From a virus (Duplodnaviria > Caudoviricetes), in the IMG/VR virus record IMGVR_UViG_2926068284_000002, positions 1 to 64,000 of that record: a stretch of DNA of 64,000 nucleotides. The stretch is one strand, 5' to 3'. The notes below the pieces were generated by a model, which was not told the DNA's origin, did not search any database, and was given only the letters and a program-made list of their open reading frames with translations. This document shows positions 1 to 64,000 of the stretch, piece by piece. Position 1 is the first letter of the stretch; each line of letters begins with the position of its first letter. Made by a program: the position numbers and the translations under genes.

Positions 1-345
1 ATGCCGGACTTCGCGGGCTTGTACCGCATCCCGGATGGAGAGCTCCCGTTGAGGGACATCCGGTATCTGGCGCTGGTGCGGGTCGACCTCATCGCGCTCT
101 ACCGCCGTTGGGGGCGGCCCGACGTCGGGCTGGACAGCTTGGCGGAATGGCTGTGCTTCGCCTTCGCGCTGCCGGGCGGCGGCGTGTTCGCCCTCCAGCG
201 TGAGGCGTACAACCCGCCCACACCCGGGTTCCTTCTCAGTGCGAATCAGGTGATCTTCTCCGCCGATGCGGCGCAGCGGCTGGTCGAAGCGCTGGACATC
301 CCGGAGGCGGTCCTGATCGAGGTGAGTCCCGAAGCGGCCGACTGA
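1..345 (+). CDS. Hypothetical protein, probably host chromosome left of the prophage
   Basis: 114-aa ORF with GC3-rich codons, outside the integrase end of the element. Confidence 0.6.
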   Translation: MPDFAGLYRIPDGELPLRDIRYLALVRVDLIALYRRWGRPDVGLDSLAEWLCFAFALPGGGVFALQREAYNPPTPGFLLSANQVIFSADAAQRLVEALDIPEAVLIEVSPEAAD

Positions 346-510
346 GCACCGCCACTCGCCGACCCGTGATGCCGTCGTCGTGCTCAGGGCGTTCGGCCGG
401 GCCGCCCGGTACACGCGGCCTCCGCCGGCGAGGCGCCCGGCCCGTACCGGGTGGGCGGTCCTCGCCCACCCCCGCGCGCCCTGTGGTGCGGAGCACGGGC
501 GGGGTGGGAC

Positions 511-560
511 CCTAGTGGTATGAACATCCCTTTCATGGTTATGGATATCCACCCAATCCG
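511..560. other. Candidate left attachment site (attL)
   Basis: AT-rich patch (cctagtggtatgaacatccctttcatggttatggatatcc) just past the integrase stop; no second copy seen in the window. Confidence 0.4.
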
Positions 561-615
561 GCCCTGACCTGCACCGCAGCACCACCGATGACCGGCAGTG
601 GGAGACGACTGGGAG

Positions 616-1887
616 TTAGCCCCAGATCGTGTCACCCAGCCGGCCCGGCACCGACTCCCACCGCTCCTGCAACGACTTCATGATCGCCCGCTCCATCGGA
701 ACGGTGACGCTGCTGTACACCCCCTCCACCCCCGGCACCTCGTGCCCCATACGCGTCTCCACCGCGAACCGGCTGTGCCCGTCCTCGTCAAGCCACGCCT
801 TCGCACTGTGCCGCACCAGGTACAGCCTCTTCCCCGCGAACGCCGGCACGGCAGGCAACGCCGACCGGTCGCCTGTAGGCCGGGCACCTTCCCCCGCCTT
901 CGTGCCGTCAGCGATCTGCCGCCAGTACCGGTAGTTGAAGTTCGTCGATCGCAAGTTGCCACCCGACGGCGTGCAGAACACCGTGTCGAAGCTGTGCTCC
1001 TTGAGGAGCCTCTCCAGCAGGTCCGCCAGGAACGGCGGGATCACCAGCGACCGGTAGGACTCGTACTTCGGGGGGAAGAACTGCAACACCCGGTCCGCGT
1101 ACTGAACCTGCCGCTCTACCCGGATGGCAGGCATCAATCCCTCGCCCTTGCCGTACCGGACCATGTCCTCCGCGTACCGGTCGGACTCCTCCGGGTCCAG
1201 CCGCAAGTCCGAGCCGGGCCACGTCGGGTAGCAGAACTCCCGTGTGAGCCCGAAGAGTTCCGCCGGCCGCATACCGGTCACGGCCATCGTCCAGATGAAT
1301 ACGTACCCGGCTGGCCCGATCACGGTGTGGGCGTTGCGGGCGAGGGCTTCGATGATGGTGGGGTCGGTGTCCTTCTTCCGCTCCCGCTTCTTCTTCGTGT
1401 ACTTGCCGCGGCGGCGGTGGCGTTCGACGGGGGAGGATTTGCGGAGCTCGGCGGCGACGGCGTCGTCCATGGCCATGCTGAAGACGTTGAGGATCGACTT
1501 CCGGCTGTTCTCGCTCGGCAGGACGGCCTTGAGGTGCTTCTTCAGGGCCCGGTGGTCCATGATGCCGAGGTCGCCGACGGTGCGGTTCTTGAAGAACGGC
1601 TTGAGGTGCACCCGGATCGCGGACTCATAGGTGACCAGCGACCGGTGTGCCAGGTCGAGCGAGGCGTACCAGGCGTCCAGCCAGTCGGCGAGGAGCATGG
1701 CGCCGTCGCGGTTGGTGATGTGGGTGCCGTGGCGGACCTCGTACTCCATGTCCTGGCCGTGCTGGAGCGCCGCGTCTTCGTCGGTGAAGCCGCCCTTGGA
1801 CTCGTAGCGCTTACGACCGTTGGCGTGGTGCTCGCCTGTCCACCACTTGACTCGGCATGTCTCTCCGCGCCACTCGATGTGGGGCAT
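616..1887 (-). CDS. int: Tyrosine recombinase/integrase
   Basis: N-terminal arm-binding-like region (SKGGF); TGMRPAE (catalytic R), YLVRHS, RMGH and VYS C-terminal motifs. Confidence 0.93.
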   Translation of the reverse strand: MPHIEWRGETCRVKWWTGEHHANGRKRYESKGGFTDEDAALQHGQDMEYEVRHGTHITNRDGAMLLADWLDAWYASLDLAHRSLVTYESAIRVHLKPFFKNRTVGDLGIMDHRALKKHLKAVLPSENSRKSILNVFSMAMDDAVAAELRKSSPVERHRRRGKYTKKKRERKKDTDPTIIEALARNAHTVIGPAGYVFIWTMAVTGMRPAELFGLTREFCYPTWPGSDLRLDPEESDRYAEDMVRYGKGEGLMPAIRVERQVQYADRVLQFFPPKYESYRSLVIPPFLADLLERLLKEHSFDTVFCTPSGGNLRSTNFNYRYWRQIADGTKAGEGARPTGDRSALPAVPAFAGKRLYLVRHSAKAWLDEDGHSRFAVETRMGHEVPGVEGVYSSVTVPMERAIMKSLQERWESVPGRLGDTIWG

Positions 1888-1956
1888 GGGGCCTCCTTGG
1901 TGAGGCGTGGTGTCCGGCTAGCTTCCCCGCTGCCGGACCACCCGCCGGGCCACTCT

Positions 1957-2247
1957 TCAATCCGGTTTGCCCACGGGGCAGTTACCGCATTGCGAGCAGT
2001 CCCCTCCTTCGCGCCGGACCAGCTCTCGCATGACGGCCCTGACTGCCGGATCACGCTCGAACCGGGGCGCTGCTACACAGACGATCTTCTCAGGTGTACG
2101 GCCCACCCAGGCGTAGAACTCCGGGCCGTAGTCCTTCAGTACCAGATCACCGCGCATCACCAGGTCCCCCTTCCGGGACGGGAGACCCCCCAAGGTGTGC
2201 TGTTGACTCTGCCATGCGCAGGGCCGCTTGGGACCGGGTTGGAGCAA
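1957..2247 (-). CDS. Small Cys-rich hypothetical protein between repressor and integrase (true start probably near 2160)
   Basis: ORF ending in CSQCGNCP, co-oriented with int. Confidence 0.55.
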   Translation of the reverse strand: MLQPGPKRPCAWQSQQHTLGGLPSRKGDLVMRGDLVLKDYGPEFYAWVGRTPEKIVCVAAPRFERDPAVRAVMRELVRREGGDCSQCGNCPVGKPD

Positions 2248-2318
2248 TGTTCGATCAGATGTTTCGTAACAAACTACTTACAGGCAAATGGTTGTAGTCC
2301 AGACGGGTGAATCTTCCG

Positions 2319-2735
2319 TCAAATGATCCCCTTCGCTTCGAGGTCTTCGATGATGCGGGCGGTCAGGGCCCGAATTTGCGGGGCGTCAAGGTCGGTCACG
2401 CCGATGGACGCACTCTCGATGACCTGCCGGGTGGCTTGCTTCCTGTCGACGCCGTCGGCGATGACGACATGGGGGGCAGCGGTGGAGTCGCTGGCCGGCA
2501 CCGGGCTCCCGCCCTCGGCAATGGCGTCGCAGCTGCCTGTGGCCCACCCGAGGGCGTGGTCGATCTTCGCGTAGTTCAGGGCGCGGACCGGGTTGGCCTC
2601 TTCGACGCGCTTCCAGGTGTCTTTGGCAATACCGGCTTCGGCGGCGGCCTTGGTTCTTGCTAGGCCGAGCTGGAGGCGTCGGGCTTTGACTGCTTGCGCT
2701 AGGTGTGTGAGGTCGTGGGGTGGCATGGCCCCCAT
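2319..2735 (-). CDS. XRE-family HTH immunity repressor
   Basis: HTH (LARTKAAAEAGIAKDTWKRVEE); divergent from a Cro-like gene, beside the integrase. Confidence 0.82.
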   Translation of the reverse strand: MGAMPPHDLTHLAQAVKARRLQLGLARTKAAAEAGIAKDTWKRVEEANPVRALNYAKIDHALGWATGSCDAIAEGGSPVPASDSTAAPHVVIADGVDRKQATRQVIESASIGVTDLDAPQIRALTARIIEDLEAKGII

Positions 2736-2744
2736 CTTGGCAGG

Positions 2745-2916
2745 GCCAGGCGGGGCCAGCTAGGACCGGTGGCCACTACGGCTTGAACTTTGACAAGCGT
2801 CTGACGTGCACGAATGCGCCGGGCGCGACCTTCGCGCGCCCCCTTGAGGCATCTAGGGCTAACAAGCTGCGAACTAGAGCTAGACAGAGAGGGCTAACTA
2901 GGGATAGCTTCATGTC
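2745..2916. promoter_or_regulatory. Lysis/lysogeny switch with a leaderless rightward promoter and probable operators
   Basis: TAGACA(2881)-18 nt-TAGCTT(2905) ends 6 nt before the cro ATG; AGGGCTAAC occurs twice and CTAG is clustered. Confidence 0.6.
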
Positions 2917-3162
2917 ATGCGCCAACCCCAACCCACCTTCGAAGTGGACGGGGCGGAAATCCGCCACCGCCGCATGCAGATGGGCCTCGAAATGACCGAG
3001 CTGGCCGAACGCGCGGGCATAAGTCGGCGCTACCTCAGCCACCTCGAAAACGGCACCCGCACCCGCATGAGACCGCGCCGATACGCGGCCCTCTGCAAGC
3101 AGCTCGACGCGCACACCGAAGACCTCCTCGCCCCACAGGGGACCCAACGATCAAAGGAGTGA
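2917..3162 (+). CDS. Cro-like XRE HTH protein
   Basis: MTELAERAGISRRYLSHLENG HTH. Confidence 0.85.
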   Translation: MRQPQPTFEVDGAEIRHRRMQMGLEMTELAERAGISRRYLSHLENGTRTRMRPRRYAALCKQLDAHTEDLLAPQGTQRSKE

Positions 3163-3163
3163 C

Positions 3164-3472
3164 ATGCCCGGCGACAAGTACGAGAAGTACGGCCGCCCGA
3201 TTCCCCCCGCCGACCCGAACCAGGAGTACATGACCGTCCAGGAGACGGCCCATGTTTTGTCGGTCTCCGTGTCCTGGCTGCGCCGGTTCCTGAAGGAGCA
3301 CCCGAAGATGCACTCCCGTCTCGGCCGGCGGATCGTCACGGACCGCGCCGACCGGGCGGCGATCTACGGGGCGAAGCGCCTGGGTGGTACGGCGCACCGG
3401 GGGAGTAAGCGGCGCTCGGTTCGCAGGTCGGCCGCCTCGGTGCGGACGGCACCGCTGAAGTCCGCTGCCTGA
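3164..3472 (+). CDS. Excisionase-like (HTH_17/MerR-type) DNA-binding protein
   Basis: YMTVQETAHVLSVSVSWLRR motif, basic tail, position after cro. Confidence 0.7.
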   Translation: MPGDKYEKYGRPIPPADPNQEYMTVQETAHVLSVSVSWLRRFLKEHPKMHSRLGRRIVTDRADRAAIYGAKRLGGTAHRGSKRRSVRRSAASVRTAPLKSAA

Positions 3473-3561
3473 CGGCAGCAAGTGAGGCCGCCCCGAAACG
3501 CCAGCCCCGAGGCGACCTCTGAGACCCACCCACACCTGTACTGACGAAAGGCGGGCCTGCT

Positions 3562-4032
3562 GTGCCCCAGAATCCCACACCTGCTGCTGCGGGTGACACG
3601 AACCCCAAGACCCCGATGCCCGGCGAGGATGCGATCCGGGAGCAGGTACGCCGACTGCTGGCGACTGCTGATGGCTTCTCGTTCGAGGGCTTGGAGCCGC
3701 ACGACTACCAGAACCACGCGAGCGTCGTGCTCGACATGATCCGTCCGCTGGTCTTCGCGCTCGGCCAGTATCAGGCGCTGGAGCTGGGGACCCCCGAGGG
3801 GCGAGTCTCCGCGAAGTGCGAGGACTCGACGCACCCGGTGTGGCTGCGTGACCTGGACGACATGCGGGGCTGCCCGTGGTGCCGCATCGCCGAGTTGAAG
3901 GCGCAGGCCGCCGACGGTGCCGGGGTCATCTCCGCGCTCTCCGTGATCGTGAAGCACGGCGACATGGCCGACGAGGTGCGCCGGGAGATCCGGGACCTGC
4001 TCTCGTCGCAGCGTGAGGCAGGTGCCCTGTGA
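3562..4032 (+). CDS. Phage hypothetical protein
   Basis: ORF with CPWC motif, coupled to the next gene. Confidence 0.65.
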   Translation: MPQNPTPAAAGDTNPKTPMPGEDAIREQVRRLLATADGFSFEGLEPHDYQNHASVVLDMIRPLVFALGQYQALELGTPEGRVSAKCEDSTHPVWLRDLDDMRGCPWCRIAELKAQAADGAGVISALSVIVKHGDMADEVRREIRDLLSSQREAGAL

Positions 4033-4496
4033 GCGCCGCCGAGTTCAACTACCTCTACCCGGTCGGCACACCCGTGCTCGCCTACCCGGGCATTCGCCCG
4101 GAGGACGGCCCGGACGACGACACGCTGATCACCCGCACCCGCACCGAAGCCCGAGTTTCCAGCAGCGGCGACGACGTCATCTGGGTCGACGGGCATGGCG
4201 CGTACATCTCCCTGACCCACGTCGACCCGGTCTCCGAGGAGCAGTGGCGGCAGGCCCGGATCGACCGCGACGAGACCACAGCAGCCCGACGTGCTGCCCT
4301 GCTCGACGCCATCAGGGCCCACCCCACCGAGTGGAAGCCGGAGCGTGCGGCCTTCGCGCTGAAGCGGCTCGGGTTCGGCTGGGTCAGCGAGCGCACGGCT
4401 CGGGCGGACCTTGAGGCCCTGGTGGCCGACGGGCACCTGGCCCCCGTCACCGAGGTGGTCATCCGCCACTACGACCTGACGGGCGGTGCGTCGTGA
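4029..4496 (+). CDS. Phage hypothetical protein, possible C-terminal wHTH
   Basis: GTGA overlap; VSERTARADLEAL motif. Confidence 0.65.
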   Translation: MSAAEFNYLYPVGTPVLAYPGIRPEDGPDDDTLITRTRTEARVSSSGDDVIWVDGHGAYISLTHVDPVSEEQWRQARIDRDETTAARRAALLDAIRAHPTEWKPERAAFALKRLGFGWVSERTARADLEALVADGHLAPVTEVVIRHYDLTGGAS

Positions 4497-4864
4497 CTGC
4501 CGCCGACTTGTCCCGTGTGGATGTCCCCGCCGCCGAGCTGACGGCCGCGATCCTTACCCGCCGCGCTGCCGCTCGTACCGAGCCGCTGCTCCCGGAGTGC
4601 TTCCACTGCGGCAGCCGTAAGGGTCCGTGGGTGCCCGACCCGTCGGGAGCCCGCTGGCCGTCCGGTGCCCAGGTCCTGGAGTGCCATACCACGTGCACCG
4701 CCGCCGACCCGGACCGCCACTCCCTGGACACCGCCATCGACCAGGCCACCGCCCACGCGGCTGCCGCCCACCCCGACACGTGCGCCACCGACGCCGACTA
4801 CCCCGGCTTCGACGCCTGGATCACCCACCAGCAGACCCTCAACGCAGCCCGGAGGACCCGATGA
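4493..4864 (+). CDS. Phage hypothetical protein
   Basis: GTGA overlap; CxxC pairs. Confidence 0.6.
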   Translation: MTAADLSRVDVPAAELTAAILTRRAAARTEPLLPECFHCGSRKGPWVPDPSGARWPSGAQVLECHTTCTAADPDRHSLDTAIDQATAHAAAAHPDTCATDADYPGFDAWITHQQTLNAARRTR

Positions 4865-5130
4865 AGACTCTCACGCTCTCCTGGGGTGACCGCCCGATCG
4901 TGCTGGAGACCGAGGACAACCGCACGTTCCTCCGGATCGGCGCCGCACTGCGGGTCGAGGTGACCGACGCGTCCGTGGATCAGCTGGAGCAGCTGGCCCA
5001 GGTGACCGCCGACCTGGCGGACTTCCGGTGGGAGCAGATCCGCGCCGCCGGGGTCGCGTCCGAGGTCGCCGCCGAGGACGGGGTGCGCAACATCGGCATC
5101 CCCTCCCAGCGGAAGCAGGTGGCCGCATGA
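4861..5130 (+). CDS. Phage hypothetical protein
   Basis: GGAGG RBS, ATGA overlap. Confidence 0.6.
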   Translation: MKTLTLSWGDRPIVLETEDNRTFLRIGAALRVEVTDASVDQLEQLAQVTADLADFRWEQIRAAGVASEVAAEDGVRNIGIPSQRKQVAA

Positions 5131-5522
5131 GCACCTACCTCCACGACGGTGTCACCTTCGACCTGACCGTCCCCTACGCCGACGTCACCGGCAGCAAGTG
5201 GATGTGGACCGGCGGCTGGGACGACGGTGAGCCGCTCATGCGGCAGCGGTCGGACCGGGGCGACTGCCAGACCCCGTTGGCCTTCACCGACCTGTACCAG
5301 ACGCACGGCCCGCTCATCCCGATCAGCCCCCGCCCGTCCACCAGCCAGTACCGGGCGGCCATCGACCCCGACTACGCGGCCACCGTCGCCGCCGGGTACA
5401 TCGAGGGTCACATCGTCGCGGCGGTCACCCCGCAGTTGACCCCGCACCACCTGCCGGCCGCCCCGGTGCAGTACGGGTGGCGGGCGTTCCTCACCACGAT
5501 CAAGGGGGAGCGCCGTGGCTGA
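5127..5522 (+). CDS. Phage hypothetical protein (phiSA1p31-like domain)
   Basis: YADVTGSKWMW...GEPLM...HGPL pattern, shared with 37497..38033. Confidence 0.55.
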   Translation: MSTYLHDGVTFDLTVPYADVTGSKWMWTGGWDDGEPLMRQRSDRGDCQTPLAFTDLYQTHGPLIPISPRPSTSQYRAAIDPDYAATVAAGYIEGHIVAAVTPQLTPHHLPAAPVQYGWRAFLTTIKGERRG

Positions 5523-5973
5523 CACCGAGAACGTCGCCGATCTCCGCAACCAGCTGGAGCGGGCCCGCCGGATCGCGGTGACGCTGGAGCAGGAGAACGC
5601 CCGACTCGGCACCGAGTTGGAGCGGTACGTGGGCAAGGAGCCGACGGTCCGCGACGAGATGGCCTACCTCCAGCGGTGCCTGAACTCGGTGCTGGAGCTG
5701 TGCGACCAGGCCGCAACCCAGGCGGTTCGGTGGGAGAGCCCGCTGCCGGTCCCGGAGTGGGTGGTCGCGGTCCGGGAGGCCGCCTCGGGCGAACGCCCCG
5801 ACACCCCGGCCGACAAGCGGCGCCGCATCTACATCGACGGGCATGGCGACGCGTGGCTGTCGCTGACCGAGGACACCATCGGCCCACTCGCCGGGGCGAT
5901 GTGGAGCGACGAGACCACCACCAGCGTCCGCGACCGCACTGGCGAACTCCACGAGATCGGCCGGTGCTGGTGA
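5515..5973 (+). CDS. Phage coiled-coil hypothetical protein
   Basis: Overlapping operon ORF. Confidence 0.65.
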   Translation: MADTENVADLRNQLERARRIAVTLEQENARLGTELERYVGKEPTVRDEMAYLQRCLNSVLELCDQAATQAVRWESPLPVPEWVVAVREAASGERPDTPADKRRRIYIDGHGDAWLSLTEDTIGPLAGAMWSDETTTSVRDRTGELHEIGRCW

Positions 5974-6061
5974 CCGCCTACGTCATCACCGCCACCGTCA
6001 TCGGCGTCGTGTTCTGCCTGATGGCGGTGGCCCCCAGCCTCTGGACCCGGAAGGGCAAGCC

Positions 6062-6517
6062 ATGAGCCTCACCCTCGGTATACGCCGCCCCCGCAAGCAC
6101 CGCGCCGTCGACAAGGTCGGCCGGCTCCTCGAAGAGAACCACCGTCTGCTGATTCAGCTGGTCGGAGCGCACGACCACATCGCCGTCCAGGAGCGGCAGT
6201 TGGCCGACGTCCGGGCCAAGCGGGCGGAGGCCGAGCAGGTCGTCGTGTGCCTCGACGCCGCCCTAGACGAGCGGACCGGCGAGCTCGACCAGGCCCAGGC
6301 GGAGATCCGCCGGCTGCACGCCCAGCTCGCCCCGTACCTGGCGGCGGACGCCAACGCCAACGCGATCACCGTCCCGCCGTCGGAGCGCGACACCACAGCG
6401 GTCGAGGACCAGGCGACCGCCCCGATCAAGGTCACCACCCTGTGGGCCGCCCACGGCATCGGCCCCGTGGTCCGCACCGAGGGCAGCACCGACCCGGCGC
6501 ACCTGCCCGCCGCCTGA
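6062..6517 (+). CDS. Phage coiled-coil hypothetical protein
   Basis: ATGA overlap, heptad pattern. Confidence 0.65.
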   Translation: MSLTLGIRRPRKHRAVDKVGRLLEENHRLLIQLVGAHDHIAVQERQLADVRAKRAEAEQVVVCLDAALDERTGELDQAQAEIRRLHAQLAPYLAADANANAITVPPSERDTTAVEDQATAPIKVTTLWAAHGIGPVVRTEGSTDPAHLPAA

Positions 6518-6582
6518 GACCTGCCGGGCCGGCGGATGCCACCGGCCCCCGGCCCGGCACCCAACACCTTGAGGAGCCCCTC

Positions 6583-6918
6583 GTGAACGCCTCCACCCAC
6601 GAACTGCACGTCCCCACCTACGCCCGGCCCGTGCTCGTCCAGGCCACCGAGCCGCACCCCGGCCTGCACGTCTACCCGACCCCCGACGAGATCGCCGACC
6701 CCGGCGACACCTACGTGTGGCGGCTCGGCCACCACTCCGGTCACGTCATCGCGAAGTTCGAACAGCAGGCCCAGGCGGAGGACGCCGCCCGAGCACTGGG
6801 GGGCATCGCCGACTGGACCCGCCCCGCCGCCAGGGTTCGGCTCGACGTCGACCCCGAGGACGTCTTCGACGCGCTGGGCGAGTTCCCCTGCGTATTCATC
6901 GCCCAGAAGGCCAGCTAG
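6583..6918 (+). CDS. Phage hypothetical protein
   Basis: GAGGAG RBS before GTG. Confidence 0.6.
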   Translation: MNASTHELHVPTYARPVLVQATEPHPGLHVYPTPDEIADPGDTYVWRLGHHSGHVIAKFEQQAQAEDAARALGGIADWTRPAARVRLDVDPEDVFDALGEFPCVFIAQKAS

Positions 6919-6934
6919 CCCGCCTCACGCGGAC

Positions 6935-6963
6935 GCCCCCGCCGAGGCGAATTCGGCGGGGGC
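6935..6963 (+). terminator. GC-rich hairpin (terminator or processing site)
   Basis: gcccccgccga...tcggcgggggc. Confidence 0.5.
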
Positions 6964-6992
6964 ACCCAACCCCATCATCCCAGGAGGACCCC

Positions 6993-7523
6993 ATGCCCAG
7001 CACCGTCTCCCTTCCCGCTCAGGCCGTTATCGGCCGTCGCGTCGAGTTCGCCTACTACCGCGACCAGACCACCTTCCTCCCCGGCATCATCACCGCGATC
7101 ACCGACGACCCCGCTAGCCTCCGCGTCCGCCTCGACGGCAAGCGCAGCAACGTCGCCTGCCGACCCGACTACGACGGCATCCGCTACCTCGACGACGTCG
7201 TCCCGGTTCCGGCCCTGCCGATGGGAGCGTTCACGCCGACCGCCGAGGACTTCGGAGGGCCCGCCTACGCCGGTCTCCCGGTCTGCCAGCTCGACGACGA
7301 GGACATCCTCATCCTCACCGCCGAGCCGAACGCCGCCCGAGCTGCCCTGGTCGCGTACTGCAAGGCGCAGGACATCGACCCCGAGTACGCGGAAGACCCG
7401 CTGGAGACCGCGTGGGCGGTCTTCGAGTGGCAGCCCGAGGACGCCGACGCCGACTGGCACGTGCGGTTCGACGCCGAGGGCCTCGACGGCGCCGTCCGCA
7501 TCCACTACCTGCCCGCCACCTGA
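6993..7523 (+). CDS. Phage hypothetical protein (acidic)
   Basis: AGGAGG RBS, good codon usage. Confidence 0.65.
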   Translation: MPSTVSLPAQAVIGRRVEFAYYRDQTTFLPGIITAITDDPASLRVRLDGKRSNVACRPDYDGIRYLDDVVPVPALPMGAFTPTAEDFGGPAYAGLPVCQLDDEDILILTAEPNAARAALVAYCKAQDIDPEYAEDPLETAWAVFEWQPEDADADWHVRFDAEGLDGAVRIHYLPAT

Positions 7524-7719
7524 CCCACGCCCGGCAGGCGTGTGAGCCCGGCTCCGCCTGCCCGCTGCGGGCCGCCAACCCCCAGGCGGCCCGCAGCAAC
7601 CACCAACTGGAGAACCACATGATCGCCTGCGTCCGCTGCGACGACACCAACGGCCCCTTCAGTCGTCAGCCCGAAGGGCCCGTCTGCGAAGACTGCCTCA
7701 AAGACCAGGACGGGCAGCG

Positions 7720-8595
7720 ATGACCACCACCCTCGAACCCCCGGTCACCGAGGCCCCCGCGCTGGGCATCCACACCAACCTGTCGAACACCGACTACCAC
7801 GCCGACAAGACGTCCCTCTCCTCCTCCGGGGCCCGCAAGCTCCTCGCCCCGTCCACCCCCGCCCACTTCCGGTACGAGCAGGACAACCCGCAGCCGGCCA
7901 CGAAGACGTTCGACTACGGCAACGCCGCCCACAAGCTCGTCCTCGGCAACGGCCCCGAACTCGTTGTCATCGACCACCACACGTGGAACACCAAGGCCGC
8001 GAAAGCCGAGGTCGCCGAAGCCCGCGAACGCGGGGCGATCCCGCTCAAGCAGGCCGAGATGGAAATGGTCACCGGCATGGCCGCCGCGATCCGCCAGCAC
8101 CCCCTGGCCGCGGCGCTCCTCGACCCGGCCTACGGGGCCCCGGAGCAGTCCGGGTTCTGGATCGACGGACCCACCGGGATCCGCCGACGGGTCCGCTTCG
8201 ACTGGCTGCCGTCCATCCAGGAAGGCCGCCTGATCATCCCCGACTACAAGACCGCCGCCGACGCCAGCGACGACGCCATGCAGCGGGACATCGCGAAGTA
8301 CGGCTACCACCAGCAGGCCGACTGGTACGAGGAAGCCGCCCGCGCCCTCGGCCTCGGCGGCCAAGACGCCGAACTCCTCCTCGTCGTGCAGGAGAAGAAG
8401 CCCCCGTACCTGATCAACGTCATCGGCATCGAGTTCGGGTCCCGCATCATCGGCGGCGCCAAAAACAGGGCCGCGATCGAGCGCTTCGCCGAATGCATGT
8501 CCACCGGCCACTGGCCCGGCTACGCCGACGACGAACCCAACTACCTCCCCCTCCCCGCCTACGCGGAGAACCGCGACAAGGAGATCTACCTGTGA
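7720..8595 (+). CDS. RecE-like PD-(D/E)xK exonuclease (DUF3799/exonuclease VIII type)
   Basis: YHAD..LSSSGARKLL, GNAAH, RVRFDWL, IPDYKT, YGYHQQADWY motifs. Confidence 0.85.
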   Translation: MTTTLEPPVTEAPALGIHTNLSNTDYHADKTSLSSSGARKLLAPSTPAHFRYEQDNPQPATKTFDYGNAAHKLVLGNGPELVVIDHHTWNTKAAKAEVAEARERGAIPLKQAEMEMVTGMAAAIRQHPLAAALLDPAYGAPEQSGFWIDGPTGIRRRVRFDWLPSIQEGRLIIPDYKTAADASDDAMQRDIAKYGYHQQADWYEEAARALGLGGQDAELLLVVQEKKPPYLINVIGIEFGSRIIGGAKNRAAIERFAECMSTGHWPGYADDEPNYLPLPAYAENRDKEIYL

Positions 8596-9476
8596 ACTTC
8601 CCCGCCCAGATGCCCACCGCACCCGGCGCCGACCGCATCGGCCAGGGCACCGCCGTTGAGCAGTCCCGCGCCGTCGCCGAGGTCCAGGCCGCGATCTATG
8701 TGGCCCGCCAGTTCCCTCGCGATGTCGGCCGGTCCCGCGCCTCCATGCAGGCCGCCTGCGGCTCCATGGCCCTCGCTGAGAAGGCGTTCTACGACTTCCC
8801 CCGGGCCGGCGGCAAGGTCACCGGCCCCACCATCAACCTCGCGAAGACCCTCGCCCAGTCCTGGGGCAACATCCAGTACGGCGTCACCGAGATGCGCCGC
8901 GACGACGAGTACCGCCAGTCCGAGATGCAGGCGTGGGCGTGGGACGTCGAGGCGAACACCCGGCACGTCCTCACGTTCATCGTCCCGCACGCGAAGTTCG
9001 CCCGAGGCAAGGTCGAGGCCCTCCTCGACCTGCGAGACATCTACGAGAACAACGCCAACAACGGTGCCCGCAGGCTCCGTGAAGCGATCTTCGCGGTGAT
9101 CCCGGACTTCTTCATCGCCGAGGCCGAGGAACTCTGCAAGGAGACCCTCGCGAAGGGCGACGGCAAGCCGCTCCCGGACCGCATCGACGGCGCGGTGAAG
9201 GTGTTCGAGCAGCTCGGCATCAACGCCGACCGGCTGGAGCAGAAGCTCGGCCGGCCGCGCGGCCAGTGGAACGGCGCGGACATCGCGCAGCTGCTCATCA
9301 CGCACAAGTCGATCCAGCGCCGCGAGATCGCCGTCGACGAGGCGTTCCCGCAGGCCCGTATCACCGGGGGCGAGATCAAGGGCAAGGCGCCGTCCAAGTC
9401 GGGTGGCAGCACCCCGCCGCCGGACGACGACCCGTGGGCCGGACAGGAAGTCCGCCAGCCCGGCTCCGGCAAGTAG
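8592..9476 (+). CDS. Putative ssDNA-annealing recombinase paired with RecE
   Basis: Coupled to the exonuclease; AEVQAAIYVARQFPRD...GPTINLAK...WGN pattern. Confidence 0.6.
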   Translation: MNFPAQMPTAPGADRIGQGTAVEQSRAVAEVQAAIYVARQFPRDVGRSRASMQAACGSMALAEKAFYDFPRAGGKVTGPTINLAKTLAQSWGNIQYGVTEMRRDDEYRQSEMQAWAWDVEANTRHVLTFIVPHAKFARGKVEALLDLRDIYENNANNGARRLREAIFAVIPDFFIAEAEELCKETLAKGDGKPLPDRIDGAVKVFEQLGINADRLEQKLGRPRGQWNGADIAQLLITHKSIQRREIAVDEAFPQARITGGEIKGKAPSKSGGSTPPPDDDPWAGQEVRQPGSGK

Positions 9477-9540
9477 CCCGCACACATCAGGCCGCCCCCG
9501 CGGGCAGTGCGGGGGCGGCCCACCGGAAGGAAACCACAGC

Positions 9541-10002
9541 ATGACCACGGACCCCAACGCCCAGCTCGAAGTGATCCGGGGCGCCGTTGCCCGGCACATT
9601 GCGAACGGGCTCGTCAGCACCATCCACATCCGCGCCAAGGCCGCCCGCGACCTCGCAACCGAACTGGACGCCAACGGCGCGAACGTCGACGACCTCATCG
9701 AGCAGCACCTGATCAACGACGGGTACAGCGTCACCGAAGCCACCACCGCACGAGCCGCTGCGGACCCGGACCCATGGGCGCCGGAGCCGAGCATCACTGA
9801 GTACATCCCCGCACCCGTCCGCCGAGTGCTCTCCGACCGCCTCGCGCACATGCTCCTCAGCCCGAACGGAAGCGTTCTCCAGGTTCAGGCCCGCGAGCTG
9901 ACGTTCGCCCTGAAGGCGGAGGGCTTCGACCTCAGCGAACCCATCAAGCAGCACATCACGGACCTCACTCTCGGCCCGGACCCCGCCGACGTCCCGTTCT
10001 AG
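9541..10002 (+). CDS. Phage hypothetical protein
   Basis: GAAGGA RBS; ends in DVPF. Confidence 0.6.
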   Translation: MTTDPNAQLEVIRGAVARHIANGLVSTIHIRAKAARDLATELDANGANVDDLIEQHLINDGYSVTEATTARAAADPDPWAPEPSITEYIPAPVRRVLSDRLAHMLLSPNGSVLQVQARELTFALKAEGFDLSEPIKQHITDLTLGPDPADVPF

Positions 10003-10016
10003 CCCACCCGTACTTC

Positions 10017-10051
10017 GGGGCAGCCCCGTACCCGACATACGGGGCTGCCCC
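10017..10051 (+). terminator. Strong hairpin
   Basis: ggggcagccccgta...tacggggctgcccc. Confidence 0.55.
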
Positions 10052-10072
10052 ACCCGAGAAGGAGACCACGCC

Positions 10073-10300
10073 ATGAGCGTCCCGACCCGCGACGAGACCT
10101 TCACCGTGTACATCGCTGGCGAGCAGATCGACGGCACCGAACTCGGCATGACCTACATCTACGTCACCACGCCCCTCGGCAAGGTCCGCATGACGCGGGA
10201 AGAGGCCGCCGAGCTGGGCCAGAAGCTCATCGGCGCCGCCGAGTACGACCGGCAGGCCGAAGCCGACGACGACCGCCTCGACGAGGAGTCCGCCTCATGA
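10073..10300 (+). CDS. Phage hypothetical protein
   Basis: AAGGAG RBS. Confidence 0.6.
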   Translation: MSVPTRDETFTVYIAGEQIDGTELGMTYIYVTTPLGKVRMTREEAAELGQKLIGAAEYDRQAEADDDRLDEESAS

Positions 10301-10623
10301 CCGCGACCGTGCAGCCCACGCTCGACGGCACCGCCCCGGCCCAGTCCGCCGACTACGAGACGTGGCTCGCCGTGGTGTGGCCGCACTTCATAGCCGCCGC
10401 GGCGACCGGCAAGACCTTCACCTGCTACCAGGTGGCCGACGCCAACAAGCTCCCCAACCCGCCCAGCCCGCAGGCGCACTGGGGACGCCTCATGACCCTT
10501 CTCCGCGACGAGGGCTACATCCGCACCGCCGGGTGGGCGTGCTCCGACCGGCCCACCACCCACCACTCCGGGGTCAGGACGTGGAAGGGCACCGCCGCAG
10601 CACGGCGGGAGGTGGCGGCATGA
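10297..10623 (+). CDS. Phage hypothetical protein, wHTH-like
   Basis: ATGA overlap. Confidence 0.6.
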   Translation: MTATVQPTLDGTAPAQSADYETWLAVVWPHFIAAAATGKTFTCYQVADANKLPNPPSPQAHWGRLMTLLRDEGYIRTAGWACSDRPTTHHSGVRTWKGTAAARREVAA

Positions 10624-10964
10624 CCGACCTCGACACGATCCTTGCCGCCGGCCAGGCCCTCGCCGCGGTCCATACGGCCGTCGACCAGGCCATCACCGCC
10701 GCCCTTTACTACGGGCCCGGCGTCCTCGCCACCGCCGCGGCCGTCGCCGCCTGGCGCACCGGGCAGTGGACGGTCCGCCGCTACGACCAGAGGCTCCACG
10801 ACCGGGCCGAACGGCGCGCGTACACCGCCCGCGCCGCACGACTCCACCAAGTCGCCCGCAGCGCCGACGCCTACCTCGCCATGCCGCCCGCGCTCATCAA
10901 CGCCCGGCTCGAAGCCCATCTCGCCGCCACCCCAGACCTCGCCAACGAGGGGGAAGAACGATGA
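10620..10964 (+). CDS. Phage hypothetical membrane protein
   Basis: ATGA overlaps on both sides. Confidence 0.55.
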   Translation: MTDLDTILAAGQALAAVHTAVDQAITAALYYGPGVLATAAAVAAWRTGQWTVRRYDQRLHDRAERRAYTARAARLHQVARSADAYLAMPPALINARLEAHLAATPDLANEGEER

Positions 10965-11842
10965 CCACCACAACCCGCCGACCCCGGCCGATCGCCGACC
11001 ACGGCACCCTCTCCCGGTACAAGTACCACGGCTGCAAATGCCTCACCTGCCGGGTCGCCTACAGCGAATACGCCACCAAACGCCGCCGCCAAAGCGCATA
11101 CGGCACCTGGCAGCCGTTCACGCCCGCCGCTCCGGTCCGGCAGCACGTCATGGATCTTCAGCAGGCCGGCATTCCCGTCGACGCCGTCGCCGAAGCCGCC
11201 GGCGTCACCCGCCAGACCCTCGCCCGAATCGTCTACGGCATCCCCGCCGGGAAGCCCACCCAGAAGATTCGCAAAGAGTCCGCCGAGGCAATCCTGCGAG
11301 TCAGCCGTGCCGACTGCCAACTCGGAGACGGCACACGCCTCGACGGAACCGGGACCCGCAGGCGGATCCAGGCACTCGTCGCCGCCGGGTGGAGCTTCGT
11401 CGTGCTCGCCAAAGAGATGGGCTTCAACGACCGGGCCCTTGCCAGCCTCGCCCGAGCAGACCGAGTCACCGTAGCCACGGCCCGCAAGGTCAAAGACGGA
11501 TACAAGCGACTCAACGTGCTAACCCCCGAGCAGTACGGGGTTCGCCCCCACGCCCAGTCCTTGGCCCGCACGGTCGCCGCCCGCGAAGGGTGGGTAACCG
11601 CCGCGGCCTGGGACAACATCGACGACCCGAACTGCGCGCCCGACGCTGACGCGGAAGCCAGCGCGGACACCGAGATCGCTCGTGCGGCGTACCGGCGGGA
11701 GGAAGTGACACGCCTCCACGAGTACCGAACCGCCGACCACGAGATCGCCCAGCGGCTCGGCATGGCGATCTCGACCGTCCGCGGCATCATCACCGAGCTG
11801 GAGAGCGGCCAGCGCCGCAACCGAAAGCGGACGGCGGCGTGA
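10961..11842 (+). CDS. Multi-HTH DNA-binding protein with N-terminal Zn motif
   Basis: HGT..Y..HGCKCLTC; three HTH-like segments. Confidence 0.75.
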   Translation: MTTTTRRPRPIADHGTLSRYKYHGCKCLTCRVAYSEYATKRRRQSAYGTWQPFTPAAPVRQHVMDLQQAGIPVDAVAEAAGVTRQTLARIVYGIPAGKPTQKIRKESAEAILRVSRADCQLGDGTRLDGTGTRRRIQALVAAGWSFVVLAKEMGFNDRALASLARADRVTVATARKVKDGYKRLNVLTPEQYGVRPHAQSLARTVAAREGWVTAAAWDNIDDPNCAPDADAEASADTEIARAAYRREEVTRLHEYRTADHEIAQRLGMAISTVRGIITELESGQRRNRKRTAA

Positions 11843-12075
11843 ACACCGACCTGTCGTGGCAGGAGTCCGCTCTCTGCGCCCAGACCGACCCGGACGCGCA
11901 CTTCCCCGAGGCCGGCGGCAGCGCACGGGCCGCGAAGAAGACCTGCCTGGCCTGTGATGTGCGCTCCGAATGCCTGGCCTACGCGCTCGACACCGGGCAG
12001 CGCCACGGGGTGTGGGGCGGGCTCGGCGAACGCGAACTCCGGAAGGCCACCGCACGGCTCAACCGCGCCGCATGA
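11839..12075 (+). CDS. whiB: WhiB-family transcription factor
   Basis: Four Cys (C..DPDAHFP..C..C..C) and GVWGG motif. Confidence 0.92.
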
Positions 12076-12155
12076 CGAGGGCGGGCCACCACACGTGGCC
12101 CGCCCACACGCACAACAACCCCGCCACGGCGGGGGAGGGAGGAGGGGAAGTGACG

Positions 12156-12404
12156 TCAGTCCTCGGCGGCCGGCTTCTTACGACGCACGACGACCTTGCG
12201 CTTGGGCGCGTCGGGGTCCGGCGCGATCTTCGCGACCCACTCGCGGGTGAGCCCAGTGAGCCGTGCCAGCTCGGACGGTCCGATGTCCTCGGTTCGTGCC
12301 GTGACCAGCAGGTCTCGGAGCTCTGCGTCGGCGCGAGTGAAGGCGTCTTTGGCTCGCGCGCGCTTCTTCGCGGCGGCCTGCACCCTGTCGCGGATCTCTT
12401 CCAT
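12156..12404 (-). CDS. Small HTH repressor, divergent from the DUF5131-methylase operon
   Basis: [23 protein letters not shown]. Confidence 0.7.
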
Positions 12405-12593
12405 GACACACATGCTGCCATGCGCGAACACCGTTCCGCTACCCATGCGCGCATAGGGCTCGCGAACGGGCTATGCGAACGGTATTCTCATGTCTGCGGT
12501 CGAGAGATCGCAGAAACCGGGCGACCAACGGGCCTGGTTCCGTGCGCCCTTTTGGCAGTCGCACGACACGCCTCCCACTCAAAGAGGTTCTCC

Positions 12594-13661
12594 ATGAGCA
12601 AGATCGAATGGACCGAGCAGACCTGGAACCCCACCACCGGCTGCGACCGCATCAGCCCCGGCTGCGACAACTGCTACGCCCTCACCATGGCCAAGCGCCT
12701 CAAGGGCATGGGCTCCGCCAAGTACCAGAACGACGGCAACCCGGTGACCTCCGGCCCCGGATTCGCCATCACCGCCCACCCCGACACCCTCACCGAGCCC
12801 CTCCGCTGGAAGAAGCCCCGCAAGGTCTTCGTGAACTCCATGTCGGACCTGTTCCACGCCCGGGTGCCCCGCGACTTCCTCGCCCAGGTCTTCGCCGTCA
12901 TGGCCGCCACACCCCAGCACACCTACCAGATCCTCACCAAGCGCCCCGACCGTGCGGCCCGCATCCTCACCGACCTCTGCACCTGCGGCACCGGCCACCC
13001 GCCCGGCGAGCACTTCCGCTCCTCCATGGAATGGGCCGCCACCTCCCACAGCCCCACCTACGTGCCCGGCCTGGAACACGGCATCTACCACCGCGCTGGC
13101 TGGCCCCTCCCGAACGTGTGGATCGGCACCTCCGTCGAGAACCAGAAGTACGCCGACCTCCGTATCCCCGCACTCCTCAAGACGCCCGCCGCCGTCCGGT
13201 TCCTCTCCATGGAACCCCTCATCGGCCCCGTCGACCTCTGCGGCCCCATCGTCCCCGGCCGAGGACGCCCCCGACTCACCTACTGGCTCGACGGACGCCC
13301 CGGGTACAGCGACCCCGTACCCACCGGAACTGGCATCGAGATGCGTTCCTTGACCACCGGGCCCAGCCTCGACTGGGTCATCGTCGGCGGCGAAAGCGGC
13401 CCTGGCGCCCGCCCGATGAACCCGGCCTGGGCCACGCAGATCGTCCAGGAGTGCCAGTACTCCAAGGTCCCCGTGTTCGTGAAGCAGCTCGGCACCCTCT
13501 GGGCCCGCGACACCTACTGGGCCGGCAAGTCCGTCGCAGCCCACGGCGACACCAAGGGCGGCGACCCCACCTACTGGCCGACCCAACTCCGCGTCCGCGA
13601 GTACCCGCAGAGCGTTGGCGCGGCCTCCACGCGCTCTTCAAGCAGCAAGGACATTGCCTGA
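12594..13661 (+). CDS. DUF5131 (phage Gp37/Gp68) radical-SAM-like protein
   Basis: [47 protein letters not shown] motifs. Confidence 0.9.
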
Positions 13662-15073
13662 TGACTCTCACGAATCTCCGCACTCTGGCGGGCGACACCA
13701 CAGACGGCTTCGCCGGAGCAGGCGGCTCGTCTGAGGGCGCACGGCAGGCCGGTGTCACCGTCCGCACCGCCCTCAACCACTGGCGGCTCGCCGTCGACGT
13801 CCACCAGGCCAACCACCCCGACACCGCCCACGACTGCGCCGACATCTCCCAGGTCGACCCGCGGCGCTACGCCACCACCACGTTCGCCTGGTTCTCCCCG
13901 TCCTGCACCAACCACTCCATCGCCCAGGGCAAGAAGCGCCACCAGGACGCCACCCCCGACCTGTTCGGCGAGATCCTCCCCGACGAGGCCGCAGAACGCT
14001 CCCGGGCCACCATGTGGGACGTCATCCGCTTCGCCGAGTTCCACGAGTACCGGGCGATCATCGTCGAGAACGTCGTCGACGCCCGCGAATGGATCCTCTG
14101 GCCCGCCTGGATCGCCGCGTTCCAGGCCCTCCGCTACCGGTTCAAGCTCGTCTGCCTCAACTCCATGCACGCCACCGCCCTCGGCGACGGCGCCCCCCAG
14201 TCCCGCGACCGCATGTACGTCGTCCTGTGGCGCGACGGCGAGAAGGAGCCGGACTTCGACAAGTGGCTGCGGCCCACCGCCCACTGCGCCAGCTGCGACC
14301 GGGTCGTGCGTGCCGTCCAGGTGTGGAAGAACCCGCGGCGCCAGTACGGCAAGTACAAGACCCAGTACGTGTGGCGGTGCCCCACCGTCCGCTGTCACGC
14401 CGAGGTGTTCCCCGCGGTCCGGCCGGCCTCCGACGCCATCGACTGGGCGCTGCCCGCGCAGCGGATCGGTGACCGTACCCGGCCGCTCGCCGAGAAGACC
14501 ATGAAGCGCATCCGCGACGGCTTCACCGCCTACTCCAAGCCGCTCCTGGTCCCCGTCGAAGGGCGCGAGGGCAAGGTCGCCCGGCCCGCCGACCTCCCGA
14601 TGCGGACGTGCACGGCCCGCAACGAAACCGGCGTGACCGTCCCGCCGTACATGGTCGAACTCCGCGGCGGATCGTCCTCACACCGGGCCGTATCCGAGCC
14701 GCTCGCCACCGTCTGCGCCTCCGGCAACCACCACGGCCTCGCCGTCCCCGACATGGTCGTCCCCTACTACGGCAACGCCAACGCTCGACCCGCCACCGAG
14801 CCGATCCCGACCGTCACCACTGTCGACCGCCACGGGCTCCTCGCAGGCGGCGTCGTCACCGCAGTCGAAGACCTCGGGTTCCGAATGCTGGAGCCGGCCG
14901 AGTACGCCCGGGCCATGGAGTTCCCCACCTCCTACCTGTGGCTCGGCAACAAGCGTGAGCGGGTCCGAATGGCTGGGAACGCCGTTACCCCGCCCGCCGC
15001 CCGCGACCTGTTCGCCATGGTCTCGGAGGCCATCCTCGGCACCTCCTTCGAGCCGCTCGGTGCCGCCGCGTGA
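13661..15073 (+). CDS. DNA (cytosine-5) methyltransferase
   Basis: FAGAGG (motif I), SPSC (IV), ENV (VI), QSRDR (VIII), GNAV (X). Confidence 0.9.
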   Translation: MTLTNLRTLAGDTTDGFAGAGGSSEGARQAGVTVRTALNHWRLAVDVHQANHPDTAHDCADISQVDPRRYATTTFAWFSPSCTNHSIAQGKKRHQDATPDLFGEILPDEAAERSRATMWDVIRFAEFHEYRAIIVENVVDAREWILWPAWIAAFQALRYRFKLVCLNSMHATALGDGAPQSRDRMYVVLWRDGEKEPDFDKWLRPTAHCASCDRVVRAVQVWKNPRRQYGKYKTQYVWRCPTVRCHAEVFPAVRPASDAIDWALPAQRIGDRTRPLAEKTMKRIRDGFTAYSKPLLVPVEGREGKVARPADLPMRTCTARNETGVTVPPYMVELRGGSSSHRAVSEPLATVCASGNHHGLAVPDMVVPYYGNANARPATEPIPTVTTVDRHGLLAGGVVTAVEDLGFRMLEPAEYARAMEFPTSYLWLGNKRERVRMAGNAVTPPAARDLFAMVSEAILGTSFEPLGAAA

Positions 15074-15165
15074 CCGCCCGCCCGGACCCCGCCCCCACCT
15101 GACCTGAACGCGGGCCCCACACCGCCCCCGCCCGTACCTATCCGCACCGCCAGGAAGAAGATCCC

Positions 15166-16134
15166 GTGAGCACCGAGGCAGTCGACTGGGCCATGGACAA
15201 GGCGCCCATGCCGCGCACCGAGAAGGGCAAGCCCGACACCACGGGCCGACACGTCCTTCAGGTGCTCGCCGAGTACGCCAACCCGGCAGGCGCCAACACC
15301 CACCCCTCGGTGCTGCGGATCCAGTTCCGGACCGGCTACGACCGGACGACGGTCCAGCGGGCCTTGCGGAGGCTGGAGAAGGCCGGGCTGATCCGCCGGG
15401 ACGGTTCGGTCGACAGCCGGACGCGGTGGCAGCTGGCCATGGAGATGGTGCGCCCGGCGTCGGACTGGACGGATCTGGAGCGCGAGGAGAACGAGTACCG
15501 GGCTGCGGCTGCGGAGCGGAAGCGACGGTCCCGATCGAAGGGCGTCACAGGCGCAGAGTCCGTGACCGTCACGGACTCAAAGCCTGTGACTGTCACGGAC
15601 GCAGAGTCTGTGACAGGCGATGTCACAGACTCTGCGCCCAGCCGTCACGCACTTAACGCCCAGCCGTCACGCACTCAACGCCGCCCTAACCACCAACAAC
15701 CACCAGTCAACCAACTACATAAAGACTCTTCTTCGCCTTCGGCTCAGCAAGACACCGCAGCAGCCCCGGAAGAGGCCAAGCCCGCAAGCAAGCCGCGCGC
15801 CCCCAAGCCGGCAAAGAGCGAGCACCTCGAAGCCTTCGGAGGCTTCTGGCTGACCTACCCGAAGCGGCGCGACAAGGAAGCCGCGAAGAAGGCATGGCTC
15901 GCCGCCATCGAACGCGGCGCAGACCCCCAGCACATGATCGCCGCTGCTAAGGGCTACGCCCACGAGCGAGCCGGCCAGGACGCCAAGTACACGAAATACC
16001 CGGCCACCTGGCTCAACAAGGGCTGCTACGACGACGAACCCGACCAGCCCAGCCGCCCCCACCTCCGAGCCGTAGGCGACTACCAGCCCTGGCGCAACCC
16101 CGAAGACCACTCCAGCTACTACGAGGAGCTCTAA
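15166..16134 (+). CDS. Phage replication initiator (lambda O-like, N-terminal HTH)
   Basis: N-terminal HTH, internal iterons, C-terminal FW..YPK...YPATWLN; upstream of DnaC/DnaB genes. Confidence 0.82.
   Translation: MSTEAVDWAMDKAPMPRTEKGKPDTTGRHVLQVLAEYANPAGANTHPSVLRIQFRTGYDRTTVQRALRRLEKAGLIRRDGSVDSRTRWQLAMEMVRPASDWTDLEREENEYRAAAAERKRRSRSKGVTGAESVTVTDSKPVTVTDAESVTGDVTDSAPSRHALNAQPSRTQRRPNHQQPPVNQLHKDSSSPSAQQDTAAAPEEAKPASKPRAPKPAKSEHLEAFGGFWLTYPKRRDKEAAKKAWLAAIERGADPQHMIAAAKGYAHERAGQDAKYTKYPATWLNKGCYDDEPDQPSRPHLRAVGDYQPWRNPEDHSSYYEEL
15544..15735. repeat. Putative replication origin: iterons plus A/C-rich tract inside the initiator gene
   Basis: Three 24-bp palindromic units GTCAC-N13-GTGAC, further GTCAC units at about 22-bp spacing, then an A/C-rich stretch. 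Confidence 0.75.
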
Positions 16135-16137
16135 CCC

Positions 16138-16848
16138 ATGGACCTGATCCCGCCCTACGACCCCGCCAAGCACGGCCTTCTGCCGCTGCTCGCCCGTCAG
16201 GGCCGTACCGCCGACTGGTTCACCGCCGACAACGGCGACCCGTTCAGCGAGTCGAACATCGCCCGCTGGTCCTCGCACACCACCGCCAAGAACATCCCGT
16301 TCATCTACCAGCGGGCCGTGTCCGAACGTCCCGAGATCAGCCAGTGGATCACCGCCCTTGCCGACCAGGCCCGCCAGGTCCAGGCCGAACGCAACGCCCC
16401 CGTGCCCAGCGTCGTCCGTGGCCCCTCGCTGCTGCTCCTCGGCCCCACCGGGGTCGGAAAGACCTACGAGGCGCACGCCGCGATCCGGGAACTCGCCGTC
16501 ACCGGTGTCGTCGCCCGGTGGACCGTCACCACCGCAGCCGACCTCTACGCGAAGCTCCGGGTCCGCCACGGCGTCGACACCGAAGCCGAGTTCGCCAAGT
16601 ACGTGAACGCCACCGTCCTCCTCCTCGACGACATCGGTGCCGCGAAGGTCAGCGAGTTCACCGAGGACATCAACTTCCGGCTCATCAACCACCGGTACGA
16701 GAACAAACTCCCCACCCTGCTCACGTCGAACGTCGCACCCAAGGAGCTCGTCGGCCGCGTCGGCGACCGGGTCGCGTCCCGGCTCAACGAAATGTGCCAG
16801 CGGGTTGTCATCACCGGCCCCGACCGCCGCAGGGGGCAGGCCGCGTGA
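16138..16848 (+). CDS. DnaC/IstB-like AAA+ helicase loader
   Basis: GPTGVGKT Walker A, LLLDDIG Walker B, TSN, R..SRL. Confidence 0.88.
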   Translation: MDLIPPYDPAKHGLLPLLARQGRTADWFTADNGDPFSESNIARWSSHTTAKNIPFIYQRAVSERPEISQWITALADQARQVQAERNAPVPSVVRGPSLLLLGPTGVGKTYEAHAAIRELAVTGVVARWTVTTAADLYAKLRVRHGVDTEAEFAKYVNATVLLLDDIGAAKVSEFTEDINFRLINHRYENKLPTLLTSNVAPKELVGRVGDRVASRLNEMCQRVVITGPDRRRGQAA

Positions 16849-18218
16849 GCATCGACACCGACCTCTGGACCCACGCCGACACGGCCCCCGTGACGGACTT
16901 CGAGCGGATGCCGCCCGCCAACCTGGACGCCGAAGTGTCCGTCCTCGGCGGGATGATGCTCCACCCCCACGCAATTGCCGAAGTCCTCGACGGGCCCCTC
17001 GAAGCCGACGACTTCTACCGGCCCGCGCACGCCATCGTGTACGGCGCCATCACCGCCCTGTACGCCAAGGGCGAGCCCGTCGACCCGATCACCGTCACCA
17101 ACGAACTCCGCGAAACCGGACTCCTCGACCGGGTCGGAGGCATCACCGCGGCCTCCGACCTGGTGCAGCAGACCCCCAGTGCCGCGCACGCCGGCTACTA
17201 CGCCGACATCGTCCACGGTGCCGCGAAACTCCGGCGAATCACCCAAGCCGGAACCCGCATCACCCAGCTCGGCTACGCGGGGGGAGACCCCGACGAAACC
17301 GCGGACGCCGCACAGACCGAACTCAACAACGCCATCCAGACCAGCGAAGACCCCGACTCCGCGCCCATCGGTGACGACTTCGACCAGATGGTCGACGAGC
17401 TCGTCGAGCTGGGGAAGAACGGGGCCGCGATGGGCGTCCCCACCGGATTCGCGGACCTCGACGAACTTCTCAAGGGCCTCCACCCCGGCCAGATGGTGAT
17501 CATCGCCGCCCGGCCCGCCATGGGAAAGTCCACGCTCGCCGTCGACTTCCTCCGCTCCTGCTCCATCAAGCACCAGCAGCCGTCCGTGTTGTTCAGCCTC
17601 GAAATGAGCCGGCGCGAAGTCCAGCACCGCATCATGTCCGCCGAAGCACGCGTCGCCCTGCACCACATCCGCGGCGGAAACATGACCGACTCCGACTGGG
17701 CCCGGTTCGCCCAGCGGCTCCCCGACGTCACCGCGGCACCCATCACCATCGACGCCACATCGACGCTGACGATGACGCAGATCAAAGCCCGCGCCCGAAA
17801 GATCAAGCAGCGGTCCGGGCTCGCCCTCGTCGTCATCGACTACCTCCAGCTCGTCAGCTCCGGCAACGGGCGCCGCGCCGAAAACCGGCAGCAGGAAGTC
17901 TCCGACATGAGCCGCGCGATCAAGCTCATGGCCAAAGACCTCGAAGTGCCCGTCGTCGTCCTCGCCCAGCTCAACCGCGGCCCCGAACAACGACAGGACA
18001 AGAAGCCCACCAAGTCCGATCTCCGCGAGTCCGGATCCCTGGAGCAGGACGCCGACGTCGTGATCCTCCTGCACCGCGAAGACGCCTACGAAAAGGACTC
18101 CGCCCGCGCCGGCGAAGTCGACCTCATCGTCGACAAGCACCGCAACGGACCCACCGCGGTCATCACCGTTGCCGCGCAGCTCCACTACAGCCGCTTCGTC
18201 GACATGGCGCAGGTGTAA
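16845..18218 (+). CDS. dnaB: Replicative DNA helicase
   Basis: AARPAMGKS, FSLEMS, IDYLQL, QLNRG, DLRESGSLEQDAD, KHRNGPT. Confidence 0.95.
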   Translation: MSIDTDLWTHADTAPVTDFERMPPANLDAEVSVLGGMMLHPHAIAEVLDGPLEADDFYRPAHAIVYGAITALYAKGEPVDPITVTNELRETGLLDRVGGITAASDLVQQTPSAAHAGYYADIVHGAAKLRRITQAGTRITQLGYAGGDPDETADAAQTELNNAIQTSEDPDSAPIGDDFDQMVDELVELGKNGAAMGVPTGFADLDELLKGLHPGQMVIIAARPAMGKSTLAVDFLRSCSIKHQQPSVLFSLEMSRREVQHRIMSAEARVALHHIRGGNMTDSDWARFAQRLPDVTAAPITIDATSTLTMTQIKARARKIKQRSGLALVVIDYLQLVSSGNGRRAENRQQEVSDMSRAIKLMAKDLEVPVVVLAQLNRGPEQRQDKKPTKSDLRESGSLEQDADVVILLHREDAYEKDSARAGEVDLIVDKHRNGPTAVITVAAQLHYSRFVDMAQV

Positions 18219-18625
18219 GCGATGACCGACAACTGCCCGAGCTGCCCTCGGGAACATGTCCGGCCCATCGCTGAACACCGAGACAACACCCAGGTCAGCC
18301 ACCTGTACCGCTGCCCGGCGTGCGGCGTGACGTGGTCCACGAACCGGGATCTGCGGGCCTACGGGGAGGCGGCGTGACGGCTTCGGATCGGGGGACCGGT
18401 CGTCGGCTGGGGCGCGGGCGCGACCCGGCAGTGCCGCCGTCGCGGGACAGAAACCGGTCTCTCGCGGGCGAACAGCCCTCCGGAGTCCGGGAGTCCCGGC
18501 GGACTGGAGAACGCCAGGGAGGGGCTCAGTCAGGCGCCCTGAACTCAGATGAGCAGATTCCCGGTCAAACCGTCCTGGAACTCCGGCACATGCAACCCAC
18601 CCTCTGGTCTCTCTGAAAGGCGATC

Positions 18626-19150
18626 ATGAATAGCAAGATCCTTAAGGCGGGGTTCCTCACCGCCTACGTGGCCACCATCCCCGTCGCGAACCTCCTCGTC
18701 GCCCACTTCGGTGCCGTCCCCGTCGGGTTCGGTGAAGCCGCCCCGGCCGGTGTGTACATGGTCGGTCTGGCCCTCGTCCTGCGGGACCTGGCCCGGGAAA
18801 CGGCCGGCCGGGCCGCGGTGTGGGCGGCGATCGGGGTTGGTGCGGTCCTGTCGTGGTGGCTGGCCGACCCGGCCCTGGCCGTGGCTTCGACGGCGGCGTT
18901 CGTGGTGGCGGAGTCCATGGACTTCGCCGTGTACGAACCTCTTCGCCAGCGGGGCCTGCTCGTCGCGATGGTTGCCTCGAACGTGGTGGGCATGGCCGCG
19001 GACAGCCTGATCTTCCTGCACCTGGCGTTCGGCAACTTCGACTACCTGGCCGGGCAGCTCCTCGGCAAGGCGTGGATGACCCTGGCCGCGGTCGCCGTCC
19101 TCTCTACGATTCGCGCGGCACGCCAGCCTCGACAGGGGGCGGCACTGTGA
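18626..19150 (+). CDS. VUT/YhhQ-family (queuosine precursor) membrane transporter-like protein
   Basis: Multi-TM protein with ANL, LRDL, ASTAAF..AES.DF.VY, ASN.VG..ADS.IFL..AFG, GQLLGK motifs. Confidence 0.78.
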   Translation: MNSKILKAGFLTAYVATIPVANLLVAHFGAVPVGFGEAAPAGVYMVGLALVLRDLARETAGRAAVWAAIGVGAVLSWWLADPALAVASTAAFVVAESMDFAVYEPLRQRGLLVAMVASNVVGMAADSLIFLHLAFGNFDYLAGQLLGKAWMTLAAVAVLSTIRAARQPRQGAAL

Positions 19151-19962
19151 CCCGCTTCTACCTCGGCGTTCCCCCCGGCTGGCTCAAGCGCCCCGAGTTC
19201 ACCGGCATACCGATGTTCGTGTCGAACCGGCCCCTCTCAAAGGTGAAGACACTGGAGCCCGCGGTCGGACCGACAGCTGTGGACTCGGCCGGGTTCTCCG
19301 AGCTCGACGAACACGGCACCTGGGACCACGGGCCCACCCCCCGCCAGTACGCCGCCCAGATGGCCCGCTACCGGGACGAGATCGGCATCGACTGGGCCGC
19401 CCCGCAGGACTGGATGTGCGAGCCCTGGATCATCCAGAAGACCGGGCTGACCGTGCTGGAGCACCAGCGGCGCACCATCGGCTCCTACCTCGACCTGAAG
19501 GCAATCGACAGCACCTTGCCGATCGCCCCGGTCCTGCAAGGCTGGGAGATCCCGGAGTACGAGCGACACATCAGCATGTACGAAGCTGCCGGTGTCGACC
19601 TGCGCGCCCAGCCGATCGTCGGCATCGGGTCGGTTTGCCGCCGCCAGGGCACCCGTGAGGCTGCCGACCTGGTACGCCGGATCGCGGACTACGGGATCCC
19701 GCTCCACGGCTTCGGGTTCAAGATCGACGGTTTGCGGACTGTTGGTGACCGGTTCACCTCTGCGGACTCCATGGCCTGGGCTTACGCCGGCCGCCGTGAA
19801 CCGGCCGGCTGCGAATACCGGTCGCCCGGATCGCGTGGCCCGCACAAGAACGAGGCCAACTGCCCCCGCTATGCCCTGGTGTGGCGGCAGAAGGCGCTGG
19901 CAGCCCTGCGGGTCAGTCAGAACGCCCCCTGCCAGTTGTCTCTCGATCTGACCGCCGTATGA
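19147..19962 (+). CDS. TGT-fold guanine transglycosylase-like (DpdA-like) protein
   Basis: VDSAGF, PQDWMCEP, PVLQG, GIGSVCRR, LHGFG, SADSMAW motifs; GTGA-coupled to the VUT gene. Confidence 0.72.
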   Translation: MTRFYLGVPPGWLKRPEFTGIPMFVSNRPLSKVKTLEPAVGPTAVDSAGFSELDEHGTWDHGPTPRQYAAQMARYRDEIGIDWAAPQDWMCEPWIIQKTGLTVLEHQRRTIGSYLDLKAIDSTLPIAPVLQGWEIPEYERHISMYEAAGVDLRAQPIVGIGSVCRRQGTREAADLVRRIADYGIPLHGFGFKIDGLRTVGDRFTSADSMAWAYAGRREPAGCEYRSPGSRGPHKNEANCPRYALVWRQKALAALRVSQNAPCQLSLDLTAV

Positions 19963-20042
19963 CCCACGCAGTACCGGCTGCCCCCGTTGGACCCGGGGGC
20001 AGCCGGCCCGCCCACCGTACCTGCACTCACCTGGAGCCCCAC

Positions 20043-20696
20043 ATGCCCGACACCTCACCCACCCCCGCTGACCGCCCCGCCGACCAGCTGCGCGCCGCCT
20101 TGGGTCGCGCCACCGAGCTGCACGAGCGCTTCGAGGGGAGCACCTGCGGAACCTGCGCCGACGCTGACGGCCAGGCCGCTGCGTGGCCCTGCGAGACGGC
20201 ATCCGCCCTGGCGGTGGCCCGGCAGCTCCTCGGCACCACCGAAACCGAGGGTGGCGAGGACACGATCGGCCTGTGCGGGTACTGCGGCGTCCCCCGCGAG
20301 ACCCACCACCACGGGTACGTCTCCACGGCAGCCGCGCTGGCCGCCGCGCCGCACCACATCACCGCCGCCCCGCCCGCGCCTGCCGACCGGGCCGCCGTGC
20401 TCCGCGAAGCCGCCGACCTTCTGGCGGAGCTCGGCACGCCCATCTTCGGAGAGCGGTCGGAGCACGAGCGGGGCTTGATGTACGGCGCCGAGCGCCTCCG
20501 CCGTCTGGCCGGTGAGGCTGCCGCCGGGGCACACCACCCCGAGCAGGCGCAGCCCGAGGTCGTCCAGTGCGGCGCCCAGGTCTTCACCATCGGCTGGCAC
20601 TACGCGCACGACTGGATCCCGCAGCCCGGCATGACCCCGGTCCGCTGCCCCGGCACCACCCCCGCTGTTCCTGCCGCGCCCGAGGAGACCCAGTGA
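20043..20696 (+). CDS. Mosaic phage hypothetical protein
   Basis: GGAG RBS; CxxC modules and PADRAA linker. Confidence 0.6.
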   Translation: MPDTSPTPADRPADQLRAALGRATELHERFEGSTCGTCADADGQAAAWPCETASALAVARQLLGTTETEGGEDTIGLCGYCGVPRETHHHGYVSTAAALAAAPHHITAAPPAPADRAAVLREAADLLAELGTPIFGERSEHERGLMYGAERLRRLAGEAAAGAHHPEQAQPEVVQCGAQVFTIGWHYAHDWIPQPGMTPVRCPGTTPAVPAAPEETQ

Positions 20697-21079
20697 CCAC
20701 GCCCGTCCGTATCCAGCGCCGCCGCACCAAGGGGTGGCGGCTCCCCGACAACGCCGTCATCGTCAGCCGGCCGTCCCGCTTCGGCAACCCGTTCCTGATC
20801 AAGGACGCCATCGAGGCCGAGATGGGCGAGCCCCGCAGCGCCTGCGCCTCCAACTATGCCGACTGGCTGCGGGTCGGCACCGCAGGCGGCTGGTACGAGG
20901 AGACGTACCGCGTCGGCCGCCAGGTTTTCGACCGCCGCCGTGTCCTCGACGAGCTGCACACGCTGCGCGGCCGCGACCTCGCCTGTACCTGCCCGCTCCC
21001 CGAACCGGGCGAGCCGGACCACTGCCACGCCGCCGTCCTCCTCGACCTCGCCAACCGCCCCGCCCCTGCTGCCGGGTGA
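20693..21079 (+). CDS. DUF4326-domain protein
   Basis: RIQRRRTKGW..RPSRFGNPF..LRGRDLACTC..CHAAVL. Confidence 0.85.
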   Translation: MTTPVRIQRRRTKGWRLPDNAVIVSRPSRFGNPFLIKDAIEAEMGEPRSACASNYADWLRVGTAGGWYEETYRVGRQVFDRRRVLDELHTLRGRDLACTCPLPEPGEPDHCHAAVLLDLANRPAPAAG

Positions 21080-21105
21080 TCCCGGCCCACACCACGGAGA
21101 CCCAC

Positions 21106-21336
21106 ATGGACGACACCACCGAACACCACTGCACCTGCATCGACACCCCCGAGGTCGACGACTCCGGCGAAGTGCTCCACCACTCGTACTGCATGGTCGC
21201 CGACGACGAACCGATCTGCGGCGACCGGTACGACGGCGAGGCGTGCGAGCTGGAGCCCGGCCACGACGGTGCCCACTGCGCCGGGAACCTCTGCTGGGAC
21301 TACGGCCGAGCCGAGCCGACCACTCCCGCCGCCTGA
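21106..21336 (+). CDS. Small Cys/His-rich acidic protein
   Basis: GGAG RBS; CELEPGHDGAH motif. Confidence 0.55.
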   Translation: MDDTTEHHCTCIDTPEVDDSGEVLHHSYCMVADDEPICGDRYDGEACELEPGHDGAHCAGNLCWDYGRAEPTTPAA

Positions 21337-21399
21337 CCCCTGTCTGCTGTGTGGCCGCCCCACCACCGGGGCGGCCCCCAACCCCGGAAGGACCCGACC

Positions 21400-21690
21400 G
21401 TGCGCCTGCCGACCGACGTCATCGAAGCCCGCCTCAACCACCTCATCGACCGAGCCCGACGCCACCGGCTCCTCGAGGAGGAAGCCGACCGGTTCACCAC
21501 CGAACTCCGCGACCTCGTCCGCCGCCTGGAGGACGAGGAAGACGCCAGCCGCCGACTCCTCGTCCAGCGGCAGGAGATGGCCGCAGAACGCTGGGCGTGG
21601 CAGGAGCGCGGCGACCGCGCCCAGGCCCGTGTCCGCGAGCTGGAGGCCGAGGGGGCCCGCCTGACCGCCGGGCGCGCGCCCACCACCTGA
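21400..21690 (+). CDS. Coiled-coil hypothetical protein
   Basis: GGAAGGA RBS, GTG start. Confidence 0.55.
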   Translation: MRLPTDVIEARLNHLIDRARRHRLLEEEADRFTTELRDLVRRLEDEEDASRRLLVQRQEMAAERWAWQERGDRAQARVRELEAEGARLTAGRAPTT

Positions 21691-21706
21691 CCCCGGACAC
21701 ACCGCA

Positions 21707-21731
21707 GCCCCCACCCAGACGGGTGGGGGCC
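21707..21731. terminator. Hairpin between convergent genes
   Basis: gcccccaccc-agac-gggtgggggc. Confidence 0.55.
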
Positions 21732-21747
21732 GCTTCGCGCGTGGGGT

Positions 21748-22623
21748 TCACCGGCGCCAGACGTTGACCCTCTCCGTCGACAGCAACGGAGCCCCCTCCG
21801 GGCCCTTCATATGCGCCGGCACCCACGTCTGGCGGCGCAACGACCGCTCCGGTCCGTAAGCCTGGTTCCGCCAGTGACCGGACACGATCCACCGGTTCCT
21901 GTACGTCCGCTGATCCGTACCGGCGTCCGGGTCACGGTCCTGCGGGGTGTACTGGCGGCGCAGGTCCACAATGCTCACCTCGGGGGCAGGCTGGCCGTCC
22001 CGGGCGTAGGCGCGTGCGGTCGGCTTGTCCGCGCGCTCTTGGGTCCGGTCGATGAGGAGCGGCTGCTGCATCATCAGCCAGGCGGCAGCGAGCGCGGCCA
22101 CAACGGGCTGCGGCAGACCCGGGTCGAGGTCCGCCAGAGACAGTGGCTCGCTGGTCACGGGAAGCGTCGCGCCATAGATCGGAATCAGGGGCGGGACTTG
22201 ATCCTCAACGATTTCGAAGTGCCCGCGGCGCGCCGTTTCCGCAGAGAGCCGGGCACGGGACATCAGCAACCAGAGCAGCATCCCGCCCTCGCATGGACCC
22301 CAAGCGCACGCCTCAACGGGGATCTGCACCCCCTGCGCATCGATATGCCCGATGCCGTCCTGCCAGTACAGCAGCCCGCACGCCGATGGCCGATCTGCTG
22401 TTGCCCACCGGGCCGCAGCAAGCTGCGCCCCGGAATGGACGGCGAGAGCAGCCATGTCCTGGCCAACCCAGAACAGGTTGGCCTCTTCAAGGCTGAGGGT
22501 GAGCGCGTCAAGGCCGGACTTGGTTGCTGCGCTGGTTTTTGATCGGAGATGTGACTCCGGATCGTTCAGGAAACGCAGCGTCTGGCGCCGCACCTTCGGC
22601 ATCTGTGAGGGCCGCATCGTCAC
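21748..22623 (-). CDS. Hypothetical protein, last gene of the Aca2-like operon
   Basis: 291-aa ORF coupled to the HTH gene; C-terminal VSGHWRNQAYG...HMKGP motif; atypical codons. Confidence 0.7.
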   Translation of the reverse strand: MTMRPSQMPKVRRQTLRFLNDPESHLRSKTSAATKSGLDALTLSLEEANLFWVGQDMAALAVHSGAQLAAARWATADRPSACGLLYWQDGIGHIDAQGVQIPVEACAWGPCEGGMLLWLLMSRARLSAETARRGHFEIVEDQVPPLIPIYGATLPVTSEPLSLADLDPGLPQPVVAALAAAWLMMQQPLLIDRTQERADKPTARAYARDGQPAPEVSIVDLRRQYTPQDRDPDAGTDQRTYRNRWIVSGHWRNQAYGPERSLRRQTWVPAHMKGPEGAPLLSTERVNVWRR

Positions 22624-23051
22624 GAAGCGCCCTTGTCGCTATCCGGCTGCGGGTAGGCGATGGCGAGGCCCGGCACGTCCTGTGCGATACGGGCGACGAC
22701 CGCTCTGTGCCAGGACGCGGGGAACGGGATCTCGGGGTGCGCGGCGTGGTACTCGGCATCCGTCCGGTACGTGAACACCCCGGGGTCGGGGACGTCGAGG
22801 AGCTTGCTGACGACGCCCGAGATGAACGCCGCGGTCCGGGCCTCCAGGTCTTCCATTTCCAGGCGCACCCCGTCCGGGATGGCGTACTTGCCGGCCTCCC
22901 AGTGCCGGACCGTCCGGGCGGACACTTTGAGGTGATCGGCCAGCGCCTCGGGGGTGAACCCCAGGTACTCGCGGACGACCCGGAGTTCGGCGTCCGTCAT
23001 CCGCTCGTCCTCGGGCATGCCGGGCGGGTCGGTATAGGCGGGGCTGGTCAT
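22620..23051 (-). CDS. Aca2/YdiL-like (DUF1870) HTH regulator
   Basis: MTDAELRVVREYLGFTPEALADHLKVSARTVRHWEAGKYAIPDGV plus C-terminal YRTDAEY...WHRAVVAR domain. Confidence 0.72.
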   Translation of the reverse strand: MTSPAYTDPPGMPEDERMTDAELRVVREYLGFTPEALADHLKVSARTVRHWEAGKYAIPDGVRLEMEDLEARTAAFISGVVSKLLDVPDPGVFTYRTDAEYHAAHPEIPFPASWHRAVVARIAQDVPGLAIAYPQPDSDKGAS

Positions 23052-23118
23052 CGTGAAGCCTTCCGGTTACGAAGTGTGGCCCCCAGCCGGTAGCTGGGGG
23101 CCAGGCGGCGGTGTGGTG

Positions 23119-23634
23119 TCAGTCGTCGTTGGTGTGGGTGTGCCGGTCCAGCTCGGCTGCCATCTTCGTCAGCTCCTCGATCCCCTGCGCGTAGGCAATC
23201 TTGGCGGCCTCGACCGTGTCGTAGGGGGTGGTCTCGCTGAAGGAGTCCCCGTCCCACACGGTGACGAGCCGGTGGTCGCGGATGACGCCGCAGGTCGCTT
23301 TCCGGCAGTCGTCCTCGCACTCCTCGGCGTCGCCCCATGCCTCGTAGTCCGCCGGTGTCCAGTGCGCGGCCAGGGCGGCGACTGCGGAGTTACGGACGTG
23401 CTCGCAACCGGACTTCTTGCCGCCGCAGTACGTGCCTGCCGGGGAGAAGCGGATGGCGGGCCCGTCGGTGAGGGCGAGGGTGGTGGCGGTGGTGGCGGTG
23501 GTGTCGACGTTGTAGAGGGTGCCCTCGACCCAGAGGCCGCCGGTCCAGTCCAGGGGGCCTTCGGCGGCGTCTTCGGCGGTGGCCGGCTGGTGGGTGTTCA
23601 TCAGGTAGGCGAGCGAGGAAGAGCTGGTGATCAT
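23119..23634 (-). CDS. Acidic hypothetical protein (anti-defence candidate)
   Basis: 171 aa, GGAAGGA RBS, D/E-rich. Confidence 0.65.
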   Translation of the reverse strand: MITSSSSLAYLMNTHQPATAEDAAEGPLDWTGGLWVEGTLYNVDTTATTATTLALTDGPAIRFSPAGTYCGGKKSGCEHVRNSAVAALAAHWTPADYEAWGDAEECEDDCRKATCGVIRDHRLVTVWDGDSFSETTPYDTVEAAKIAYAQGIEELTKMAAELDRHTHTNDD

Positions 23635-23693
23635 GTCCGGTTCCTTCCGGGTGAGCCCGGGGCTGTTCCCCGGGCTGGGGTGGGTGGTGTGAC

Positions 23694-24209
23694 TCAGAGG
23701 GCGGCGGTGGCGGTACGGATGCCAGCGATGACGGCGGACCAGACCTCGTCGCGGGAGGCGACGCGGGACTCGTCGTACCCGAACCGGCCGTGGATCTTGC
23801 CGTCTGCGGAGTCGAACCACACCTTGTCGATCGAGCCGAGGAGCTTGTACGCCTGGGAGTTCGAGATGCCCTCGCCCTGGTAGGAGGCGGAGGAGATGTT
23901 CCCGGTGTTGTAGTGGGTGGTCTCGATGCCGGCGAAGGCGGCCCAGTTGTTGATGTAGACGCGGTCCATGCCGTTGCGCTGCCACCGGTTTCCGCCGATC
24001 GCGACCATCGTCTCGATGGAGTAGACGATCGGGCGGGCGGTGCGCTTCATGGCGCCGATGGCAATGCGGCGGGCAAGGGAGGTGGTGTCGATGATCCACC
24101 GGCCGGCGGTCTTGGTGGCGGCGATGACACCGCGGCGGGCCCAGGTGCGGATGGTTGCGACGGTGACGTTCGCGGTCTGGGCGGCCTTAGCGGCAGTGGT
24201 GGTGTTCAT
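23694..24209 (-). CDS. HTH-fused hypothetical protein, first gene of the operon
   Basis: N-terminal MerR/Xis-like HTH (VTVATIRTWARRG); GGAAGGA RBS. Confidence 0.75.
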   Translation of the reverse strand: MNTTTAAKAAQTANVTVATIRTWARRGVIAATKTAGRWIIDTTSLARRIAIGAMKRTARPIVYSIETMVAIGGNRWQRNGMDRVYINNWAAFAGIETTHYNTGNISSASYQGEGISNSQAYKLLGSIDKVWFDSADGKIHGRFGYDESRVASRDEVWSAVIAGIRTATAAL

Positions 24210-24263
24210 CGCCGGGTCCTTCCGGTGGGGTCTGGGGCTGTTCCCCTGACCTCATGACAACAA

Positions 24264-24293
24264 CAGTAGCTTCCAGATCTGGAAGCTGGCAAG
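24264..24293 (-). promoter_or_regulatory. Promoter with a perfect 20-bp palindromic operator in its spacer
   Basis: Minus strand TTGCCA-18 nt-TACTGT; AGCTTCCAGATCTGGAAGCT at 24268..24287. Confidence 0.75.
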
Positions 24294-24390
24294 GGGTGTC
24301 ACCCAAAAGAGTGAGAACCCATCAGAAAACCCAGCTCACAGCCCTAAACCTGCCAAGCTCACCCCGCCCAGACCCCAACCAGGAGCCCTC

Positions 24391-24639
24391 ATGACCCCCT
24401 ACGCCGAGCTCGCCCAGCACCTCGACACTGCCCTCGCCGACGACCCCACCCCGCAAGCCGCCGCACACCGCGCAGCCATCACCACCTGTACCCAGCTCCT
24501 CGACATGGGCCACCCCGAAGACGACCCGCTCGTCACCAGGTACCGGGAAGGCATCCTCGGCGGCATCCTCACGCCCATCGCCACCCTCTACGCCCACACC
24601 CCCGGCTTCCCCACCGCATGGCGGCACGCCGGTAGCTGA
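24391..24639 (+). CDS. Small hypothetical protein
   Basis: AGGAG RBS. Confidence 0.55.
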   Translation: MTPYAELAQHLDTALADDPTPQAAAHRAAITTCTQLLDMGHPEDDPLVTRYREGILGGILTPIATLYAHTPGFPTAWRHAGS

Positions 24640-24723
24640 GGCCACACCAAAGCCGCGCCACCTGGCGACCGCCGAGGAGGAAACCGCTGACAGGGCGGCC
24701 GAGGCTGCGGTAAATATGCGCCC

Positions 24724-25341
24724 ATGCCTGTCACCGCACTAGATGCAGCCACAGATGTCCTTACCCGAGCCCGTCAGCTCATGGCTCTGGATGCTGCGCC
24801 CACCCCGGCCGCTACTCGCGAAGACATCAGACGTGCCGCCCTAGCCCTCGGCGTCGCAGCCGTCGACACATACATGCACTGGGCTATTCGCAAAGTCGCC
24901 TTCGCTGACCCTCTGCCCAAGGAACTGGCCAGACTTGAAGTCCCCTTTGGGGCCATGCTGGACATCGCGAACGCCTCGGTCGAGGCGCGCAAGCAGGGCA
25001 TAGCCCACCGCCCTCAGGTGAAGGCCCGAAACGTCATGAACGAGAAGCTCCTCACCATGACGTTTCAGTCCCCAGCCGGCGTCGAGCGAGGCCTGCAGAT
25101 GCTGGGTATCTCGAAGTGCTGGGCAAAGCTGTCCGCCGCCATCCAGCCTCAGGCCACAACAACGGACCTGAAGGCACGGCTGGGGCAGATCGCGCACCGC
25201 CGCAACAAGATCGTGCACGAGGGAGATTTGGCCCGCCAAGACAGGCCCCGGGAAGTTAAACGGGAGACCATCAGTGCAAAGGAAGTCCACGACGACCTCA
25301 ACTGGATTGAATCTTTCATTAAGGCCCTGGCCTCCCTTTGA
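24724..25341 (+). CDS. HEPN-domain protein (putative RNase), moron
   Basis: RNKIVH Rx4H motif, all-helical, lower-GC codons, own promoter and terminator. Confidence 0.72.
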   Translation: MPVTALDAATDVLTRARQLMALDAAPTPAATREDIRRAALALGVAAVDTYMHWAIRKVAFADPLPKELARLEVPFGAMLDIANASVEARKQGIAHRPQVKARNVMNEKLLTMTFQSPAGVERGLQMLGISKCWAKLSAAIQPQATTTDLKARLGQIAHRRNKIVHEGDLARQDRPREVKRETISAKEVHDDLNWIESFIKALASL

Positions 25342-25347
25342 AACCCA

Positions 25348-25383
25348 AAGCGCCCCTGCCCGCCGTAGCGGGAGGGGCGCTTC
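25348..25383. terminator. Bidirectional terminator hairpin
   Basis: aagcgcccct...aggggcgctt between convergent genes. Confidence 0.6.
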
Positions 25384-25394
25384 GCGTTGGCGTG

Positions 25395-25802
25395 TCAGCG
25401 GGGGAGCGCCTCGTCGAGGTACTCCTGCACGGGCCCGAACAGCCCATACGGCACGTACTCCGGGATCTCCCCGTGCCCGATCCACGCCACTGCGGCAATC
25501 TCCTCAGCGTCCCCGACGACCGCATCCCCGGAGATCAGCTCGCACGCCACATACGACATCGGCACCCCAGTCTGCGGGTGCACCCGGTCACCCAGGACCC
25601 GGGCAGCCTTAACCTCCAGGCCGACCTCCTCCGCCGTCTCCCGCACCGCAGCCTGCTCCGGGGACTCCCCTGCCTCGATGCCGCCGCCAGGGAACGCCCA
25701 CAGCAGCTTCCCCTCCCGCTGCCGCCGCCGGATCATCAGCACCCTCCCGCCGTCGACGATGATCGCCGTGGAGACGGGGGGCTGGACACTCTGCTCGGTC
25801 AC
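25395..25802 (-). CDS. Nudix hydrolase
   Basis: GGGIEAGESPEQAAVRETAEEVGL Nudix box. Confidence 0.9.
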   Translation of the reverse strand: MTEQSVQPPVSTAIIVDGGRVLMIRRRQREGKLLWAFPGGGIEAGESPEQAAVRETAEEVGLEVKAARVLGDRVHPQTGVPMSYVACELISGDAVVGDAEEIAAVAWIGHGEIPEYVPYGLFGPVQEYLDEALPR

Positions 25803-26437
25803 GCTGCCTCCAAGGCACTCAAGATCGGCGGGTAGATGTTCTCGGCCGGGATGAAACGGGTCAGGCTGGCGAGGGGCACCCAGGCGACGTCCATGTTCTC
25901 GACCGCGTCCAGGTTGCTGGCCTCGCCGGCGAGATAGTCGCAGAGGACGTAGCTGGCCAGCACCCGGGTTTTCGGGTGGACCCGTGTGCCGAGCTCCTCG
26001 CGGACCGCGACGTGCACCCCGGTCTCCGCGTGGGTTTCCTGCACCGCTACCGACGCCGCGGCGGCGCCCGGCTTGCACATCCCGGCCGGGAACTGCCAGG
26101 ACAGGTTGTCGTCGCCGCGCCGGCACACCAGGAGCACCTCGGTGCCGCGCAGCACCACGGCGATAGCAACCCGGAGCGCCTGCGTCTCCGCCTCGGCAGG
26201 CTCCTCGGGCGGGCGGGACAGGAGGGTGAAGCGGCGTCTCACGTGTTCGTTGGCCCTCTCGTAGGTGGTGTCGAGGGCCTGCTGCATCTCGGTGCGCGGC
26301 ACGATCTCCGGGTTCCTGTGCCAGCCGGCAACGGTGCGAACCGCCACCCCGAGCTTCGCGGCGAAGCCCTCGTTCGTCATGCGGAGCGCGGCCTGCAAGG
26401 CGCAGGCGGTGCGGCCGGTCCACGTGGTGACGTTCAC
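25799..26437 (-). CDS. HTH-Nudix fusion regulator/hydrolase
   Basis: N-terminal XRE HTH plus degenerate Nudix box (PAGMCKPG...VQETHAETGV). Confidence 0.82.
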   Translation of the reverse strand: MNVTTWTGRTACALQAALRMTNEGFAAKLGVAVRTVAGWHRNPEIVPRTEMQQALDTTYERANEHVRRRFTLLSRPPEEPAEAETQALRVAIAVVLRGTEVLLVCRRGDDNLSWQFPAGMCKPGAAAASVAVQETHAETGVHVAVREELGTRVHPKTRVLASYVLCDYLAGEASNLDAVENMDVAWVPLASLTRFIPAENIYPPILSALEAA

Positions 26438-26469
26438 TATCCGGCTCCCCGGGTCGTGGCGCTGCGGTT

Positions 26470-26530
26470 CTGCATCACTGCTGCACTGCTACTGCACTAG
26501 GGGCCGATCCGGTGCACTGCCACCGCACTG
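26470..26530. repeat. GCACTG-type repeats upstream of the HTH-Nudix gene (possible operator)
   Basis: About five copies of (T)GCACT(G)-like units. Confidence 0.5.
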
Positions 26531-26589
26531 GAAGCTCATCGCCCGGTAAGCCGGCCGCCAGTTGACTTGAGGGCATGGAGATCAGCCGT

Positions 26590-26829
26590 TCACCTGGAAG
26601 CCCGCGAGATCTGCTCCGCTCTGGAGCCGGTCACCCCAAGCAGGTCGCCGACCTGCTGCCAGGAGCGCCCTTCGTGGAGGCTCCGGGCGATCTCGGCCTT
26701 CACGTCCTTGAGGTCGCCGCCGAGTTGCAGTTCGAGCTTTTTGACCGCCTGGTACCGCTCGACGTCGTCGCTGATCTCTTTGATGGCTGCGATCAGCGAT
26801 GTCGCGCGCGCTTCCAGGGTGTCGGTCAT
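26590..26829 (-). CDS. Small HTH repressor (Kor-like), leaderless
   Basis: SWQQVGDLLGVTGSRAEQI HTH; TTGAAG-17 nt-TACTCT ends 6 nt before the ATG. Confidence 0.72.
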   Translation of the reverse strand: MTDTLEARATSLIAAIKEISDDVERYQAVKKLELQLGGDLKDVKAEIARSLHEGRSWQQVGDLLGVTGSRAEQISRASR

Positions 26830-26835
26830 GGAATG

Positions 26836-26930
26836 AGAGTAGGGGCCAATCCGGGCCACTTCAAGCAGTTGCTTGACGCGGGCCGGATGGGGGCCTACTG
26901 TCTAACTCAGCACTCCAAGCACCGCTTGAA
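26836..26930. promoter_or_regulatory. Divergent promoters with two CAAGC...GCTTG operators
   Basis: Plus strand TTGACG(26873)-17 nt-TACTGT(26896); palindrome TCAAGCAGTTGCTTGA at 26861..26876; CAAGCACCGCTTG at about 26916..26928. Confidence 0.7.
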
Positions 26931-27052
26931 GCGCCGTTCACTCCTACCGGGCATGCCCGCGAACGGCGCGACAACAAAAACGGGCCGGACGCCAGCGACT
27001 CCTACATCGCGCAGCATCCGACCCTCACCGCCAAGGTCCTAAGGAGACCCCG

Positions 27053-27232
27053 ATGGCTGTGCAGAACTCTACCGTCGAGCGTCCGACGCTCCACGACCTG
27101 TCCCCGGCTGACATCGCCGCCCATGAGGCTGCGTCTTATGTCCGCCGGGCGGTGACCCCGACCCGCGAGTCGGTCACCCTCCCCGCCGAGACCCCGGCTC
27201 GCCGCCGGCTGATCGCTCTCCGGCGTCTCTGA
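27053..27232 (+). CDS. Small 59-aa protein (absent from the ORF track), first gene of the transfer operon
   Basis: AAGGAG RBS; MAVQNSTVERPTLHD...RRL*. Confidence 0.5.
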   Translation: MAVQNSTVERPTLHDLSPADIAAHEAASYVRRAVTPTRESVTLPAETPARRRLIALRRL

Positions 27233-27473
27233 TGCCCGCCGACGACCAGCCTCGCGACAACAAGGTCGTTTCCGAGCCGGCCACTCCGGAGGCTTGCCGC
27301 CGCGATTACCAGGCTGGTGCGAGTACTCGGGCTGCGATGGCCCGGCAGGAAGCCCGCCGCCGCAAGTAGCACCCCACAGTCCGCCGCTCCCGCCCGGTGT
27401 CACCCCCCGTCCCGGGCGGGAGCGGCTCCCCACCCCACTTCTTCATCCCACCACTCACTCGAAGGGCACCTCC

Positions 27474-27776
27474 ATGTCTCCGTTCGTTTCGTCCGTGACC
27501 AGCCTCCTGTCCGCCGATCTCGCCTCGGTGTCCGCCGAGATCCACAACTTGCGGGCGGCGCTCCTCACCTCCGACGTGCAGGTGACGTGGGAGGAGGCGG
27601 AGGGCCTCACCCCGGGGGAGATCGTCACCCGGTACGTGGCGGCCCGGGGTGATTACGGCACCCAGTACTGGCTGCGGGGCCTGGCCGTCGAGCACGACGC
27701 GGGGCAGCCGTTCGGGTCGCGGCTCGTGGACGAGCTCGACCAGCTCGACGGGCGCACCGAGCCGGCTGCGGCCTGA
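27474..27776 (+). CDS. Hypothetical protein
   Basis: GAAGGG RBS, good codon usage. Confidence 0.55.
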   Translation: MSPFVSSVTSLLSADLASVSAEIHNLRAALLTSDVQVTWEEAEGLTPGEIVTRYVAARGDYGTQYWLRGLAVEHDAGQPFGSRLVDELDQLDGRTEPAAA

Positions 27777-27866
27777 CTCCCGGCCTGCCCTGTCGTCCCC
27801 AACCCCGCGGTTGGTGGCGGCGGAGTGGCCCGGATTCACCCGGACCCGAACCCAGGAGAGAAACCC

Positions 27867-28031
27867 ATGGCCCGCAAGATCACCGAGTCCTTCATTCCCT
27901 GTGCCCCCGGCCCCCGGTTCACCGTCGATGGCGCCCACCCGTGGGACCACCACTCCACCCGGGAGGACGCCGAGAAGCAGGCCGCCGAACTCGACGCGAA
28001 GGACGCCGCCGAGGCGGAGGGGCAGAGCTGA
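27867..28031 (+). CDS. Small hypothetical protein
   Basis: AGGAG RBS; TGATG coupling to the next gene. Confidence 0.55.
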   Translation: MARKITESFIPCAPGPRFTVDGAHPWDHHSTREDAEKQAAELDAKDAAEAEGQS

Positions 28032-28411
28032 TGCCCGCCGTCACGATCGTGTCGTTCGGGTTTCTGCACGGTGACCCGCCGCCCGCGCACCTGACCGTTG
28101 ACCTGAGGCAGCACTTCCGGGACCCGCACGTGTCCCCGGGACTGCGGCACATGACCGCCCTGGACGAGCCGGTGCAGCAGGCGGTGCTCGGCACCCCCGG
28201 CATCACCGGGCTCGTCACGGCGGTCGCCGCAGCGGTGGACGCGTTCACCGCGGGCCCCAGCGCCGGGCCGGTGACTGTGGCCGATGGGTGTGCGGGCGGC
28301 CGGCACAGGGCCCCCGTTTTCGCCCAGGCGCTCGCTGACCAGCTGACTGCTGCCGGGCACACCGTCACCGTTCAGCACCGCGACCTGCACCGACCCGTCG
28401 TCAACCGATAG
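28031..28411 (+). CDS. Stand-alone RapZ C-terminal-domain-like protein
   Basis: IVSFGFLHG, VDLR..F.DP, GCAGGRHRA motifs. Confidence 0.78.
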   Translation: MPAVTIVSFGFLHGDPPPAHLTVDLRQHFRDPHVSPGLRHMTALDEPVQQAVLGTPGITGLVTAVAAAVDAFTAGPSAGPVTVADGCAGGRHRAPVFAQALADQLTAAGHTVTVQHRDLHRPVVNR

Positions 28412-28425
28412 AGGAGAACGAACCC

Positions 28426-28629
28426 ATGAGCGACCAGCCCACCGCGCAGACCGTCGGCACCCACGCCCTGGCCAAGGCCGTCGAGTACGCCGACAAGGCC
28501 CACGCCCACACCGTCAGCGCCTACGGGGAGCGGGCGTTCAACGAGGCGAAGGTCGCCGAGAACATCCGCTTCGCCCAGCTCTACGCCGACATCGCCAAGG
28601 CCGCCGGCCTCCTCGCGAACAACACCTGA
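28426..28629 (+). CDS. Small hypothetical protein
   Basis: GAGGAG RBS. Confidence 0.55.
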   Translation: MSDQPTAQTVGTHALAKAVEYADKAHAHTVSAYGERAFNEAKVAENIRFAQLYADIAKAAGLLANNT

Positions 28630-28649
28630 CCAGGAAGGACACCGCCCCA

Positions 28650-30035
28650 GTGACGACCAGCCCGCCCCAGGTGAACGGCCACCGCCGGATCCCCGTGATC
28701 ACGAACTGGCAGACGCTACTGGCGCCTGCCGAGGAGCCGGCCGTCACCACCACCCCCGAGACCCTCACTGAACCCGGCGTCGACCTCGTCGCCGAGGCCA
28801 AGGCCGACGCGATCCGCACCAAGGCCTACGCCGACGCCGAAGAGCAGCGCGCCCGAGCCGAGGCTGAGGCCGAGGCCCTGCGCATCAAGGCCGAGGGCGA
28901 GGCCAAAGCCGCCGAGATCAAGGCTGCCGAGGAAGCCCGGAAGCTGAAGCTTGCCAACGACAAAGCCGCATCCCGCGCCATCGAGGAGCAGGCCGCGCGG
29001 GACGCCCGGATCGCCGAGTCCGAGCGGAAGCGGGCCGCCGCCGAGCGTGGCCAGCAGGAAGACGAGCGCGCCCACTGGGAGCAGCAGCAGAATGCTGCCG
29101 CCGTCGAGGCCGACATTGCCAAGGCGGCCAAGACGTGGCGGAAGTACGCCATTGCGTTCTACGCCGTGTGCGCGGTCGTTGCCCTGCCGGTGCAGATCGC
29201 GGCGTTCTGGGACCGCGACGCGCCCTGGCTCGTGATTGCCCCGCTCATGCTCGAAGGTGCCGCCCTGGTCGTCACCAAGGGTGCTGCTGCGGCCGTCGCC
29301 GCCGGGCGCCCGCACTGGCACTACCGCGCCGTCGCCTGGCTGTTCGCGTTCATTGCCGCCGGGATCAACTTGAAGCACGGGCTCGACGCTTTCGACCCCG
29401 CGACCGCGATCGGCACGGCGTTCGCATCTCTCGCCGGCCCTGGGGTGTGGGATCTCCACGAGCACGGGCGGATCCGACGCCGTGATGGTGTGCCCACCCG
29501 GCGGGAGCGGCGCGCGGCGAAGAAGGCGGCCGAGCGGGAAGCCGCCGAGCAGACCCAGGCGCGGCTGGTCGAAGCCGAGCGGCAGGCCCACCTGGAGAAC
29601 GCCGCACGGAACGCCGCCGAACGCCTGGACGCCGACCGCAAGCAGATGTTCCCGAGGGTTCACGAGCACGCCTTAAAGCTCGCTGCAGACCTTGGCGAAA
29701 CGGCCATCACCCCAGCCATTTGGAAGCAGGCGAAGCTCGACGTCGACGGTGCGCTGCCGGGGGAGTCCGACGAGATCCTCCGCATGCGGAATGCGGCTGC
29801 GGCGAAGGTCGAAGCGGCCCGCCTAAACAAGCCCGTCAGCACCCTCAGCAAGACCACGAACGCGCAGCGTGCCGCCCATCTCCCCCCTGCCTCCACCAAG
29901 CCACGCCCGAAGCCGATTCCGCCCCGCCGCACCCGCGGCGACAGCACCCCGTTTCACCCCGCCGCGAAGCGTCTCGCAGCCGACACAGCGCGCCGCTCCG
30001 TGACCACCCGAATCACTACCACTGAGGAGAACTGA
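28650..30035 (+). CDS. Coiled-coil, four-TM Spd-like (spread/transfer) membrane protein
   Basis: Long coiled coil, four TM segments, basic Pro-rich tail; upstream of traA/traB; TTA codon at 29673. Confidence 0.6.
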   Translation: MTTSPPQVNGHRRIPVITNWQTLLAPAEEPAVTTTPETLTEPGVDLVAEAKADAIRTKAYADAEEQRARAEAEAEALRIKAEGEAKAAEIKAAEEARKLKLANDKAASRAIEEQAARDARIAESERKRAAAERGQQEDERAHWEQQQNAAAVEADIAKAAKTWRKYAIAFYAVCAVVALPVQIAAFWDRDAPWLVIAPLMLEGAALVVTKGAAAAVAAGRPHWHYRAVAWLFAFIAAGINLKHGLDAFDPATAIGTAFASLAGPGVWDLHEHGRIRRRDGVPTRRERRAAKKAAEREAAEQTQARLVEAERQAHLENAARNAAERLDADRKQMFPRVHEHALKLAADLGETAITPAIWKQAKLDVDGALPGESDEILRMRNAAAAKVEAARLNKPVSTLSKTTNAQRAAHLPPASTKPRPKPIPPRRTRGDSTPFHPAAKRLAADTARRSVTTRITTTEEN

Positions 30036-30036
30036 C

Positions 30037-30609
30037 ATGAGCACTGCTGCCGACCAGGGATGGGACTGGGCTGGACCCCAGACGAAGCAGCCCACCATCC
30101 CGCCCAGACCCCGCACCGAACCCACCAACGGGCCGGGCGTGAACAACTCGACGAACCGCACCGGAGGTGCGTTCGCCCCGTCCCTCGGCTTCGCCGTCAA
30201 CAAGACCACCGTCGTCAACGGCGGCCCCGGCGGAACCCGTGGCCCGGGGCGCGGTGCCGGCGGGAAGGTCCCCGGCTCCGACTTCATGTCCAACGAGGAC
30301 ATCAGGGCGTTCTGCGAGTACCTGCGGAAGGACTCCCGGAACCGGGCCACCGAGCGGGCCATGGACGCCGACCACCTCGAAGCCGTCCTCCGCACCATCC
30401 CCGACGCCAGCGGCAACCTTCACGGATCCCGCGCCCGCGCCCGGCGGGTGGCCCGCTGGCTGAGGAAGGTTGCCGCCGCCGAGAAGGCCATCCAGAAGTA
30501 CTCGGCGATGATCTACGGCACGTTCGAGCGGGAGTACGAGTCCGACCTGCGGAAGGTCGGCAAGGGCCGCCACCAGCCCCCGCGCGCCACCAAGTTCGGC
30601 TGGCGCTAA
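30037..30609 (+). CDS. TraA-like plasmid transfer accessory protein
   Basis: FMSNEDIRAFCE...RARARRVAR pattern; position before TraB. Confidence 0.55.
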   Translation: MSTAADQGWDWAGPQTKQPTIPPRPRTEPTNGPGVNNSTNRTGGAFAPSLGFAVNKTTVVNGGPGGTRGPGRGAGGKVPGSDFMSNEDIRAFCEYLRKDSRNRATERAMDADHLEAVLRTIPDASGNLHGSRARARRVARWLRKVAAAEKAIQKYSAMIYGTFEREYESDLRKVGKGRHQPPRATKFGWR

Positions 30610-30641
30610 CACCCCGACCACCACTTCCCCTGGAGCCCGCT

Positions 30642-30866
30642 GTGAAGCAGACCTGGACCGCTACCACGATCGCCGAAGCCATCAACATCCTCGACGCCGC
30701 TACGAAGCAGCTCGAAGCGCAGGCCCTGGCCCTGGAGCCCGGCGGCTTCCACGAGCGCAAGGAAGCCGAACGCCAGACCCCCATCCACCTCGCCATCGAG
30801 TTCGACCTCACCGACCTCATCCGGCGGATCACCGACAAGCACCAGGCCCGAGCCCTTAACGGCTGA
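30642..30866 (+). CDS. Small hypothetical protein
   Basis: GGAG RBS, GTG start. Confidence 0.5.
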   Translation: MKQTWTATTIAEAINILDAATKQLEAQALALEPGGFHERKEAERQTPIHLAIEFDLTDLIRRITDKHQARALNG

Positions 30867-30894
30867 CCACCCCACCTGATCAGGAGCTATCCCC

Positions 30895-32892
30895 GTGGCT
30901 GACAGCCAGAAGGCCGACCTGTGGAAGGCCATCAAGCACCCCCGCATGAGGCCCTGGCTGACAGTCGCCGCCGAGGTCCCCGCCACCTTCGCCTCCCACC
31001 ACTACTGGGGCGACTCCGTACCCGCCGCGATCGGCCTCACCGTCGCCGCAGGTGTACTCACCGCCGCCACCTGGTGGGCAGGCGAGGGGACCCGGCCCGG
31101 CCGGCGTATCCACGCCACCCTGTCCACCGGCCTCGGCACCTCCTACCTCGTCGTCGGCACCGCCGTCGGCCCGTTCGACCCGGCGCTCGCCTCCACACTC
31201 GTCATCGGCGGCGCAGTCGCCGCCGGGTCGTGGAACATCCGCCAAGCGTTGCGCGTCAACGTGGACCCGCAGAAGGAAGGCGGCAACGCCGAGACCGGTG
31301 TCCTCGTCAAGGCCATCGGCGACGCCAAGGTCGCCCTCCGCGGCAAGCCGAAGGTCGAACCCAACAAGGTCACCGTCCCGCTTCAGCTGTCCGCCGGGCA
31401 GGTCACCTCCGACGACCTCGGCAACCGCATCAAGCACATCGCCGGAGAACTCGGCGTGTCCCCGACCAGCATCCGTGTCATCCCCGACCCCGACGACGCC
31501 GCCCGAGCCACCCTCGTCGTCGTCCCCAAGGACGAACTCAAGCAGCCCACCACCTGGCCCGGCCCATCCGCTCCGGGCGGCAGCATCACCGAGCCCGTCA
31601 TCCCCGGCATCTACGAGGACGGCGAGGAGGCCCAGCTGTGGTTCCCCGCCGGACCCGGCCGGAACGCCACCCACTTCCTCACCGCGGGCATGAACGGCTC
31701 GGGGAAGTCCGCAGGTCAGTCCGTCGCCATCACCGAAGCCCTGACCCGCCGCGACGCCATCGTGTGGGCCGTCGACCCCAGCAAGGGAATGCAGACGTTC
31801 GCTCCGTTCCTCCCTCACCTGGACTGGGTCGAGATGACCGAAGCTGGCGGCAACGAGATGATCGACGCCCTGTCGCAGGTCATCACCGCCCGCGCCAACG
31901 AGCTCGGCCGTCACGGCTTCAAGAACTGGACTCCGCAGGCCCACGACCAGCTCGGCATGCCGTACATGATCGTGTGGATCGAGGAGGCTGCGAAGTTCTT
32001 CCGCAACGGCACCGAGATGGAAGGCTTGGTCATGGAGGCCCGGTCCGCCGGGATCAGCGTCATCATCAGCCTCCAGCGTCCCTCCGCCACCAGCATGCCG
32101 ACCGACGTTCGTGAGCAGCTCGGCGGTGTCCTCTGCTTCGGCGTCAAGGGCTCCACCACCGCCGACATGGCCCTCCCCGACGACGTCCGCGACGCCGGCG
32201 CCCGACCCGAAGCGTGGGAGAACCGCAAGCCCGGCTACGCCTACCTCGTCGCCCCCGGCGTCGACGAAGACCGCTACGCCACCCCCCTGCGCACCTACCT
32301 CATCGACGACGACCAGATCACCGGGGCCCTCTCCATCCTGCCCCGCACCCCCATCGACCCCGTCACCGCCGCAGCAGCCGGTGACGCCTACGCCAACCGC
32401 ACCCGATACGACGCTGACACCCCTCTGACCAGCAGTGACAGCCCACGACAGGAGACCGTCACCATGACAAAGGACGACGCCCAGGCCGCCGAGAAGGCGC
32501 TACTGGAGAAGCAAGTCGACCGCGAGATCGACGCCATGGTCGGCGACGACCCCGACGACGACGGGTACGTGCCCGACGTCGACGCCGACCAGGAGATCGC
32601 CCCACCGGCCGAGGTGTGGTCGTTCGGGCCGCCCCAAGCCCCCGTCGAGGAGAAGACGCCGGAGGCCGGCATGGAGGCCCTGATGGCGATGCTCGCCGAG
32701 TTCCGGGCGGAGGAGCGGGAGTTCATCGGCCCGAAGGACTTCGGCCCGTTCGGGAAGGGCCAGCGCATCGGAAGGTCCCGTTCCTGGGTGTCAGGAGCCC
32801 TCGGAGACCTGTCAGATGGCGGGATTCACCTGTCAGAAACCGACGATCCGGGGGTCTACAGGCTGCTGTACCCGGAGCTGGCGGAGGTCTGA
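30895..32892 (+). CDS. traB: TraB-type FtsK/SpoIIIE conjugative DNA translocase
   Basis: N-terminal TMs, GMNGSGKS Walker A, VWIEEAA Walker B, ARSAGISVIISLQRP, C-terminal wHTH (GRSRSWVSGAL). Confidence 0.85.
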   Translation: MADSQKADLWKAIKHPRMRPWLTVAAEVPATFASHHYWGDSVPAAIGLTVAAGVLTAATWWAGEGTRPGRRIHATLSTGLGTSYLVVGTAVGPFDPALASTLVIGGAVAAGSWNIRQALRVNVDPQKEGGNAETGVLVKAIGDAKVALRGKPKVEPNKVTVPLQLSAGQVTSDDLGNRIKHIAGELGVSPTSIRVIPDPDDAARATLVVVPKDELKQPTTWPGPSAPGGSITEPVIPGIYEDGEEAQLWFPAGPGRNATHFLTAGMNGSGKSAGQSVAITEALTRRDAIVWAVDPSKGMQTFAPFLPHLDWVEMTEAGGNEMIDALSQVITARANELGRHGFKNWTPQAHDQLGMPYMIVWIEEAAKFFRNGTEMEGLVMEARSAGISVIISLQRPSATSMPTDVREQLGGVLCFGVKGSTTADMALPDDVRDAGARPEAWENRKPGYAYLVAPGVDEDRYATPLRTYLIDDDQITGALSILPRTPIDPVTAAAAGDAYANRTRYDADTPLTSSDSPRQETVTMTKDDAQAAEKALLEKQVDREIDAMVGDDPDDDGYVPDVDADQEIAPPAEVWSFGPPQAPVEEKTPEAGMEALMAMLAEFRAEEREFIGPKDFGPFGKGQRIGRSRSWVSGALGDLSDGGIHLSETDDPGVYRLLYPELAEV

Positions 32893-33069
32893 CACCTCGG
32901 GGTGTCAGCGCTGACACCCCCTCTGACCTGCGGTGACACCGTTCTGACACGGTTCTGACACCCCGAAGGCGTCAGAACCGGTGTCAGAAGCCCTCCGGAG
33001 GGCCGATCTCTATAGGTCATGCGCGTGCGCGCGCGTGACCGCCCTCCGCTGACACCCACCCACTGACAC
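32788..33069. repeat. clt-like cluster of CTGACAC/GTGTCAG repeats
   Basis: About 12 copies in both orientations across the traB stop and downstream intergenic region. Confidence 0.72.
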
Positions 33070-33082
33070 AGGAGACAAACCC

Positions 33083-33514
33083 GTGAAAAGCCCCGAACCG
33101 GACGGAGGTCGGGCCAAGGTACTCGCCGCAGCACTCCGCACCTGGACCACCGTCGACAACGACCTCGAACCCCCCGTCGCACGCCTCGAAATCCGCTACC
33201 CACCCCACTGGGCGTTCGCCTCCACCAACCCCATCACCGCAAGGCAACAGAAGCGGCTCCTGGCGTTCCTCCGCGATGACCTCGCTGAGAACCGGCCCGG
33301 GTACTCCACCCCCGAGCGTGCCGCCGCGATCATCCACGGGCTCATCACCGAACATGCCGCCGCCGGCCGTACCCGCATCACCACCGCGGACCTTGCCGAA
33401 GCCGCTCCCCGGATCGGCCGGTCCCGTACCTGGATCGCCGCCCACGTCACCGACCTCATCGACGGTGGTGTGCTTCGCGAGACCAGGCGCCCCGACACCT
33501 TCCGCATCAACTAG
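33083..33514 (+). CDS. wHTH protein
   Basis: IGRSRTWIAAHVTDLIDGGVL resembles the TraB C-terminal wHTH. Confidence 0.65.
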   Translation: MKSPEPDGGRAKVLAAALRTWTTVDNDLEPPVARLEIRYPPHWAFASTNPITARQQKRLLAFLRDDLAENRPGYSTPERAAAIIHGLITEHAAAGRTRITTADLAEAAPRIGRSRTWIAAHVTDLIDGGVLRETRRPDTFRIN

Positions 33515-33524
33515 GAGCCGTTCA

Positions 33525-34004
33525 ATGCAGCTGCCCGAGCAGCCCGTCGCCGGGCAGCCCGACCCCACCATCCAGCAGAACGCCACCCGGTTCCTCGCCG
33601 CCGTGGACGAGGCCCTCCTCGCCGGCCAGGCCACGTCGTACCGCGACACCACCCCGCTGCCCGCAGTGGGCGCTACACCGCCTGTGCCGCAGCCGGGCCC
33701 GCCCCCGATGTCGCAGTGGGCGATCGACGCCAGCGGGGTCCTCAAGGCCGTGTCTGTGGCGTCCCTCCCGATCGGCGGGGCCCTGTGGATCGTCGGCCAG
33801 GTCGACCCGCTGACCTTGGGCATCATCCTCGGGTCGCCGGCCGCCGTCGCCTTGGCCGTGGCCCGGCTGGTCGCGAAGGTCAAGGACGCCAACCAGGCTG
33901 CCCAGCCCGTCGTGCAGAACTACTACGGCACCGTCCACCACGACGAGCGCACCGTCACCAGCACTACGCGCGGTGTCATCGCGAAGACGCAGAACCGAAA
34001 CTGA
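33525..34004 (+). CDS. Two-TM Spd-like membrane protein
   Basis: Pro-rich N-terminus, two TMs, NYYGTVHHDERTVTSTTRG tail. Confidence 0.55.
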   Translation: MQLPEQPVAGQPDPTIQQNATRFLAAVDEALLAGQATSYRDTTPLPAVGATPPVPQPGPPPMSQWAIDASGVLKAVSVASLPIGGALWIVGQVDPLTLGIILGSPAAVALAVARLVAKVKDANQAAQPVVQNYYGTVHHDERTVTSTTRGVIAKTQNRN

Positions 34005-34145
34005 GCGCCTCGGACTTCAGTCCGAGTAGCCAGCAGGCGTCACACCAGCCACGAACTTCGACTCGCCACCACACGCCCCCGCCCGCCCGGACTCCATCGA
34101 GCCGAGCGCGGGTAAGGCGACCAATACCAGATGAGAGGACCCACC

Positions 34146-34316
34146 ATGACCCAGTTCTACACCGATGACCACGAGCCGGACGCTCACGCCGACACGCTCC
34201 TCGGCCGTCCCTTCCCCGGCCTCAGCCCGGAGGCCGCCGACTCGCTGCGCGCCGAAATGGCCCGCCGAGAAGCCGCCGGACTCCCGGCCGTCCCCGACAT
34301 GTCCTGGGACGACTGA
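34146..34316 (+). CDS. Small acidic hypothetical protein
   Basis: GAGGA RBS. Confidence 0.45.
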   Translation: MTQFYTDDHEPDAHADTLLGRPFPGLSPEAADSLRAEMARREAAGLPAVPDMSWDD

Positions 34317-34317
34317 C

Positions 34318-34749
34318 ATGACCGACTGCACCTACGCCTGGCGGATCACCGACCAGGACTCGCGCGGCCCCCTGCTGGCCGCCGGATTCACGTCGTTCGA
34401 CGAGCCGCTCGCCGAGTGGGAAGCCGCCGAACTGATCGTCGACCAATTCCGCAAGGAACATGCCGCCGGGACAGTCAGCATCCAACTGTGGGTCACGGAG
34501 CACTTTCTCCCTGCCGATTTCCCGGTTGCCTGGGAATCCGACCGGGACCCGCACGGCACCGACCCTGTGCCCTCCGACGCCTGGGAATGGACATACACCT
34601 ACGACCCGCCCGTCGACGAAGACCCCGACGACCGGGCGCGCGCCGACGACCTGGCTGCAGCACTCAAGGGGCACGACGAAGCCGTCGGGCGGGTGGCCGT
34701 CGAAACGGCCTGGACCGCGGTAGCTGCCCTCGATTCTCGCGACGACTAG
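34318..34749 (+). CDS. Acidic hypothetical protein
   Basis: Follows the previous ORF; hairpin downstream. Confidence 0.55.
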   Translation: MTDCTYAWRITDQDSRGPLLAAGFTSFDEPLAEWEAAELIVDQFRKEHAAGTVSIQLWVTEHFLPADFPVAWESDRDPHGTDPVPSDAWEWTYTYDPPVDEDPDDRARADDLAAALKGHDEAVGRVAVETAWTAVAALDSRDD

Positions 34750-34760
34750 TTCACCGCACG

Positions 34761-34795
34761 GCAAGGCCCCGGACCTTCTGGTCCGGGGCTTTGCG
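34761..34795. terminator. Terminator hairpin at a convergence point
   Basis: gcaaggccccggacc-ttct-ggtccggggctttgc. Confidence 0.6.
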
Positions 34796-34977
34796 TGTGG
34801 CGCGGGCGATCCATGCCCCGCCAAGCCGGTCGGTGGGCGGCAGGGTCACCTCAACGTCCAGCAGCCGGCGCAGGTCATCCAACGCCTGCTGGCACTCCTG
34901 CTGGGTGCGGCCGTGGATTGTGAACCTCGCCATGAGCACAGTCTGCCGGGGGAGCGGCGGTGGTGGGGGAGGAACGG

Positions 34978-35523
34978 CTAAGGCCGCCACTCCGGGAGGT
35001 AGTCGGGGTGGTCGGCGTAGGGCAGGGCGAGGAGGTGCAGGGTGCGGCGGAGCCGGGCGTCCCGGCCGCATGACTCCCAGCACTGCGGCTCGACACCGTC
35101 TTCCTGGCGGCGTTCCTCGTTGAGTGCTTCCAACGCGGCGAGGGTGTTCGTGTCGAGTCCGTCGGTTGCTGTGGCGCGCGGGCATGTCTCGTACTGGTCG
35201 GCGCTCACGTGGTGGCGGTCGGACAGTGCGGCATCGAGCAGCCCTCGCTTCGCTTCGACTTCCCGCAGGGTGCGGGCCGGGTCCTGGCGGGCGATGTACT
35301 TCGCGTCCGCGTCGTAGTCCGTGACCGCAACACAACCGAACGGCATCAAGGAGTGGTCGCGCTCCAACAGGACCTTCAGGGACTGGTCATAAGCCCCGTA
35401 CTCGTTGAAGCCCTCCGCCATCACGACACGCGACCCAGGGGAGTGCCACTCCAGGGCACCCTCCGGGATTGCGGCGTCTTCGTCGAGGCGGGCCCGGAGG
35501 AACGCCGTCAGGTCAGCTGTCAT
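34978..35523 (-). CDS. DUF6221-like phage protein
   Basis: DLTAFLRARLDED...LREVEAKR...LALPYADHPDYLPEWRP. Confidence 0.75.
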   Translation of the reverse strand: MTADLTAFLRARLDEDAAIPEGALEWHSPGSRVVMAEGFNEYGAYDQSLKVLLERDHSLMPFGCVAVTDYDADAKYIARQDPARTLREVEAKRGLLDAALSDRHHVSADQYETCPRATATDGLDTNTLAALEALNEERRQEDGVEPQCWESCGRDARLRRTLHLLALPYADHPDYLPEWRP

Positions 35524-35831
35524 GCGGGGCTCCCAGGCTGATCGTGCGGGTAGTCGTTGTGCTCGACGTAGGGGGCGGCGAGGAGCCGCAGCTGGTACTC
35601 GGCGGTCCGGCCAGCCTCCCCGCCCGCGCCCAGGTGCGGGATCACGGTGTCCTCCAGCAGTGTCAGGTGCACCTCTGCGGTGGCAACGGAGAACCGGGCG
35701 TGCTTCTCGGCGTCCTCGGGGTCGACACCGAACCGTTCGGGATCCCGGGTCACTGTGCCGCTCGCGAACCGGGCCTTCTCCAGTTCCTCGGCGAACCGGG
35801 TGCGGAGGAAGGCCGCCAAGGCGTCGGTCAT
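35520..35831 (-). CDS. DUF6221-like paralogue
   Basis: LAAFLRTRFAEE...LRLLAAPYVEHNDY. Confidence 0.65.
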   Translation of the reverse strand: MTDALAAFLRTRFAEELEKARFASGTVTRDPERFGVDPEDAEKHARFSVATAEVHLTLLEDTVIPHLGAGGEAGRTAEYQLRLLAAPYVEHNDYPHDQPGSPA

Positions 35832-36352
35832 GAGGGCTCCTGGTTCTGGCGCTCGCGGAGTTCGTCAAGCAGCGACGGGTTGACGATGCGGACGATGGTC
35901 GCGATGTCCCGGGCCTCGACAGCAGGCCACAGGATGTCCCGGGCCGCCCGGTACTTCGCAGCCAGCCGGGTCCGCTGCTCCTCGGACAGCATGACCGACC
36001 GGTCGGGGTGGCAGTTGTGCGCGTTGTCCGCGACCTTGAGAAGGACCGCGTCGCGGCCGTGCCCGGTGATGCGGGCCACCTTCTCCTCGTAGGGCACCCC
36101 GCGCTCGTTCGTGACCGCCTCCACCAGCGCGACCACATGATCCGGGGCCCCCGCCTCGCGCAGGCCATCGGCGGTCCAGTCGGTGTCCTCGATGGCATCG
36201 TGCAGCAGCCCGGCCATCACCAGGTGATCACCGAACGGGGCGAGCCCGGCCGCGACCGCGCGAACGTGCTCGATGTACGGGATCCCGATCTTGTCGAACT
36301 GGCCGGCGTGCGCAGCGGACGCCAGGGCGTCGACCTCGGCGACGGTCTTCAC
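35828..36352 (-). CDS. HD-domain hydrolase, RelA/SpoT hydrolase-like (small alarmone hydrolase type)
   Basis: AHAGQ.DK.G.PYIEH, GLLHDAIEDT, LKVADNAHN. Confidence 0.82.
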   Translation of the reverse strand: MKTVAEVDALASAAHAGQFDKIGIPYIEHVRAVAAGLAPFGDHLVMAGLLHDAIEDTDWTADGLREAGAPDHVVALVEAVTNERGVPYEEKVARITGHGRDAVLLKVADNAHNCHPDRSVMLSEEQRTRLAAKYRAARDILWPAVEARDIATIVRIVNPSLLDELRERQNQEPS

Positions 36353-36591
36353 GCTTGCTCCTCCTCGGTCTGCTTGGCGGCTCGCTCCCTGTCGATGCGG
36401 TCGGCAATCTTGCGTGCCCACTCGCGGCTGTACGGCGTGTGCTTGGCGATCGTCATAAGCGGCACGCCGGCCGCTCTGGCGTCCGCAACTAGCTCGTCGA
36501 GGTTCGTCCGCGCCCTCTCGTGAGCGGAAGTGGCGCGGTCGAGGCGGCGGAGCCAGGAAGCTTCGACGTCGGGTTCGGGGCGTGGCGTCAT
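36349..36591 (-). CDS. Small HTH repressor
   Basis: GVPLMTIAKHTPYSREWARKI; resembles 12156..12404. Confidence 0.7.
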   Translation of the reverse strand: MTPRPEPDVEASWLRRLDRATSAHERARTNLDELVADARAAGVPLMTIAKHTPYSREWARKIADRIDRERAAKQTEEEQA

Positions 36592-36757
36592 GCCGTCGAT
36601 GATCTCACGCGGTGCTGCCAAGTTGGTGGGCAGTGTTCCGCCAACCTTGTGGGCACTCGCTCTTGGATTCGTCATGCCAACTATGTTGCACCTTGGTGGG
36701 TGCCTGTGTCACTATCGAAGTGCCAAGAAAGTTGGCAGTCGAAACCGAGGGGGACCC

Positions 36758-37138
36758 GTGAACATCGCCCGCCGTATCGCCCGCATCCACACCGCCGCCC
36801 GCCGCATGGCGAAGGCCCTCCGCTACCGGTGCCTCTCCGGTCTCATTGCCGTCGCCATCGACGCCGGCACCCTCATCCGCACCGGCGACATGCTCGACCG
36901 CCTCGGCGCCGACGACCTCAAGGACGGGTACAAGTCCTGGTACGGCCGCCACGTCAAGAAGGCGTACATCGCCGCGAACGGCCGCCCGCCGGTCATGGTG
37001 TGGGCGCAGCACCGCACCACCGGCCGGTGGATCCACGTCGCCGCCTACAGCCCCCTCGACCGGGCCCTGTTCGTTGCCCTCGCCTCGTACAAGCAGACCC
37101 GGCACCTGGTCGCCTTCGACTTCGCGGAGTGCGCCTAA
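36758..37138 (+). CDS. Basic hypothetical protein
   Basis: GAGGGG RBS, GTG start. Confidence 0.6.
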   Translation: MNIARRIARIHTAARRMAKALRYRCLSGLIAVAIDAGTLIRTGDMLDRLGADDLKDGYKSWYGRHVKKAYIAANGRPPVMVWAQHRTTGRWIHVAAYSPLDRALFVALASYKQTRHLVAFDFAECA

Positions 37139-37326
37139 ACCAACTTCACGGCGCACCAGACGAGAGGGGTTTCGATGTCCGCCGAGATCCAGCAGCAGAT
37201 CGACGCCCAGGCCGCCGCCGACCGCATCCGCGCCTACGAGGACCGGGAACTGCCGGACCTCGCCTACGACGACGGCTTCGACATCAGCAGCCTCGGCTGG
37301 GACGACACCACCCCGGAAGGAGCCCG

Positions 37327-37500
37327 ATGACCACCAAGGACGTCGAGTCCCGCTTTGTCGTGGAGAAGCACGGCCGGGGCAGCTTCTACGTCTTCGACAA
37401 GACCACCGGCCTCAGCCGCTACCCGAGCTTCACCCGCCGGGGCGCCCAGAAGATCGCCGACCGGAAGAACGCCGAGTGCACCACCGGAGGCACCCGATGA
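37327..37500 (+). CDS. Small hypothetical protein
   Basis: AAGGAG RBS, ATGA overlaps. Confidence 0.5.
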   Translation: MTTKDVESRFVVEKHGRGSFYVFDKTTGLSRYPSFTRRGAQKIADRKNAECTTGGTR

Positions 37501-38033
37501 CCGACACCCCGATGACCCCGGACCGTGACCCGTCTCGCCGTGAGGAGCTGTTGTTCATGCTGCTCCACGGCGGGGCCCGCGACGCGGCCATCGCCCAGCG
37601 GGTCGTTGACCTTGCACTGGCCGAGGCGCGCGCCGAGCAGAAGGCCGAGGCCGACCGGCTGCGGAAGGCCCTGTCCGACGCGGCCGACCAGGTGGCCGAG
37701 CTTGAAAGCGACCTGGGTGGGGCGACCGCCCATGTCGCGAGCCTGAAGGCATCCGTCTGCCGCTGCTTCGATCCGTCCCACCACAACCCGGACTGCGAGC
37801 GGGCCGTGGTCGTCTGGAACGGCGTCAAGTACAACGCTGCCGCCTGGTACCGCGACACCGAAGGCGAGTGGTGGATGACCTACGCCATCGACGACCAGGG
37901 GCAGCCGCTGATGCGGGTCTGGAACGACCCGAGCAACGAGCCGGTGCCCGCCAGCGAAGTCGAGTCGGACTACGGGCCGCTGTACCGATCCGACGACGGG
38001 CCGGACGAACTGCGGCAGCCCGAGGGCTTCTGA
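37497..38033 (+). CDS. Coiled-coil protein with a phiSA1p31-like domain
   Basis: YRDTEGEWW...GQPLM...YGPL. Confidence 0.6.
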   Translation: MTDTPMTPDRDPSRREELLFMLLHGGARDAAIAQRVVDLALAEARAEQKAEADRLRKALSDAADQVAELESDLGGATAHVASLKASVCRCFDPSHHNPDCERAVVVWNGVKYNAAAWYRDTEGEWWMTYAIDDQGQPLMRVWNDPSNEPVPASEVESDYGPLYRSDDGPDELRQPEGF

Positions 38034-38520
38034 TGACCCCGCCGCCGGCTCCGGCCCCGTTGCCGCCGTGGGAGGACACCGCACGCGAAGTGGCCCGCCG
38101 TGACCGCGAATGGTTCGAGCGGGACTATGACAACGACAACGAGGACTGACCATGAACGGGTACCCGTACCTGCCCGCCGAGTGCCGCAACAGCCGCTGCG
38201 ACCACGAACCCAACCGGTGTGTCCGCTACCGGTCCCGGCGTTGCCTGTCTGGTGAGTGCACCCACGCCCGGAACAACCAGATCTGCGCCGTCAACTACAC
38301 CACCGTCACGAAGGCCGCCTGATGGCCACCCCGACACCGAACGGGTGCCGTCACGACGGCATCGACCAGCGCACCCACGCCCGCCAGTGGACCCAGGACG
38401 CCGGATGGCATGCCTGGGAGCAGCCCACCCAGGAGCAGATCAAGGACCGGATGCGCGCTCGGCGGGCAGCCCGCACGGAACGCATCCGGCACACCGGACC
38501 CGACAACGAGGAGTAGACCG

Positions 38521-38820
38521 ATGAGCATCCGACTCGCAGACCTCAACATCAGGTGGACCGGCACCGACGACACCACCCCCGACGGGCACGTCCTCGCTCT
38601 CGGCACCGGCAGTGCCGGGCTCCTCCGGCTCTGCCTGTACGCCGGGGTGTCCCCGGCCGACGACCAGTTCCGGGGCTCGCTCCTGCTCCCGCCGGACGGC
38701 CACCAGCAGACGTTCCTGCCGGCCCGAACGACCGCCTACGGGCCGGGCGGCGCATGGGTCACCAGCAGCGGCGACCAGACCAGCATGCTTGCCCGACTCG
38801 CCAACCTCGACCAGGAGTAG
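38521..38820 (+). CDS. Hypothetical protein
   Basis: AGGAG RBS. Confidence 0.6.
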   Translation: MSIRLADLNIRWTGTDDTTPDGHVLALGTGSAGLLRLCLYAGVSPADDQFRGSLLLPPDGHQQTFLPARTTAYGPGGAWVTSSGDQTSMLARLANLDQE

Positions 38821-38824
38821 ACCG

Positions 38825-39037
38825 ATGGTCACCAGGAAGCCCCGGAAGCCGTGGCGGGTCATTGTCACCGGCCCGGACGCGAACGCCACCTCCGACCACA
38901 CCAGCGAAGCCAACGCCTACACCCTGGTACGTGCCGCGCTCGGAGGTGACAGCCCCGCCGAGCAGGCCCGTGTCGAGTACTGGGAGAGAGGCGAGTGGCG
39001 GTGGTTCGAGACCGTCACCGCCGACGAAATCCCCTGA
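38825..39037 (+). CDS. Hypothetical protein
   Basis: AGGAG RBS. Confidence 0.6.
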   Translation: MVTRKPRKPWRVIVTGPDANATSDHTSEANAYTLVRAALGGDSPAEQARVEYWERGEWRWFETVTADEIP

Positions 39038-39092
39038 CCGCCCCTGGGCTGCTGTGTACGGCACGGCAGCCCACAACCCGAAGGAGAACACC

Positions 39093-39491
39093 ATGCCGTA
39101 CCCGCAGTACCTCACCGCCGAAGAGAAGCTCGCCCAGGCCAAGCAAGGCCTCGACCTGCCCCGCATCGTCGTCATCTGCGGCAGCACCCGGTTCATGGCC
39201 GACATGCACGAGGCGAACCTCCAGGAGACCGCCGCCGGCCGTATCGTCGTCGCGCCGGGCTGCAACATGAAGGAGCCCCACGCCCTGTGGGGCACCCCCG
39301 AGCAGGCCGAGCCGCTCAAGGCCCGCCTCGACGCCCTGCACCGGGCGAAGATCCGGTTGGCGGACGAGGTCCTGGTGGTGGGGGACTACATCGGCGACAG
39401 CACCCGCGCGGAGATCCGGTACGCCGCGTCGCTGGGTATGTCGATCCGCTACACCCACCCCGAGGTCAACCCCCTGCTGAAGGAGAGCTGA
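39093..39491 (+). CDS. Nucleoside 2-deoxyribosyltransferase-like (NDT/DUF4406-type) protein
   Basis: VICGSTRF, KIRLADEVLVV..YIGDSTRAEI..A..LG motifs. Confidence 0.6.
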   Translation: MPYPQYLTAEEKLAQAKQGLDLPRIVVICGSTRFMADMHEANLQETAAGRIVVAPGCNMKEPHALWGTPEQAEPLKARLDALHRAKIRLADEVLVVGDYIGDSTRAEIRYAASLGMSIRYTHPEVNPLLKES

Positions 39492-39493
39492 CA

Positions 39494-39820
39494 ATGCCCG
39501 AATCCCCCTTGGATGCGGCGGTGGCGTACTTCGAGAACCAGTACGTGAACCAGTTCTACGGCCACGAGGTCGCCGCCCGGCTGCGTGCACTCGCCGCCGA
39601 GGAGCCCGTACCTGCCGACCGGGCCGCGACCCTCACCGAGGAGAACACCCGCCTCCGCGGCACCCTGGACCGAGTACGCGCCCTGCAGGACGAACTGGGG
39701 CAGTACGACGAGTTCGCCTCCCCTGAGGACGAAATCACGCGCGGTGTAGCCGCCGAGAGGATCGCTCACGCACTGGACGGCCTCGCCGCCGACAACACAA
39801 CCCAGGAGCCCCCGCGATGA
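39494..39820 (+). CDS. Hypothetical protein
   Basis: AAGGAG RBS; PADRAA linker. Confidence 0.55.
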   Translation: MPESPLDAAVAYFENQYVNQFYGHEVAARLRALAAEEPVPADRAATLTEENTRLRGTLDRVRALQDELGQYDEFASPEDEITRGVAAERIAHALDGLAADNTTQEPPR

Positions 39821-40074
39821 TCCAGCCCGGACAGACCTACCGCAGCCTCAGCAACCGTCACCACCCGTCAGATGGGCCCACCCGCATCCGGATCACCAAC
39901 GCCCCGATCGGCGCCACCGACATCGACGGCATGCGGAAGGTCTATGTCGCAACCGTCACCCGCGACGGGCGCGAGATCCGCCCCCGCTGGATGCGAGCCG
40001 ACAAGCTCCACACCACACCCACCACCCGCGACGGGGCAGCCCGCCGCACCGGATACGTCCTGGAGAACACGTGA
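39817..40074 (+). CDS. Hypothetical protein
   Basis: ATGA overlap; IQPGQTYR...RRTGYVL. Confidence 0.6.
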   Translation: MIQPGQTYRSLSNRHHPSDGPTRIRITNAPIGATDIDGMRKVYVATVTRDGREIRPRWMRADKLHTTPTTRDGAARRTGYVLENT

Positions 40075-40292
40075 CGGCCAGCTACCCGCGCATCAACCTG
40101 CCCCGAGACCAGGTCCTCGCCCTACTCGCCGAGCACCGGGACCCCGACGCCGACCACCGAATCCACCTCCGCCCCGACGGCGGATGGGTCATCGTCACCG
40201 CCACCCACGTTCTCCCCGACGGCACGGTCGACCAAGCGGCAAGCACCGACGACACCCTCGCCATGCACAACGAAGACCTCCAGCAGATGTAA
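40071..40292 (+). CDS. Hypothetical protein
   Basis: GTGA overlap. Confidence 0.5.
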   Translation: MTASYPRINLPRDQVLALLAEHRDPDADHRIHLRPDGGWVIVTATHVLPDGTVDQAASTDDTLAMHNEDLQQM

Positions 40293-40396
40293 CCACCCCC
40301 AACCTGGGCCCGCCCTGAACCATCTGGCGGGCCCGAGGCGTTGTGCGGGCGCGGCCAGCGGGAACACTCCAAGCAGGTCAACGAACGGAGAACCCC

Positions 40397-40561
40397 ATGG
40401 CCAGACAACGCGGCAAGGTCCGATCCCAAGCCCAATGGCGCTGGGCCTTCGCCACCCGGCAGCGCTTCGCACACCGCTGGGCCCGAGCCCGGAAACGCAG
40501 CCACGGCAAGGCCACCGGCTACCGCACACTCCCCGCCCGCAAGGGCATCCGCCGCCGCTAA
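40397..40561 (+). CDS. Small highly basic protein
   Basis: GGAG RBS; MARQRGKVRSQAQWRWAFA. Confidence 0.55.
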   Translation: MARQRGKVRSQAQWRWAFATRQRFAHRWARARKRSHGKATGYRTLPARKGIRRR

Positions 40562-42258
40562 GCCGCCACCTCAGGCCGCGAGCCCCCGCCCACCGGCTCC
40601 TCCTCGTCCTCGTCCGGCTCCTCCGACTGGCCCTCGTCGTACCCGGGCTCCACATCGTCGTCCGGCTGCTCCTCGTCCGGGCCCTCGGTGCGCGCGCTGA
40701 ACGGATCCCCGGCCGGCGTCTCCTGCGTCTTGTCGTCCCTGATCCGCCGCACCTCCGTCAACACCTCCGCGTCATCCCAGGCCGGCTCCCGCATCTTCAC
40801 CTTCATGAACGTCGAGATCGCCCCCGCCGCGTCCAGCAGCGACAAGGTGCGCGCCGTTGCCTCCGGGTCCGGCTGCACCGCCTGAGGCCACGACGCGGTC
40901 AACTCCACCGCCGGGTCCACACCCTTCGCCCCGCAGTGCCTCACGTCGACCTGCATCAGCGTCGTCAGGTGCTCCAGCAGCGCCGGCCGCTGATACAAGA
41001 CCTTCAAGCCGCGGGTCGTCAGCGACTCCTCCTTGCGGGCCGCGACCTCCGTCGCCGTCACCGCCACCGACCCCTCCTCCCCATACGACTGCGCCGAGTA
41101 GCCGGCCGACGCCAAGATCTGCCGGCGCAACGCCTTCGTCGTCCGCTCATGCTCCTCGACCCGGATCTTGAACTGGACCTCGGTAATCGAGTCCTTCATC
41201 GTCTCCGCACCCAGCAGCCCCGTGAGGGCCACGATCAGCTCCCTGTCAAAGTCGAAGCTGGCACCCGACCCAGGGCCGTCCGTGTCGAGCATTGACTGCG
41301 GCACCACAACCTTCGCCTTGCCCAGCCTCAGGTCCCGCATCCAGGACGTCCAGCTCTCATCGAGCGCGTCCATCATCGGCTCGATGCCCGCATAGTCGGA
41401 GCGCCCGAGCGGGGCGGTGTCCGGCACCCCGTCCCAGATTCTGTTGGGCAGCACGTTCGGCATGTGCGTGATCAGCAGCCGGTCGATGCCCGTCGCCTGC
41501 CGGCCGTGGGGGTCGGTGCGCTGCACGAGGAACTCGGTCTCATGATGGTCGGCGAACGACATCAGCATGCCGAGAGTGGTGGCATCGCCCCTGTACACCC
41601 CGTACTCGATCAGCCCCGGGGTGTGGTACTCCAGCAGCCGCCACACACCCTCGCCGTCATCCAGTGGCTCCAGCTCCCGCCACACCGTCGCCGCGGCGAG
41701 CATGCCCCACCGCCACTCCGGGACCACAGCGGTCGCCTGAATTACGTCCGACCACGGGCGAGGGCGCAACGTCTTGTCCCACACCACTCGCAGGTACACG
41801 TTCGACAAGCCGGCGGCCAGCTCGGCGGCCTCCCGCATCTTCGCGTGACCCCGGTCGTCGAGGTACCGGCCGATCTGCGCCTGCGTCGACACGGCCGTCG
41901 CCCTGTCCGTCGAGTCCAAGTCGACAGTCACCTGCGGCACCTCGGCCCACAGCAAGTTCGCGGACATCTCCGCAATGTCCCCGCCGATCGGCACATGCAG
42001 CTTTGCCGCCTGCTGGCCTGGTGACGGGTCCTGCCCCCAGAACATCCGCAACTCATCACCGCCCACCGCACGGCGCCGGTCCACGTCGAAGTACGCGCGC
42101 GCCATCCCGTTCCGGGTGTAGGCGGCCGTGCCCCCGTACACCTGCGCCAGATGCCCGGTGTCGCCGGCGTACCAGGCCCGCCACATGTCCATGTCGGCAT
42201 GCGGAATCTCCAGGCGAGGGGGCGGCCACGGGGTGTTCCCAGACGGAGGCAGCGGCAT
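40558..42258 (-). CDS. Phage portal protein (SPP1 Gp6/A118-like)
   Basis: LGRSDYAG...DALDESWTSWMRDLRLGK, TATEV, acidic tail; follows terL. Confidence 0.85.
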   Translation of the reverse strand: MPLPPSGNTPWPPPRLEIPHADMDMWRAWYAGDTGHLAQVYGGTAAYTRNGMARAYFDVDRRRAVGGDELRMFWGQDPSPGQQAAKLHVPIGGDIAEMSANLLWAEVPQVTVDLDSTDRATAVSTQAQIGRYLDDRGHAKMREAAELAAGLSNVYLRVVWDKTLRPRPWSDVIQATAVVPEWRWGMLAAATVWRELEPLDDGEGVWRLLEYHTPGLIEYGVYRGDATTLGMLMSFADHHETEFLVQRTDPHGRQATGIDRLLITHMPNVLPNRIWDGVPDTAPLGRSDYAGIEPMMDALDESWTSWMRDLRLGKAKVVVPQSMLDTDGPGSGASFDFDRELIVALTGLLGAETMKDSITEVQFKIRVEEHERTTKALRRQILASAGYSAQSYGEEGSVAVTATEVAARKEESLTTRGLKVLYQRPALLEHLTTLMQVDVRHCGAKGVDPAVELTASWPQAVQPDPEATARTLSLLDAAGAISTFMKVKMREPAWDDAEVLTEVRRIRDDKTQETPAGDPFSARTEGPDEEQPDDDVEPGYDEGQSEEPDEDEEEPVGGGSRPEVAA

Positions 42259-42273
42259 GACAGATCCTTTCGA

Positions 42274-43521
42274 TCAGGCGGCCAGGGCGAGCTGGCGCTG
42301 CCACAGGGCACGAGTAGTGAAGATCGCGTAGCGGAGGGCGTCGACACCATGGTCGGCAACCTTGATGGGCTTGTCCTCACCCTTCTCAGCAGCCTTGTCA
42401 TCCCAGGCGTAGCCCGGCATCTCGCCGATCAGCGCCTTGCAGGAGGAGTGGACGACGAGCTTGCCCGCAGAGAGAAGACTCGACATGGTGCGTATGCCAT
42501 CCAGCACGGCGTTGTTCGCCGGCGTCGGGGTGAGCCTGTCGCGCCGCAACTGGGCAGAGAACGAAGCCGCCGAAGGGTCCACCGTCACGAACTGAGGCCG
42601 GACCGGGCCTATGCCAGCGACGTTCGACAGCCAACCCCGCATGCGCTCCGAATACTCAATATCCGTGAGCTGGCGCCGCTGCTGGCGGCCGTCGTACCGC
42701 CACTCGGAAGCCGCGTACAGCCGGCGGTCCCGTCCTAGGCCGAGGAGGGTGGCGTGGAACGGGTTGGTCTGGCCATAGTCCACGCCAACGCTGATCCACT
42801 TGGCGATCTCGGGCAGCGTGTCGACGACGTGCTTCTCCTCATCCCACATGTCGAAGATCGAACCTTCGGCAGCAATCCACTCCCCGAGGACGAAGCGGCG
42901 GTACCAGAGGCCCACGAACTCGTTTTTGATCGAGTTCTTGTAGTCGTCGCCCAGAGACGGGTTGTCGTCGAGCACGTAGTGCCAGTACCGGATGCCTAGT
43001 TCGTCACGGCGGTCGATGAAGTCCCGCTTTAGCCAATGGGCCGGCGACCCGGGATTGGTGGAGGCAAAGAGCTTCGCCCCGGGCACGCTCATGCGGCCCA
43101 GCAACTGTGTCCAGAACTCTTGCGGTACGAGCGTCGCCTCGTCGACGAGGGCGCCTGCGCAGGTCATGCCTCGCAGGCGCTCCTCCGCTCTGCTGTCATT
43201 CGCGCCGATGACCCGGACCTGCCGACCCAGGATGGTCGCGGTCGGCGCACCCCGCGTGTAGTGCACGTGCTGCGCCAGCGGGCCGAAGAGGTTCGGGTCC
43301 TGGAGAGGGATGAAGACGTTCGACGCCGCGGTGTTGGTGGTCTTCGCGATGACCGCGAGCTCCCCACCGGAGGGTGCCGTGGCCACGTACATGATCCACC
43401 GCAGCAGCGTGGAGATAGTTTTGCCAGCACGGATTGACCCGGAAGCGATGTTGATTCGTGCGTTGCTGTTCGCGACGAAGTCCAACTGCTTCCGGGACAT
43501 CCCAAGCTCGGCTGCTTTCAC
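42274..43521 (-). CDS. terL: Terminase large subunit (PBSX type)
   Basis: GSIRAGKT, ALVDEAT, STNPG, GVDYGQTNP, DPSA, DHGVDALRYA. Confidence 0.93.
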   Translation of the reverse strand: MKAAELGMSRKQLDFVANSNARINIASGSIRAGKTISTLLRWIMYVATAPSGGELAVIAKTTNTAASNVFIPLQDPNLFGPLAQHVHYTRGAPTATILGRQVRVIGANDSRAEERLRGMTCAGALVDEATLVPQEFWTQLLGRMSVPGAKLFASTNPGSPAHWLKRDFIDRRDELGIRYWHYVLDDNPSLGDDYKNSIKNEFVGLWYRRFVLGEWIAAEGSIFDMWDEEKHVVDTLPEIAKWISVGVDYGQTNPFHATLLGLGRDRRLYAASEWRYDGRQQRRQLTDIEYSERMRGWLSNVAGIGPVRPQFVTVDPSAASFSAQLRRDRLTPTPANNAVLDGIRTMSSLLSAGKLVVHSSCKALIGEMPGYAWDDKAAEKGEDKPIKVADHGVDALRYAIFTTRALWQRQLALAA

Positions 43522-44063
43522 GTGGCGGACTCGCTGCTGCCGCCGGTGTCGTCGTTGACCAGGGCGCTGATGCCCTGTGCGAGCTTCCCGAGCATCGACT
43601 TGGCCTCGTCGGCGCCGCCGGTGGCCTGCTCCGGGGGTGCGAGCTTGAGGCTGCGGTCGATGGCGGCGCCGGCGGCCATGATGAGGATGCGCCGCTCGGC
43701 GTGGGGGGCTTCGGGGAAGGTCTCGGAGTTGAAGCTGTTCTCCTTGCCGCCGAAGGCGTACACGGTGGTCGGCTCGTGGATCTTCTGGAGCGACTCCTCG
43801 GCAATGTCGGTCAGCTTCTCGGCGAGGAGGGATCGGCGTTCGGCGAGGTCGGCGACGCGCGCCACTGTCGCTGCCTGGATGGCGGACCGGTCGAAGGTGA
43901 GGCCGAGGTGTTCTGCGGTGCGGGATACGCAGCCCGTGGCTATGCCCATCTCGCGGGCGATGACGTTGCGGCCCTTCCCTTCGGCGTGGAGTTCGCGGAG
44001 TTGGTCCCACCGGTCGCGTGCCATCGTCCCTCGGGGCTTCGGGGCCTCCTGCTTGTTGGCCAT
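43518..44063 (-). CDS. terS: Terminase small subunit (HTH)
   Basis: N-terminal HTH, coupled directly upstream of terL. Confidence 0.75.
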   Translation of the reverse strand: MANKQEAPKPRGTMARDRWDQLRELHAEGKGRNVIAREMGIATGCVSRTAEHLGLTFDRSAIQAATVARVADLAERRSLLAEKLTDIAEESLQKIHEPTTVYAFGGKENSFNSETFPEAPHAERRILIMAAGAAIDRSLKLAPPEQATGGADEAKSMLGKLAQGISALVNDDTGGSSESAT

Positions 44064-44932
44064 CAGGCCCTCCTATCGGTTTGTGCGGCCCGGCGTAGCA
44101 GGGTGGGTAGTGGTGTGCCGTCGACGGGCCAGGTGGGGGAGTAGGGGATGGTCCAGCACCGGCAGTGCGGGTGCAGCGGGGGACCTGTGGGGGCGGTGGC
44201 GAACACGGTGCGCCGCGGGTCGAGGCTGAGGGCGGCGGGGAACCGTTGGCCGGCGGTGACGCTGCGCCCGGCGTAGGCGGCGCAGGCGGGGCAGGCTCCG
44301 GGTTCGGCGACCCAGAGGAGCCGGGTGGTGGGCCCGATAGCGCGGGCGACTGCTGTGGCGGCGTGTGCGGCAGCACTGGTGACGGCGACTGCGGCGTGGC
44401 GGGCGATGCGGGTGACGGCGTGCCGGGCCCGGTTGAACACCCCTGTGACGCCTGCGAATCCGAGGGCGGTGACGCTGGCCGCCGTGAGGAGCGCCAGGGC
44501 CCGCTGGTGCTCGTCTTCGACTGCTGCGGGTACGGCGTCGGCCGTGGTGGCGGCTTCCGATCCGATGGTGGGTCGTACCGGCGGGGTGGGGGTGCCGCTC
44601 ATGGTGGCGGCGAGCGCGGAGGCTTGCCGGGCGCTGAGCTGGGCGGAGTTGAACGCGGCGATACGGATGGTGTCTGTGGCCAGCTTGCCTTTGCCTCGGA
44701 ACGCGTCGGCGAGCGCCTGCTTGATGGCCGTGATGAGCCGGTCCAGGGCGCTGGGCGAGGGGAGTGCCTGCCGGTCGGTGGCGTGGAGCCATTGCCGTGT
44801 GGCGGTCTTCTGTGCGTCGGCGAGTGCGCGGGCGAGGGGGGCTGCGGCGTCGTGGGCGGCCTGTTGCTCGATGCGGCGTAGTGCGGCTGGGAGTTGCCGC
44901 GCGGTGTCGGCTATGCGGTTGCTGCTGACCAT
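44063..44932 (-). CDS. MuF-like minor head morphogenesis protein
   Basis: ACPACAAYAG...PPLHPHCRC. Confidence 0.8.
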   Translation of the reverse strand: MVSSNRIADTARQLPAALRRIEQQAAHDAAAPLARALADAQKTATRQWLHATDRQALPSPSALDRLITAIKQALADAFRGKGKLATDTIRIAAFNSAQLSARQASALAATMSGTPTPPVRPTIGSEAATTADAVPAAVEDEHQRALALLTAASVTALGFAGVTGVFNRARHAVTRIARHAAVAVTSAAAHAATAVARAIGPTTRLLWVAEPGACPACAAYAGRSVTAGQRFPAALSLDPRRTVFATAPTGPPLHPHCRCWTIPYSPTWPVDGTPLPTLLRRAAQTDRRA

Positions 44933-45087
44933 CCCCCACCACCCCTTGATCCTTGGAATCTAAGGACATCTTGCGCTATGACCTTTGATTGTGCAGCATT
45001 GTGGTGGGTTCAGGGTTAACATCTGGGCTAACACGCCAGCGGACAAGGCGCCGCCAACGCGTGCAGGCCGCCCAAGGAGGCACCGAG
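44933..45087. promoter_or_regulatory. AT-rich divergent late promoter region
   Basis: 155-bp AT-enriched gap between the divergent packaging and capsid operons. Confidence 0.55.
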
Positions 45088-45888
45088 ATGACGACCCCCG
45101 CCCCCGCAGCACCCGAGGGAACCACGGCAGACCCCGGCACCCAGTCGGCCACCCCGCCCAACCCCCCGGCCGCACCAGCCGCACCGGCCCAGCCAGAGCC
45201 GGCCGCACCCACCACCCCCTCCGGGCCGGTCACCGAACCGAAGCCCAGCGAACCCAAGGCCAAGGCGCCCAAGTTCGAAGGCGACTTCGACCCCGCCCGG
45301 TTCGAAAAGCTCGTCGAGAACCTCCGCGGCGACGTCGCAGCCGAGAAGGCCAAGCGCGAAGCCCTGGAACAGAAGGCCAAGGACGACCAAGACACCCTCA
45401 TGAAGCGGGTGGCCAAGGCGTTCGGCCTGGAGACCGACGAGGCCAAGCCGCCCACCCCCGAAGAGCTCGCCCAGCAGCTGGAAGAGGCGCAGACCCGGAC
45501 CAAGGCGTCCGACGATCGCGCCCGCCAGCGAGAGGTCGAACTCGCCGTCTACAAGACGGCGTCGAGGCACGGCGGCGACCCCGACGCACTGCTCGACTCA
45601 CGCAACTTCGCCAACGCCATCTCGAAGCTCGACCCGACCGCGGCCGACTTCGACGACCAGGTCGGCAAGGCAGTGAAGACGGCAGTCGACAGCAACTCCA
45701 AGCTCGCGGCCAAGGCGCCGCAGCCCAAGGAGCCGGAGCCCACCCCCGCAGGTGGTGCACCGATGGACGGGGCCGGTGGGAGCAAGAAGCAGCTGGGCGA
45801 GGCGGATCTATCTCGCATGACTCCCAAGCAGATCAACCAGGCCATGGCCGAAGGGCGGTTCGACCGCTACCTGGGCAGGGCCGGATAA
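45088..45888 (+). CDS. Capsid scaffolding protein
   Basis: AAGGAGG RBS; Pro-rich N-terminus, coiled coil; precedes the capsid gene. Confidence 0.8.
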   Translation: MTTPAPAAPEGTTADPGTQSATPPNPPAAPAAPAQPEPAAPTTPSGPVTEPKPSEPKAKAPKFEGDFDPARFEKLVENLRGDVAAEKAKREALEQKAKDDQDTLMKRVAKAFGLETDEAKPPTPEELAQQLEEAQTRTKASDDRARQREVELAVYKTASRHGGDPDALLDSRNFANAISKLDPTAADFDDQVGKAVKTAVDSNSKLAAKAPQPKEPEPTPAGGAPMDGAGGSKKQLGEADLSRMTPKQINQAMAEGRFDRYLGRAG

Positions 45889-45897
45889 GGACCCACC

Positions 45898-46758
45898 ATG
45901 TCGGTCGCGCTGTTCAAGCCCCAGATCTGGTCCGCCCAGATCCTGGCCGGTCTGGACGAGGCACTCGTCTACGCGCAGCCCCAGATCGTCAACCGCGACT
46001 ACGAGGGTGAGATCACCTCGCAGGGCCAGTCGGTGCGGATCGTCACCATCGGCGACCCGTCGATCTTCCCCTACAAGTCCGGCGACACGATCAACTACGA
46101 GGACATCGACACCGCCGGGCTGGACCTGCCCATCGACCAGGGCGACGCGTTCGCGTTCAAGCTCGACGACGTCGACAAGGCGCAGGTCGCCCTCAACCCG
46201 ATGGCGAAGACCACCCAGCGCGCGGCCAGGAAGCTCGCCGCCCAGGCCGACCGGTACGTCGCCTCCCTGTACACCGGGGTCGCCCCGTCCAACGTCGTCG
46301 GCTCTTCCGGCTCCCCGGTCAACATCGTGTCCAACCCCAAGGACGCCTGGGACAAGGTCCTGATCCCGCTCCGCACCAAGCTGAACAGGGCCAACGTCCC
46401 CGGCATGGACCGGTACGTCGTCGTCAGCCCGGAGTTCACCGGGGCGCTCCTCCAGGACGACCGGTTTGTCCGCGTCGACGCCTCCGGCAGCGAACAGGGC
46501 CTCCGCAACGGCATCGTCGGCCGCGCCGCCGGCTTCGACGTCCTGGAGTCCAACGTCACCCCGAACCCGTCGTCGGACACCCAGGTCATCCAGGCCGGCT
46601 ACCCCGGTGCCCTCACCTTCGTGGACCAGATCCTGGAGACCGAGGCGCTGCGACTGGAGTCGACGATCGCCGACGCCGTCCGTGGCCTTCACGTGTACGG
46701 CGCGAAGCTGATCCGTCCCGAGGGCATCGCCGTCGCCTACGTCGACCCGTCCGCCTGA
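45898..46758 (+). CDS. Major capsid protein (P22 coat-like/HK97 fold)
   Basis: FKPQIWSA, NRDYEGEI..G.SVRI, DAVRGLHVYGAK. Confidence 0.9.
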   Translation: MSVALFKPQIWSAQILAGLDEALVYAQPQIVNRDYEGEITSQGQSVRIVTIGDPSIFPYKSGDTINYEDIDTAGLDLPIDQGDAFAFKLDDVDKAQVALNPMAKTTQRAARKLAAQADRYVASLYTGVAPSNVVGSSGSPVNIVSNPKDAWDKVLIPLRTKLNRANVPGMDRYVVVSPEFTGALLQDDRFVRVDASGSEQGLRNGIVGRAAGFDVLESNVTPNPSSDTQVIQAGYPGALTFVDQILETEALRLESTIADAVRGLHVYGAKLIRPEGIAVAYVDPSA

Positions 46759-46798
46759 TCCCTCCCACCACCTCGTCGGCGTTCTCTCTGGAGGAATC

Positions 46799-47173
46799 AT
46801 GCCGCGCACTGCTCTCACCCCGACCAACCTCGGCGTCACCGACGTCGCCGACCCGACCGGCACCACGATCGACTCGACGCTCGTGACGAACGGCGTCGTC
46901 ATCAACACCGCCGACCCGTCCCGCACCGTGCTCCGCGTCGCGAACTCGGCCGGCTCCGCGAAGAAGGTCACCGTCCGCGCCGGCGGCAAGGACGGCCCGG
47001 CCTGGATGCGCACCCAGGGCGACACCGAGGTGTCCGTCGGCGCCTCCGGCACCCGGTGGATCGGCCCGTTCTCCGAGGCCCGCTACCTCCAGCACGGCGG
47101 GAAGCTCCACGTCGACTTCGAGTCCGGGTTCACCGGTACCGTCACCGCGTTCAAGCTCGCCCGGAGCCTGTGA
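46799..47173 (+). CDS. Virion structural protein (head accessory)
   Basis: Beta-rich ORF after the capsid gene. Confidence 0.6.
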   Translation: MPRTALTPTNLGVTDVADPTGTTIDSTLVTNGVVINTADPSRTVLRVANSAGSAKKVTVRAGGKDGPAWMRTQGDTEVSVGASGTRWIGPFSEARYLQHGGKLHVDFESGFTGTVTAFKLARSL

Positions 47174-47856
47174 TGGCAGCCCGCGAGTACGTTGGCGCGG
47201 GTGGCATGCGGGTCCTGCTCGACGAGCCGCTCGACCCGATGATGGTCGCCCAGGTGTCCCGGGGGGAACTGCGCCTGGCGGAGGACGGTGACCCGCTGCT
47301 GGACCCGGACCAGGCGGTGCTGCCGCAGGTCATCCAGCATGGTGCGGACGCCCCCGTTGCCACCTGGGTCGGGAAGAACGTGCATGGGGCTGCGGAGAAG
47401 CCGGAGCCGGGCGACCACACCGGGGCGTGGGCCACCTACGCGGTACGCCTTGGGCTCCTCGCGACGAAGGCGTCCACCATGTCCCGCCAGCAACTGGTGG
47501 AGTGGGTTGACGCCGTCGAGGAGACCGACACGGGTGTCGTTGGCGACGCGGGCGAGGGCGCTCGCGGCCCGGAGCACGCGAGTGTCGACGGCCGCCCCAG
47601 CGAGGCGCGCGGCGACGTGCATTCGAAGTCGGAGCCCCGGACCTCCGAGGCGCCGGCCGGCGACGACGGTCCGGCGGCGGACCTGCCGAAGAAGCCTGCG
47701 GCGAACGCGAAGGTCGACACCTGGCGGGAGTACGCCATCGCCTTGGGCATGGACCCGGATGAGGCGAAGGACGCCACCAAGCAGGAGTGCCAGGACTACG
47801 CCCAGGTCGTCGAGGACGCCCGCGAGGACAGTGCCCAGACCGAGGGCCAGGAGTAG
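47173..47856 (+). CDS. Hypothetical virion-region protein
   Basis: Two internal W..YA..LG repeats. Confidence 0.6.
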   Translation: MAAREYVGAGGMRVLLDEPLDPMMVAQVSRGELRLAEDGDPLLDPDQAVLPQVIQHGADAPVATWVGKNVHGAAEKPEPGDHTGAWATYAVRLGLLATKASTMSRQQLVEWVDAVEETDTGVVGDAGEGARGPEHASVDGRPSEARGDVHSKSEPRTSEAPAGDDGPAADLPKKPAANAKVDTWREYAIALGMDPDEAKDATKQECQDYAQVVEDAREDSAQTEGQE

Positions 47857-47859
47857 CCG

Positions 47860-48231
47860 GTGCCCTACGCGACCGTCCCCGACCTTGCCGCGTGGCTGGC
47901 CCCCGAGCCGGCCCCGCCGAATGCTGTGCGCCTGCTGACTCTGGCGTCGCAGCGGGTCGACCGTGCCCTTCTGGGGGCGTGGTACGACCCTGCTGACGCC
48001 GAGGTTGTGGAGGTGTTGCGGCAGGCGGCGGTCCAGCAGGTGCATTGGATGCTGGAGCGGGGTGACGAGACTGAGGCCCAGTCGGACTTGCAGTCGATGT
48101 CGACGGGGATCAGGTCGTTCTCGAAGCGGGCGCTGCGGGACGGCGAGCAGACGCAGAAGCTTGCCGCGTCGGTGGTGGATCTGCTGCGCACCTGTGGTCT
48201 GTTTCGGTTCGATCCGCTGGTGGTGGGCTGA
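47860..48231 (+). CDS. Head-tail adaptor
   Basis: YATVPDL...LLTLASQRVD; position. Confidence 0.7.
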   Translation: MPYATVPDLAAWLAPEPAPPNAVRLLTLASQRVDRALLGAWYDPADAEVVEVLRQAAVQQVHWMLERGDETEAQSDLQSMSTGIRSFSKRALRDGEQTQKLAASVVDLLRTCGLFRFDPLVVG

Positions 48232-48569
48232 TGCCGGGCCACATCGGACGCCAAACCGTGGTGCTCGTCGATGCGCCGCTGGTCGCCGGGGACTACAACA
48301 CCGTGGTTCGGGACTGGGCGCACGCCACCCGCACACCGGTGTACGGGTGCACCGTCGACTACGCGTCGTCCACGGAGTCGAAGGAAGCCAAGGACCAGAC
48401 GGTCACCGCAGCGCAACTGTGCATGCCTCGCCGCGCGCCATGGGTGTCGGAGTGGCAGCGCGTTGAGTGGGACGGCCGTACCTGGGAGGTCGACGGGGTT
48501 CCGCTGGATGTTCAGGAGGCTGGTCCGCTGTCGGGGCAGACGGTGCGCCTGCTGGAGGTGGCGGGATGA
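48231..48569 (+). CDS. Head-tail stopper
   Basis: RVEWDGRTWEVDG.P; position. Confidence 0.7.
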   Translation: MPGHIGRQTVVLVDAPLVAGDYNTVVRDWAHATRTPVYGCTVDYASSTESKEAKDQTVTAAQLCMPRRAPWVSEWQRVEWDGRTWEVDGVPLDVQEAGPLSGQTVRLLEVAG

Positions 48570-48901
48570 GCCGCATCCGTATCGACCTCGATGAGGACGC
48601 CATTGCCGACCTGGTCCACGACCCGGCGGTCCGGGCCGACATGGCGGCCCGTGCGGACGCAGTGGTCGCCGCGGCAAAGCTGTCCGCCCCGGTCGACACC
48701 GGCCTGTACCGGGACACCATCCACCGCGTCGACCTTCCCGACCCGGATACGGGGGCGGTGCATGTGGATGCCCCGGTCCACTACGCGGTCTACGTGGAGT
48801 ACGGCACCCGGCAGACCGACCGTAACGGCCGCCGTATTCATCTGCCTCAGCACGTGCTGGGCAACGCTCTCGACGCCGCAGGAGGCAACCACCATGTCTG
48901 A
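48566..48901 (+). CDS. HK97 gp10-like neck protein
   Basis: APVDTGLYRDTI...YAVYVEYGT. Confidence 0.8.
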   Translation: MSRIRIDLDEDAIADLVHDPAVRADMAARADAVVAAAKLSAPVDTGLYRDTIHRVDLPDPDTGAVHVDAPVHYAVYVEYGTRQTDRNGRRIHLPQHVLGNALDAAGGNHHV

Positions 48902-49097
48902 CGCCGTGAAGATGAAGCTCACGTTCTGGCGTGGCGACAAGAAGCCCGGCGACACCGTCGACGTCCCCGCCGACGAGGTCCACCGCTGGAAGGGCTTCGC
49001 CGAAGTCGTCGACAAGAAGGGCGACGACGCCGCCAAGACCGCCGGGGAGAAGAACCCCACGACCGGCAACGTGCCGCAGAAGGCCGCAGGCAAGTAG
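48894..49097 (+). CDS. Small virion-region protein
   Basis: AGGAGG RBS. Confidence 0.55.
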   Translation: MSDAVKMKLTFWRGDKKPGDTVDVPADEVHRWKGFAEVVDKKGDDAAKTAGEKNPTTGNVPQKAAGK

Positions 49098-49099
49098 CC

Positions 49100-49528
49100 A
49101 TGGCCGCACTGGTCCTGCCCGACGCCAAGCAGATCGCCGTCGACCTGCTCGCCGCCGCCATGCCCGGCGTGCGGGTGGCCTCGAAGCTCCCCGAGGGCAA
49201 GGCGTTCGACGCCGCGCTCCCGCTCGTCAGAGTGCTCCGTGTCGGCGGGACCAGCGACATGCGCGGCTGGTCCGACCCTGCCACGCGGGACCGGCCCCGG
49301 TTCTCCGTCGACTGCTACGACACCACCGAAGGCGCGGCTATGCGCCTCGCGCTGCGCGTGCGGGCCGAGTGGGAACTGCTGCCGGGCCGGCCCACCGCTG
49401 ACGGGATCGTCGCCGGGATCTCCGAGGAGACCGGCCCGCAAGACCGACCAGAAGAGCCCAACACCGGCATCAGCCGTGTCGGCATGATCCTGGGGATGAG
49501 CGTCCGCCCACCCCTCCCGAACAGCTAG
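49100..49528 (+). CDS. Tail terminator
   Basis: LVRVLRVGG..DRPRFSVDCY; precedes the tail tube gene. Confidence 0.72.
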   Translation: MAALVLPDAKQIAVDLLAAAMPGVRVASKLPEGKAFDAALPLVRVLRVGGTSDMRGWSDPATRDRPRFSVDCYDTTEGAAMRLALRVRAEWELLPGRPTADGIVAGISEETGPQDRPEEPNTGISRVGMILGMSVRPPLPNS

Positions 49529-49538
49529 GAGGCCCGTC

Positions 49539-50129
49539 GTGGGCGACTCGACCAACATCATCGTGGCCACAGCGGGCAAGGCGTATGCGGCCCCCGTCGG
49601 CAGCACGTTCCCCCTCGGCCCCGAACTCGCCTGGGGCACCGACTTCGTCGACATGGGCTTCATCACCCCGGACGGCCTGGAGGAGGCCATGGCGGAGGAG
49701 CGCACCCAGCTCGACGCCTGGGGCGAAGACGCCCCCGTCGTCGACCTCGCGAAGAAGCGCACCCAGACGTTCAAGCTCACGTTCCGGGAGACCACCGCCC
49801 AGCTGCTGTCCCTGTACTACCAGGTGCAGATGTCGAAGATGACGAGCACCCCGGCGGCGGTGGGTCCGCCGGCGAAGAAGCAGTTCATCAGCTTCGGGTC
49901 CGGCAGCACGCAGGACACGGTGGAGATCGCCCTCGGCCTGGACGTCATCTACGGCGGCAAGCGCCACCGCATCATGATCGCCCGCTGCGGCGTGTCCGAC
50001 CGTGGCGCCCGCAAGCACTCGGCGGAAGACAGCTCCAACTACGAGCTGACCTTCACCGCGCTCAGCGCCCCGGGTGGCGCCCAGTCCGTCCAGCACATGA
50101 TCACCGACGTGGCGCTCCCCGAGGACTAA
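49539..50129 (+). CDS. Major tail (tube) protein
   Basis: AYAAPVGS, DMGFITPDG, AWG, YELTFTAL. Confidence 0.85.
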   Translation: MGDSTNIIVATAGKAYAAPVGSTFPLGPELAWGTDFVDMGFITPDGLEEAMAEERTQLDAWGEDAPVVDLAKKRTQTFKLTFRETTAQLLSLYYQVQMSKMTSTPAAVGPPAKKQFISFGSGSTQDTVEIALGLDVIYGGKRHRIMIARCGVSDRGARKHSAEDSSNYELTFTALSAPGGAQSVQHMITDVALPED

Positions 50130-50233
50130 CCCCCCGACTGGTGGTCCGTCGCGCTCCAACCCTGGGCGGGGGCGGCACGACGGGCCACCTGCAAGCCCCC
50201 GCCCCGCCCCTGCCCAAGTAAGGAACCCACACC

Positions 50234-50647
50234 ATGTCCAAGCCCAACCGCAAGGTCATCCGGCTGCAGCAGATGCGCGCCCAGCGCGCCTCCGCCGCCA
50301 AGGTCCAGTTCCTCGACGTCGTCTTCGAGAACGCCGACGGCATCGAGGAGACCTGCAGCTTCCCCGTGCAGGACAACTGGCCCCTGGAGGTCATCGAAGA
50401 GGTTGAGGAGAAGGGCGGCAACGCCAACCTCAACGTCCTCCGAGAGATCGCCCGACCCAAGGACGCCTTCGACCGGCTGGTGTCCGTCGCCAAGCTCACC
50501 GTAGGCGAACTCAAGGACATCCTCGACGAGATGGACGGGGAGGCAGGCACCACCCAGGGGGAAGACTCTGGCTCCTCCAGCTCCTCCGAGAGCATCCAGG
50601 AGCCGTCCGCGCCGACCTCCAGCGGTACTACCCAGGCCGCCGCATAG
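50234..50647 (+). CDS. Tail assembly chaperone (gpG-like)
   Basis: Between tail tube and tape measure genes; GGGGGAA slippery site at 50557. Confidence 0.8.
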   Translation: MSKPNRKVIRLQQMRAQRASAAKVQFLDVVFENADGIEETCSFPVQDNWPLEVIEEVEEKGGNANLNVLREIARPKDAFDRLVSVAKLTVGELKDILDEMDGEAGTTQGEDSGSSSSSESIQEPSAPTSSGTTQAAA

Positions 50648-51051
50648 AGGAGGTCTGGGCCATGTCCTGGGGGGAGGGGTCCATGACCTGGGCGGAACTC
50701 CGGGACCTGGTCGAGCACCTGCCGGAGGACTCCGCGACGAAGGCCGCCACCGCCGGGGACTTGGACGGGCGCCGGTGGACACAGGGCACCTACCTGCAAG
50801 CCGCCCAGTACAACGCCCTCCTCCTCATGATCCGGGTCCTGTGGGCCGCCCACCTCAAAGGCGACCCGCCGGACATGCCGCCGGTCGAGTCCCCGGCCAC
50901 AGCGGTTGACGAGCGGCAAGCCGAACTCGAAGCCGCCGGGACGGCCTACTCCGAGGCAGTCCTCAACCAGTTCTCACCCGGCGCCCAGGCCGATCAAGCG
51001 GAGATCGACCACTGGGCCAGCAAGCTCCGCGAACTCGAAGCAGCACCGTAG
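50557..51051 (+). CDS. Tail assembly chaperone gpGT extension via -1 frameshift
   Basis: The -1 frame is open from the slippery site (GRLWLLQLLREHPGAVRADLQRYY...) into ORF 50662..51051. Confidence 0.78.
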   Translation, partial: GGRLWLLQLLREHPGAVRADLQRYYPGRRIEEVWAMSWGEGSMTWAELRDLVEHLPEDSATKAATAGDLDGRRWTQGTYLQAAQYNALLLMIRVLWAAHLKGDPPDMPPVESPATAVDERQAELEAAGTAYSEAVLNQFSPGAQADQAEIDHWASKLRELEAAP

Positions 51052-51065
51052 GAGGGGAGGGCAGC

Positions 51066-54000
51066 ATGGCCGAGCCGACACTCGTCGGGTCCACCCGGGT
51101 CTCCGTCATCCCAGACACGACCCAGTTCGGCGACCGGCTCCGTGTCGAGCTGCCCTCCGCGATCCGCCAGCCCGCCAAGCTCGCCGGCGAAGTCGCTGGT
51201 GACCAGATCCTCGACGGGATCCGCCGGAAGCTCGCCGCCGCCACCCCCACCGTGCGAGTTGGTGTTGACCTCCTGACGACGGTGGCCGAGGCCAAGCTCA
51301 CCAAGCTCACCAAGGCGCGCACCCTCAAGGTGACCGCCGAGCTCGACGACAAGGCCGCCACCACCGCCCTGACCCGCCTCACCCGCGACCGCACGGTCAA
51401 GGTCCGGGCCGAGCTCGACGACACCGCCGCCCGAACCGCACTCGGCAAACTCACCGACCAGCGGACCGTCAAAGTCACCGCACAGCTCGACGACACCGCG
51501 GCGAAGGCGGCACTCGGGAAGCTGACCGCCGACCGCACCATCAGGCTCACCGCCCGCGTCGACAGCACCGCAGCCGAGCTGGCGTTGGGGAAGCTGACCC
51601 GGGACAGTGCCGTCGACATCACCGTCTCCGCGAAGATCAACGATGCGGCGTACAAGCGAGTTGAGAGAGCCCTCGACAAGTTGACCGCCGACCGGTTCGT
51701 CCAGCTCCGGGCCACCCTCGACACCAGGGTTGCCGCGAACGAACTCCGTGGCCTCACCCAGCGTCAGCGTGTCCGTCTCGGTGTCGACGTTGACACCCGG
51801 GTCGCCGCGAACGACTTGGCCAACCTCACCCGGCGGCGCACTGCCCGCATCGCCGCTCACGCCGACACCGCCGCAGCGAACACGGCGCTCAACCACGCCG
51901 CGCGCGACCGCACCGTCAACATCCGCACCCGCATTCTCGGGCTCGCCGGAATCACCAACGCTCTTGGAGGCTTCGGTGGGAGCGGCGGCAACGCCGCCGC
52001 TCAGGCAGGCATCCTCTCCGGGCGCATAGCAAAGATTGCCGCTGCGGCGTTCCTGGCCACACCACAGCTCTCCGCGATGGGGTCAGCGGTCGGGCAGCTC
52101 GGGCCGCTCGCCGCCGTCGCAGCCCCCGGCGTCCTCACTCTCGCCACGGCCTTCGGCGCCATCAAACTGGGCACATCGGGGGTCGGCGACGCCATCAAGG
52201 CTGCTCTCAACCCCGCCCCCGCCGAAGCGAAGGCTGCGGTCACTGCGACCCGGCAGGTCGAAACCGCCCAGCGGTCCCTCGCCAACGCGCAGCGCGGTGT
52301 TGCCGACGCTGAGCGCAACCTGTCCCAAGCCCAACGTGCCGCCCGGCAAGCCCAAGCGGACCTGTCCGCCGCCCGACGGCAGGCCATCCGCGACCTAGAG
52401 GACATGAACCAGCGGCTCCGCCAAGGTGCCCTGGACCAGAAGCAGGCTGCGCTCGACATCGAGCAAGCCGAACTCGACCTCGCCAAGACCCGCTCCGACC
52501 CCACCGCCACCCAACTCCAGATCCAGCAGGCCAACCTTGCGGTAGAGCGGGCACGGGCGGCGGCCGAGGAGCAGTCGAGGCAGCAGAAACGCCTCCAGGT
52601 CGACACGGCCGCGGCGAACAAGGCCGGCGTGTCGGGCTCGGACGCGGTGGTGCAGGCGCAAGAACGAATCCGGGCGGCGAACGAGCAGGTCGCCGAGCAG
52701 CAGCGCGGCCTGGCCGACGCCCACCAGGCAGTCGCCGACGCCACTAGGGCTGTTGCCGACGCCCAGCAGAGCGCAGCCACGCAGACCACCAAGCTCGACA
52801 CCGCCATCTCGAAGCTCAGCCCCAACGCCCGCAGCTTCGTCAACATCCTCAAAGAGATGGCCCCCGCTTGGCGGGCGATGAAGCTCGACGTCCAGGACGC
52901 CCTGTTCGACGGGCTCGGCACCCGCCTTCAGACTGTCGGCACCCGCATCCTGCCCGCCGTTCGGGCCGGATTCGTCGGGGCTGCCAGCGAGCTTGGCGCC
53001 ATGGGGCGGAACGCGCTCACTGCCGTCGGCAACCTGGAGAAGTCCGGGCAGCTTAAGGGCACGTTCGATGTCATCCGTAACGGGCTCGGCAACATCAACA
53101 AGATCCCTGGCCAGATCGTCACCGGCCTGTCCCAGCTCACCATCGCCGCAGGGCCCGCCTGGGACCGCATCACGGGCGGCGCCGGCGAAGCCATGGACCG
53201 GGCCATGGACAAGCTCGCCAAGGGCCTGGAGAACGGGCGCCTCGAAGAGGCCATCAACACCGCCCTCGACGTCGCGGTCCAGTTCGGGGGAGTCCTGGCG
53301 GACCTGGGTGGCATCATCAAGAACGTCTTCGGGGCGGCGGCCGACGGGGGCGGCGACTTCTTTGCCGTCTTCGGGGCGGCGCTGGAGGAGATTCGCCGGG
53401 TCACCGCACTGCCGGAGATTCAGGCAGCACTCAAGGCGATCTTCGGGGCTGTGCAGGCTATCGCCGGACTCATCGCCGGAACGCTCGGTGCGGTCCTCCA
53501 GGCGGTCCTGCCGCTCCTCGCGGCCCTGGCCCCGACGATCACCGCCCTGGCCAAGGCGCTTGGCCCCGTCCTGGCCCAGCTCGCCCAGACTCTCGGCGAA
53601 GCACTCATGCCGATCATCACGGCCCTGCTGCCCGTCATCGACATGATCGGCCAAGGGCTCATCGCGGTAGTCACCGCCCTGATGCCGCTGCTCAAGCCCA
53701 TCGGCGACCTGCTCACGGCGATCATCACCGCGCTCGCCCCCGTGCTGGCGGTCATTGCTGAGGTGATCGTCGAAGTCGTGGGTGCGCTCGTCGGCCCGCT
53801 GACGTCGGTCATCACGTCGCTGATTCCCATTGTGGAGCTGATCGGCGGTCTGATCGGCGACGTCCTCATGGCGCTGATGCCTGCCATCACTCCGCTGATC
53901 GCGCTCGTCGGCCAACTGGCGGCAACCTTCGCCGGGGTGTTCGTCCAGGCTATTCAGGCGCTCATGCCCGCGATCATGCCGCTGGTGCCGGTGATCGTGC

Positions 54001-57000
54001 AGATCGTCACGATCCTCGCCCAGCTCCTCACCGCGGTGCTGACGCCCCTCGCTCCGATCATCACCCAGTTCGCCGGCCTGTTCGGGCAGCTTCTGACGGT
54101 GGCGATTGGGGCCCTCGCCCCCATCATCAAGATCGTCGCCGACACGTTCGCACAGTTGTTGCCCGCGTTGCAGCCCTTGTTCCCGATCATCGGGCAGCTG
54201 GTGGGCGCCGTCGGACAACTCCTTGCCCCGCTCCTCGGCTTGGTGACGCTCGCCCTGCGCCCCCTCCTGGCAGTCGTCGGGTTTGTCGCCGGGCTCCTCG
54301 TCAAGGGCCTCGGGGCCGCACTGGCGTTCCTCATCCCGATCGTCGTGAAGGTGCTGGGGTGGATCGCACAGCTCGCCACGATCGTAGGGAAGGTCGTCAA
54401 GGGCATCGTCGCCGGGTTCAAGTGGCTGTTCGACGTCCTCCTCGGCCACAGCATCATCCCCGACATCGCACGCGGCGCAGTGCGATGGTTCACCGACCTC
54501 AAGGACAAAGCACTCCGGATCTTCACGTGGGTCAAGGACGGGATCCGCGACAAATGGGCCGAGCTCTGGGGGAACGTCAAGCGCACCGCCACCGCCGCCT
54601 GGGCCCTGGTCCGTCGGGGCTTCGACACCTTCGCCGAAGGGCTCACAAGCGCATTCGACGGAGTGAAGAGAGGCATCGGAAAGATCTGGGACGGGCTCAA
54701 AGCCCTCGTCAAAGCCCCCATCAAGTTCTGGATCGACGTCGTCTACAACAGAGGCATCGTCTCCGTCTGGAACAAGACCGCAGCGAAAATCCCCGGTGTC
54801 CCCGACCTCAAGCCGATGAGCATGCCAAAGGGCTTCGCCCGCGGCGGGATCCTCCCCGGCCAGTCGTCGTGGCGGCAGGGCGACGACCAGCTGGTGCCCA
54901 TGCGCCGCGGCGAGGGCGTGTACGTCTCCGAGGCGATGCGCGACCCGTATGAGCGGGCCCGGCTCCACGCCGTCAACCAAGCCGCCATGCGCGGCCAGTC
55001 CCTCCGCCAGTTCCGTGGGTTCGCGGAGGGCGGCATCTTCGACGGCATCACCAACGCCGTCGGCAGCGTCCTCTCCAAGGGCGCCGATGTTGCTCGGGGT
55101 GGTCTCGCCGACCTGGCCGAGTCCGCGTTCTCCCCGGTGAAGAAGGGCATCATCAAAGCCCTGGGGAAGAACAAGTCCGGCTGGCCCGGCATGATCGCCC
55201 AAGCCCCGATCGGGCTGATCGACAAGGCCATCAACTACATTCGCGGCAAGGACATCGTCGAGGGCACCGGGCAGTGGCTCAAGCCCGTTTCGGCCCCCTA
55301 CGGCACCCCGTTCGGTAAGCCGGGGCTGATGTGGTCCAGCGGCCGGCACACCGGTCTCGACTTCCCGGCGAAGACTGGCACGCCGATCCGGGCGGTGGAC
55401 TCCGGGGTCATCCGGCAGGCGGTCGACTCTGGGCCTTACGGCAAGCACATCGAGATCAACCACGGCAGCGGATTGTCGTCCCTGTACGCCCACATGTCGG
55501 CCATGCTCGCGAAGGCGTCGGACACGGTGAAGCGCGGCCAGCAGATCGGCCGTGTCGGAGCCACCGGCAACACCACCGGCCCCCACCTCCACCTCGAAGC
55601 CCGCATCAACGGCAAGACCGTCGACCCCATGCGGTACCTCGACGGAGGCGAGGGTGGCAGTGGCGGTGCTGGGGTGGAGCGGTTCCGGGGTGTCGTCACC
55701 CAGGCCCTCGGGCAGGTCGGCCAGTCGCTGTCCCTCGTGAACACGACGCTCCGCCGCATGAACCAGGAGAGCGGCGGCAACCCTCGGGCCGTCAACCGCA
55801 ACGACATCAACTGGATCAACGGCACGCCCAGCGTCGGGCTCATGCAGGTCATCGAGCCGACGTTCAACGCCTACGCCGGGAAGTACCGTAAGACCGGACC
55901 CAAAATGTACGGGGTCAGCGTCGACCCGATGGCGAACATCTACGCCTCCATGCGGTACGCCCTGTCCCGCTACGGCTCCCTGTCCAGGGCGTACAACCGG
56001 CCCGGCGGATACGCCCTCGGCGGCATCGTCGGCGGCGGGATACAGATCAACACCGGGCTCCGCCGCGGCCCCGGGTACGCCACCGGCGGCATCATCCGAG
56101 TCGGCGGCAAGAGCATCGACACCGGCCCCATCGCAGCGTCAGTCGGCGCGAACTTCCTCAAGTCCCTCGCCGGAACAGCGTCCGCGATCGACAAGGCCAT
56201 GACCACCGTGGCCACCGCGGTGAAGAACGCGTTCAAGGGCGTCAAGACGACCCTCGACGACCGACTCATCAAGAACCTCAACGCCCAGAACAAGACCCTC
56301 CAGAAGCTCGCCGGGCAGCGAGACGCCCTCACCGCGAAGATCGCCCAGGCCAAGGCGTTCGCCGCCGAAACCACCGCGAACGCCAGCAACTTCACCGCCC
56401 TCACCAGCCTCCCGAACTCGGGTCTCCCGTTCGGTGCGGACGGCATCCTGTCCGGCCTGCAGGTACGCCTCGGCCAGCTCCAGTCCTTCTCGGCGAATCT
56501 GGCGACCCTCGGCAAGCGGGGCCTGTCGAAGGAATTCCTCGGGCAGCTCATCGCCGCCGGCCCGGACCAGGGCGCGCCCTACGCCGCGGCCCTGGTGAAG
56601 GCGACCGACGCCCAACTCAAGTCGATCAATGCCACTCAGGTGCAGATCGGGAAGGCCGCTACCGCCTACGGGCAGTCCGCCGCCGACGTCATGTACGACG
56701 CCGGGGCGATGTCGGGGAAGGGGTACCTGGCCGGACTGAAGGCGCAGGAGTCGGCGATCGTGAAGGCGATGGCGGACCTGGCGAAGAAGATCCAGAAGAC
56801 CATCAAGGTCGAACTGCGCATCAAGTCCCCGTCGCAGGTGCTGCGAGCCCTGGGCCGGTTTACCGGGCTCGGCTATGTGGGCGGCGTCCGCGAGACCATC
56901 CCGCAGGCCGCAGCAGCCGCCGTCTCCATGGCCCGCACCGTCCGGTCCGCCGCCGCAGCCACCATGGCCCGCACCGAGGTCAGCACCGTCAACAACACCG

Positions 57001-57122
57001 CCGGTGACCGGATCTTGAACTACCACGCACGGACAACCGAGGTGGCCTCCAGGCGGAGCATCCTTGACGCGCTTGACGCCCAGGACTTGCTCCACCGCCC
57101 CGTCATGAGCGGAGCCAACTGA
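51066..57122 (+). CDS. Tape measure protein with M23 peptidase and SLT lytic transglycosylase domains
   Basis: 2018 aa, helical repeats; HTGLDF..YAHM..GPHLHLE (M23); QESGGNPRAVN..GLMQV (SLT). Confidence 0.92.
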   Translation: MAEPTLVGSTRVSVIPDTTQFGDRLRVELPSAIRQPAKLAGEVAGDQILDGIRRKLAAATPTVRVGVDLLTTVAEAKLTKLTKARTLKVTAELDDKAATTALTRLTRDRTVKVRAELDDTAARTALGKLTDQRTVKVTAQLDDTAAKAALGKLTADRTIRLTARVDSTAAELALGKLTRDSAVDITVSAKINDAAYKRVERALDKLTADRFVQLRATLDTRVAANELRGLTQRQRVRLGVDVDTRVAANDLANLTRRRTARIAAHADTAAANTALNHAARDRTVNIRTRILGLAGITNALGGFGGSGGNAAAQAGILSGRIAKIAAAAFLATPQLSAMGSAVGQLGPLAAVAAPGVLTLATAFGAIKLGTSGVGDAIKAALNPAPAEAKAAVTATRQVETAQRSLANAQRGVADAERNLSQAQRAARQAQADLSAARRQAIRDLEDMNQRLRQGALDQKQAALDIEQAELDLAKTRSDPTATQLQIQQANLAVERARAAAEEQSRQQKRLQVDTAAANKAGVSGSDAVVQAQERIRAANEQVAEQQRGLADAHQAVADATRAVADAQQSAATQTTKLDTAISKLSPNARSFVNILKEMAPAWRAMKLDVQDALFDGLGTRLQTVGTRILPAVRAGFVGAASELGAMGRNALTAVGNLEKSGQLKGTFDVIRNGLGNINKIPGQIVTGLSQLTIAAGPAWDRITGGAGEAMDRAMDKLAKGLENGRLEEAINTALDVAVQFGGVLADLGGIIKNVFGAAADGGGDFFAVFGAALEEIRRVTALPEIQAALKAIFGAVQAIAGLIAGTLGAVLQAVLPLLAALAPTITALAKALGPVLAQLAQTLGEALMPIITALLPVIDMIGQGLIAVVTALMPLLKPIGDLLTAIITALAPVLAVIAEVIVEVVGALVGPLTSVITSLIPIVELIGGLIGDVLMALMPAITPLIALVGQLAATFAGVFVQAIQALMPAIMPLVPVIVQIVTILAQLLTAVLTPLAPIITQFAGLFGQLLTVAIGALAPIIKIVADTFAQLLPALQPLFPIIGQLVGAVGQLLAPLLGLVTLALRPLLAVVGFVAGLLVKGLGAALAFLIPIVVKVLGWIAQLATIVGKVVKGIVAGFKWLFDVLLGHSIIPDIARGAVRWFTDLKDKALRIFTWVKDGIRDKWAELWGNVKRTATAAWALVRRGFDTFAEGLTSAFDGVKRGIGKIWDGLKALVKAPIKFWIDVVYNRGIVSVWNKTAAKIPGVPDLKPMSMPKGFARGGILPGQSSWRQGDDQLVPMRRGEGVYVSEAMRDPYERARLHAVNQAAMRGQSLRQFRGFAEGGIFDGITNAVGSVLSKGADVARGGLADLAESAFSPVKKGIIKALGKNKSGWPGMIAQAPIGLIDKAINYIRGKDIVEGTGQWLKPVSAPYGTPFGKPGLMWSSGRHTGLDFPAKTGTPIRAVDSGVIRQAVDSGPYGKHIEINHGSGLSSLYAHMSAMLAKASDTVKRGQQIGRVGATGNTTGPHLHLEARINGKTVDPMRYLDGGEGGSGGAGVERFRGVVTQALGQVGQSLSLVNTTLRRMNQESGGNPRAVNRNDINWINGTPSVGLMQVIEPTFNAYAGKYRKTGPKMYGVSVDPMANIYASMRYALSRYGSLSRAYNRPGGYALGGIVGGGIQINTGLRRGPGYATGGIIRVGGKSIDTGPIAASVGANFLKSLAGTASAIDKAMTTVATAVKNAFKGVKTTLDDRLIKNLNAQNKTLQKLAGQRDALTAKIAQAKAFAAETTANASNFTALTSLPNSGLPFGADGILSGLQVRLGQLQSFSANLATLGKRGLSKEFLGQLIAAGPDQGAPYAAALVKATDAQLKSINATQVQIGKAATAYGQSAADVMYDAGAMSGKGYLAGLKAQESAIVKAMADLAKKIQKTIKVELRIKSPSQVLRALGRFTGLGYVGGVRETIPQAAAAAVSMARTVRSAAAATMARTEVSTVNNTAGDRILNYHARTTEVASRRSILDALDAQDLLHRPVMSGAN

Positions 57123-58060
57123 TGCCGATCCTGGTCGCCTCATCAACTCCGCCGCAGGAGCAGCCGCCGTGGGAGTGGCCGCCGCGTCTCATCGAGATGC
57201 CCCTGGTGTCCTTCACCGACCCGGCGGGGGTGACGACGCTCCTCACAGACTGGGAGCACGGCTGGGTGGTGCAGCCCGGCATCAAGGGCCTCGACATGCC
57301 CGACTACGCCATGGCCACCGACGAATCCCCTGGGATCGACGGCTACGAGGTGCGCCAGGTCCGCGCCCAAGGCAAGACGATCACTCTGCCGGTCGCGTTC
57401 TGGGCCAACGACAGCAGGGCCGCCTACCTGGCCCGCCGGCGCACGTTCATCCGCGCCCTCAATCCCAAGCGCGGGCAGGGCACCCTGACCCTGACCCAGC
57501 CGGACGGAAGCACCCGCAGCATCGGCGTCCGCTACCAGGACGGCATGGAAGGCGACGAGTCCCTCGACGCCGCGGGCGCCCGGTGGTGCATCGCGGTGAT
57601 CACCTTCGCCGCCCCGTCCCCGTACTGGACCGGGGGAGAGGTCACCACCGAATGGAAGAACGGCACGGGCGGCGACTTCTTCCCGTTCCTACCGCTGACC
57701 GTGGGCGACTCGCAGGTGCTGGGGTCGGTCACCGTCGACAACGACGGCGACGACGACGCCCTCCCCGTGTGGACGATCACCGGACCGGCCACCTCGATCA
57801 CCCTCACCAACACGACGACCGGGCAGACCCTCGCCCTGACCCGCACCATCACCGGCACGGACACCATCGTCATCGACACCCGCGAACGCCAGCAGACCGC
57901 GCTCCTCAACGGGGTCACGAACCTGTGGCCCAACCTCTCCGACGCCTCCTCCTTGTGGGCGCTGGAGACCGGCGTCAACGACCTCACCCTGACCGTGGCT
58001 GGCTCCACGTCGGCCACCTCGGTCCGCATGACGTACCAGCCCCGCTACCTGGCCGCCTGA
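57122..58060 (+). CDS. Distal tail (Dit) protein
   Basis: Follows the tape measure gene; APSPYW, NDGD..P.WTITGP, L.TGVN. Confidence 0.8.
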   Translation: MPILVASSTPPQEQPPWEWPPRLIEMPLVSFTDPAGVTTLLTDWEHGWVVQPGIKGLDMPDYAMATDESPGIDGYEVRQVRAQGKTITLPVAFWANDSRAAYLARRRTFIRALNPKRGQGTLTLTQPDGSTRSIGVRYQDGMEGDESLDAAGARWCIAVITFAAPSPYWTGGEVTTEWKNGTGGDFFPFLPLTVGDSQVLGSVTVDNDGDDDALPVWTITGPATSITLTNTTTGQTLALTRTITGTDTIVIDTRERQQTALLNGVTNLWPNLSDASSLWALETGVNDLTLTVAGSTSATSVRMTYQPRYLAA

Positions 58061-58073
58061 GAGGAGGACCCCC

Positions 58074-59246
58074 ATGCCAAGCCCCGCACTCCGCGTCTAC
58101 GTCCGCAACCCCGCCCTGGAGCGAATCGGGCAGGTCGACGACTACACCAGCCTCACCGTCATACCCCGCTACAACGCCATCGGGTCCTTCGTCCTGGAGA
58201 TCTCCGCCGACTCCGGGAAGGCGAACCTGCTGGCCGAGGGCAACGGGCTCATCATCCGCACCGCCGACGGCACACTGGTCGACTCGGGGCCGATCCGCAC
58301 CGTCGACTGGTCCCGCTCCAAGGACGACTCAGGGGCCGGGAAGCTCACCATCGGTGGAGTCTCCGACACGGAGATGCTGGCCCGCTACACCTGCTGGCCC
58401 GCCCCCGGCAGTGCCATCGGGTCGCAGGCGGACGCCGTGTACAAGATCAGCGCGACGGTGGCTGAGACCGCCATGCGGACCCTCGTCAACGTGAACGCCG
58501 GCCCCGGGGCGCTGGCGTCCCGCAAGAACGCACTGCTGACGCTCGCGGCCAACGGGAACCGCGGGCCGGCGATCACCCGGCAGCTCAACCAGTTCGACTC
58601 GCTGTTCGCCGTCCTCCAGGACATCGCAAACGCCGCCGGGCTTGGGTTCCGCGTCGTCCAGGTCGGGAGCGGCCTCCAGTTCCAGGTGTACGAACCCACT
58701 GACCGCAGCGGCACTGCCCGGTTCGCGTTCCGGCGGGGGAACCTCACCGACGCCAACTACACCACCACGCCACCGACCTGCACCCGGGCCGTCGTCGTCG
58801 CTGGCGGGCAGTCCTCGCCCCGCCAGTGCAAGACCTACGACCGGACGGATGCGTTGTTCCCCGGTCTGGTCCTGGAGCAGTTCGTCGACCTCACCTCCGT
58901 CGACACCGCGTCCGTCGACCTGGCCGCGCAGATGGACCAGGCCGCCGAGGAAGCCCTCACCTCCGGGGCGGGACAAGGGTCGCTGGCCATCAGCCCGATC
59001 GACATCCCGCAACTCCGCTACGGGCGGGACTACCAGGTCGGCGACACCGTGTCCGCAATGGTCCGCGAATCGTGGATGACCGACGTCGTCCGCGAAGTCA
59101 CCCTCGCCTGCGCTGCCACCGACGGGGTGACCGTGAAGGTGGCCGTCGGGTCCAGCGACGGCGACGGCACAGTCGCCCGCATCTACAAGTTCCTCGCCCA
59201 GCTCAAACGAGACCTGGGCAGAGTCAAGACCCGGAAGGCGGCCTGA
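58074..59246 (+). CDS. Baseplate hub/minor tail protein (ReqiPepy6 Gp37-like)
   Basis: YGRDYQVGDTV...VVREV; position. Confidence 0.78.
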   Translation: MPSPALRVYVRNPALERIGQVDDYTSLTVIPRYNAIGSFVLEISADSGKANLLAEGNGLIIRTADGTLVDSGPIRTVDWSRSKDDSGAGKLTIGGVSDTEMLARYTCWPAPGSAIGSQADAVYKISATVAETAMRTLVNVNAGPGALASRKNALLTLAANGNRGPAITRQLNQFDSLFAVLQDIANAAGLGFRVVQVGSGLQFQVYEPTDRSGTARFAFRRGNLTDANYTTTPPTCTRAVVVAGGQSSPRQCKTYDRTDALFPGLVLEQFVDLTSVDTASVDLAAQMDQAAEEALTSGAGQGSLAISPIDIPQLRYGRDYQVGDTVSAMVRESWMTDVVREVTLACAATDGVTVKVAVGSSDGDGTVARIYKFLAQLKRDLGRVKTRKAA

Positions 59247-59247
59247 G

Positions 59248-60255
59248 ATGGCTGAGTTCTCCGCGCCGTTCGACGGCTCCCCGATCGCCACCCAGTCCCA
59301 GTGGTCCCGCATGGCCCGCAGGTGGGGGATCGACGGGGTCCACGCCTCCGACCCCGCCGACACCGCCCTCAAGATCAGCGGCAACGGCAGCGGCAACGTC
59401 GTCCTCCAGGCCGGCGAGGCGTTCGTCAACGGCTTCTACTACCTCAACGACACGACGAAGAACATCCCGATCACCGCGAACCTGGGCACAACAGCCCGCG
59501 TCGACATGGTCGTCCTGCGGGCCTCCATGAGCGCCAAAACCGTCCGCGCCGCCTACAAGACCGGCGGCAGCAGCGCCCCAACCCTCGCCGCCGACGAGAA
59601 CGGCGACTACGAAATGCCGCTCGCCCAGTGCACCGTCGCCGCCGGATCCTCCGTCGTCACCGCCGTCAACGTCCTCGACCGCCGCTGGTTCACCGACCGC
59701 GGCGCCGTCCCCGGCCTCCCCGGCGCCCGCCGCCCGAGCGTGAGGGGGCAACTCCTCGTCGAGGGCACGAAGCTGTACGTCGGCGACGGGGCCGGCTGGC
59801 AGTGGCTCACGTCACCGGGTGTTGAGGAGGACACGTACACCCCGCAGTGGACCGTCGGCAGCACCACCATCCAATGGGGCGCGTCAGCAACGAACTTCGG
59901 CCGGTACACGGTGCGCGGCAAGCGGGTCGACCTCCTCATCCACCTGGTCCCGTCCGCGAACCCGATCTCCTCCACCGAGCCGATCATGGTGTCGCTGCCG
60001 CCCGGATACCCGGCCGCCTCCAACCACCGGGCAATCCTCAACTGGGCATTCACCGGGACCAACGGCGACGGCATCGGCAGCGCCGTCATCTACCCCACCC
60101 TGTCCACCACGAAGATCGCCCGCCTGCGGTACGCCATGAGCAACAGCGTCAGCAGCACCACGCCGCCCGAAGTGTTCACCATGCACACCACCCAACCGTG
60201 GCCCATGCGCGCCGGGGACGTCCTAACCATCGACGGCTCCTACTGGCTCGCCTAA
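59248..60255 (+). CDS. Minor tail protein
   Basis: AGEAFVNGFYY, RVDMVVLR, YEMPLA. Confidence 0.75.
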   Translation: MAEFSAPFDGSPIATQSQWSRMARRWGIDGVHASDPADTALKISGNGSGNVVLQAGEAFVNGFYYLNDTTKNIPITANLGTTARVDMVVLRASMSAKTVRAAYKTGGSSAPTLAADENGDYEMPLAQCTVAAGSSVVTAVNVLDRRWFTDRGAVPGLPGARRPSVRGQLLVEGTKLYVGDGAGWQWLTSPGVEEDTYTPQWTVGSTTIQWGASATNFGRYTVRGKRVDLLIHLVPSANPISSTEPIMVSLPPGYPAASNHRAILNWAFTGTNGDGIGSAVIYPTLSTTKIARLRYAMSNSVSSTTPPEVFTMHTTQPWPMRAGDVLTIDGSYWLA

Positions 60256-60273
60256 CCCCCGAAAGGACACACC

Positions 60274-62049
60274 ATGCGACACCTCTTCGGGGGCACCACC
60301 TCGGACTACGCCATGCAGCAGGTCGGCAACCAGCTCCTGCTCCGCCCCGGCGCCACCGGCCAGGTGTGGAACGCGGTAGTCGGCGGCACCCAGCTCACCG
60401 ACCTGACCGACACCAGCGGTGTGCCGATCACCAGCGTAGTCGCCGCAGCCGACGGGTCCGTGTCCTTCTACGGACCTGAGGACGCCACCGAATGCTTCAT
60501 CGACTTCGGGTTCGGCCGCCGCTACACGCTGATCGCCTCCGACATCGCGAGCACTGTCTCCGCCCGCCTCAACAGCCTGGTGGCGACGGCCGCCGACGAC
60601 GCGGCGGCAAAGGCGACCGCAGCACAGGCGGCGGCCACTGCGGCTGCCGCGTCGTCGGCGGCAGCCCTGTACCTGCCGAACGCCGTCCAGACCATCGACA
60701 CGCTCCTCAGTGGGGCAACACCGTCATCCCCCGTGTACTTCGGGCACCGTGGTGGGGGCATGGTGCGCCCGGAGCACACCCTGGCTGGATACCGGGCTAC
60801 CGCGGCGATGCGGTACCCGCTGGAGATCTCCGTCAACGTCGACGCGTCCGGGGAGTTGTGGTGCTTGCATGACCCGACTGTGGACCGGACGACGAACCGG
60901 ACGGGGTTGCTGAGTTCGTTCACGACGGAGGAGGTTGCCCAGCAGATCCAGACGAACGCCCGGCCGCTGCTGGGGGCCGGGTGGGCGGAGCAGCGGCTTG
61001 TGCCGCTACGGCAGGTGCTGGACGAGTTCCTGGGGCGGGTGCCGATCCTGCTGGAGCCGAAGGCCAACGACGCGGTGGTGCCCACCCAGCAGCTGCTGGA
61101 CGCCTCATACCCGCATGCCCCGCGCAGCGTGATTTGGAAGGCGCACATCGGGACGCTGAGCCTGCCGTGGGCTAAGGCGCGCGGGTACCGGACGTGGGTG
61201 TACCTGGACTCGGGCACCACCGACGCGACGATGGACGCCAAGGACTCCCTGGTGGACTACTGGGGTGTGAACACCACGTTCTCGGATGCGCGGATCACCC
61301 AGGTGAAGGACCGGGGGAAGCCCGTGTTCGCGTGGGCGGTGTACCGGCGCTCCCAGGTTGCCCGCCTGACTGGTCTGGGTGTGGTCGGGATGATGTCGTC
61401 GGACCCCCGGTACGTGTCGACGTCGGCCCCTCAGCGGACCGCGTCCCGGTGGGATCTGCAGGTCAAGGAGTCGGGGTGCACGCCGACGATCGACTACGAC
61501 GAGACCTACGCTTTGCAGTTCGCCCCGTCTCCGGATGTGGGCTGGGTTTCGGTCGCGGCGGTGCCGTTCCAGTCGGTGGGGTTGGGCACGTACTGCCCGA
61601 TCGCGGTGGGGGCGGGCGGGTACCGGATCAGCTTCGACATGAAGTTCAAGGTGCTGCCGTCGTCGACACTGCACGGGGGGATCTACTTCGGGAAGCAGTC
61701 GGACGATCCGTACCGGTTCTCCCAGTCGAACGCCACGGGCGGGTACCACTTGGTGATGCGGGCGAACGGCCAGATGCAGCTGAACAAGCACACCGCTGGG
61801 GTGACGTCGGGAACGACGATGGGCTCAGTGATCGCAACGACAGCACCGACAGCTGACGGGGTGATGAGCTTCCAGGTAGACGTGACCCCCACAACGGTGG
61901 AGGTTCGGCGCACGGACGGCACGGGGTGGACGACGGGGGCCTTGGCGGATACGACGTACCGGGGCGGCTACTTCGGGCTGTCGAATGGGTCGATCACGGA
62001 TGTGGCGACCCGCCCGTACTGGCGGAACCTGGTGGTCACCCAGCTGTGA
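60274..62049 (+). CDS. Tail fibre/receptor-binding protein with a glycerophosphodiester phosphodiesterase domain
   Basis: Tail-type N-terminus; GHRGG..PEHTL, LHDPTVDRTT, LEPK GDPD motifs; beta-sandwich C-terminus. Confidence 0.8.
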   Translation: MRHLFGGTTSDYAMQQVGNQLLLRPGATGQVWNAVVGGTQLTDLTDTSGVPITSVVAAADGSVSFYGPEDATECFIDFGFGRRYTLIASDIASTVSARLNSLVATAADDAAAKATAAQAAATAAAASSAAALYLPNAVQTIDTLLSGATPSSPVYFGHRGGGMVRPEHTLAGYRATAAMRYPLEISVNVDASGELWCLHDPTVDRTTNRTGLLSSFTTEEVAQQIQTNARPLLGAGWAEQRLVPLRQVLDEFLGRVPILLEPKANDAVVPTQQLLDASYPHAPRSVIWKAHIGTLSLPWAKARGYRTWVYLDSGTTDATMDAKDSLVDYWGVNTTFSDARITQVKDRGKPVFAWAVYRRSQVARLTGLGVVGMMSSDPRYVSTSAPQRTASRWDLQVKESGCTPTIDYDETYALQFAPSPDVGWVSVAAVPFQSVGLGTYCPIAVGAGGYRISFDMKFKVLPSSTLHGGIYFGKQSDDPYRFSQSNATGGYHLVMRANGQMQLNKHTAGVTSGTTMGSVIATTAPTADGVMSFQVDVTPTTVEVRRTDGTGWTTGALADTTYRGGYFGLSNGSITDVATRPYWRNLVVTQL

Positions 62050-62123
62050 TCACTTGCCTGGTGCGCCGACTTTCCTGCACGAGGGAAGCGGCGGACCAGG
62101 CAAGCTAGCCGTCTTCCTGCTGC

Positions 62124-62435
62124 TCATAGGTGATCCCGCCAGTTCATGCCGTAGGCAAGTGCGCCTGGGTCTGCTGCAGGTTCGCCGTTGTCGTACTGGG
62201 CGACGGTGAGGGTCATGCCGTCGCCTGTGCGGTCCACTTCGGTGACCTTGCCGAGGGCCATTACCTTGCCGGTGGCGGGGTCGGTGCAGGCGACGAGACG
62301 GCCGACGAGCGGGTCCCGTTCGGGCTCGGTGCGCGAGGTGCACCCGCACGCCCGGCCGTTGATCAGGAGGAGCCCACAGTCCGGCTTGGTACAGCGGATG
62401 GCGGACTGGATGGGGCCACCCAGGCGGTAACTCAC
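62124..62435 (-). CDS. Phage hypothetical protein
   Basis: GTGA-coupled leftward operon. Confidence 0.55.
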   Translation of the reverse strand: MSYRLGGPIQSAIRCTKPDCGLLLINGRACGCTSRTEPERDPLVGRLVACTDPATGKVMALGKVTEVDRTGDGMTLTVAQYDNGEPAADPGALAYGMNWRDHL

Positions 62436-62565
62436 GGCGTCCACCCTTCGACGGCGGCCCAGATGAGGCTGACAGCAAGGAGGGTAAGCGCGATGGCCAG
62501 CCATGTCATCGGGAGGGTGATGAGGTCCGCCACGAACTGGCGGCAGGCGCTACGGGGCCTCTCGG

Positions 62566-62874
62566 TCACTTCGCCTCCTTCGTCATTGCGGTCGGTGGTT
62601 CGACGAGGCACGGCGTGGTGCACCGTTCCGTCAACGGCTCACCCGTGTCGTTGGGGTCGACGCGGATCTGCCCGTCGGCACTGAGCACGAACGCGGTGTA
62701 GTAGATGGTGCGGTTGCCGGGCGGGCCCGTGACGGTGATGTCCCGACGAGGGATACGCAAGGGGATGTTGTTCGCCCGGAGCCAGTCCTTGACCTGATCG
62801 TGGAGCGGGCTGCCCCAGAACGGGTCGTCGTCCGAAGGGGCAGGCACGGTAATGGTCGGGTCGGTGTCGGTCAC
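62566..62874 (-). CDS. Phage hypothetical protein
   Basis: GGAGG RBS, GTGA overlap. Confidence 0.6.
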   Translation of the reverse strand: MTDTDPTITVPAPSDDDPFWGSPLHDQVKDWLRANNIPLRIPRRDITVTGPPGNRTIYYTAFVLSADGQIRVDPNDTGEPLTERCTTPCLVEPPTAMTKEAK

Positions 62875-63260
62875 GTTGCCTCCCGCATCTGAAGGTCGAG
62901 TTCGTCCCCCAGTCGCAGGAGTCGTTCCCACGGCCAGCACGTGGTGTACGCCTTCTTCACGGCCGCCTCTACGAGCGGGTCCGTCGTCTGGTAGCCGGCG
63001 GCGAGGACCCGCAGCCAGTCCCGGTCGACCCAGCTTGTACCGCCGTGGCAGCACGGAAGCTTGGCCGGCTGATGGCGGCTCGCGGGGCAGCCGACTTCGA
63101 CGAGGGGGTAGGAGAACGCTCCGATGATGAGGTCACAGTGCGGGTGCCCGCCGATCCCGGCGGCCACCGCTTCCTCGGCGTCTTCGCGGCGGTGCCAGTC
63201 CTGGTCGATGACGATGGCCGGGTCGTGGGACAGGCACAGCACACGGTAGGTACTGCTCAC
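62871..63260 (-). CDS. Phage hypothetical protein
   Basis: GAGGAG RBS; YRVLCLSHDPAI. Confidence 0.6.
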   Translation of the reverse strand: MSSTYRVLCLSHDPAIVIDQDWHRREDAEEAVAAGIGGHPHCDLIIGAFSYPLVEVGCPASRHQPAKLPCCHGGTSWVDRDWLRVLAAGYQTTDPLVEAAVKKAYTTCWPWERLLRLGDELDLQMREAT

Positions 63261-63374
63261 CGACTTCTCCTCGGGTTGAGCCAGGCCGCCCGCTGAAGGG
63301 TCAGCCGCCCGTCGGGCTGCCGCTCCCACCAGTACGGCTTGCCGAACAGCCACACAGTGCGCAGCCTGTCGGGA

Positions 63375-63767
63375 TCACGCATCGTCGGTCTCCTCGTCGT
63401 CGAGTCCGTAGCCCTCGGCGAGGGCGAGAATGGTGGGACAGTTGCCGCGTCCTTCGGTGTCCGTGCCGCCGTACTCGTCTGCGGTGACGTGGCAGGTGAC
63501 GCACCCAAAGTCGGCACCCTTGGCCCGGTAGAGGGGGCTGACGACTTCGTCGGTGTACGGGTGCGCTTCGAGGATCTTGCGGTGGGCGGCACACCACCGG
63601 TCCTCTACTGACCCGATCTCCGCTGCTGCTTGGGCCTTGTCGAGGAGGCCGCTGATCCAGTCGTGGAGGCCGGGGGTGACGTCGAAGGTCACCTTCTCGT
63701 AGTCGAAGTCGGGGTCGCCGTCTGAGAGGCGCCGGAGGTCGGCCAGGCGCAGCTTCTTAGGGCTCAC
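63375..63767 (-). CDS. Phage hypothetical protein (DUF6221-like tail)
   Basis: AAGGAGG RBS; CVTCH...CPTILALAEGYG. Confidence 0.6.
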   Translation of the reverse strand: MSPKKLRLADLRRLSDGDPDFDYEKVTFDVTPGLHDWISGLLDKAQAAAEIGSVEDRWCAAHRKILEAHPYTDEVVSPLYRAKGADFGCVTCHVTADEYGGTDTEGRGNCPTILALAEGYGLDDEETDDA

Positions 63768-64000
63768 GGGGTGCCTCCTTGCGGAGCACGGCCAGCACTG
63801 CCGTGGCTACGTGCCCGCCCATGTCGCCGGGGAGATCCTGGTTCAGCACGGTGCGCACGGCCAGAGCGACGCGGGCGTGTACGGGGTCCCCGTCCTCGTC
63901 GAGGGCGGCGTCGATGATGTCGGCTACGGGGTCCCATGTGCGGGTGGTGGCCCGGATGAAAGCGGAGGCGTCACGTACCCGTCGGATGGTGGCCTCGGCC

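Follow-up and report, generated by a model that had tools for sequence, protein, structure and literature searches.

A probable acr–aca2-type operon with candidate anti-defence cargo on a Streptomyces phage-plasmid

The question raised by this locus is whether a group of four leftward genes, which the original prediction read as an operon for countering host defences under an Aca2-like repressor, is indeed such an operon or does other work for the element that carries it. The genes lie in a stretch of viral DNA of 64,000 nucleotides (the window), and an ORF check returned all four on the minus strand between 24209 and 21748, as had been proposed: gene 1 (24209-23694, 171 residues), gene 2 (23634-23119, also 171 residues), gene 3 (23051-22620, 143 residues, an Aca2-family helix-turn-helix (HTH) repressor) and gene 4 (22623-21748, 291 residues, starting with GTG, apparently AcrVA2-like). 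The GC3 values of the four genes are 0.84-0.94, and the stop codon of gene 3 overlaps the start of gene 4 (GTGA). A bidirectional terminator hairpin of 13 bp with no T-run, detected by folding (21733-21704; -46.7 kcal/mol, z -5.7, with none of 200 shuffles folding as well), separates gene 4 from a convergent plus-strand gene (21349-21690), and a 45-nt stretch at this terminator is shared with Streptomyces phage ZL12 at 95.6% identity. DpdA, HEPN_RiboL-PSP and Nudix are the neighbours of the operon, and TraA/TraB-like genes are found on the same plasmid-like prophage; the operon is a cassette of a Streptomyces phage-plasmid or phage-like element.

The third gene had been recognised as Aca2-like from its translation, and this was borne out by comparison with the Pfam model, with the solved structures and with the phage ZF40 genome. 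The gene 3 product matched Pfam PF08965 (Aca2_YdiL, DUF1870) at 32.8 bits (cut-off 23.8; E 8e-8) over profile positions 1-93 of 118, and phmmer aligned its residues 17-108 to residues 4-96 of 120 in the solved chains of ZF40 Aca2 (8w35, 7vjo and 7b5j; E 3e-10), a match that takes in the HTH together with the greater part of the C-terminal domain. By tblastn, phage ZF40 was matched at 19253-19573 (E 3e-10), with 79% of the query aligned at 32.5% identity. In the phmmer alignment Arg46 of gene 3 pairs with the Arg of V-S-A-R, which is Aca2 Arg30 by numbering counted from the printed alignment; the recognition-helix residue R30 is required for repression by ZF40 Aca2 (PMC6765145). Antitoxin models of the MqsA and HigA types were matched weakly as well, at the level of the HTH. 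By homology, then, gene 3 qualifies as a true Aca2 homologue, and its product is presumed to be a candidate operator- and leader-binding protein.

The perfect 20-bp palindrome that had been proposed between TTGCCA and TACTGT was confirmed from the sequence. The minus-strand promoter (24263..24292) consists of a -35 hexamer TTGCCA (24292-24287) and a -10 hexamer TACTGT (24268-24263) separated by an 18-nt spacer, which is filled by the palindrome AGCTTCCAGATCTGGAAGCT (24268-24287). The palindrome has no second match in the 64,000-nt window when as many as 3 mismatches are allowed, and none of 100 shuffles gave one. A simple scan with an E. coli-type consensus made no call here, since TACTGT fits TATAAT at only 3 of 6 positions; support for the promoter comes from related loci, where TTGnnn and TAnnnT are kept at equal spacing. 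Among 44 related operons, 30 share the layout with (G)CTTCC-N6-7-GGAAG(C) and the other 14 carry other classes of inverted repeat. Gene 1 is absent from 36 of the 44, and these still have an inverted repeat in the spacer, so that the operator type goes with the Aca2-like gene and not with gene 1. The half-site co-varies with the Aca2 recognition helix, independently of gene 1: the 30 CTTCC/GGAAG operons have S-x-R-T-V-R-H-W or close variants, CCCCACA/TGTGGGG operons have R-x-D-T-L-R-R-W, and CACCC/GGGTG operons have N-P-R-T-x-R-S/A-W. The palindrome was assigned to the Aca2-like gene on the grounds that operator class tracks the recognition helix while gene 1 is dispensable; shared descent could also have caused the covariation. 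The geometry is like that of IR1 in ZF40, which is TTCG-N6-CGAA (PMC6765145), with a core of 4-5 bp and an N6-7 spacer between the -35 and -10 elements.

The transcript would begin with a structured leader. Repeated RNA hairpins had been predicted, and folding together with a covariance model upheld a two-hairpin leader before gene 1 and a second copy of it before gene 2, both on the minus strand. Leader 1 (24207..24259) comprises HP1 (24251-24229; GGTC-A-GGGG, loop AACAG, CCCC-A-GACC), HP2 (24225-24212; CCGG/AAGGAC/CCGG, with Shine-Dalgarno-like purines in the loop) and the start codon (24209-24207); both hairpins (24251-24212) were seen in the RNA fold, and the leader scored 77.8 bits against a covariance model of which it was itself a training sequence. 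Leader 2 (23632..23676), which was outside the training set, scored 39.1 bits (E 4e-11), the next-best match in the window reaching 13.8 bits, and its first hairpin carries a compensatory change in the outer stem (AGCC/GGCT for GGTC/GACC). Across loci, compensatory changes are seen at 8 of the 12 leader pairs, and the observed covariation score was reached by none of 500 shuffles, in an alignment fitted to the model structure. HP2 and the operator vary with the Aca2 clade, and the HP1 sequence is nearly constant across all operator classes, an invariance that in the larger set is partly imposed by the search pattern. A constant HP1 could not be read by the base contacts that distinguish operators, and HP1 is for this reason less firmly tied to Aca2 than HP2 is. 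A different hairpin, GC-rich and of 12 bp (23103-23077, minus strand; z -3.4, equalled by 1 of 200 shuffles), lies between gene 2 and the ribosome-binding site of gene 3. By eye, and with covariation uncounted, a GC hairpin of different sequence occupies the position upstream of gene 3 in most related loci.

The whole arrangement, from promoter and operator through the two-hairpin leader and variable cargo to aca2, is found repeatedly across Actinomycetota. The leader was found upstream in all 19 loci that had been found by protein (17 IMG/VR loci, phage Gilgamesh and phage P1312), and of the 43 leader instances for which 1 kb or more of downstream sequence exists, 41 are followed by an Aca2-like gene, at a median distance of 434 nt from the leader. 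Whether cargo is exchanged between homologous loci had been put forward as a check, and it clearly is: the 44 operons carry 19 upstream families, usually as one gene (33 operons) and sometimes as two (8 operons). The upstream proteins have a median length of 111 residues and a median pI of 4.09, with pI below 5 in 75%; known Acr and DNA-mimic inhibitors are likewise small and very acidic. Directly downstream of aca2 there are also 19 families, with a median pI of 9.4 and many DNA-binding proteins among them, including multi-HTH proteins and, in 6 operons, Ros/MucR zinc-finger proteins. An overlap between the aca2 stop and the gene that follows it is seen in 14 of 37 operons, and some operons have no adjacent downstream gene. 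The position of the cassette varies among phages, being beside the lysin, beside the integrase or between replication and packaging genes. In a S. anulatus plasmid, genes 1 and 4 are found at the corresponding site without aca2, with a different palindrome and with no match to the leader.

The closest characterised system is the acrIF8-aca2 operon of Pectobacterium phage ZF40, which has a regulator of the same family (E 3e-10 to gene 3), an inverted-repeat operator with a short core and N6 spacer in the -35/-10 region, cargo upstream of aca2 and 5'UTR hairpins beside the ribosome-binding site. It differs in the phylum of its host and in its operator core (TTCG, against CTTCC here), and the present operon has two cargo genes upstream and one downstream, a leader module duplicated within the operon, no cargo that resembles AcrIF8 and an operator whose binding is predicted. 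More similar in sequence is gp87 of Streptomyces phage Gilgamesh, 72% identical to gene 3 and preceded by a small unknown gene (gp86), a CTTCC-AAATTT-GGAAG operator and a leader scoring 28.3 bits; the single cargo gene there belongs to another family, and genes 1, 2 and 4 are absent. The operon class itself is already published: PMC13551039 describes acr-aca2 operons in which the 5'UTR bears an actinobacterial RNA motif, further RNA motifs stand between genes and additional genes lie 3' of aca2, and cites Birkholz et al. 2024 for the 'actino' motif operons, so that the operon described here adds another member. In those operons, likewise, a promoter DNA motif is followed by a two-hairpin 5'UTR motif, RNA motifs also occur between genes, and a DEAD/DEAH helicase is located 3' of aca2 (PMC13551039); one such helicase was found in a related locus (L198). 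The HP1/HP2 module is likely to be the published actino-motif.

The cargo bears on function most directly through gene 4. AcrVA2 activity needs the C-terminal residues H286, R288 and H291. Gene 4 matched phrog_15934 (E 5e-39), and its homologues with 75-81% identity carry a precomputed match to PF26125 (AcrVA2-like). In the Atlas, 28 of the 30 clusters nearest to gene 4 carry PF26125 (top score 0.98), and in three of the nearest the domain is found on 17-46% of members. An AlphaFold2 model (pLDDT 79.1, low confidence in the C-terminal 70 residues) was compared with 350,542 PDB chains, and the top three were AcrVA2 (7ci1 and 7ci2; E 1e-3 to 7e-3, probability 0.75-0.93), with a weak global fit (TM 0.31-0.35, rmsd 15-16 Å). 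Profile searches of the PDB with 72 and with 101 relatives of gene 4 returned no AcrVA2 match with an E-value of 10 or less. Within the gene 4 family, a set of 101 diverse relatives keeps the motif G-H250-W-R252 at 90% conservation or more. Gene 4 resembles the AcrVA2/FinQ family in length (291 residues, against about 296-313 in solved chains), in being borne on mobile elements and in having a conserved C-terminal H-x-R motif, a putative counterpart of H286 and R288, and differs from AcrVA2 in the missing profile-sequence link to the solved chains, the low global TM and the lack of a His at +5. Through PF26125 in its homologues, the fold match in the PDB and the Atlas clusters, the modelled protein appears AcrVA2-like, with a weak global fold link, and this placement lends the anti-defence reading direct support. 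The label 'anti-CRISPR' may nevertheless be wrong for gene 4, because most AcrVA2 homologues occur where Cas12a is lacking, and F-plasmid conjugation is inhibited by one such homologue, FinQ (bioRxiv 10.1101/2022.11.29.518452); Cas12a in the host of gene 4 is unlikely.

The FinQ precedent, and the general rarity of Cas12a beside such homologues, lead to the alternative that the cassette is an inter-element exclusion or fertility-inhibition module of a resident phage-plasmid, directed at competing plasmids or phages, in which gene 4 would be FinQ-like, gene 1 a DNA-binding interference factor and the Aca2-like protein would merely hold expression low. The TraA/TraB-like genes on the plasmid-like prophage, the HEPN_RiboL-PSP neighbour, of a type typical of defence, and the presence of gene 4 homologues in the lysogeny or moron regions of the temperate phages phi16 and BigBern1 agree with this explanation, as does the production of Aca2 by ZF40 lysogens (PMC6765145). 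The cassette is, however, also carried by the 129-kb phage Gilgamesh, between the genes for the small terminase subunit and lysin, the upstream cargo is mostly small and very acidic, as in known Acr and DNA-mimic inhibitors, and a strong autorepressed promoter of early type suits a burst on entry. Exclusion of competitors is for these reasons considered unlikely, both as a purpose of the module and in the roles it would give to its genes.

Gene 1 leads to the next alternative. Its product is basic (pI 10.3), and its N-terminus matched Pfam HTH_17 at 24.3 bits, under the cut-off of 27, a MerR match being likewise under its cut-off. The AlphaFold2 model (pLDDT 91.7) gave a Foldseek match of this N-terminus to BldC (6amk_B; probability 1.00, TM 0.84 on the target, rmsd 1.3 Å over 50 residues), and also matches to HiNmlR and RacA; the C-terminal alpha/beta domain is related to uncharacterised viral proteins (E 6e-6). 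There are 525 homologues, mainly in Streptomyces, and gene 1 is the first gene in 8 of the 44 operons. The model indicates a DNA binder with a winged HTH of MerR/BldC/excisionase type joined to a phage-specific domain. BldC is a developmental regulator of Streptomyces, and the cassette might then be a regulatory module of the phage life cycle, for host takeover or for the choice between lysis and lysogeny, with the Aca2-like protein as a component of a Cro/CI-like switch, gene 1 and the downstream DNA binders as regulators and the small acidic proteins as anti-sigma-like or host-factor binders. The DNA-binding character of gene 1 and of most downstream partners fits, and Aca2/YdiL-like proteins are known in non-acr contexts (PMC8434428). 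Yet the place of the cassette in the genome differs from phage to phage, close relatives carry entirely exchanged cargo, as is typical of accessory genes rather than of core circuits, and gene 4 is placed in an Acr family; a life-cycle function, with the gene roles that it implies, is therefore held to be improbable. A toxin-antitoxin-like pair, with gene 3 as a HigA/MqsA-type antitoxin and the translationally coupled gene 4 as its toxin, could be suspected from the overlapping ends of the two genes, the same overlap in the 14 of 37 operons and the weak antitoxin-model matches, but is very improbable, given that the downstream partner is unconserved (19 families, many DNA-binding and sometimes none adjacent, with the gene 4 family directly downstream of aca2 in only 5 of 44 operons), that the S. 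anulatus plasmid, phi16 and BigBern1 have gene 4 but no Aca2-like gene beside it, and that it has no match to PADLOC or toxin models.

The anti-defence reading of the original prediction was thus sustained by its Aca2 regulator, variable cargo and AcrVA2-like gene 4, but not by gene 1, a basic DNA-binding protein unlike a typical Acr. The locus is probably a self-contained acr-aca2-type operon with anti-defence cargo, on a Streptomyces phage-plasmid, and from the homologies and conserved elements described above we infer its binding events and inhibitory activities. The housekeeping-type promoter TTGCCA-18-TACTGT would give a single transcript of genes 1-2-3-4 that ends at the terminator hairpin, and the gene 3 product, presumably dimeric, would bind the spacer palindrome and turn transcription off once it has accumulated. 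If it behaves as Aca2 of ZF40 does, the two-hairpin leaders before genes 1 and 2 are probably further binding sites of this protein, and this would limit translation of the cargo, as the HP2 loop holds the ribosome-binding purines; gene 3 would be translated from its own ribosome-binding site behind the different hairpin. The cargo would be used against the defences of the host or against competing mobile elements. Gene 4 might, by family analogy, recognise the nascent peptide of its target and lead to loss of the target's mRNA, gene 1 would contribute a BldC/MerR-type DNA binder fused to its phage-specific domain, and gene 2 would be the candidate in the classical acr position.

Gene 2 indeed sits directly upstream of aca2, and in one related locus (L186) its homologue is the sole cargo between leader and aca2. 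Its product is acidic (pI 4.5, net charge -17), with five Cys, His79 and His91 invariant, and had no match in Pfam, PHROG, PADLOC, NCBIfam or the PDB and no usable match in an Atlas search; only 7 homologues were found among 5.8 billion clusters, and those named by source all come from Streptomyces. As far as its sequence tells, it is a rare, acidic, Cys-rich orphan. The families that replace it in sister operons, F0 (n=23) and F2 (n=7), are small and acidic and may likewise be candidate defence inhibitors. It is tentatively suggested, as a rather doubtful extension, that gene 2, F0 and F2 inhibit actinobacterial defences for which there is no known inhibitor; the targets could be Streptomyces type I CRISPR-Cas, Pgl/BREX or systems sensing 7-deazaguanine-modified DNA.

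Streptomyces is a workhorse of natural-product research whose defences often block the delivery of phages and plasmids, and to our knowledge the anti-defence genes of actinophages are almost unexplored. The succession of promoter-spacer inverted repeat, HP1/HP2 leader and Aca2-like gene served as a search handle, and the 44 operons that it yielded, with their 19 mostly small and acidic upstream cargo families, form a list of candidates for testing; as a place to look for candidate anti-defence genes the cassette is a good one, though not without precedent. The presence of an AcrVA2-like gene in an Aca2-type operon, in hosts where Cas12a is unlikely, offers a tractable case for finding the target of that family, and the pairing of operator classes with recognition helices is a natural specificity table for Aca2-type repressors. 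HP1 falls outside this pairing: as one HP1 sequence is kept throughout the operator classes, in contrast to HP2 and the operator, which differ between Aca2 clades, it is a possible second regulatory RNA element, a separate proposal of similarly low probability. Its reader may be a host factor or some conserved surface on Aca2, and HP1 would then not imitate the DNA half-site in the way that the ZF40 model has it.

The 84,744-bp IMG/VR provirus record of which the window is bases 1–64000 (~69% G+C) carries a block of four leftward genes, g1 (24209–23694, minus strand, 171 aa), g2 (23634–23119, minus strand, 171 aa), g3 (23051–22620, minus strand, 143 aa) and g4 (22623–21748, minus strand, 291 aa), with rightward genes on either side. 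The original prediction described here a candidate anti-defence acr–aca2-like operon with a DNA operator and repeated RNA hairpins in a Streptomyces phage, and what it had observed was confirmed: an ORF check of the window returned the four leftward ORFs at exactly the predicted coordinates, and the palindrome and the hairpins were found as well. The GC3 of the four genes (0.84–0.94) is as high as in real genes of the provirus, and the GTG start of g4 overlaps the stop codon of g3 (GTGA). A 13-bp hairpin (21733–21704, z −5.7 on folding) lies between g4 and the convergent gene at 21349–21690; in this terminator region, 45 nt (21687–21731) are 95.6% identical to Streptomyces phage ZL12 (90-kb record), and the remainder of the operon locus gave no DNA match to that phage.

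The proposal that the third gene is Aca2-like was borne out by several comparisons. The g3 protein scored 32.8 bits against Pfam Aca2_YdiL (curated cut-off 23.8), and its residues 17–108, i.e., the helix-turn-helix (HTH) and most of the C-terminal domain, aligned with the solved ZF40 Aca2 chains 8w35, 7vjo and 7b5j at E 3e-10; a tblastn search with g3 matched phage ZF40 at 19253–19573. In the alignment to ZF40 Aca2, Arg46 of g3 occupies the place of Arg30, and the R30A substitution is reported to abolish repression by ZF40 Aca2 (PMC6765145).

Upstream of g1, the 18-nt spacer between TTGCCA and TACTGT is filled by the perfect 20-bp palindrome AGCTTCCAGATCTGGAAGCT (24268–24287), as had been seen in the sequence; it is the sole match in the window when up to three mismatches are allowed, and none of 100 shuffles gave a match. 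A scan with the E. coli consensus did not call this promoter, because its −10 hexamer fits that consensus at only three of six positions. The −10 element of Streptomyces housekeeping promoters has the form TAnnnT, to which TACTGT conforms, and the same promoter layout is kept in relatives. The geometry of the operator (a 4–5 bp core with an N6–7 spacer, placed between −35 and −10) parallels that of IR1 in ZF40, TTCG-N6-CGAA, which overlaps the −35/−10 region (PMC6765145).

Scanning IMG/VR with the g3 protein returned 17 loci, to which GenBank added the phages Gilgamesh and P1312. The neighbours vary among the 17 IMG/VR loci (a g1 homologue is present in five, a g4 homologue in three and a g2 homologue in none), and what is constant is the DNA before the first gene of the unit: a −35 hexamer of the TTGCGC or TTGACG type, an inverted repeat, a TAnnnT hexamer and a leader with the conserved sequence GTCATGA-GGTCAGGGGAACAGCCCCAGACC-...-CCGGAAGGAMCCGG-...-ATG. 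A first scan with the operator pattern was too unspecific, giving at least 116 stretches and, after filtering, a leader in only five of the matches listed. It was replaced by a scan with the leader core, which found 30 IMG/VR stretches and 39 from species-representative genomes (Streptomyces, Cellulomonas, Microbispora, Streptosporangium, Brachybacterium, Buchananella and other genera). Duplicates and 12 hits without promoter or inverted-repeat context (L141, L172, L174, L176, L179, L189, L192, L193, L194, L196, L199 and L202, most of them non-actinobacterial) were removed before counting, leaving 53 leader instances. Where at least 1 kb of sequence followed the leader (43 instances), an Aca2-like gene was found in 41; the exceptions were L005, in which it lies ~3.5 kb downstream, past a second leader copy, and L195, with just 1,044 nt of downstream sequence to examine. 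Three shorter instances, each with the start of an Aca2-like gene, were included to give 44 operons in total.

Since g1 carries an HTH too, it was asked with which protein the operator travels. Over the 44 operons, the inverted repeats sort into classes, each with its own sequence in the recognition helix of the Aca2-like protein: (G)CTTCC-N6-7-GGAAG(C) in 30 operons, including that of the window, with the helix S-x-R-T-V-R-H-W or close variants; CCCCACA/TGTGGGG (L191, L182, L160, L203 and L155, with a related CCCC/GGGG repeat in L185 and a truncated L151) with R-x-D-T-L-R-R-W; and CACCC/GGGTG (L164, L197, L154, L184 and L167) with N-P-R-T-x-R-S/A-W. The change from Arg to Asp between helix classes falls at the position equivalent to Arg30 of Aca2. 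Such matching of operator class to helix sequence is what one would expect were the Aca2-like protein to read the half-sites, and shared descent could contribute to it. Binding of the operator by g1 was rejected, since 36 of the 44 operons lack g1 yet carry an inverted repeat in the spacer.

The leader folds into two hairpins, HP1 (GGTC-A-GGGG / loop / CCCC-A-GACC) and HP2 (CCGG / AAGGAC / CCGG), the latter with Shine–Dalgarno-like purines in its loop. A covariance model trained on 47 leaders gave two matches in the 64-kb window, i.e., the training copy before g1 and an independent copy just before g2 (23676–23632, 39.1 bits, E 4e-11), in which the outer HP1 stem is AGCC/GGCT rather than GGTC/GACC; the third-best match reached only 13.8 bits. 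That the leader is a genome-wide “start-associated sequence” was ruled out, as the exact GGGAACAGCCCC occurs only twice in the window, both times within the operon. A different hairpin (12-bp, GC, z −3.4) precedes g3, and Rfam over 21500–24700 returned nothing meaningful (best E 5).

Over 60 sources the covariance model found 68 matches, among them loci without the exact search pattern (L002, L014, L017, L018 and L020) and further internal copies (L010, L012, L198, L005, L021, L159 and L162). In the leader alignment, which was fitted to the model structure, 94.6% of cells are paired, and compensatory changes occur at 8 of the 12 pairs; its covariation score was reached by none of 500 shuffles, and slid controls were 19.5–66% paired. 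The HP1 sequence in the larger set is fixed by the search pattern, and the HP2 stem differs by clade (CCGG/CCGG, GTCC/GGAC, CGGC/GCCG, CTCCG/CGGAG, CGACT/AGTCG and TCGG/CCGA). Folded sequence by sequence, the HP2 region outdid 95% of mononucleotide shuffles in only 13 of 41 unique tails; the energy of individual sequences is therefore weak evidence for HP2, for which the main argument is that its stems change. Leaders with two tandem HP1-type hairpins were seen in the groups of Thermobifida phage P1312 and of Microbispora, some loci of which carry two Aca2-like genes (L005, L021, L092, L159, L162 and L171).

In ZF40, Aca2 is described as binding two conserved hairpins of the 5′ UTR and thereby blocking translation, and the same report presents an “actino-motif” upstream of acr–aca2 operons as well as RNA motifs between their genes (PMC13551039). 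The architecture of the operon is already in print and hence not itself new; among the papers listed by a literature search none dealt with Aca2 in Streptomyces, and the “actino-motif” was found in PMC13551039 only. Judged from comparative sequence evidence, the regulatory part of the interpretation is well supported: g3 would be an Aca2-type autorepressor, with the spacer palindrome as its putative operator and the duplicated two-hairpin leader as a predicted second element of control.

In one relative, the 94-kb circular plasmid CP109520.1 of S. anulatus (L205, 42406–44397), regulator and operator seem to have been exchanged together; g1, a cargo gene and g4 stand there at the same site between the same flanks. 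Neither aca2 nor the leader hairpins were found at this operon site, the spacer palindrome, TGATGTACGTACATCA, differs from that of the window, and the cargo is a 194-aa “TSYGTW”-family protein extended at its C-terminus by a basic stretch. Just 3′ of aca2, relatives carry genes for a SocA/Panacea-domain protein, a helicase or, in six operons, Ros/MucR zinc-finger proteins (L008, 5736–6194; L198, +1562 onward; L007, 5426–6187). The helicase of L198 (>646 aa, with a DEAD/DEAH-like start) resembles the DEAD/DEAH helicases that often follow aca2 in the operons of PMC13551039.

The cargo part of the interpretation, i.e., an anti-defence role for the genes other than aca2, is plausible and is helped by the AcrVA2-like g4, and it offers concrete candidate anti-defence genes. 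Between leader and aca2, the 44 operons encode 56 proteins of 19 families with a median length of 111 aa and a median pI of 4.09 (below 5 in 75%), whereas the 32 proteins immediately downstream of aca2 have medians of 221 aa and pI 9.4. The g2 protein is acidic (pI 4.5, net charge −17); it had no family or PDB match, including in PADLOC, NCBIfam and PDB sequence searches, and no usable Atlas hit. A search of 5.8 billion clusters gave only seven homologues. Five Cys and two His are invariant, which suggests a metal-binding site. A g2 homologue is the only cargo ahead of aca2 in Streptomyces sp. t39 (L186). The g1 protein is basic (pI 10.3); in its structure model (pLDDT 91.7) the N-terminal 50 residues superpose on BldC (TM 0.84, rmsd 1.3 Å) and on other MerR-type domains, and the C-terminal domain matched uncharacterised viral proteins only (E 6e-6).

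The g4 protein matches phrog_15934, and its family is very large (6,786 representatives at E ≤1e-3); PADLOC, NCBIfam and PDB sequence searches had no match for g4. Its likely placement with AcrVA2 comes from three sources: PF26125, which was hit on homologues ~80% identical to g4 rather than scored on g4 itself; the ESM Atlas, where PF26125 (AcrVA2-like) is found in 28 of the 30 clusters nearest g4 (top score 0.98); and the g4 model (pLDDT 79.1), which, in a fold comparison with the PDB, had AcrVA2 chains as its top three matches (E 1e-3 to 7e-3, probability 0.75–0.93). Against it stand a global TM to these chains of only 0.31–0.35 and two g4-family profile searches that did not match the AcrVA2 sequence in the PDB. 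A G-H-W-R motif of g4 (H250, R252) is at least 90% conserved and lies at a relative position similar to that of H286/R288 of AcrVA2, a likeness by position and not by residue alignment. AcrVA2 is reported to bind the nascent N-terminus of Cas12a, leading to loss of Cas12a mRNA, and to need the C-terminal H286, R288 and H291 for this activity; its homologues are described as occurring widely on mobile elements, mostly in the absence of Cas12a, and include FinQ, which inhibits F-plasmid transfer (10.1101/2022.11.29.518452). The operon would hold an AcrVA2-like gene under putative Aca2 control in Streptomyces; its value lies in this, in the candidate genes and in the match between operator classes and recognition helices. 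Homologues of g4 were also seen in temperate phages of Corynebacterium (phi16 gp029/gp028, L003) and Bifidobacterium (BigBern1 36/37, L004), each with a second, ~290-aa gene behind it whose start overlaps the first; these pairs lie near the integrase or lysis region, where no Aca2-like gene was found.

As for the element itself, related Streptomyces records of 85–94 kb are deposited as plasmids and carry terminase and capsid genes as well as TraA/TraB genes that resemble those of the window; phage-plasmid is therefore the best description of it. Comparison of window 28600–50000 and of the whole record with those of 85–93 kb showed terminase, P22-type capsid and tail genes 73–75% identical to the window, and TraA/TraB of the Streptomyces sp. 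W75 and W9 plasmids gave an 82% match over window bases ~30270–32445. The provirus resembles a phage-plasmid that carries a transfer gene of the TraB type.

The neighbours of the operon fit a conflict-gene region. On one side lies a 7-deazaguanine DNA-modification set (18626–21079), with a Vut_1-type transporter (18626–19150), DpdA (19147–19962, Pfam E 2e-66) and a DUF4326 gene (20693–21079), by which the element probably modifies its own DNA; this would be a separate anti-restriction measure. On the other side, divergent beside the operon promoter, an ORF of 205 aa (24724–25341, plus strand) that the GC3-based gene caller did not pick up matched HEPN_RiboL-PSP just above the cut-off (29.3 against 28.4 bits), and it may serve the resident element in defence or abortive infection. 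Two adjacent Nudix genes follow (25395–26437, minus strand), the first of which (25799–26437) has an HTH-looking N-terminal extension, and the same pair is present in L008.
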